Shown piece after piece: positions 1-32,000 of a DNA stretch of 32,000 nucleotides (positions are counted from its first letter, which is position 1; each line of letters begins with the position of its first letter). This DNA is from Candidatus Harpocratesius repetitus (GTDB lineage: Archaea > Asgardarchaeota > Lokiarchaeia > Sigyniarchaeales > Promethearchaeaceae), in assembly GCA_021498095.1 (NCBI GenBank), contig JAIZWK010000001.1:1800001-1832000 (forward strand). The letters are read 5' to 3'. The position numbers and the translations under genes were made by a program. The notes beneath the pieces are model-generated. The model was given only the letters and a program-made list of their open reading frames with translations. It searched no databases and had not been told where the DNA came from.

Positions 1-818
1 GGAATTTTGAACGCTGGTTTTTCAACAGTCTTTCCATTAGCAGAAATTTTATTAGCAGAAATTTGGTTAGGGTTGTATGCAAGCAAGTTTTCAAGAATTA
101 TTTTTCTTAAATAAAAAGAGGATGAGAAATTAATATTCCAATCAATCAGATTAATCTTGTAAAAAGTAACTTCTTCTAAATATTGATAATTAGAAGCATC
201 AGTTGGTATTGTAAGCAGTTTAGGACACGAAGCCAAAACCAGTTTTTTCAGTTTAGAGGGCCAACCTGTGATGTGTTCCAAATCACAATGTGATATATCC
301 AAAGAGGTACAATTCTCGAATATGGAAAAATCGACAGATTTCTGCGGAAATTTGCATTTATAAAACGATAAAGAATTTATATGATTTATTCTGGGAATTT
401 TGGAAAAATCAATGGTTTCGTGTCTAAAACCTCTCGGAATAAAGATAAGATCAACATGCTCGCTTTGAGAAAAATCAATATCCAAGTTTTCTATATGCAG
501 ACCGTGGACCACAAATTCTTTTAAAAATCGATACTGCGAAGGGTCTTCAGGAACCCGCTTCAAGTTAGGACACTTATATATATCAATTTTTTCAATTTTA
601 GGCGGCCACACTACAATTTCCTCCAGATCGCACCCCCCGATAATTATTTCTCTTAAATCTATCAAATGAGAAAGATCTACCTTTTTTGGATTGAATCTGC
701 AGCCGGTAAAATATCTTCTGAGAAATTTGCGATTATTTATTATTTTAGAACTGTCTATTTCAATATTTTCGATGAATTCACCATCAAGTTGATCATGATG
801 CATTTTTTTATCCTTCAT
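1..818 (-). CDS. Leucine-rich-repeat-like protein, 3' partial (runs off the window start; absent from the ORF track)
   Basis: Manual translation gives a stop-free frame from ATG 818 (alternative ATG 803) to position 1: MKDKKMHHDQLDGEF...DLREIIIGGCDLEEIVVWPPKIEKIDIYKCPNLKRVP...SLDISHCDLEHITGWPSKLKKLVLASCPKLLTIP. It shows LxxLxIxxCxxL-type LRR patterns. Confidence 0.8.
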   Translation of the reverse strand, partial: MKDKKMHHDQLDGEFIENIEIDSSKIINNRKFLRRYFTGCRFNPKKVDLSHLIDLREIIIGGCDLEEIVVWPPKIEKIDIYKCPNLKRVPEDPSQYRFLKEFVVHGLHIENLDIDFSQSEHVDLIFIPRGFRHETIDFSKIPRINHINSLSFYKCKFPQKSVDFSIFENCTSLDISHCDLEHITGWPSKLKKLVLASCPKLLTIPTDASNYQYLEEVTFYKINLIDWNINFSSSFYLRKIILENLLAYNPNQISANKISANGKTVEKPAFKI

Positions 819-971
819 TTCTATTTTTTAATTTTAGATTTTCTGTTTTTTACTTTTTTATTTCTTATTTTTTAATATTGATTTGTGCTCCTTATTTTAT
901 TGCTATCTCTATTTTCTCTATTTTCTTTTTTTTTAACTAAATAAATTAAAAAAACTACAGCAAAATAAAGG

Positions 972-1463
972 TTATGATGCTTCTACAAACGCCCTTAATT
1001 TGCTGATGAACGCCTCAAATTCCTGCATGAAAATGCAGTATTCAGGAATATTGACCAAATCGCTTTCATCAGAAAAGCCGTAAAATGCCTTAAATTCTTC
1101 AATGTAGTAGGCACGGATGTTCTCATAATTGGCTAAATAAGTGCGGTAGACTTTCTGCCGATTTTTTTGGAATGGGGCGACAGCAGGGTCAAGATTTGGG
1201 GTTTCAATTTTTTCAAGGATTTTTTTCTTAATTTTATCAAATTGAATATGGCCATCTGCATCGAGAGTGGGAATCCACCTATTATATGAATCTGTTTCTC
1301 CAATCACTCCAAATCTTTTTAAGAGATTTCCAAGAATTTGTTGGTCATAACCGTAATAAAGTGTTTTGGAACGGCGTGCCATTCTTTCTTGCCTTAACCA
1401 TTCAGCGCCTTTGATAATCACCTCTCGGACACTTAAGCCAATATTCTGTGGGTCATTCCGCAT
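972..1463 (-). CDS. Hypothetical protein (about 163 aa from ATG 1463; TTG at 1529 is an alternative start)
   Basis: Long open frame in very AT-rich DNA with protein-like composition. No motif recognised. Confidence 0.7.
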   Translation of the reverse strand: MRNDPQNIGLSVREVIIKGAEWLRQERMARRSKTLYYGYDQQILGNLLKRFGVIGETDSYNRWIPTLDADGHIQFDKIKKKILEKIETPNLDPAVAPFQKNRQKVYRTYLANYENIRAYYIEEFKAFYGFSDESDLVNIPEYCIFMQEFEAFISKLRAFVEAS

Positions 1464-1806
1464 TCTGATAAAAAGTAGGTTTAGAAATGTTCGAAAAAAT
1501 TTACAATCCAATAAATTTGCTTCACTCAACTAAAGAAATTATTAAGAATCAATCATCAACAAAAGCAATTACATCTCAACTAACATTTCCAGCAATTTAT
1601 TTTTAGATATTTCCGAGCAAATAGACTTAATTGAGTTTACAAAATATGCCATTTTGGATTTTACCAATCAAGAATTGGAAACAATAAGTGAAAAAGAAGT
1701 GCAAAAATTAGAAGGTATTGCAAAAAAAATATTGAAAAAATATTCACAAGTTCTGGATATTGAATTAAAATCAAATTAAAATTATTCTGATGAAAAAAAA
1801 GAGAAA

Positions 1807-3282
1807 TCAATTAATTAAATCGTGGGGTTGAGCCTCTGTTGCTCCTGAAGATGTAATACGCGCAATACGGATTTTTGATGCTTCTTTAATTGATTTCACC
1901 CCTCCATAAATTAACCCGTTACGAATTCCATCTTCTAACTGATCAAGAACTCCTTTTAATGGTCCTAAAAAGCTAACAAAACCAGAAACTCCTTCTGCCA
2001 ATTTCTTCGAATCTTTCACATATCGATCATCGGCATATGATCCAACGGCTCTTGCTTCTGCACTACCCATTCCACGGTATACTTTCACTTTTCGACCCTT
2101 CACAGTATCAATATATCCTGGTGATTCGGTGCATCCTGCAAAGAAATGCCCTGACATAATCATATCCGCCCCAACTGCAAAAGCTTTTACTAAATCTCCC
2201 GGATACTTGAATCCTCCATCAGAAATTAAGCTTATTTTGGGATTATAGTCCATAATTGCATCTTTTACTTCTGCTGTAGCAAAAAGTGTTGGCGCACCAA
2301 CTCCTGTTTGAATCGTAGTCGTGCAGATTGATCCTGAACCCATTCCAACTTTAATTCCAATAAATTTGTCTTCAGGATATCCATAAGTTAGGATTGCCTC
2401 TGCTGCTTCATATGTTCCAATATTGCCTAAAACAAATTTTGAATCAAGTATCTCCATCATTTCTTTTGCAGCAACCATATCTGCCTTTTTATAGAACTCT
2501 GCTACATCGGTCATCATAATATCTGCTTTTGCTGCTGCCTGCTTTAATATTTCTAAATCATGTGGATCTTTTGGTAGAAAAGGGCTACAACCCAAACCTA
2601 CTAATAAACGACCTTTATCATCCTTAGAACTATAAGGATAAGTTGGTTTCAAATCCTTTTTGGTAATTAATCCGACCAATACTCCATCTGCATCCACAAG
2701 TGGTATTTTTTCTTTCCGAATTTCATAAAGTTTGTTTAATCCTTCTTCGCGCGAAACATTTGCTGGCAAACATACGGGATTTCGAGTCATAACTTCATCT
2801 ACAGTTCCATTCTCGTTGGAATCAAATGGAATATCACGGGAAGTAATTATTCCGACTACTTTATTTTGATAATCTACAACTGGAAATCCACTGATTCCCT
2901 TTTCCTTCATCTTCTTGACTACTTCTCTAATCGTCATATCAGGTCGAACAGTTGCGACATCTTCAATTATAAAACTGCGCGCTCGCTTAACCTTCTTTAC
3001 CATCTCCAACTGTCGTTCATAACTACAATTTCGATGCAAAACGCCTAAACCACCTTCTCGAGCTATAGCGATCGCCATTTGAGTTTCTGTAACAGTGTCC
3101 ATAGCGGCCGAAATAATGGGTGATTCAAAATGAAATGGGCCGAGATTGGTAGCAATATTGCATTCATGTGGTAAGAAATCAGTATAACCTGGTAAGCAGA
3201 TTACGTCATCGAATGTGAGAACCCAGCCTTGGTCTGCGGCAACTTTCTGTCTAAAAGAGTATGATTTTTGTTGTATTCCCAT
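1807..3282 (-). CDS. guaB: Inosine-5'-monophosphate dehydrogenase with tandem CBS domains
   Basis: LTFDDV, PIISAAMDTVTE, GGLGVLHRN, CBS pair, catalytic loop GMGSGSICTT, DGG, YRGMGS, flap Arg-Tyr (DDRY), EGV. ATG at 3282 preferred over TTG 3288. Confidence 0.95.
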   Translation of the reverse strand: MGIQQKSYSFRQKVAADQGWVLTFDDVICLPGYTDFLPHECNIATNLGPFHFESPIISAAMDTVTETQMAIAIAREGGLGVLHRNCSYERQLEMVKKVKRARSFIIEDVATVRPDMTIREVVKKMKEKGISGFPVVDYQNKVVGIITSRDIPFDSNENGTVDEVMTRNPVCLPANVSREEGLNKLYEIRKEKIPLVDADGVLVGLITKKDLKPTYPYSSKDDKGRLLVGLGCSPFLPKDPHDLEILKQAAAKADIMMTDVAEFYKKADMVAAKEMMEILDSKFVLGNIGTYEAAEAILTYGYPEDKFIGIKVGMGSGSICTTTIQTGVGAPTLFATAEVKDAIMDYNPKISLISDGGFKYPGDLVKAFAVGADMIMSGHFFAGCTESPGYIDTVKGRKVKVYRGMGSAEARAVGSYADDRYVKDSKKLAEGVSGFVSFLGPLKGVLDQLEDGIRNGLIYGGVKSIKEASKIRIARITSSGATEAQPHDLIN

Positions 3283-3506
3283 ACACAAAAGTGGTATTCA
3301 TTTCTTTTCAATTTTACGCTTAAGCTGAAGCATGCTATCCATTATAAATAATTAATTTTTAATTAGGTGGTGAAAAGTTAGACTAATGAAGATTTCTGAT
3401 AAAAAAGATTTTTAAAAGTAATTACTATATAATCAAAAGAGAATTATCCATTTAAAAAAGACGTTGTGTTTTCCATCTTTTATAGGATGAATAATTATAA
3501 TATATA

Positions 3507-4703
3507 ATGAATTTTACCCGCACCCAATTTGAAAATACTCTTGATCGAACACATTCATTTTCCATTAAATGGGATCCTGATTTTATGATTGAAAGATTTG
3601 GAACTTCAGATTTACTACCATTTAATCATGCAGAAATGGATTTTGAATGCCCACTTCCGATTCAGAAAGCAGTTCAATCTCGGGCAGAACACGGTATTTA
3701 CGGTTATACTTTGGTTCCTCAAGAATATTATAATGCAGTTATCTCTTGGTATAAAACACGTCATCAACTTTCAATCAATACAGAAGAAATTCTCTATTCA
3801 ACAGGGGTTATTTTTAGTTTACGTAATGTAATTCAATTTTTTACGCAGCCTGGAGATGAAATCATGCTTTTTACTCCAATCTATAGACCTCTTGCCGAGG
3901 CTGTTACTGATCAGCAGCGAAAATTAATTACTGTTCCCTTACGGATAGATAAGAATTATTATTCCATGGATTATGATGCTATAGAGAAAATTGTGGCTTC
4001 TAATCGCATTAAACTTTGCATTATCTGTAATCCACATAATCCAGTAGGGAGAGTGTGGCGACGGGATGAATTGATTCGATTGGGGGATATTTGTCTTGCT
4101 AATAACATTTTAATTGTTTCTGATGAAATTCACTGCGATCTTACTGCAAAAAATCATTCTTACACTTCAATTTTAAATGCTTCTTATGAAATCAGCCAAA
4201 ATGCAATCATGATAAGTTCATATACAAAAACTTTCAACACATCAGGGTTAAAAACCGCTAATATTTTTATTAAAAATCCTTCATTACGGAAATCCTTTTT
4301 CAATTTTTACAAAAAAAAATTTGTCTATGCTCCAAATGTATTTGGAATTATTGGGCTCATTGCTGCATATACTCAGTGCGCTCAATGGGTAGATCTTTTA
4401 ACACAATATTTGGATGAGAATTATGAATTTGCCTGTAATTTTATTAATGATCATGAAATTCCTATTACAGTAATGCCTCGGGAAGGAACACCCTTACTTT
4501 GGTTGGATTTTCGAGATTTTCCTTATCCATCTGAAGATGTATTTAAAATGTTATTGACTAAAGCTCATATTATTTCGTATGATGGTCGAGATTTTACAGC
4601 TAACGGGGAAGGATTTCAAAGATTAAGTTTGGGATATCCTAGAAAAATCTTGAAAGAAGGATTGAGTCGAATTCTCACAGTGTATAAAAATATAGAGAAA
4701 TAA
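3507..4703 (+). CDS. MalY/PatB family PLP-dependent C-S lyase / aminotransferase
   Basis: SIKWD, AEMDF, HGIYGY, LCIICNPHNPVGRVW, SDEIHCDL, and PLP-lysine region SYTKTFNTSGLK. Confidence 0.9.
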   Translation: MNFTRTQFENTLDRTHSFSIKWDPDFMIERFGTSDLLPFNHAEMDFECPLPIQKAVQSRAEHGIYGYTLVPQEYYNAVISWYKTRHQLSINTEEILYSTGVIFSLRNVIQFFTQPGDEIMLFTPIYRPLAEAVTDQQRKLITVPLRIDKNYYSMDYDAIEKIVASNRIKLCIICNPHNPVGRVWRRDELIRLGDICLANNILIVSDEIHCDLTAKNHSYTSILNASYEISQNAIMISSYTKTFNTSGLKTANIFIKNPSLRKSFFNFYKKKFVYAPNVFGIIGLIAAYTQCAQWVDLLTQYLDENYEFACNFINDHEIPITVMPREGTPLLWLDFRDFPYPSEDVFKMLLTKAHIISYDGRDFTANGEGFQRLSLGYPRKILKEGLSRILTVYKNIEK

Positions 4704-4892
4704 AATTTTATTTCGTTTTTCTTCTTCACAAAAAATCGAATACAGAAAGAATTTTATTTGCCAAGCAAAAGTTGAATGCTAAACAGTTACATGTCATCAT
4801 TCTAAAATTCCAAAGCGGAAGAAATTTAACATCACAACAACAAATAATCATATTGAAATTACTGTAACAGTTAAAAATTATTGGGAAAAAAA

Positions 4893-5426
4893 ATGACGGG
4901 AAACTATCTGTTTAAACTGATCATCGCAGGTAGCGGTGGAAGCGGAAAAACTACATTATTACGGCGATATACTACTGGGCTCTTCAGCGGTTCTACAAAA
5001 ATGACAATTGGTGTTGACTTTTCAGTTACTCAATGCAAAACATCTAAAGATCAGAATGTGACCTTGCAAATATGGGATTTTGGCGGTGAAAACAGGTTTA
5101 GATCGCTTCTTCCAAGTTTTTGTTTAGGTGCTAGTGGATGTTTAATGTTGTTTGACCCGTTACGTCCCGCTACATTTCACGAATTAGAGGAATGGGTAGA
5201 TATCGTGCAATCGAATACCAAAAACATCCCTATTCTCCTTCTCTCTTCAAAACATGATTTGATAGATGAAGGTCATCCATTCTCAGTTGCTAATTCTGAT
5301 ATTGAAGCATTTGTTGAAAAGCACAAATTGGCAGGATACATTCATGTATCGTCGAAAACTGGCCTTAATGTTGCTCAATCATTTACAAAAATCTCAGAAT
5401 TAATGATTGAAAAAAATGCGGGGTGA
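4893..5426 (+). CDS. Rab/Ras-like small GTPase (Asgard type)
   Basis: YLFKLIIAGSGGSGKTT (G1), TIGVDF (G2), LQIWDFGGENRFRSL (G3), SSKHD (G4 variant), VSSKTG (G5). No C-terminal Cys prenylation motif. ATG at 4893. Confidence 0.9.
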   Translation: MTGNYLFKLIIAGSGGSGKTTLLRRYTTGLFSGSTKMTIGVDFSVTQCKTSKDQNVTLQIWDFGGENRFRSLLPSFCLGASGCLMLFDPLRPATFHELEEWVDIVQSNTKNIPILLLSSKHDLIDEGHPFSVANSDIEAFVEKHKLAGYIHVSSKTGLNVAQSFTKISELMIEKNAG

Positions 5427-5502
5427 TTTTACGCCAATCGCAAATCGAGTTTTCGATGTTTTTTTTTAATTCATTGCACATTTTCTTCTTTTTCCCATAT
5501 AG

Positions 5503-6126
5503 ATGCAAAGTTCAGAGAATTTTATAAAAATGGATGAGATTTTTAGCACAATGACAGAACATGAAGACCTAAACATACAATCTCTTAAGATTGTAGTCTC
5601 TGGAAAAAATCCATCAAAAAAAACAATATTACATTTATTAAAAAAGCTAAATCTTAGCCGAAATATAATTAATCATCAAATTGCTGTAATGAAGAAAGCA
5701 GTTAGTTTAGCATATAATATAACCAAGGTTGAAGTTAATATAGAAATAGTTCGAATTGGAGCGTTGGTACATGATATTGGGCGTTATAAAACCCATGATA
5801 TGAGCCATGGAGTAGAAGGAGGTAAATTACTTCGAAGGCTTGGATTTTCAGAAAATATTGCTCGAATTGCTGAAACACATTCATTAGCTGGATTAACTGC
5901 TGAAGAAGCAGTAACTTTTAATCTTCCTGCTAAGAATTATCTTCCTCAAAGTATTGAAGAGAAACTTGTATGTTTGGCGGATAAATATCACATGGGAACT
6001 AGAAAAGTAACTATTGAAAAGCGGTTTGAAAAATGGTTTTTGAAATATGGTGAAACCCCATTTTTACAAGAACAACTTAAACGGGCTAAATTACTAGAAG
6101 AAGAAATATTGCGGTTGATTTTTTGA
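5503..6126 (+). CDS. HD-domain (HDIG) metal-dependent phosphohydrolase, archaeal type
   Basis: INHQIAV...GALVHDIGR...HGVEG...ETH...LADK. Confidence 0.85.
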   Translation: MQSSENFIKMDEIFSTMTEHEDLNIQSLKIVVSGKNPSKKTILHLLKKLNLSRNIINHQIAVMKKAVSLAYNITKVEVNIEIVRIGALVHDIGRYKTHDMSHGVEGGKLLRRLGFSENIARIAETHSLAGLTAEEAVTFNLPAKNYLPQSIEEKLVCLADKYHMGTRKVTIEKRFEKWFLKYGETPFLQEQLKRAKLLEEEILRLIF

Positions 6127-6291
6127 GAATATAATTTTATGAGCAATCCTTTTTTAAAGTGGTATATTATAAAATTTTAGTTTTAAAGATATGTTAATAG
6201 AAGTTGAAAAATCTTGAAAAGATGTTTTAGGTGAAATAATATTCCATCGAATTATTATTTTCAATCTCCTATTTGGAAATTTCAAGCACAG

Positions 6292-6777
6292 ATGGATCTC
6301 CCTTTTCTTCCCACACCACAACCTGTAATTAAACGAATTTTTTATTTTTTAAATAATAAAATAACTTTGAAAGGTAAAAGTTTGGTAGATTTAGGTGCAG
6401 GGGATGGTCGGGTGGCAATTTTCGTTGCAAAAGAGTATTTTATGCAATCTAGTGCTGTTGAAATCAATCTTGAAATGCTACAAACAATAAAGGATACAAT
6501 CGCTCAAATTGATTCAGATAAAGACAAATTGACTGAAAGGATAAGAGTTATTGAAGCTGATTTGTTTAACTTTGATGTATCATCCTTTGATGTTGTTTAC
6601 ACATATCCCTTTCCAAAATGCATTCGTTCATTTATTCACATTTTTCACCAAATGAAAAAAGGTGCTTACATGATTTGTATTCGATGGGCTTTGGAGCCTG
6701 AGCAAATTTTACCATTTGAATTGTATGATCTTACTGAAATTGCTCAATTCCCTGTGTATATTTATCGAAAAGGTTAA
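6292..6777 (+). CDS. Class I SAM-dependent methyltransferase
   Basis: PFLPTP, LVDLGAGDGR (motif I), AVEIN, IEADLF, DVVYTY. Confidence 0.85.
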   Translation: MDLPFLPTPQPVIKRIFYFLNNKITLKGKSLVDLGAGDGRVAIFVAKEYFMQSSAVEINLEMLQTIKDTIAQIDSDKDKLTERIRVIEADLFNFDVSSFDVVYTYPFPKCIRSFIHIFHQMKKGAYMICIRWALEPEQILPFELYDLTEIAQFPVYIYRKG

Positions 6778-6818
6778 ATATTTTGCTTAGTTAAACTAAA
6801 AATTTTCCAAAAGAATAA

Positions 6819-7349
6819 TCACAAATGTAAGCGTTCTTTTATTACTTGAATTGCACCACCTTTTTCAATATAGCGAAGAATAAACGGTGAAAAATTGGAA
6901 AATTTGAAGATTTGTTGGGTATTCAAGTTTTTCATTGTTCCTTGAATGAGATCGATCCGTAATTTGTCCCATTGTTTCCCAATGGTTTGTGAAGCGGGAA
7001 ATTTAATTACAGGAAGTCCTAAGTTTATTGCATTACGAAAGAAAATACGGGCAAAACTTTCTGCAATAATCGCCCGAATTCCCAATTCTTTCAAAACAAA
7101 AACTGCTTCTTCACGACTGGAACCACAGCCGAAATTTTTTCCCGCAATGATTATATCTCCTTTTTGAACTTGTTTTGCAAAATTTGGAATTACAGATTCT
7201 AAAGTTGCTTCTAGCAATTTAGTATAGTCTTGTTCTGTTAAAACATGCGAGGGAACAATCAGATCTGTATCAATTGAATCACCCACGCGCCAAACACGAC
7301 CTTCAACTATTGGTGAGAAGAGGGGAGAATTGTGTATCATGGATATCAT
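6819..7349 (-). CDS. 3-isopropylmalate dehydratase / homoaconitase small subunit (LeuD/HacB family)
   Basis: GDSIDTDLIVP, GDIIIAGKNFGCGSSREEA, AESFARIFFRNAINLGLP. Substrate specificity unresolved. Confidence 0.92.
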   Translation of the reverse strand: MISMIHNSPLFSPIVEGRVWRVGDSIDTDLIVPSHVLTEQDYTKLLEATLESVIPNFAKQVQKGDIIIAGKNFGCGSSREEAVFVLKELGIRAIIAESFARIFFRNAINLGLPVIKFPASQTIGKQWDKLRIDLIQGTMKNLNTQQIFKFSNFSPFILRYIEKGGAIQVIKERLHL

Positions 7350-7367
7350 CTTTATTATTGTTAAATA

Positions 7368-8768
7368 CTAAATTCTTGTTTTTTCTTGTGGAGGGCTTGT
7401 AATATGTCCCGTTATGGCTGAAGCAGCCACAGTGGCGGATGATGCAAGATAAGTCTGTGAGCTCGGATCACCCATTCTTCCCTTAAAATTACGATTCGAG
7501 CTGCTTATACAAATCTCATCAGGACCCAATACTCCCATATGGCCGCCAATACAAGGACCACATGTTGGATACTCAACCATGGCACCCGCTTGAACAAAAA
7601 TTTCAAGCAATCCTTCATGCATCGCTTTTAAATAAATGTCACGTGAAGCTGGAATAACAATAAATTTAACATCTGTAGGAACAGTGTGATTTTTTACAAT
7701 TCGAGCAGCAATACGCAGATCTTCTAATCTACCATTTGTACATGAACCTAAAAATGCTTCATCAATTTCAATTGGTTCCATTTCAGCAACGGGAATAACA
7801 TTATCTGGGCTATAAGGACGTGCGATCATCGGTTCAATTTCTGATAAATCATATTCTAGTGTTTTTTTATAGTTATAACCTTTCTCAGGAGAAATAAATC
7901 GTGGTGTGTTTGGTGAAATCGGTGCAGAATATGAAGTTTTTGATGAATTCGGTCTTGCTGATTTTTGTAAAATTGTTTGTAAAGTCGAAGGTGCTTCTGT
8001 TGGTGGCGGATGCGCTCTTAACCAGTCCGCTAATAATTTATCTCCTTCAAAAATTCCATTTTTTGCGCCCATTTCAACCACCATATTGGAGATTGTCATT
8101 CGAGAATCTATAGAAATTTGTGAAATTCCTTCTCCACCAAATTCAAATCCATCATAGATTGCCCCATCTGTTTTAAAATCTCTAAGCATTTGTAATACAA
8201 TATCCTTTCCCAAAACATTGGAGTGAAGGTTTCCATGAAAATTTACTCTTATTGTTTCAGGAACAACAAACCATAATTCTCCAGTTGCAAAAAGATTAAC
8301 AACATCGGTTGCTCCAATCCCTGTGCTGAAACAGTTAAATGCGCCATATGTGGTTGTATGTGAATCAGACCCTACAATTAACCGTCCAGGTTGGGCAAAA
8401 CCTTTCTCTGGTAGAACTTGGTGGCATATTCCTTGATTTTGCCCAAAATTCCATTTTATGTGGTATTTTTCAGCAAAAGTATTTGCTCGCTGATGCATCT
8501 TTGCAGCTCGAACATCTGGAGGGGGAACCCAATGATCTAAGATAAATACAACCTGCTCAGGGTCCCAAATATGATTTAAACCTAGTTTCTGAAATTCGGG
8601 AGCAATTCTTCCACCTAATTGCTCATGAACCATAATATAATCGACACTTACTTGGATAAATTCACCTGGTGTAACACTCTTTTCGATTTTGGAAGTCTCA
8701 ATGTTGTTTTTTTTATTAGTATAAGTTGAAGAAATGTGCTTTGCTAAGATTTTATCACTAATCGACAT
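7368..8768 (-). CDS. 3-isopropylmalate dehydratase / homoaconitase large subunit (LeuC/HacA family)
   Basis: DHWVP, GICHQ, GSDSHTTTYGA, [4Fe-4S] cysteines in GSCTNG and CGPCIG, SSSNRNFKGRMG. Confidence 0.93.
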   Translation of the reverse strand: MSISDKILAKHISSTYTNKKNNIETSKIEKSVTPGEFIQVSVDYIMVHEQLGGRIAPEFQKLGLNHIWDPEQVVFILDHWVPPPDVRAAKMHQRANTFAEKYHIKWNFGQNQGICHQVLPEKGFAQPGRLIVGSDSHTTTYGAFNCFSTGIGATDVVNLFATGELWFVVPETIRVNFHGNLHSNVLGKDIVLQMLRDFKTDGAIYDGFEFGGEGISQISIDSRMTISNMVVEMGAKNGIFEGDKLLADWLRAHPPPTEAPSTLQTILQKSARPNSSKTSYSAPISPNTPRFISPEKGYNYKKTLEYDLSEIEPMIARPYSPDNVIPVAEMEPIEIDEAFLGSCTNGRLEDLRIAARIVKNHTVPTDVKFIVIPASRDIYLKAMHEGLLEIFVQAGAMVEYPTCGPCIGGHMGVLGPDEICISSSNRNFKGRMGDPSSQTYLASSATVAASAITGHITSPPQEKTRI

Positions 8769-8930
8769 AAAAGATCACACCGTAATGAATTATTACCGAG
8801 TATATGATTAATTATATAATGAAAGTTTTCTGAAATATCATGCAGAAAATTTTTTTACTTCGTGACATTTTAAGTAGTACGCCTTTAATACCTTTTTTCT
8901 GTTGTTTTAGTGCAAAGGATGGAAAGAATT

Positions 8931-9578
8931 ATGACTAACATTGTGTTATTTGGAGCACCTGGTGCTGGAAAGGGAACTTTGGCAGGGAAAATAAAGAAAT
9001 TTAGTTCCGTGGTGCACATAAGCACGGGAGATTTGTTCCGTGCCAATATTAAGAATGAAACACCTATTGGAAAGGAAGCAAAAAGCTATATTGATGCTGG
9101 ACAACTTGTTCCTGATAGTGTAGTAATAGGAATGGTGAAAGATCGTATTGATCAGCCAGATGTGAAGGAAAATGGGTTTATGTTGGATGGTTTTCCACGA
9201 ACATTAGAACAAGCTAAAGCCCTTGATGAAATTGCTTCTTTGGATGTTGTAGTAGTAATTGAAATTGCTAAAGAAGATTTAAAAAAGCGAATTTTAGGTA
9301 GAAGAAGCTGTCCTAAATGTGGAAAAATCTATAATATTTACAATGATGAATTAAAACCGAAAAAGGAAGGATACTGTGATGTTTGTGAAAATACAGCTTT
9401 AGTGCAACGCTCCGACGATAATGAGGAAACCTTCGAAAAACGCTGGAATACTTATTTAAGTCAGTCTGAAGCTGTAATTGATTACTATTCCAAGAATGAA
9501 GGATTGGTTCAAAAGATCGATGGCACACGCACAATGTCCTACACGGAAGCAGAATTGCGTTCCATTCTAAAAATGTAA
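8931..9578 (+). CDS. adk: Adenylate kinase, bacterial-type long form with Zn-binding LID
   Basis: GAPGAGKGT, HISTGDLFR, GQLVPD, LDGFPRT, LID CPKC...CDVC, RSDD. ATG at 8931. Confidence 0.95.
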   Translation: MTNIVLFGAPGAGKGTLAGKIKKFSSVVHISTGDLFRANIKNETPIGKEAKSYIDAGQLVPDSVVIGMVKDRIDQPDVKENGFMLDGFPRTLEQAKALDEIASLDVVVVIEIAKEDLKKRILGRRSCPKCGKIYNIYNDELKPKKEGYCDVCENTALVQRSDDNEETFEKRWNTYLSQSEAVIDYYSKNEGLVQKIDGTRTMSYTEAELRSILKM

Positions 9579-9671
9579 TTATTTTAGAAAATTATTACAT
9601 ATGAACTGATTTTTTATTTCTATTTTTCTTTCTCATTTTTTCTTATTATCTTTTATTTCATTTCGCTTTGA

Positions 9672-11078
9672 ATTCCTTCGAAGGTGTTAGTGTATCCAGC
9701 AGATATAATTCGAGAAGTTGAACATGCTAAAAAAATAGGAATTAATTATTCTGCTCCAATAATTGACTGGGAAACAATATCTGCCCGAATGTGGAGTCAA
9801 ATTGATGAATCTAATGAGATTGAAGCAAGCTTGCTTCATGCTCCAAATTTAACCCTTTATAAGGGTGTGGCAGAGTTTACAGGAAAGTACGAAATGCGTG
9901 TGAGATTGAACGCTCCATCGAGTTCAATATTAAAAAAAAAGCAGAGATCTACTCATGTTTTTAAGGGAAAACGCTTTGTCCTTGCTTCTGGTGGAAGATC
10001 TTTTATTCCGCCTATTCCTGGATTATCGGATGTGGATTTCATTACATCTGAAACTTTTTTTGGTTCAAAATTTCCTAAGAAACCTTGGAAATCACTTATT
10101 ATAATTGGTGGTGGTGTAATTGCGGCGGAATTTGCTCATATTTTCTCTGCATTTGGAACTAATGTTAAGATCGTTGAGATGCTTCCTCGACTTGTTCCTA
10201 CAGAAGAACCTGAAATTAGTGAGATCCTCGAAAAAGAATTTCGTAAACATCTAGATGTGTATCTTCATGCTAAAGCGGTTAAATTTGAAGAAAAAAATGG
10301 AATAAAGGTAGTAACCATCGAAAATTTGGATAATCATGAAATCTCAGAGCTCAAAGCTGAGGCATTGATGATTGCAACAGGTCGTCGTTCAAATGCAGAT
10401 ATATTGAAAGTAGAAAATGCAGGTATTAAAACTGATTCTCAAAATTGGATTCGTACAAATGAATTTCTTGAAACTAATGTTCCAAATATTTGGGCAATTG
10501 GAGATGCTAATGGAAAATTCCAATTTCGACACAAAGCTAATCATGATGCGGAAGTTCTTGCACGTAATATATTTGGAAATCGTGAGAAAGTTCCAGTTGA
10601 TTACAGTGCTGTGCCTTGGGCGATTTTTGCATATCCTCAAATAGCTCATGTAGGTTTAACTGAACAAGAAGCAATTGCTCAAGGTTATAAAATTTACACT
10701 GCTGTAAAAACCTATTCCAGTATTGCAAAGGGTTTTGCTATGGGCTTAGATCATTCAGAGGCTCTGTTTAAATTGGTGGTAAATGAAGATTATCGTATTT
10801 TAGGTGCTCATGCAATTGGTCCTCATGCAACAACAATAATACAACAGATGGTATATTTGATGAATGCTGGTTTTACCTGTCCCCATGAAGGAGAGTTGGA
10901 ATTGGATATGTCATTAGCTGACTTAAAAATGACAAATGCTTGTCCAGAAGCAGGATCGTTCATGCCGATTTACCGCTCTATGGTGATTCATCCAAGTTTA
11001 AATGAAGTAGCAGGTTGGGCAATTGGAAATCTACGCCCCGTTAATATCGGTAAAAATCATTCACATCATTCACATTAG
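9672..11078 (+). pseudogene. Dihydrolipoamide dehydrogenase / flavoprotein disulfide reductase family gene lacking its 5' end
   Basis: Homology starts at IPSKVLVYPAD (9672), directly after an in-frame TGA (9669-9671). It keeps LASGGR, GGGVIAAE, ATGRR, WAIGD and HPSLNE, but has no N-terminal GxGxxG and no CxxxxC. The upstream DNA is T-rich and non-homologous. Confidence 0.7.
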
Positions 11079-11140
11079 GGAAATTTCTATACCTATTTAC
11101 TCCTTTTTTTATAAAAAAAAATCCATCCATAACTTTATTC

Positions 11141-11950
11141 TTATAGAACAAAAGGGATGATCGCTTTTCTATCACTCGGATATTCTGAAAAGTGTTCGTG
11201 ATACCATCGATGATGAGAAATTGCTCGTGGAATTAAGTTGGCAGCAGTCCAAAGCGCAAAAACAGCTCCAGACACCGTCCAAGTCAAAATTGCCCAGCCT
11301 ATCCATTCTAATATTTCCCCAAAATAGTTAGGGCATGAAATCCAACGAAAAATGCCACCGTATGGAATTTTATAACCAGTTTCTCCCGGTTCCCGCAAAT
11401 TTCTGAGAATATGATCAGAATGAAGATTAATAATAAAACCACAAAACCAAATTGTAGTTCCAATAATGAAAAAAGGAGTTAAAAGCCATGATTCGGGGTA
11501 GATCGGCTTAATATGGAATAGATAGCGCGCCTGAATATATGAATTCAATCCATTAAACACCATTCCCATCAGCACGATAGTTATTGGCATTTCTTTTTTT
11601 CCCCGAATAAGGAAAGGGTAAATAAAGGCTCGTTGAATGTAATGAATCTCCCAAATCAACAAAAAAGCTATTGCCACTATTTGCGTTTTTTGCTCACTAA
11701 TGATGTAAAAAATAAAGAATAGAATGGGAGATACGGCTTCCATAATAATCCATCCTAATTTATTATCAATCTGAGGACCCCACTTTTTACTGATGTATCT
11801 GCCGTATCCAGCAGTTACAAAAAATAGGCTGATAAAAACGATTATTCCCAAACCAATCATGGTATATTTTAATATTTCATGGAAAAGTGATTCGCTAAAT
11901 CCTAAAAATGCTAAGATACGATTCATAGAAGAATCCAAATAGTGCAACAT
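11141..11950 (-). CDS. Steroid 5-alpha-reductase (3-oxo-5-alpha-steroid 4-dehydrogenase), SRD5A1/2-DET2 type membrane protein
   Basis: AGYGRY, GWIIMEAVS, HYIQRAFIYP, INLHSDHILRNLR, GYKIPYGG, SCPNYFGEILEWIGWA, PRAISHHRWY, YPSDRKAIIPF. Multiple hydrophobic segments. Confidence 0.93.
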   Translation of the reverse strand: MLHYLDSSMNRILAFLGFSESLFHEILKYTMIGLGIIVFISLFFVTAGYGRYISKKWGPQIDNKLGWIIMEAVSPILFFIFYIISEQKTQIVAIAFLLIWEIHYIQRAFIYPFLIRGKKEMPITIVLMGMVFNGLNSYIQARYLFHIKPIYPESWLLTPFFIIGTTIWFCGFIINLHSDHILRNLREPGETGYKIPYGGIFRWISCPNYFGEILEWIGWAILTWTVSGAVFALWTAANLIPRAISHHRWYHEHFSEYPSDRKAIIPFVL

Positions 11951-11994
11951 TAATTAATGGAAGCATTCTTCTTTTAAATTAATAATAGGAAGGA

Positions 11995-12037
11995 AATCTT
12001 CATTTCTACATATAATTATGTAGAATTTTATAAGATT
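11995..12037. promoter_or_regulatory. Inverted repeat (candidate operator) in a divergent promoter region
   Basis: TTCTACATA-taat-TATGTAGAA (12004-12025) has perfect 9-bp arms. Outer arms are AATCTT (11995-12000) and AAGATT (12032-12037). A TATA-like TTTTATAA (12026-12033) abuts the right inner arm. Confidence 0.5.
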
Positions 12038-12096
12038 GCTTTTCTTTCGATTTTTTTTCTTATAAACTCGATAGAATTGGAAGGTATCTTACATTT

Positions 12097-13182
12097 ATGG
12101 CAATTTTTGTTACAGGTGCTACTGGATTAGTTGGTGGGCATGTAGTTAATTATTTACTTCAACAGACTGACATTTTGGTTAATTCTGCTGATGAAATAAT
12201 ATGTTTAGTTAGAAATCCTTCAAAAGCAACGGAATTAAAGCAACTCGGTGTTAAAATGATTCACGGGGATTTATCTAATATCCCTATTTTGAATAAGATT
12301 TTTAATGATTACTCTATTAAGTATGTATTTCACATCGCTGCATGTGTTTCTGTTTATGCTTCATTTGAAGAGATGTTTCAAACCAACGTTATAGGAACGA
12401 AGAATCTCTTGGAAGCGTTTAGTCGTTCTTCAGCGCGCTCATTTATCCACACTTCAAGTATTATTGTTTATGATCATCATCATCTTCGAAAACGAAATAC
12501 TATTGTAAAATTTACTGAATCATCACCTATTGGTCCAAAACAAAGGGGTAAAGATATTCCTTATGCTGTTAGTAAACGAATAGGAGAAGATCTTGTGGTA
12601 GAATTCGCGAAGAGGTATCCAGATAAATCTTTTCTCATTACGAGATTAGGACCAATAATAGGAAAAGGCGATCGCCAAATGATACCGTCTCTTGTAAAAG
12701 CTTTTGCTTTACCCTTGCCAAAGCTTATCAATAAAGGTTTAGGGCAAATCTCCCTTACTGCTCCTTTGGATGTGGCGCGCGCTCAAGTTTTTTTGGTTAA
12801 AAATGGAAATAGCTATTCTGGTCAAGCATTTAATATTGCAAAAGAACGTTGGAATTTTCGTCAACTATTTAATGTAGTTGCTGAATATTACAATCGACCA
12901 CCACCCAAAATAAGTATCCCTCTATGGTTATTTCGCTTATTTAAACCTTTTCTTCATTTGATCAAGATAATTTGGTCAAAATCTGAATTTATTCAAACAT
13001 TGCTTTCAAGTTCTGCCTTGGAATATATGGAATACTCTTATGAATATGATGCACAAAAATTGAAAAATCTCGGTTTCCAATTCACTACTGATATTAAAAA
13101 TTGCATTTTAAAGGGATTGCAGGCTTATGATCCAGAAAAATTGATGGTCAGCAAAAGAATTAAGCGAAAAGAGATTAATTAA
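12097..13182 (+). CDS. Extended SDR, NAD(P)-dependent epimerase/dehydratase (3-beta-HSD / DFR-like)
   Basis: FVTGATGLVG, CLVRNP, VFHIAA, TNVIGTKNLL, HTSS, catalytic YAVSK, and a hydrophobic C-terminal region. Confidence 0.85.
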   Translation: MAIFVTGATGLVGGHVVNYLLQQTDILVNSADEIICLVRNPSKATELKQLGVKMIHGDLSNIPILNKIFNDYSIKYVFHIAACVSVYASFEEMFQTNVIGTKNLLEAFSRSSARSFIHTSSIIVYDHHHLRKRNTIVKFTESSPIGPKQRGKDIPYAVSKRIGEDLVVEFAKRYPDKSFLITRLGPIIGKGDRQMIPSLVKAFALPLPKLINKGLGQISLTAPLDVARAQVFLVKNGNSYSGQAFNIAKERWNFRQLFNVVAEYYNRPPPKISIPLWLFRLFKPFLHLIKIIWSKSEFIQTLLSSSALEYMEYSYEYDAQKLKNLGFQFTTDIKNCILKGLQAYDPEKLMVSKRIKRKEIN

Positions 13183-13256
13183 GAGATTGAATTAATTTTA
13201 TTTAAAAAATAGTATTGAAAAAAAGGGGTTTAAAAGACGAAGTATTAATTTAAACT

Positions 13257-14327
13257 CTATTCTTCAACCTTTTCTATCCAACCAAATATATCGGGCTTTG
13301 AACCATATTGTATTCCTGTTAATTCTTCATATAATTTGGTAGCAATCGGACCAACTTCAAAATTATTAATTATATAATTTTCCTCTTTGTAAAAGATAGA
13401 TCCAACAGGGGCAATGATTGCCGCAGTCCCCAAACCAAAGGCTTCTGTTAAAGTCCCATTCTCTATACATTCAATAACCTCATCAATTGAAATACGGCGC
13501 TCTACCGCTTTAATTCCGATATGATCGCATATTTCTAAAATGCTTTTTCGAGTTATTCCAGATAAAATGGACCCATGAAGCGGTGGGGTTACAACTTCTC
13601 CATTAATTACAAAAGCCATATTCATAGCTCCAACTTCTTCAATATATTTCCGCTCACAAGCATCTAACCAAAGTGTTTGAGAAAAACCCTTTTCCATAGC
13701 TTCATCGGTGGATTTTAATGAAGCTGCATAATTTCCAGCCGTTTTCGCTTCTCCTGTTCCTCCCACTGCGGCGCGTACATACTTGTCTTCAACTAGTATT
13801 TTTACTGGTTTAAAACCTTCTTTGAAATAGGGTCCTGAAGGACTTAAGATAATAAATAAAATGTAACGATTTGCTTTATGCAATCCCAAAAATGGTTCAG
13901 AAGCGATCATACATGGGCGAATATATAAAGAAGTGCCAAGAGTCTTTGGAACCCACCGCGCTTCCAATTTTAATAATTCTTTTAGTGCAGCTAGCAAATA
14001 GTCTATATCTACTTCTGGCATGCACATGCGTCGTGCTGATCTATTTAAGCGCTTAAAATTCTCCCTCGGTCGAAATAAGCGCAAACCTTCACTTGTTCGG
14101 TAGCATTTTAGGCCCTCCCAAACTATTTGACCATAATGAAGACAAGCTGATGCTGGTTCTAATCCGAGAATACCATATGGTCGAATTTCTGCTGGACCCC
14201 AACCACCTTTGGCTCGATCAAATTCCATATATAACATATGATCTGTAAAAATTTGCCCAAAACCCAATTTAGAATCGTCTTCTGGAAGTTCTTTTAATTC
14301 AGTCGCTTTTTTAATTTTTATTTCCAT
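13257..14327 (-). CDS. ilvE: Branched-chain amino acid aminotransferase, copy A
   Basis: FGQIFTDHM, LHYGQIVWEG, LFRP, LYIRP, PLP-lysine AKTAGNY, EEVGAMN, ILSGITR, GTAA. ATG at 14327. Confidence 0.92.
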   Translation of the reverse strand: MEIKIKKATELKELPEDDSKLGFGQIFTDHMLYMEFDRAKGGWGPAEIRPYGILGLEPASACLHYGQIVWEGLKCYRTSEGLRLFRPRENFKRLNRSARRMCMPEVDIDYLLAALKELLKLEARWVPKTLGTSLYIRPCMIASEPFLGLHKANRYILFIILSPSGPYFKEGFKPVKILVEDKYVRAAVGGTGEAKTAGNYAASLKSTDEAMEKGFSQTLWLDACERKYIEEVGAMNMAFVINGEVVTPPLHGSILSGITRKSILEICDHIGIKAVERRISIDEVIECIENGTLTEAFGLGTAAIIAPVGSIFYKEENYIINNFEVGPIATKLYEELTGIQYGSKPDIFGWIEKVEE

Positions 14328-14383
14328 GATTCTCACGCTTGATGTAATATAAAAAAACAGCAATTTGAAGATATTTTTTGTAA

Positions 14384-15463
14384 TTAATTAACAGGTTCAA
14401 TCCATCCAAATAAATCTTCTTTTTCTCCAATTTGGATGCCTGTAATTTCATCGAATAGTAAACGGCTGTATTCTCCCACTTCAAAATTATTTATTAAATA
14501 TTCAGTGTCTTTATAGAAAATTGCGCCTACAGGAGCGATTACTGCCGCAGTACCCATTCCAAATGCTTCTTTTAAGGTACCTGACTTCACAGCATCAATT
14601 ATTTCTTCAACACTGATTCTTCGCTCAGTAATAGGAATTCCTCGCTTTTTGCAGAATTCAATTACACTACGACGAGTAATTCCAGGCAAGATAGTACCAT
14701 CCAATTCGGGTGTTATTATTTCATCATTGATACGAAAAGCAATATTCATTGCACCGACTTCTCCGATATATTTGCGTTCAATTGCATCTAACCACAAGAC
14801 TTGAGAATATCCTTTTTTGGCAGCTTCTTGCGCTGCTTTCAAAGATGCGGCATAATTTCCACCAGTTTTCGAAAAACCAACACCACCAGGTGCAGCTCGG
14901 ATGTATTTATCTTCAACCATGATCTTTACAGGTTTAAAACCATCCTTGAAATAAGATCCAACTGGAGATAAAATTATAAAGAAAAGATATTCTTTAGCGG
15001 CGTGCACACCTAAAAATGGCTCTGAGGCGATCATAGTTGGGCGGATGTATAAGGCAGTTCCTTTTTGAGAAGGAATCCAACGTTCTTCTATTTTTAAAAG
15101 TTCTTTTAATGCAGCTAAAACATAATCAATATCAACTTGTGGCATGCACATCCTTTCGGCTGAAGTATTCAAACGCTCAAAATTTAATCGAGGGCGGAAT
15201 AATTGAATTTTTCCAGTTGATGTTTTATACGCTTTCATTCCTTCAAAAATTTCTTGGGCATAGTGCAATACAGATGCAGCTGGACTAATAGTAATATCAC
15301 CATATGGAATAATTTCTGCAGGACTCCATCCATTTGGTTCAGAATATCGCATTATCATCATATGATCGGTGAAATTTTGCCCAAATGCTAATTTGGAATA
15401 ATCTTGTGGCACAGTTTTTAGTTGACTCTGCTCCACGTGAGTAATTTTAATATCTAAATTCAT
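14384..15463 (-). CDS. ilvE: Branched-chain amino acid aminotransferase, copy B
   Basis: FGQNFTDHM, LHYAQEIFEGMKAY, LYIRP, SKTGGNY, EVGAMN, ILPGITR, GTAA. ATG at 15463 (alternative 15478). Confidence 0.93.
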   Translation of the reverse strand: MNLDIKITHVEQSQLKTVPQDYSKLAFGQNFTDHMMIMRYSEPNGWSPAEIIPYGDITISPAASVLHYAQEIFEGMKAYKTSTGKIQLFRPRLNFERLNTSAERMCMPQVDIDYVLAALKELLKIEERWIPSQKGTALYIRPTMIASEPFLGVHAAKEYLFFIILSPVGSYFKDGFKPVKIMVEDKYIRAAPGGVGFSKTGGNYAASLKAAQEAAKKGYSQVLWLDAIERKYIGEVGAMNIAFRINDEIITPELDGTILPGITRRSVIEFCKKRGIPITERRISVEEIIDAVKSGTLKEAFGMGTAAVIAPVGAIFYKDTEYLINNFEVGEYSRLLFDEITGIQIGEKEDLFGWIEPVN

Positions 15464-15701
15464 GATGATCATCTTCAAAATAACGATAAAAAGGGTAATT
15501 TGAATTCAGATATTTCAGAATATAAATGTTTTGAGAATGCAAAGTGTTGAAAGTAGGGAAGCTCATTTTGAAAAAAAAAGATGAATAAAAATCAATAATA
15601 ATATCGAAAATAAATTCAGTGGATGATTTAGAAAATCGATAAATCCATTAGTTCTAATTGGATTCAGTAAAAAATTGTCATATAATGAAAAATTTACATT
15701 T

Positions 15702-16151
15702 TTAAGAAATTAAGAATCTTTGAATACGATCTTTAGGTAAAAGGCGTTCATCATGCAAGATCTCATTTAGAGTATTTTGAAATGCGTGATATTGTTGCAA
15801 TTCGAATAAATTAAGATATTGAGAATCAGGGAATTGAGAACGAAATTGTTCAGCAATTTGATGAAGTAAATTTTGCGTAATTTTTCTGTCGGATTTTGGA
15901 TCTGCAATACAATAGATGAGAAGTGAATGTTTGTTCGTTGAATAAATGCTATATACATATATTCTGAAGTTTTTCATGGAAATAAATTCAATTTCATCTT
16001 GTAAAACAAAAGTTCCCATTTGATATATTTGATTTATTAATTGAGATCGGCGTTCTGGCGTTATATGTCTGTGATTTTTGTGAATAAGGTGATATACTTG
16101 ATGGTAAATAAGTAATCCATTTTTAACAAAACCAATCTCTAGTACTGTCAT
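15702..16151 (-). CDS. Longin/roadblock-like domain protein (Asgard type), putative
   Basis: 149 aa. By eye the pattern is two N-terminal strands (VLEIGFVKNGLLIY), a helix, three strands (IEFISMKNFRIYVY...LLIYCIAD) and two helices ending in F..TL.EIL.D. This fits a longin-like fold; no profile search was run. Confidence 0.55.
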   Translation of the reverse strand: MTVLEIGFVKNGLLIYHQVYHLIHKNHRHITPERRSQLINQIYQMGTFVLQDEIEFISMKNFRIYVYSIYSTNKHSLLIYCIADPKSDRKITQNLLHQIAEQFRSQFPDSQYLNLFELQQYHAFQNTLNEILHDERLLPKDRIQRFLIS

Positions 16152-16273
16152 GAATGATCATTAAGAAAGAATGAAATGAAATTCAAAAATAGTTAGAAAA
16201 AAATAATTTTGGTCTATAAGGTGCAAATCACTGCGCGAGTATTATTTAAGTGAGAAAAACTAATTTACTTATA

Positions 16274-16642
16274 ATGACTGATCCAAAAAAAATTTTGATA
16301 ATTGATGATGAAATGCCTCTCTTAAAAATCATGGAAAAATTCTCTGAGCGCCTAAAATGGGTTGCAGTAACTGCTGAAAGCGGTGAAAAAGGGAAAGAGT
16401 TATTTTTATCTGAAAAACCAGAATCATTTTCTGGAGTAATAATTGATTACAATCTTCCAAATGAATCAAGTGAACAAATTTTAAGTGATCTTAAAGAGCA
16501 TAATCCGCAATTAAAATGCGTACTTTCGACTGGTTTTTCCGCTACAGATATATCGAATAATTTCACAAAAGTGACGGTGGATTATACATTACAAAAACCT
16601 TTTTCTCTGACTGACTTTAAAGAGCTGCTTGATAAGCTATGA
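16274..16642 (+). CDS. Stand-alone response regulator receiver (CheY-like) protein
   Basis: ILIIDDE, phospho-acceptor in VIIDYNLP, LSTG, LQKPF. ATG at 16274. Confidence 0.9.
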   Translation: MTDPKKILIIDDEMPLLKIMEKFSERLKWVAVTAESGEKGKELFLSEKPESFSGVIIDYNLPNESSEQILSDLKEHNPQLKCVLSTGFSATDISNNFTKVTVDYTLQKPFSLTDFKELLDKL

Positions 16643-17075
16643 AATACTAAATTTGTTGAGAGAACCTTAAATTTTTTTTAAAAATTTGCATTCTCATGAG
16701 GGTATTTTAAATTTCAAAGATTCGAAGTTTTTCATTCCTTCAACTTGATTCTTCCGACTCAAATCCAAAATATCCCTCCATATTTTTTGTCGATTTAACC
16801 AAGGGGCCAAATTCAAGATAGGTAAATCAAGAATTATAATAAAATCGACTTCAGATTGAAGAATTTATAAGCAGGATGGTAAATTTTTAACAAATTCTTT
16901 GAAAAAATCGAGTTCGACAAAAAAAAGAATTGCGATATTTCAGATTTAAGTCGGATATATATAAATGATATTCAAAAAAGCGTTTAAATTAGAATAGATA
17001 AAAGATCCTCTCATAATGCAGTAAGAAAATTTGTAATAATTTTTATATTTATGATCTAATATTCTTCTGATTAGA

Positions 17076-17957
17076 ATGGTAAAAATAAATCTTACTGAAG
17101 CAGGTGATGGTTTAAATTCTTATTGGTGGATAAGAATTCGTAGTAATGATTTTGCTTTTCAATCTCGTATTACTGATCAAGAACAAGCTGAAGCAGAAGA
17201 AGATGATATTTTTATTCACAAAGAAATATTAGAAGGTGATAGGTATCCGACAAAAAGATATCATATTGTAATTGATGATGAACTTGTGCAAATAGATGGG
17301 AAAGTTGCACGCGAAATTTTATCTAAAAAAGTTGCAAATTACATAAATGATCAATCTAAATTACCATTTCAATGTAAATTTACAAGAGTGGTAAAAACTG
17401 GACCTAAAATTAATTTATATTATGATCCGAATCAATCAGACGGATTTAAGTTAACTTTACTATCAGAATGGATTTTTAAGGACCAAAAAGAAAAACCTAT
17501 AGAAGAAATTGAAGAATTCTTCAAATCATTACCTCAAACTCATGAGAATCCACTAAGTACTAGTGGTGATCCTACTTTCTTTGTAGAACCTGTCGAATCT
17601 GCAAATATAATAGAGCAAGTTGCAACTGAAAGTGGTAAGAATAGTGTTTATATTCGAAATGGAGAAATAACTGAAATTGATTTGCGTAAAAGTTATTATA
17701 TGGGACATGAAACTATTTTCTATCTTCTTCATGTTAAAGGAGGAACAGCTGCACCTGATAAAAAAAAGAATTCAATTCAAAAAGAATTCGAATTTATTAA
17801 TGCAAAATGCTCAGAATCATCTATGGAGAAATATGAATTAAAAGTTGGTGATATTGTGAATTTTTCAGGAAAGTTAAAGAATGATAAAAAACTTAAAATC
17901 CTGATTCACAATATACGCAAATTTGAAAAGATTGATTCACAATATACGCAAATTTGA
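17076..17957 (+). CDS. Hypothetical protein, possibly with a C-terminal OB-fold-like segment
   Basis: 293-aa ORF. LKVGDIVNFSGKL resembles OB-fold strands. The 3' end is altered by a tandem duplication. Confidence 0.75.
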   Translation: MVKINLTEAGDGLNSYWWIRIRSNDFAFQSRITDQEQAEAEEDDIFIHKEILEGDRYPTKRYHIVIDDELVQIDGKVAREILSKKVANYINDQSKLPFQCKFTRVVKTGPKINLYYDPNQSDGFKLTLLSEWIFKDQKEKPIEEIEEFFKSLPQTHENPLSTSGDPTFFVEPVESANIIEQVATESGKNSVYIRNGEITEIDLRKSYYMGHETIFYLLHVKGGTAAPDKKKNSIQKEFEFINAKCSESSMEKYELKVGDIVNFSGKLKNDKKLKILIHNIRKFEKIDSQYTQI

Positions 17958-17965
17958 AAAGATTG
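17902..17965 (+). repeat. Perfect 31-bp tandem duplication
   Basis: TGATTCACAATATACGCAAATTTGAAAAGAT occurs at 17902-17932 and again at 17933-17963, followed by TG. Confidence 0.95.
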
Positions 17966-18156
17966 TTAAATCAAAAATATACGAAAAAAGACAAAAACGT
18001 ATTCTAAAATTATTGTTTTGCAATATTATATAAAGAATTATTTATGCAATAAAGCTTATAAGTGTGATTTTTCATTATTTGCTTACACAATATAACTTAA
18101 CAGTTATAATGTAAATTACTTTGAAACAATATTTATTGTCGAGAAGAGGTATTATT

Positions 18157-21100
18157 ATGAAATTAAAAACAAAAATTAGTTTTTTGGTGTTAACCCTCGT
18201 TCTCCTTGCACCGCTTACTTCATTTTCCGTCACTGCCATGCAGAAATCATGGGGTATTAATGAAGGTGATGATTTTTACTACACCTTCGGAATTGATGGA
18301 AACATTGCACTTCCTGCATCATTGTGGGATTATTTAAGTGAGCAAACTGCAATGGGTTTGAATGATGCGTTTAACGACTCTTACCAAATTGGATGGACAA
18401 CCGGTTACGAAGAAGGCTATGAATTTGGTTGGAGTAATGTAACTGCAGATCCTTGGAATCCTTCTAACCCGTATGAAGGAAATTGGACTGAAAATTCATA
18501 CGAAGATGGTTTAGAAGATGGTTGGTGGAGTGGTTACTGGGATGGTTGGTATGAACTCGATGATGGGAATGCCAAATATGAAGAATATTATAATAATTAT
18601 TGGTATGATGATTATTATGGTAAAGAACCTTTCGCTGGTTTTCCCCAATCAGAATTAGATGCTTTTGATTTAGAACACATCTTTAATGAGTTTTTAGCAA
18701 TGCCTAAGATTTTCAATATGAAAATTCATATTGACCATATGTATGAAGATACATTTGTAAATGACTGGGAATTTCCACAACAAGAGTATTATTACGATGT
18801 GATTAACATCACAGTGGAAATGAAATTAGCTGGTACTCCTTTATATATGTCTTTTGAAGACTTTGTGGTTTATTACTTAAATACCGTTGTCAGAGGATTT
18901 ATCTCATCAGCTTTCACAGGTTCTATTCGAGATAATATAACTGCAGGTCTTGATGATGGATTAGCAGAAATTCAATCAGAAATTGCGTCACCTGACTATG
19001 AACCAGCTTTAATTAATCGTGGAATTGTTTGGGGAACTGGTACAAATATTACCATCCAAACTGAAGAATTTGCTCAACAAATGGCTATTGAAATAATGAC
19101 AGCTTTTGGTTTTAATTTCCGTCAAGAGAAAACTTATGCAAGTGGCTGGTCTGAAGGTTATGAAGAAGGTTATATCGAAGGATGGGCAAATTCAAGTGCA
19201 GAGAATCCCTACGAACCTTGGAGTGAATACGATTCTCAATATCAAAATGGTTTACGAGATGGCTGGAATTCTGGTTATAATGATGGCTATTATGATCTAT
19301 ACTATGGATATGGCATGTATGGACCTAATTACCATAATGAATATAAAGATAATCCAGAATATGATACTTATCTTACAGATTTTCCAGAAGGTTATGGTTA
19401 TTCAGGACTTTTATTCATTCCTCAAGATTTAGATGTTGGTGCCGAGCTTGAAAAAGCAAAAGACTTAGCCAATATTGCTTTAGGACGATCTCATATGATT
19501 TTCCTTGGTGGATTTAATGGATTGGTAGAACAATTAGGTTTAACCTTAATCACTAATGAAAAACAAGTATATGCAGCTGGAGATATCAATGATGCTAAGT
19601 ATATGTTCGGAAAAATCTTTGATTTAGGTGGTATGTTATTCTTAGATCAACTTAATGACGAATTTGATTCACTTGGATTAGGATTCAGTGTTGCAAATGA
19701 TTCATTAGATTTATCTGCATTATTTAACCTGAAATGGGATTCTAATGGAATTTTAGATAATTATCATCTTGAACTTCATATCGGAATGAGTGCTGATGTA
19801 TTGAATCTGATGGGTGGTAACATTATCTTTGATATGTCTCGAGGCGAACAAACGACTTTGAATGCAAACTTTGATCCAAATGTATTACCAACTCAAAAGT
19901 ATTATCCGCCTTCTGTGTTCGGAAATTGGGGTGTAAATGAAGGTGATATTTATGATTTTACTACAAGTTTTGATATGAATATTGAAATGCCTCAATATTT
20001 CTGGGATGAAGTAAATGATGGTTTGTGGGAAATGATGAATGAAAGCTATTATTATGATACAAATATGAGTTTACCAGTTGATGAAACAGTTGATGCAGAG
20101 AATATTTTCCATACTTTTATGACTGAAGTGCCAAATGTAGTAAACCTTCAATCGAAAATTACCGATATGTTAGGTATTGATGAAGTACAAGAACAGTGGG
20201 AAGAACAATGGATGGGCGATCACAATGAATGGGTTTATATTGGAGATGTTGAGCATAAATATGATTTCATTGCACAATACTTCTTAGCTAAAACACCTGA
20301 TGAAAATGTATATGAACCACTTGGAAGACTTTTTAATAATATTTACGAAGGCTTTTATGATGCAGTTGGAGCCAGTTTTCCAGCGACATATGCCAATTGG
20401 GTTCAAGATCACATGGATACAATGTTAGATGAAATGCTTGCTGAAAAGATCCCAGATACTAATGTTTCTGTCTTCGATGTTGTATCTTACTTTGTTCCAA
20501 CTATGTTGAATATTTGGGGAATAAGTTCAAATGATACTAATGTTCCTGAATGGGCAAAATTATTGGGAATTGTCGATGATTTCTATTTCGATTTGCTAGA
20601 TCATGGTGTTGCAACTCCAAGTTTATTCTATGTACCCACTGATTTCAGTTTCCAGAATGTATATGATTCATTCATGACATGGGCAGAATCAATGTCTGGT
20701 GGTGATTTTACTGAAGATTTGTTTATTGAATTCTTAACAAACATGAGTGTTGATGATATCTATGTCAATGGAAAAGAGATCTATTTACGTTGGGATATTG
20801 ACAATGGTATAAATGATATCTTCTTCCAAACTACTGGATTAGATGAAGTTTTACGTTCTTGGATAACTCAAGTTTACAATGATACTGGTGTTCAATTCCT
20901 TGATACTACAGTATTTGGAAAACTATTATTCTGCTGGAGATATGATGATAATGGTGTTTTAGAAAATTTCCACCTTCAAATGGGTGTAGGAATTAAGACT
21001 GTAACTGAGGAATTAAGTTATTCCGTTGAATTTGACATTTCTCAAGGTGAATTTGACGGTAAAGATGGACAATTCTTGGGTGAACCACTCATTCACACAT

Positions 21101-21729
21101 ATCAACATTGGATGTATCCAGATTTGACCCACACCTTAATTGTTCCACCAGGTGCTGGCAATATAATTCATATCGATTCAGATACATATGATGTTCATAT
21201 TACTTTAGAAGTTTCAGCAATTAATGGTGGAACTCGAATTTCAACCCAAATTTGGGGTGATGATCCAAGTACTTCAGATCTGTTTATGTCTGGAACTGGT
21301 GTGTTCTTTGCTATTGATGTGGCAGACCCAAGCAATATTGAACTTCCATTAACTATAACTGTTGATTTACGTCCAGAATTGCTTGCATTAAATGAATCAG
21401 TTTTGCAGGAATTATTCACGGTATACAGTTATGATGAAGTTGCAGATGATTGGGTAGAAGAGAATTTCCCAGTGACATTTGATATGGTTGCTGGAACTGT
21501 TCAAATTGAAGTATCTCATCTCTCTGCTTTTGCATTTGGTGCAAAGGTTTCAAATGGTACTACTGATGATACTGCAACTGATGATACTGCAACTGATGAT
21601 ACTGCAACTGATGATACTGCAACTGATGATACTAATCCATTTGAAAACATTCCTGGATATTCTACCGGAATATTTTTGATTGCAGCAGTTGCTACAATGG
21701 CATTTGTCCTTAAAAAACGAAGACATTAA
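18157..21729 (+). CDS. Large secreted, membrane-anchored acidic surface glycoprotein (S-layer/adhesin-like) with Loki-CTERM/PGF-like sorting signal
   Basis: ATG 18157 after GAGGT. Signal peptide MKLKTKISFLVLTLVLLAPLTSFSVTA. D/E/Y/W-rich, about 16 N-x-S/T sequons counted. Thr/Asp linker, then IPGY, a TM helix and KKRRH. Confidence 0.85.
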   Translation: MKLKTKISFLVLTLVLLAPLTSFSVTAMQKSWGINEGDDFYYTFGIDGNIALPASLWDYLSEQTAMGLNDAFNDSYQIGWTTGYEEGYEFGWSNVTADPWNPSNPYEGNWTENSYEDGLEDGWWSGYWDGWYELDDGNAKYEEYYNNYWYDDYYGKEPFAGFPQSELDAFDLEHIFNEFLAMPKIFNMKIHIDHMYEDTFVNDWEFPQQEYYYDVINITVEMKLAGTPLYMSFEDFVVYYLNTVVRGFISSAFTGSIRDNITAGLDDGLAEIQSEIASPDYEPALINRGIVWGTGTNITIQTEEFAQQMAIEIMTAFGFNFRQEKTYASGWSEGYEEGYIEGWANSSAENPYEPWSEYDSQYQNGLRDGWNSGYNDGYYDLYYGYGMYGPNYHNEYKDNPEYDTYLTDFPEGYGYSGLLFIPQDLDVGAELEKAKDLANIALGRSHMIFLGGFNGLVEQLGLTLITNEKQVYAAGDINDAKYMFGKIFDLGGMLFLDQLNDEFDSLGLGFSVANDSLDLSALFNLKWDSNGILDNYHLELHIGMSADVLNLMGGNIIFDMSRGEQTTLNANFDPNVLPTQKYYPPSVFGNWGVNEGDIYDFTTSFDMNIEMPQYFWDEVNDGLWEMMNESYYYDTNMSLPVDETVDAENIFHTFMTEVPNVVNLQSKITDMLGIDEVQEQWEEQWMGDHNEWVYIGDVEHKYDFIAQYFLAKTPDENVYEPLGRLFNNIYEGFYDAVGASFPATYANWVQDHMDTMLDEMLAEKIPDTNVSVFDVVSYFVPTMLNIWGISSNDTNVPEWAKLLGIVDDFYFDLLDHGVATPSLFYVPTDFSFQNVYDSFMTWAESMSGGDFTEDLFIEFLTNMSVDDIYVNGKEIYLRWDIDNGINDIFFQTTGLDEVLRSWITQVYNDTGVQFLDTTVFGKLLFCWRYDDNGVLENFHLQMGVGIKTVTEELSYSVEFDISQGEFDGKDGQFLGEPLIHTYQHWMYPDLTHTLIVPPGAGNIIHIDSDTYDVHITLEVSAINGGTRISTQIWGDDPSTSDLFMSGTGVFFAIDVADPSNIELPLTITVDLRPELLALNESVLQELFTVYSYDEVADDWVEENFPVTFDMVAGTVQIEVSHLSAFAFGAKVSNGTTDDTATDDTATDDTATDDTATDDTNPFENIPGYSTGIFLIAAVATMAFVLKKRRH
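21562..21633 (+). repeat. 15-bp coding tandem repeat (TDDTA x4 + TDDT)
   Basis: ACTGATGATACTGCA repeated four times perfectly, followed by ACTGATGATACT. Confidence 0.97.
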
Positions 21730-21748
21730 GTAATTTGAATGTAGTAAT

Positions 21749-21774
21749 GGGAGAAATTCACTCCCCTTTTTTTT
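21749..21774 (+). terminator. Hairpin plus T-tract terminator after the surface protein gene
   Basis: GGGAG-AAATTCA-CTCCC followed by C and T8. Confidence 0.6.
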
Positions 21775-21891
21775 CACTTTGTTCTGAGCAAATCTAAGGA
21801 TAGAAATTTTGCCATTCTACATTATATTATAACTAAAATGATTCAATGTGTTATATTTTTAATTAAATTCTATATGTCGATAATAAAATTA

Positions 21892-22182
21892 TTAAAAAGT
21901 AATAGAAAATGTATGATATTTTCGAATATTATCTTCAATTGAGTATTTTACATTTATTACTTGTGCATATTTTGGTCCGTGGTGTATATATTCAAGCAAA
22001 TTCTTTATTTCTGATTCAGAACCTTCTGCATAAACCCGAACTGTGCCGTCTGGTTCATTTTTTACCCAGCCTGTGAGGTTTAATCTCCGTGCATAATCTC
22101 TTGTGCTCCCTCTAAACCAAACACCTTGAACTCTCCCAAATACTTGAGCTTTTAAAATTTTCACAGTAGGTTTTGTTGGCAT
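21892..22182 (-). CDS. acyP: Acylphosphatase
   Basis: VFGRVQGVWFR, GWVKNEPDGTV, GPKYAQV. ATG at 22182. Confidence 0.95.
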   Translation of the reverse strand: MPTKPTVKILKAQVFGRVQGVWFRGSTRDYARRLNLTGWVKNEPDGTVRVYAEGSESEIKNLLEYIHHGPKYAQVINVKYSIEDNIRKYHTFSITF

Positions 22183-22252
22183 TATTATCACTCATATTGT
22201 TATGAAAGGAACAGATTGATATGATTGTATTAATAATTGTTATACCCTGAAT

Positions 22253-23440
22253 TTATAAAAGTATTTTCCATCCAGTTGATTGGGTTATAGTATAGCGATC
22301 TTGAATCTTATTTCTAAGATTTAGAAATTGTTCTTTGAATTCATAATTTTCCAATTTTTGGATTTCTTGTTCTAGAAAATGCATCATCATATATCCTCGA
22401 GATATTATAACTTTTTCCAAAGTAAATAATTCTTTCTGTGCTTGTGCATTCATATTTTGTAGATTATATAATATTTTTACCTTTTCAATTAAAAGATTTA
22501 ATGGAGCATGAATAAATTGAGAAATAATTTGAGAATTCAAGTGTTTTCGCTCCCAAAGTCGAAAAAGATTTGGTATCTGTGTTCTCTTGGATAAACATGC
22601 GAGAATTTCTTCTGTTTCAATATCTTCAAGAATTTCCATTGGTGTTTTTTTCCCAAATGTAATTGGACTTAATTTTTGTAAGGATTCTAGTGCAGCTTCT
22701 TTGATATTGTTGTTTGAATCTAATAGTAAGCATATTAGTAAACGAGTGGTATCTCCATGAGCAAGATTTCCTAATACACGCGCAAGTGCCAGCCTTACAT
22801 TTTGATCAGGATCGTAAACAAAGCCTTCTAATAAGGGAATCACAATTTTCGCAGGAAAGAAACATAATTTATTGATTATGTCTTCACGTTCAAACCATTC
22901 TAAATTTGAAATCTTAATTCGTTCTTTCAAGTTTTGAATTAGCTTCTTTGATTCAGATAAATTTAGTGATGATAAAATAGACGAAACATTGTCTTCTGGA
23001 TAAATTTTTGGAAAAAAAGTATGTAATACTCGAGCACAATTTATTTGAATTGCTTCTTCTTTATGTATTAAACCTTCTAGCAAAATAAAATGAAAATCAT
23101 CCTTATTTTTCTCAATTGTACGAAATGCTCGATAATAGAAAGAAAAAGTATGGTCAATTAGGAAGAAAATTATAAACCATTTTGACAGTTCTTGAAAAGA
23201 GTTTGTAACGAAATTTCTCCAATTATTTTTTGATATTGAAACAAATTTTAATGATGGATGTTTCTTCAAAAGTTTTATAACCTTTCTATGAACTTTGTGG
23301 GAAGGAAAATAAAGTAATAATATTAAATCATCAGTAGCATAATCAGAAGGATTTAGATATTTTAGAGATTGATTCAAAATGAAGATTCCCATTTTTCTAA
23401 GGCGGAAAAATTCTTTTAACTCCATCATTATCATCATCAT
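22253..23440 (-). CDS. HEAT-repeat protein
   Basis: DPDQNVRLALARVLGNL and DSNNNIKEAALESLQKL are HEAT/PBS-like repeats. The start is uncertain because of an ATG cluster. Confidence 0.7.
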   Translation of the reverse strand: MMMIMMELKEFFRLRKMGIFILNQSLKYLNPSDYATDDLILLLYFPSHKVHRKVIKLLKKHPSLKFVSISKNNWRNFVTNSFQELSKWFIIFFLIDHTFSFYYRAFRTIEKNKDDFHFILLEGLIHKEEAIQINCARVLHTFFPKIYPEDNVSSILSSLNLSESKKLIQNLKERIKISNLEWFEREDIINKLCFFPAKIVIPLLEGFVYDPDQNVRLALARVLGNLAHGDTTRLLICLLLDSNNNIKEAALESLQKLSPITFGKKTPMEILEDIETEEILACLSKRTQIPNLFRLWERKHLNSQIISQFIHAPLNLLIEKVKILYNLQNMNAQAQKELFTLEKVIISRGYMMMHFLEQEIQKLENYEFKEQFLNLRNKIQDRYTITQSTGWKILL

Positions 23441-23481
23441 CCTTCATTCAGAATGGAATACAATATTAAACAATGCACATT

Positions 23482-24636
23482 TTATGAAATTCCCAATGAA
23501 TTTCCAATTCCAATAATGATAATGGTGTCTCCTTCGGTTGTTTGATTTCGAATAGTATTCTTGATATTTCTAATTATTTTTGGAATCGAATTCTTTATTT
23601 GATCTGTCATTGGAAAAACCGCTTCTTCTACCGATTCTCTACAGATAATTGCTTCTAGCAGAACTGAGGGATCTTTTAAAGCAATGTATTCTTCAATTAG
23701 AAATTTCTCAATGTTTGCTTTCGTATCTCCTCCAACGACAATTCCCAAACCTTGCGAAATTGTTCCTGATTGTTCCACTTCTAATTTCGCATAAGCATCA
23801 ATAGATAATATCATAGATATTTTAATTTTTTCTTTGCTTAACTTTTCAACAATTTCTCGAAGAATCATACTGGGATGACCAACTTGAGGTTCTGGACCTT
23901 TTGTACGTAAACAAATTAAAGTTCGGCCTTCAAATTGTATTTCTTGCGAAATATATTCATCATTCAGGGTTTTTTCATTAATTTTTTTTTGGTTATGATC
24001 TTTTTTTTCAGAAATTTGATTAACTAATTCTTTAATGGAGAGTGGACCAATTGAATCTCCAATAGGATATCCTAATAATAATGAATCAAGTAAAATTCGG
24101 TATGTACGAGCCTTTAACATTGCTTGGGTTATTTCTGATGCTGTTTGAAGAAGATACCAATAACCATTTGTTTTTTCTCCGATAGTAAGATTGTGTTGGC
24201 CTTTTTTTAAGATAGAATCAATTTCTCGTGTTGCATTTATTAAGGCAATAATGATATATAATGTTGGTTCTGAGATTTTTGGAATAAAACTTTTAATCAT
24301 CTCTTTAAAACGATGTTGTTGCTGAATAAGTAATGATGACCAAAGATTATAGTTTTCAGTATTTAATTCTTCTAATGGGATTGCAAAATAATCTAAAAGT
24401 TCACTAATAAAATTCTTTATATCTGGTTCTGTAACTGTTTCAGACGTTAGTGGTTCAATAAGTCTTATTAACTGTTTAATTCCATACTTTCGCCATTGTT
24501 CTAAATCTTTCAACGATCGACGAATTTGACGTGAAGCACGAAATGCTTGCCAATTTTGACCAAAAAAGAGAATTAAAAGGATTAATATGATGAATAAACT
24601 TGATAGTAATTTATATATTGTCTCGATTATAGTCAT
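23482..24636 (-). CDS. DUF1512 family membrane-anchored protein
   Basis: N-terminal TM helix, GYPIGDSIGPL, SIDAYAKLE..QSG.ISQGLG, and C-terminal IIGIGNSLGI. Confidence 0.75.
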   Translation of the reverse strand: MTIIETIYKLLSSLFIILILLILFFGQNWQAFRASRQIRRSLKDLEQWRKYGIKQLIRLIEPLTSETVTEPDIKNFISELLDYFAIPLEELNTENYNLWSSLLIQQQHRFKEMIKSFIPKISEPTLYIIIALINATREIDSILKKGQHNLTIGEKTNGYWYLLQTASEITQAMLKARTYRILLDSLLLGYPIGDSIGPLSIKELVNQISEKKDHNQKKINEKTLNDEYISQEIQFEGRTLICLRTKGPEPQVGHPSMILREIVEKLSKEKIKISMILSIDAYAKLEVEQSGTISQGLGIVVGGDTKANIEKFLIEEYIALKDPSVLLEAIICRESVEEAVFPMTDQIKNSIPKIIRNIKNTIRNQTTEGDTIIIIGIGNSLGIS

Positions 24637-24748
24637 GATATATTCCCGAACAAAATTTCCTTATTAATAATGCTACCTAATTTTAAGATATCTATTGTTA
24701 AAAAAGTTCACAGCATTTTTTCAATGAAACTATATTTGGGGGAAAAAA

Positions 24749-25240
24749 ATGAAAGAATTTGCTTATAATCATGTAGGTTTAGGTGGTAGTTTTGATCATT
24801 TACATGAAGGGCATAAATATTTATTAAAAACAGCATTTAAACTGGGAAAAATGGTTTATATTGCTTTAACAACTGAAGAATTAATAGGTTCTAAACGTTT
24901 TAAAGATCAATTTCAATCATACTCAGTTAGGTCTGCCCACTTAAGAGCATTTATTACTCAAGAGCTTAGAATATCTACAAATCGATTCTCTATTATTCCA
25001 TTAAAAGATCCTCTTGGACCTGCAATTACATTTAAGGATTTGGAAGTCCATGTAAGTAGTATGGAAACTTATTCCACTGCTATAAAGATAAATGAAATTA
25101 GATTAAAAAATGGATTGACCCCTCTAATTTTGGTAATAATACCATTGATTTGCACTTCTTCTGGAAAGAAAATTAGTTCTACTAAAATTCGTGAAAATCT
25201 TGCACAATTATCCGAACAAAATTTGGAAAAGACTCAATGA
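24749..25240 (+). CDS. coaD: Phosphopantetheine adenylyltransferase, archaeal/eukaryote type
   Basis: GGSFDHLHEGH (HxGH), DPLGPA, VSSMET, INEIR..NGL, KISSTKIR. Confidence 0.9.
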   Translation: MKEFAYNHVGLGGSFDHLHEGHKYLLKTAFKLGKMVYIALTTEELIGSKRFKDQFQSYSVRSAHLRAFITQELRISTNRFSIIPLKDPLGPAITFKDLEVHVSSMETYSTAIKINEIRLKNGLTPLILVIIPLICTSSGKKISSTKIRENLAQLSEQNLEKTQ

Positions 25241-25296
25241 CTTTTGAAAAATTTCATTAACATTGAAGCAAGAATATACCTAACGGAGAGAAGATC

Positions 25297-26871
25297 ATGA
25301 CTCCCAATTCACAAAAACCCACTTTAAAAATGGAGTATCTTCCAGTTCTTCAAGAATTGCAGAAGATAAAGCGTCCTATAGAAGCTAGAGAATTAAGCCG
25401 AAAGCTCCATTTGGGATATGAAAAACTCATGTCTGGAGCAATCTATTCCTTACAAGAACAAAAATTGGCTAAATTCACAGAGCGCGAAGAAGTATTACTA
25501 CATCTTACAGAAGAAGGAAAAGAGTATGTAAAAAAAGGTTTACCTGAAAGACAAATATTTGCTCTCTTCCAAGAAAAAGGTTATAAAGAAATAAAAGTTT
25601 CAGAGTTTGCAAAAAGTGTTGAAATGGAGTTGGGATTTAACAAAAAATTATTCTTTATTGGATTATCACATATGAAAAAAAACAAATGGGTAGTAACTTC
25701 CAAGGCGACAGGAGAAGAAACGATTTTTGTATATAATGAAGATGCACCCAAATCTTCCTTAGAAGAAATATTGCAAATCTATGGTGACAATCAAGTTATC
25801 CCTCTTTCATCTATCTCCAAACCATTACAAGAATATCTTCCACAATTATTAAAGAGAAAATTAATTACTCGAGAAAAAGTAACTATTCGAATGGTTGAAT
25901 TAACTCCTGAAGGGTATATGATAAAACCAAATGAGATCAACCTTATTGAAGAAGAAATCCAAATGATATCTTCTGATATGATTAAATCAGGGGAATGGAA
26001 AGAATCTATTAATAAATTGAAAAAGTATGATGTAGAAATTGAAGGTCCAAAAATTTATGCAGGAAAATATCATCCAATGACGATAATAAAAAATCAAGTT
26101 CGAGAAGTATTTCACTCTATGGGTTTTCAAGAAATTCAAGGACCTATTATTGAATTGGCTTTTTACAATTTTGATTCCCTTTATCAACCTCAAGATCATC
26201 CAGCCAGAGAAATGCATGATACTTTTTACCTCAAGCATCCTAAAACGGGAAAATTACCAAAAAAATCCTATGTTGAAACAATAAGGTCTATTCATGAAAA
26301 TGGCGGTGATACTGGTTCTACCGGGTGGAGATATAAGTGGTCTTCTGAAATTGCTAAAAAATTATTGCTAAGAACTCATACAACTGCAACCACTTTAAGA
26401 TATCTGGCTAAAGTTGGATTAGAGAAACCTCAATTGCCAATTAAAGTATTTTGTATTGATCGGGTTTTCAGAAATGAAAAAGTAGATCGGACCCATCTCG
26501 CAGAATTACAGCAAATAGATGGTATCATAATTGGTGAAAATGTCACACTAAGCGATTTGATTGGACAGATAACCGAATTTTATAAAAGAATGGGTTTCAA
26601 AAAAGTAATCACCAGACCGGGATTCTTTCCCTATACAGAACCTTCCATGGAAGTATCTGTTTATAGCGAAGAATTAGGTGCATGGTTAGAAATGGGAGGT
26701 TCTGGAATATTTAGACCTGAGGTGACCTATGCTTGGGGGATTAAACATCCAGTACGCGTTCTTGCATGGGGTTTGGGTCTTGAACGATTAGCCATGTTGA
26801 AATTAAAGCGGGATGACATTCGTGATTTATATCAGAGTAAAATTTCTTGGTTAAGGGAGGTATCGTATTAA
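25297..26871 (+). CDS. pheS: Phenylalanine-tRNA ligase alpha subunit, archaeal/eukaryote type
   Basis: Long N-terminal extension, GKYHP, NFDSLYQPQDHPAREMHDTFY, LRTHTT, VFRNEKVDRTHLAE, FFPYTEPS, GSGIFRPE, WGLGLER. Confidence 0.97.
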   Translation: MTPNSQKPTLKMEYLPVLQELQKIKRPIEARELSRKLHLGYEKLMSGAIYSLQEQKLAKFTEREEVLLHLTEEGKEYVKKGLPERQIFALFQEKGYKEIKVSEFAKSVEMELGFNKKLFFIGLSHMKKNKWVVTSKATGEETIFVYNEDAPKSSLEEILQIYGDNQVIPLSSISKPLQEYLPQLLKRKLITREKVTIRMVELTPEGYMIKPNEINLIEEEIQMISSDMIKSGEWKESINKLKKYDVEIEGPKIYAGKYHPMTIIKNQVREVFHSMGFQEIQGPIIELAFYNFDSLYQPQDHPAREMHDTFYLKHPKTGKLPKKSYVETIRSIHENGGDTGSTGWRYKWSSEIAKKLLLRTHTTATTLRYLAKVGLEKPQLPIKVFCIDRVFRNEKVDRTHLAELQQIDGIIIGENVTLSDLIGQITEFYKRMGFKKVITRPGFFPYTEPSMEVSVYSEELGAWLEMGGSGIFRPEVTYAWGIKHPVRVLAWGLGLERLAMLKLKRDDIRDLYQSKISWLREVSY

Positions 26872-26872
26872 A

Positions 26873-28558
26873 ATGCCTACAATTGAGCTGAAAATTGATC
26901 AGTTATCGGAATTACTTGGTAAAAAAGTGAAATATGAAACATTGCAATATGATTTACAATGGATTTCCTTGGACATTGATGATTATGATCCAGAAAACAA
27001 GACAATAAAAGTTGAATTTAATCCAAATAGGCCTGATTTTTCCAGTCCTCAAGGAATTATAAGGCCACTCAAAGGATATTACGGATTAGAAAAAGGATTA
27101 ATTAAATATCACGTGAAAAAAGGTAAGGAATACTTTAAAGTAAGTGCTAAAGTAAAGGAAATCCGTCCATTTGTAGTATCTGGATTAGTCCGATTTGATT
27201 TTTCTCTTTCTGAAGAGCAAGTTATCACCTTGATGCGAATGCAAGAAATTCTTCATTGGGCTGTTGGCAGAGATAGAAAGAAGGTTGCTATTGGAATTCA
27301 TGATTATGAAGCAGTAAAAGGACCATATATTTACACCACAGTTAAACCTGATGAGATTAAATTTCGTCCTTTACATTTAGAAGCATATGAATTGACACCC
27401 CAAGAAATTCTTGAGGAACATCCAATGGGTATTCAGTATGCACATCTTTTAGAAGGATTCTCTGAATACCCCATGATATTTGATGCAGAAGGGAAAGTTG
27501 TATCTTTTCCTCCTATAATTAACGGCACATATACTACGGTAACTCCAAATAAAACGAAGATTTTACTATTAGATTTAACAGGAACAGATGAAAAGGCTGT
27601 TAATGTCGCGTTAAATATTTTGGCCACAACATTTGCTGATATGGGAGGAAAATTAGAATCCGTCAAGGTAATTTATGAAGATGAGCCAGATAAAGAAATT
27701 TGGACGCCTAATTTAGCTCCAAATAACTGGATTGCTCATGTTGATTATATTAATTCATATATTGGTTTAAATCTAACTGCTGAAGAAATGGTCGATTGTC
27801 TTCATAAAGTTCGTTTAGATGCAAACATAAAGGATCCGAATACGCTAAATATCCAAGTTCCTGCCTATCGTAATGATATCATGCATGAAGTAGATCTTGT
27901 TGAAGAAGTTGCTATGGGCTATGGATATCAGAATTTAACTCCAACGCTGAATATGGAAGGTTTCGGCAGATATCATCCTGCAATGAAGTTAGCTCAAAAT
28001 GTTAGAGAAATTATGATCGGAGCAGGATGTATTGAAATGGTTAATAATATTCTAATTTCAAATAAAGATAATGAAAAAATGGGGTTAAAATTAAAGCAAA
28101 CGGAGCAAATAATTCTTGCGAATCCTGTTTCAAATGAATATGATTCCGTTAGAAGATATTTAAGACCAAGTTTACTAAAAAACATTCAATTTAATCGATC
28201 TGAAGAAAAACCTTTCCGTATTTTTGAGGTAGGTGATGTAATTATTTATGATAAGACCAGAGAAACTCTATCACGCAGAGAATTGCATTTAGCTGTAATG
28301 GTACATTCAGACTCTAGTGATTTTTCAGAAATTCGGAGTATTTTCGATTATTTTGCCCGCACCTTTGGTATTTTTGAAGAATTATCAATCAAAGAAGATG
28401 AAGATCCTACATATATTCCTGGAAGAATGGGTTCAATATATTATAAAAAGAAAAAAATAGGTTCTATTGGAGAAGTCCATCCTCAAGTGATCCTCAATTT
28501 TGGGTTAGAATATCCAACTGCTACTTTTGAGATAAATCTAATGCCATTTATTGATTAA
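26873..28558 (+). CDS. pheT: Phenylalanine-tRNA ligase beta subunit, archaeal/eukaryote type
   Basis: PNRPD, QEILHWAVGRDRKKVAIGIHD, SFPPIING, VPAYRNDIMHEVDLVEEVAMGYGY, GEVHPQV. Starts 1 nt after the pheS stop. Confidence 0.97.
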   Translation: MPTIELKIDQLSELLGKKVKYETLQYDLQWISLDIDDYDPENKTIKVEFNPNRPDFSSPQGIIRPLKGYYGLEKGLIKYHVKKGKEYFKVSAKVKEIRPFVVSGLVRFDFSLSEEQVITLMRMQEILHWAVGRDRKKVAIGIHDYEAVKGPYIYTTVKPDEIKFRPLHLEAYELTPQEILEEHPMGIQYAHLLEGFSEYPMIFDAEGKVVSFPPIINGTYTTVTPNKTKILLLDLTGTDEKAVNVALNILATTFADMGGKLESVKVIYEDEPDKEIWTPNLAPNNWIAHVDYINSYIGLNLTAEEMVDCLHKVRLDANIKDPNTLNIQVPAYRNDIMHEVDLVEEVAMGYGYQNLTPTLNMEGFGRYHPAMKLAQNVREIMIGAGCIEMVNNILISNKDNEKMGLKLKQTEQIILANPVSNEYDSVRRYLRPSLLKNIQFNRSEEKPFRIFEVGDVIIYDKTRETLSRRELHLAVMVHSDSSDFSEIRSIFDYFARTFGIFEELSIKEDEDPTYIPGRMGSIYYKKKKIGSIGEVHPQVILNFGLEYPTATFEINLMPFID

Positions 28559-28614
28559 AAAAAATGTGAATATTCTTTTTTTATTTTAATACATTTTTTA
28601 ATAAATTATATTAG

Positions 28615-29367
28615 TTATGATTGTTCTCCAATCAGATTTTTAATATATGTTATTATTTCTTTATTTCCTTTTTCAGCTAAATCTAATAAGCTATTCAATT
28701 CTTCACGATTGAAATTTTTTCCTTCAGCCGTTCCTTGAATCTCAATCAAATTTAAATCTTCATCCATAACAACATTCATATCCACATCAGCATTGCTATC
28801 TTCTTCATAGCACAGATCGAGCATAGGTATTCCATTTATTATTCCAACTGAAATTGCTGCTATTATTTTAAATGGGGGTATTTTCTGAATATATTCCAAT
28901 TCAATAGCTTTCTTAAGAGCATCATAAACAGCAACAAAAGCACCTGTAATAGACGCACATCGAGTTCCTCCATCTGCTTGGATGACATCTGCATCAATCT
29001 TAACTGTTATTTCGCCTAATTCATCAAGATTGAAAGCAGCACGTATTGCTCTACCAATTAAACGTTGGATCTCTTGGCTTCGACCTGAAATTGATCTTTT
29101 TCGATCTCGATTTCTGCGTGTATTCGTAGCCCGTGGGAGTAAATCATATTCTGATGTAATCCATCCTTTTCCACTGTCTCGTAAAAATCTTGGTACAGAT
29201 TCTTCAACTGAAGCAGTCACAATAATTTTTGTATCTCCTTGCTGAATTAGCACACTACCTTCTGGCCATTTCAAATAATTCCTCACGATAACAAGAGAGC
29301 GTAATTGATTGGGTAATCTTCCATCTATACGATTTTTGTTAATCTGATTTTCAGTTTCATTACTCAT
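28615..29367 (-). CDS. rph: Ribonuclease PH, bacterial type
   Basis: EGSVLI..GDTK, GWITSEYDLLPRAT, SGRSQEIQRLIGRAIR, QADGGTRCASITG, LDLCYEEDS, DMNVVM, IEIQGTAEG. ATG at 29367. Confidence 0.93.
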   Translation of the reverse strand: MSNETENQINKNRIDGRLPNQLRSLVIVRNYLKWPEGSVLIQQGDTKIIVTASVEESVPRFLRDSGKGWITSEYDLLPRATNTRRNRDRKRSISGRSQEIQRLIGRAIRAAFNLDELGEITVKIDADVIQADGGTRCASITGAFVAVYDALKKAIELEYIQKIPPFKIIAAISVGIINGIPMLDLCYEEDSNADVDMNVVMDEDLNLIEIQGTAEGKNFNREELNSLLDLAEKGNKEIITYIKNLIGEQS

Positions 29368-29450
29368 CTTTATCAATTATTAATAACTAATAATATTGTT
29401 AAATCGCGTGAGTATAAGAGTATTTGGGCAATAGTTGGATTGAATAAGGG

Positions 29451-29735
29451 ATGAATTCAAAAGAAATAATTGAAATTGTGTCGAATGATCAGACAGTTCA
29501 GAAATTATTTGAACTCGATCCAGAATCTGAACTGTTTATTCATAAAATTCAAGGGAAATCTTTGTTATTTCTCCAGAATCACTTTCCTGAATTATTTTCA
29601 CCAAATAACACTTGTATATGGAGTATAAATTTTATTTCTCACAAAATGATTAAGGAACATGCTTATGCTTATGGAAAAATAAAATTCTTTTTAAGCAATG
29701 AAGGAAAAATATTAAAAAAAATCAAGAATTTATGA
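29451..29735 (+). CDS. Hypothetical protein, 94 aa
   Basis: ATG-started ORF preceded by AAGGG, in a gap and divergent from rph. No motif recognised. Confidence 0.6.
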   Translation: MNSKEIIEIVSNDQTVQKLFELDPESELFIHKIQGKSLLFLQNHFPELFSPNNTCIWSINFISHKMIKEHAYAYGKIKFFLSNEGKILKKIKNL

Positions 29736-29830
29736 ATTTCTTTTATTTCAAAAATTCGTAAAATTTCTGGTTTTTTGTAAAATTAATAAGAATTAGAAAT
29801 ATAAAGATATGAAATATTATTTATATAGGA

Positions 29831-30655
29831 GTGTTTGGCGTGTTTCTCACAACTTATGAAAAACAATGGTATAATTTACCAAGTTTCAAACAAAAAATCA
29901 AGGATTTTATCAAAAAATCCAATCTCGATGCATTTTTTGAAAGGAATACGTCAAATCAAATATATGAAGAGAAAAATCCTTTAATTCTATTAGAAAAAAT
30001 TGCAGTTCTTCTAGTTCATCCAAATCCCTCCATTCGGAAAATTGTAGCTTCTTTTCTGCATAAATGTCTTCCTAACAGAACTTTACAGCTCTATGATGCA
30101 GGTAATTTAATTAATGAATTGCCAAATTCTATTAAAATCAAAGTCATTCAGCAAATGACAGAATATTATAAAAAAGCAGATTTATCATATCTTAACTTCT
30201 CTACTTTTTGGTTGGGAATGTATGGAACTGATGATAGCCTTCCCTTACTTATTAAGAATTTATCACATCCTTCTATTAAAATTGTCAAACAAGTGATTAA
30301 CGCTATTGGTATATTTGGTTCTCCACGTGCAATTCCATATTTACTTCCCTTAATTCATAAGTATAATGATCAATCCCAAATTCAACGCGCTGTCATAGAA
30401 GCCATTGGAATCTTAGGTCAAGAAGGTGTTGGTATCCAAAGTTTAATACATGAACTTTATACCCAAGATTCTACAAATTATCAATTATTAGAAAGTTATA
30501 TCAAATCATTTGGAGCGCGTATATTAAAATATATTGCTTGTGAGATTGAATTCGAAAAGAATTCATTTAGAAGGAGGCAACTACAAGAATTCTGTGATTC
30601 GATTGCTCAAGAATTTGCCATAAAAACATCAAAACAATACACTATCCTTTTATAG
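29831..30655 (+). CDS. HEAT/PBS-lyase repeat protein
   Basis: HPNPSIRKIVASFL, LPLLIKNLSHPSIKIVKQVINAIGIFG, AIPYLLPLI, IQRAVIEAIGILG. Confidence 0.75.
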   Translation: MFGVFLTTYEKQWYNLPSFKQKIKDFIKKSNLDAFFERNTSNQIYEEKNPLILLEKIAVLLVHPNPSIRKIVASFLHKCLPNRTLQLYDAGNLINELPNSIKIKVIQQMTEYYKKADLSYLNFSTFWLGMYGTDDSLPLLIKNLSHPSIKIVKQVINAIGIFGSPRAIPYLLPLIHKYNDQSQIQRAVIEAIGILGQEGVGIQSLIHELYTQDSTNYQLLESYIKSFGARILKYIACEIEFEKNSFRRRQLQEFCDSIAQEFAIKTSKQYTILL

Positions 30656-30686
30656 GTTGCGAATTTCTTTTTAAATAGGAACTTAA

Positions 30687-31823
30687 ATGATATCTTTTAG
30701 TAAATCTCAAATTCTTATCATAGTAATTTGGTGTTTAATATATACAATAGGTTTGATTCTGCGTTTATTCAATCTTTTCCCTTTATATTATCTGATTATT
30801 GTTGAAATATATTTATTTATTTTCTTTTTATTGAATATTCGATATGCTCTTTCATCCCATAATAATTTCGAGAAAAAGAAGCATTCAGATTATTTTATAA
30901 ATGAAATCTTACTTTCAATTTCATATTTAGCATTAATAATCTATCTTCCTTTTCTTTTTTCTCGGAATTTAGGCGATGAATTATGGTCGTTTATCTATTT
31001 TAATTTATGGAATTCGCTTTCCATTCATATTTTTTGCTGGTTTATTTACATTCTTTGTGCTCAAAGGAATAATCAGCGAAAACATCGTAATCTAAATTAT
31101 TCTGAGTGGTTATATATTGTCAGAATGCTTCACAATTCGAAAAATGATGTAGTTCATAATTCTACACGTAAATTGATGCATTTTGGAATTGCTTTTGGCT
31201 TATTATTAATCTACATTTTATCTAGAATATTTGTGGATATTCCCTTGTTTTCCCAATTTAAAATTTCTGAATCCCTTTTTATAAATTATTGGTGGTTTGC
31301 AATCTCTCTTCATTTATTATGGATGCTTAATATTGCCGATCTCTTCCGTTTGAATGGTTTTTCTTTTTTGGGTCGTTTTGCTACAAGGTGGTTTGAATCA
31401 TCTATTCGAGAAAAAGAATTTTATACGTTTACTTCAGCTCCTTTAATGATTATTTCTTGGCTTCCCTTTCTTTTAGCATCACAGCCAATTTTTATTATTG
31501 TAGCATTTATTGGTTCAATAAGTGATGCTTTAGCAAGTATTATTGGTAAAAAATATGGTAAAATTAAGGATTCTCATGATAAAACAAGAGAAGGGTATTT
31601 TACAGGATTTTTTTCTACTTTTATTCTAAGTTTCTTGGGAATTATGCTTTTTATTCCATCGATTAATTCAATTTGGTTAATTTCATTCGCATCTGTACTG
31701 ACTTCAATTGGATTCTATATAGTAGATCGCTATGCAAAATTAATTTCTGATAACTTTCTAAATTCCATGATAGTTGGTGGAATCTTATGGGGTTTCATTG
31801 CTTTTTTACAAAATTTTTCTTAG
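30687..31823 (+). CDS. CTP-dependent polyprenol/lipid kinase (dolichol kinase / phytol kinase / Dgk1-like), multi-pass membrane protein
   Basis: TRKLMH, REKE, SISDALASIIGKKYG, KTREG, SDNF motifs, plus an extra hydrophobic N-terminal region. Confidence 0.8.
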   Translation: MISFSKSQILIIVIWCLIYTIGLILRLFNLFPLYYLIIVEIYLFIFFLLNIRYALSSHNNFEKKKHSDYFINEILLSISYLALIIYLPFLFSRNLGDELWSFIYFNLWNSLSIHIFCWFIYILCAQRNNQRKHRNLNYSEWLYIVRMLHNSKNDVVHNSTRKLMHFGIAFGLLLIYILSRIFVDIPLFSQFKISESLFINYWWFAISLHLLWMLNIADLFRLNGFSFLGRFATRWFESSIREKEFYTFTSAPLMIISWLPFLLASQPIFIIVAFIGSISDALASIIGKKYGKIKDSHDKTREGYFTGFFSTFILSFLGIMLFIPSINSIWLISFASVLTSIGFYIVDRYAKLISDNFLNSMIVGGILWGFIAFLQNFS

Positions 31824-32000
31824 CGGAAGATTTTTCTACAAAATTTAAAAGGTTATTCTCGGTATAAGTTTTTAGCAAATCATTGGGGGATGTACTATAG
31901 AATTCAATATTGAAAATGAAATTTATAGTGAAATATTAAACGCTTTTAATGCTCAAAATTTCAAAACAGGATTTGAAGAAAGAGAAATCATAAAATTAAT

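Follow-up and report, generated by a model that had tools for sequence, protein, structure and literature searches.

An SRD5A-family reductase and an extended SDR, here called SDR1, stand head to head in the genome of Candidatus Harpocratesius repetitus, and linkage between SDRs and reductases of this family recurs among prokaryotes. Both genes of the window (the whole 32,000-nucleotide stretch of DNA that was analysed) are intact with their catalytic residues in place, and judged from sequence they are very probably functionally linked. We propose that they form a two-enzyme module that would saturate a C=C bond next to an oxygen-bearing carbon of a membrane lipid, and we regard such a coupled SDR-reductase mechanism as likely. 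The substrate is a more tentative matter: the candidate that we rank first, while stopping short of calling it probable, is a 3-oxo-delta-4 steroid from the surroundings, in a conversion of the sterol/steroid to 5-alpha-stanol type. A preliminary description of this DNA had reported divergent ORFs 146 bp apart, and the coordinates bear this out (Table 1).

Table 1. Features of the reductase/SDR1 locus, in window coordinates
Feature	Position	Strand	Length or state	Basis
SRD5A-family (Steroid_dh) NADPH-dependent membrane enone/enal reductase (predicted)	11141..11950	-	269 aa, intact	Pfam, PDB matches
NADPH-site motifs (NLHSD, R186, NYFGEILEW, RAISHHRWY)	11201..11428	-		Group-wise conservation
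RAISHHRWY, residues 242-250 (R242, H246, Y250)	11201..11227	-		
NYFGEILEW, residues 208-216 (N208, E212)	11303..11329	-		
NLHSD, residues 175-179 (N175, D179)	11414..11428	-		
Substrate-carbonyl site, M70-E71 (IMEA) and H103-Y104-x-x-R107 (HYIQR)	11630..11746	-		Alignment to 7c83, 7bw1
HYIQR, residues 103-107	11630..11644	-		
IMEA, residues 69-72	11735..11746	-		
A+T-rich intergenic region between divergent reductase and SDR1	11951..12096	.	146 bp	
Perfect palindrome CTACATA-TAAT-TATGTAG, candidate operator	12006..12023	.	18 bp	
Extended SDR (SDR1), 3-beta-HSD/ERG26/YbjS/OleD-like	12097..13182	+	361 aa, intact	Pfam, AF2 fold
SDR1 Rossmann motif TGATGLVG (residues 6-13) and L37-V38-R39-N40 after beta-2	12112..12216	+		
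SDR1 catalytic residues S120, Y156, K160 (YAVSK, residues 156-160)	12454..12576	+		

The two enzymes and their active sites

Over the whole of the Pfam Steroid_dh profile (PF02544, positions 1-150 of 150) the reductase scores 188.7 bits (E 7.6e-56; cut-off 22.6), and a sequence search of the PDB matched it to the bacterial PbSRD5A (7c83; E 4e-77 over about 240 residues, 29-268), human SRD5A2 (7bw1; E 2.6e-43) and the TECR art-1 (E 1.4e-14). Bit scores favour SRD5A2 over TECR by 152 to 57, SRD5A3 standing outside this comparison. On these matches the protein is, as first suggested, a genuine SRD5A1/2-like enzyme. The solved 7-TM structure 7c83 aligns with it end to end; a single-sequence AF2 model of the reductase was poor (pLDDT 54.6). 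Homologues align only from about residue 8-30 onward, and Met9 may be an alternative, true start.

PbSRD5A has the length of the window reductase, its catalytic Glu and Tyr and its NADPH-binding residues. It reduces progesterone with NADPH in vitro, and in its crystal the pocket is occupied by monoolein, which is a linear lipid (Han et al. 2021, PMC7815742). The two differ at the first position of the QEY triad described in that study, which is Gln in PbSRD5A and Met in the window reductase (M70-E71...Y104).

All of the reductase motifs quoted in the preliminary description are present (Table 1). M70 and E71 align with Q56 and E57 of human SRD5A2, and Y104 and R107 with Y91 and R94, E57 and Y91 having catalytic roles (PMC7815742); none of E71, H103, Y104 and R107 varies among 61 homologues. 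Met replaces Gln56 not only here but in 211 of 256 close homologues, so Gln56 is no family-wide requirement. Among the sequences examined, Met occupies the position in all 9 from gut Bacteroidota and all 24 from Asgard archaea, and its presence in the gut Bacteroidota clade means that it is compatible with steroid reduction. The NADPH-binding set is likewise complete, with N175, D179, R186, N208, E212, R242, H246 and Y250 in the reductase for N160, D164, R171, N193, E197, R227, H231 and Y235 in human SRD5A2 (PMC7815742).

The best Pfam match of SDR1 is Epimerase (7.6e-33, 114 bits), with 3Beta_HSD (PF01073) also well above its cut-off of 22 (7.2e-18, 65 bits). In NCBIfam it scores best with OleD, SdmB, HpnA and thioester reductase, in each case under cut-off. 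Scores set against equivalog cut-offs were 91.8/367.65 for HpnA, 74.6/580 for OleD, 58/600 for SdmB and 63.3/262.3 for GalE, so that each of these four was missed by a wide margin. GalE and RmlB head both the PDB-sequence and the Foldseek matches. Together with the Epimerase score, this would suit a reading in which SDR1 is a sugar-nucleotide epimerase or dehydratase serving glycans and lies beside an unrelated reductase by chance. The AF2 model (pLDDT 94.7) argues otherwise: its best TM-scores, 0.80-0.81, are to YbjS, Erg26 and Klebsiella 3-beta-HSD, and matches across the branch that holds 3-beta-HSD/ERG26/NSDHL, SdmB, OleD, HpnA and YbjS reach 0.75-0.81, against 0.66-0.72 for sugar-nucleotide enzymes of GalE/RmlB type. 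Aurachin ketoreductase is also among the fold matches. The modelled fold thus supports a place for SDR1 in the 3-beta-HSD/ERG26/OleD-like branch rather than the sugar-nucleotide branch, and the earlier label of a 3-beta-HSD-like enzyme stands.

Members of this branch, E. coli YbjS among them, share with SDR1 the GxxGxxG Rossmann motif and the S-Y-K residues at only about 20-23% identity. SDR1 forms a clade of its own with about 62 proteins, nearly all Asgard-labelled, beyond which identity falls sharply to 29%. The SDR motifs quoted at the outset (TGATGLVG, LVRN and YAVSK) were found as described. G7, G10, G13 and R39 do not vary across 57 sequences, and no acidic residue follows beta-2; by what is generally known of SDRs, R39 and the missing acidic residue indicate a preference for NADP(H), which is probably the cofactor. 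Alignment A1 likewise shows no variation at S120, Y156, K160 or N97.

Gene pairing and the region between the genes

The divergent pair occurs at 11 Lokiarchaeial loci (G000, which is the window genome, G002, G011, G012, G013, L019, L021, L112, L113, L115 and L031). Synteny across Asgard genomes, put forward in the preliminary description as a check, therefore held within Lokiarchaeia and did not extend to a general Asgard feature: SDR1-type genes were found in 23 of 400 Asgard genomes, and just some members of a single family have them beside a reductase; the reductase itself was found in 110 of the 400, with whole families lacking a match. Most Asgard genomes that carry the reductase have no SDR1, and this counts against a coupled module, as the SDR is not needed everywhere.

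Other SDRs take up the same position. A second extended-SDR clade (SDR2) adjoins the reductase in no fewer than 24 further Asgard genomes, with a DUF1295 membrane paralogue lying between the two genes in genus g15. Among the best prokaryotic loci, 79 had a scored reductase ORF, and at 23 of these a third clade (SDR3) does so, spanning at least 10 phyla and nearly always sitting directly upstream on the same strand in a tight operon; conversely, every sampled member of the SDR3 clade (23/23) adjoins a reductase. Each of the three extended clades has a tree support of 100, and with one classical SDR they bring to four the SDR lineages found beside SRD5A-type reductases in prokaryotes. Bacterial reductases 43-61% identical to that of the window, each with its own adjacent SDR, are widespread, and homologues come from soil, sediment, marine and gut prokaryotes. 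The pairing is thus not special to Asgard archaea, and the same kind of module is widespread in bacteria. Clustering of neighbour families at 80 prokaryotic loci gave no recurrent partners beyond SDRs and the Oxidored_FMN of Bacteroidales. No SDR-reductase fusion proteins were found, the longer forms carrying only a PCMD domain or being eukaryotic gene-model artefacts, and our literature searches returned no paper on which genes surround SRD5A in Asgard genomes.

Several of these observations return to the question of whether the adjacency means anything. The reductase and SDR1 are unlinked in family f18 and in three further genomes (G010, G006 and G004), and the genes around the pair in the window are unrelated housekeeping genes, as might be expected if the two were neighbours by accident. 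Against this stand the three extended clades and one classical SDR beside reductases in many phyla, the invariable pairing of SDR3, a locus at which a TnpB gene has been inserted between the reductase and SDR1 and the pair has nevertheless stayed together, and a conserved palindrome in the presumed common promoter region. We consider a chance neighbourhood very improbable.

The intergenic region presumably carries the promoters of both genes, and the divergent layout around it is kept in G002, G011 and G012. Its palindrome matched once in the window and never in 100 shuffles, and only two sites exist in the 4.36-Mb genome. A half-site (TATGTAG/CTACAT) is retained in the corresponding regions of the same three genomes, with varying flanks, which marks the palindrome as a candidate operator common to the two genes. 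Given divergent transcription from a single 146-bp region and this conserved element, the reductase and SDR1 are probably co-regulated. A search for a wider palindrome regulon was uninformative, the sole other genomic site lying upstream of an M28 peptidase gene. A complex prediction for the reductase and SDR1 returned a score of 0.00 and was counted neither way.

Mechanism and candidate substrates

In the proposed mechanism SDR1 would oxidise a hydroxyl to a carbonyl, making or exposing an alpha,beta-unsaturated ketone or aldehyde, and might also return the saturated carbonyl to the alcohol afterwards. Within the reductase, presumably a seven-helix protein, Glu71 and Tyr104 would polarise the substrate carbonyl, a hydride from NADPH would pass to the beta-carbon, and Glu71 would protonate the alpha-carbon.

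An external 3-oxo-delta-4 steroid is ranked first because all close relatives characterised so far work on compounds of this kind and because no cyclase with which the archaeon could make its own was found in the genome. A profile search of the window genome gave no SQHop_cyclase (squalene/oxidosqualene cyclase) match above cut-off, so home-made steroids and hopanoids, which the preliminary description had entertained, are unlikely substrates. A close parallel is in gut Bacteroidota. In our tree, a split supported at 95 leaves all Asgard reductases on the side where the gut Bacteroidota clade falls, and the genes of that clade lie in reductase-Oxidored_FMN-adh_short operons. The isoalloLCA cluster (5AR/5BR/3-beta-HSDH), whose SDR handles the 3-oxo group, is arranged in this way (Sato et al. 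2021, via PMC12345280). Like the window pair, that cluster joins a reductase of the same family, with Met at the Gln56 position, to a clustered SDR. It differs in that its SDR is a classical adh_short of about 260 aa rather than an extended SDR, and in that its genes form one same-strand operon with an Oxidored_FMN 5-beta-reductase in the middle, whereas the window genes diverge and have no flavin reductase; neither an Oxidored_FMN nor an adh_short gene is among the window ORFs.

Other evidence pulls away from steroids. We know of no use of steroids by Asgard archaea, SDR1 lies below all NCBIfam equivalog cut-offs, and the lipid bound by PbSRD5A is linear. The steroid label may itself reflect what was assayed, as no trial with polyprenal is reported for either PbSRD5A or the Bacteroidota enzymes.

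A broader possibility is that the true substrate is another enone, enal or enoyl compound among lipids, with steroids and polyprenals as side activities only. Examples would be phytenal derived from phytol, intermediates of the quinone or carotenoid type, and long-chain lipids (2-enoyl or 3-oxo) treated in the manner of OleD. Enones, enals and enoyl-CoA are already among the substrates of the SRD5A superfamily, and the relatives of SDR1 are suggestive at the family level (OleD, a 2-alkyl-3-oxoalkanoate reductase, thioester reductase and HpnA) and by fold (aurachin ketoreductase). The DUF1295 paralogue of genus g15 points the same way, and the very broad spread of the reductase across habitats suggests a common lipid. 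No positive evidence favours any one such compound, however, and those characterised enzymes that come closest work on steroids; we hold this reading to be rather unlikely.

Polyprenol saturation and the eukaryotic SRD5A family

The remaining candidate is polyprenol, or another allylic isoprenoid alcohol, saturated to dolichol much as by DHRSX and SRD5A3. The SDR would convert polyprenol to polyprenal, the reductase would take this to dolichal with NADPH, and the SDR would complete the route to dolichol, a HAD phosphatase in some lineages first freeing the alcohol from its phosphate. Archaea use alpha-saturated dolichol, and the alpha-reductase responsible has not been identified (PMC5088576). 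In eukaryotes, a three-step route from polyprenol to dolichol employs an SDR (DHRSX) together with SRD5A3 (review, PMC13586052). The logic is shared, with an SDR making the enal or enone, an SRD5A-family enzyme saturating it with NADPH and an SDR reducing the carbonyl; DHRSX, however, is a classical SDR and SDR1 an extended one, and, unlike the eukaryotic route, the window-type module is also found in bacteria without known dolichol synthesis. The linear lipid in the PbSRD5A pocket is a further point in favour of polyprenol.

Phylogeny is compatible with such a link. Asgard SRD5A sequences have been published as the sister or root of the eukaryotic SRD5A1/SRD5A3/TECRL family, outside all three eukaryotic clades (Kay et al. 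2025), so an Asgard root is already known and is not new here. In our tree, eukaryotes were represented by three SRD5A1-like sequences; these have long branches, and a free quick tree set them among other bacteria. A tree constrained to Asgard-side eukaryotes was 16.5 lnL better than the free one (p-AU 0.73), and the published sister position of the Asgard sequences is not rejected. The preliminary description had expected the pair to bear on the origin of eukaryotic sterol and dolichol chemistry, but a module so widespread in bacteria says little about this by itself.

Neighbouring phosphatase genes also speak for an isoprenoid. HAD_2 hydrolase genes lie immediately downstream of SDR1 at four loci (L020, L022, L113 and L114), a HAD is fused to SDR1 in protein P0132 (the separate orthologue in L113 being 74% identical), and HAD genes stand close to the reductase at L014-L018. 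Where a phosphatase gene is fused to SDR1 or stands beside it, as in some lineages, a phosphorylated isoprenoid would make a better fit than a steroid. Against this, the HADs of one lineage are not orthologues of those of another, and the window genome has no such gene close to the pair; a search there with the fused HAD domain of P0132 gave no match, and the f3-type HAD is represented only by 32%-identical paralogues far from the pair. That HAD phosphatase, SDR1 and reductase together make up a prokaryotic counterpart of the eukaryotic polyprenol-to-dolichol pathway in Lokiarchaeia and a Heimdall-labelled family, supplying the missing alpha-reductase and the state before the SRD5A1/SRD5A3/TECR duplication, seems to us quite unlikely.

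Dolichol formation more generally also meets objections. All archaea need a glycan carrier, yet little more than a quarter of the Asgard genomes carry the reductase. Similar reductases with adjacent SDRs are widespread in bacteria, in which we know of no dolichol synthesis, and the reductase is far closer to SRD5A2 than to TECR. We hold dolichol to be a rather doubtful candidate, and an external steroid keeps its tentative first place.

Should the substrate be polyprenal, the pair would provide the alpha-saturation step that has long been missing for archaeal dolichol, and the eukaryotic SRD5A3/DHRSX route would be tied to an Asgard precursor. Should it be a steroid, the module would become a candidate for the microbial sterol-to-stanol hydrogenation that occurs in anoxic sediments, and Asgard archaea would be handling lipids made by eukaryotes. 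With either substrate, repeated pairing with four SDR lineages in many phyla would describe a widespread two-gene lipid module, so far characterised only in gut Bacteroidota. Lokiarchaeial cultures exist, so the module is open to testing there; an SDR1 homologue is encoded by the cultured Candidatus Lokiarchaeum ossiferum.

The divergent gene pair and its enzyme classes

The two genes were placed correctly by the preliminary description, and every motif quoted there was found and mapped to coordinates. They stand head to head, 146 bp apart, in a 4.36 Mb genome assembled as one contig, and the pair is of the known kind that combines a 5-alpha-reductase with an HSD-type SDR. For both genes the closest named proteins are 91% identical and carry the name 'Candidatus Harpocratesius sp.', with further relatives labelled Promethearchaeota.

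The reductase matches the whole Steroid_dh profile of Pfam (PF02544, E 7.6e-56), the crystal structure of bacterial PbSRD5A (7c83, E 4e-77, residues 29-268) and human SRD5A2 (E 2.6e-43), compared with only 1.4e-14 for the enoyl-CoA reductase TECR/art-1. Han et al. (PMC7815742) found that PbSRD5A uses NADPH to reduce progesterone and that, in human SRD5A2, the 3-oxo group is activated by Glu57 and Tyr91. Their equivalents, E71 and Y104, are invariant along with H103 and R107 in 61 homologues, and all eight of eight NADPH-site residues are present. The sole departure at these sites is Met70 in place of Gln56. Because Met is the majority residue at this position among close homologues (211/256) and is universal in the Asgard sequences examined and the gut Bacteroidota clade, it is no argument against steroid reduction. 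In five metagenomic proteins of 572-590 aa (P0252, P0399-P0402), a PCMD domain (PF13201) is joined to the C-terminal end of the reductase.

The class of the SDR (SDR1) is left undecided by sequence alone. Pfam returned Epimerase (7.6e-33), 3Beta_HSD (7.2e-18) and other extended-SDR families; the best NCBIfam matches, HpnA, thioester reductase, OleD and SdmB, ranked ahead of GalE with all far under cut-offs, and GalE led the PDB sequence matches. A confident AF2 model built on the alignment (pLDDT 94.7) gave its highest TM-scores among Swiss-Prot models, 0.80-0.81, with E. coli YbjS, S. pombe Erg26 and Klebsiella 3-beta-HSD, followed by OleD, SdmB and plant 3-beta-HSD/decarboxylases (0.75-0.77), with sugar-nucleotide enzymes at 0.66-0.72 and larger rmsd. 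At the fold level SDR1 thus does not group with sugar-nucleotide epimerases; the margin is moderate, and GalE-type entries predominate among solved structures. Its family is compact, with about 62 proteins, almost all Asgard-labelled, at ≥37% identity before a sharp fall to 29%. As the Rossmann and catalytic residues are invariant (G7/G10/G13, R39, N97, S120, Y156, K160), SDR1 should be active, and it probably uses NADP(H), since beta-2 is followed by an Arg and by no acidic residue at that position.

Features of the locus and of related loci (coordinates without prefix refer to the window)
Feature	Location	Strand	Description
Reductase ORF	11141-11950	-	269 aa, intact
SDR1 ORF	12097-13182	+	361 aa, intact
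Palindrome CTACATATAATTATGTAG	12006-12023		perfect, 18 bp; shared intergenic region of the divergent pair
Second palindrome site	G000:C1:446345-446362		host genome, upstream of M28 peptidase
SDR2-type cluster	L030:5081-7765 (G034)		SDR2 (3-beta-HSD-like extended SDR, 331 aa), often a 300-aa membrane protein of the DUF1295 type (PF06966, E 5.5e-57), reductase; tightly packed; in at least 23 other Asgard genomes
SDR-HAD fusion	L021:1643-3316		SDR fused to HAD domain
SDR1 with separate HAD gene	L113:3001-4766		17 bp apart
OrfB/TnpB gene	L019:4458-5777		IS605-type, Cas12f-like
Two reductase copies	G055:C1:787722-807677		about 19 kb apart
Small GTPase	4881-5426		Ras/Roc family, E 3.4e-32
Longin-like protein	15702-16151		149 aa, E 0.0012, below cut-off
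Aminotransferase paralogues	13257-15478		tandem, class IV (branched-chain), directly downstream of SDR1
Disulphide oxidoreductase ORF	9684-11078		pyridine-nucleotide type
Upstream in-frame reading of the same ORF	9579-11078		contains TGA

Distribution of the pair and its intergenic region

Among 40 relatives, the divergent arrangement recurs in one member of the host's genus (G002) and in three of another genus (G011, G012, G013), and it is also present on metagenomic contigs L019, L021, L112, L113 and L115 and on L031 (QNBI01000289.1), a 3.8-kb contig labelled Spirochaetes bacterium B123_G9. Both L031 proteins nest within Lokiarchaeial clades in our trees; the contig is either a mis-binned Asgard sequence or a recent transfer. 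Elsewhere the pair is split: G010 keeps the SDR in a window-like adenylate kinase ... BCAT neighbourhood with the reductase 2.26 Mb off, and the genes are separated in G006 and G004 too. Across 400 Asgard genomes, the reductase (E ≤1e-30) was found in 110, concentrated in families f1, f3, f5, f6, f13 and f18, with no match in the remaining families at that threshold. SDR1 (E ≤1e-40) was found in only 23 genomes, from f1 and f18, and in f18 it is on a separate contig from the reductase. This distribution makes the specific pair a trait of part of one family rather than a general Asgard feature.

Some Asgard genomes have duplicate reductase genes, which are separated by about 19 kb in both G055 and G056 and stand in tandem in G008 (C130). 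In L019, the OrfB/TnpB gene sits between reductase and SDR, with the rest of the locus syntenic with the window.

The intergenic palindrome occurs once in the window, compared with 0/100 shuffles, and at only two sites in the genome. Within the corresponding intergenic regions of G002, G011 and G012, which span two genera, conservation is highest at its half-sites, TATGTAG/CTACAT, and the palindrome is a candidate operator for the co-regulation proposed earlier. The second genomic site offers no clue to function.

Recurrent SDR-reductase neighborhoods and the possible substrate

Reductases of this type also adjoin two other extended-SDR clades, SDR2 and SDR3. SDR2 lies directly beside the reductase in f3 genera g15, g16, g21 and g22 and in G004, an adjacency found by coordinates in at least 24 genomes; in g15 a DUF1295 paralogue often intervenes. 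SDR2 scores about equally against 3Beta_HSD (5.9e-23) and Epimerase (3.2e-23), and it shares only 31% identity with SDR1, in the Rossmann half alone. A scan of 185,579 species genomes returned 586 reductase relatives. Of the best 80 loci, 79 gave a scored reductase ORF; they represent many bacterial phyla and Thermoplasmatota, at 43-61% identity. An extended SDR adjoins the reductase in 27 of these 79: 23 SDR3, 3 SDR2 (an f3-type archaeal contig, L032, and two Micromonosporaceae) and 1 SDR1 (L031). SDR3 almost always immediately precedes the reductase in the same orientation, and the two genes often overlap by 4 bp. In the SDR tree the three clades are separate, each with support of 100*; SDR2 includes Micromonosporaceae and Anaeromyxobacter, and every one of the 23 sampled SDR3 members, which represent at least 10 phyla, lies beside a reductase. 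Gut Bacteroidales have yet another order, in which an Oxidored_FMN gene lies 4-17 bp beyond the reductase and a classical adh_short SDR comes next, matching the 5AR/5BR/3-beta-HSDH arrangement that makes isoalloLCA (PMC12345280).

This recurrence strongly supports a functional link, and adjacency devoid of functional meaning seems very improbable. The recruitment of four SDR lineages beside one reductase family would be hard to explain if the reductase did not ordinarily partner a dehydrogenase that forms or consumes a carbonyl. The preliminary interpretation holds in part: it was right about the module and its enzyme classes, but the pair is neither Asgard-wide nor Asgard-specific. We propose that the SDR and the NADPH-dependent reductase are probably coupled, saturating a C=C bond in a membrane lipid by a carbonyl-assisted route.

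A steroid is our tentative candidate for that lipid. All near relatives that have been characterized act on 3-oxo-delta-4 steroids, SDR1 resembles 3-beta-HSDs, and the catalytic residues are intact. Since a profile search of the host genome gave no squalene/oxidosqualene cyclase match above cut-off, any steroid would need to be acquired from outside the cell. Polyprenal, an isoprenoid alcohol or another allylic isoprenoid is a less probable substrate, suggested by the fact that archaea make dolichol with an unidentified alpha-reductase (PMC5088576) and that eukaryotes reach dolichol through exactly an SDR plus SRD5A3 (PMC13586052). HAD_2 hydrolases also recur near these genes: one is fused to SDR1 in P0132 (557 aa), a separate orthologue of that domain (74% identity) follows SDR1 in L113, SDR1 has a HAD_2 gene as its immediate downstream neighbor in the f18-type loci L020, L022 and L114, and in L014-L018 only a few genes separate a HAD_2 gene from the reductase. 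However, the HADs of different lineages are not mutually orthologous, none is near the pair in the host genome, the module is frequent in bacteria with no known dolichol synthesis, and the reductase is patchy within Asgard archaea. Some other lipid is a comparably minor prospect. The interest of the locus rests on the candidate dolichol reading and on a widespread, uncharacterized SDR-SRD5A operon.

Reductase phylogeny and neighboring genes

In a reductase tree of 100 sequences, a split with support of 95* places all Asgard clades, the Bacteroidota bile-acid clade, one Binatia and two Spirochaetales on one side, where Asgard sequences are not cleanly monophyletic, and 63 sequences on the other, all bacterial except two Thermoplasmatota archaea. 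Three eukaryotic SRD5A1-like sequences (chytrid, tunicate, foraminifer) have long branches. A free quick search put them among other bacteria, yet constraining them to the Asgard-bearing side gave a tree 16.5 log-likelihood units better (p-AU 0.73). Given this conflict the data do not place the eukaryotes, yet they are compatible with Kay et al. (2025), in whose list the SRD5A1/SRD5A3/TECRL family descends from Asgard archaea and duplicated before LECA; an Asgard root of the eukaryotic family is therefore already published.

Other genes in the window are housekeeping (IMPDH, aminotransferases, aconitase-type subunits, adenylate kinase, Phe-tRNA synthetase, RNase PH), and profile searches of its ORFs found no isoprenoid, glycosylation, HAD, flavin-reductase or classical-SDR genes. 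The Ras/Roc GTPase and the putative longin-type protein, whose weak domain match is below cut-off, are typical Asgard 'eukaryotic signature' genes. Together with the labels of the closest proteins, they make an Asgard (Lokiarchaeial) origin of the DNA sound. The aminotransferase pair also follows the SDR in L019, L028 and L112. The disulphide oxidoreductase ORF is perhaps truncated, or the remnant of a gene: its Pfam Pyr_redox_2 match starts at profile position 65, and the upstream in-frame reading has TGA at the second redox Cys position of a C-IPSK motif, preceded by a Phe/Ile-rich tract without an FAD-binding motif.
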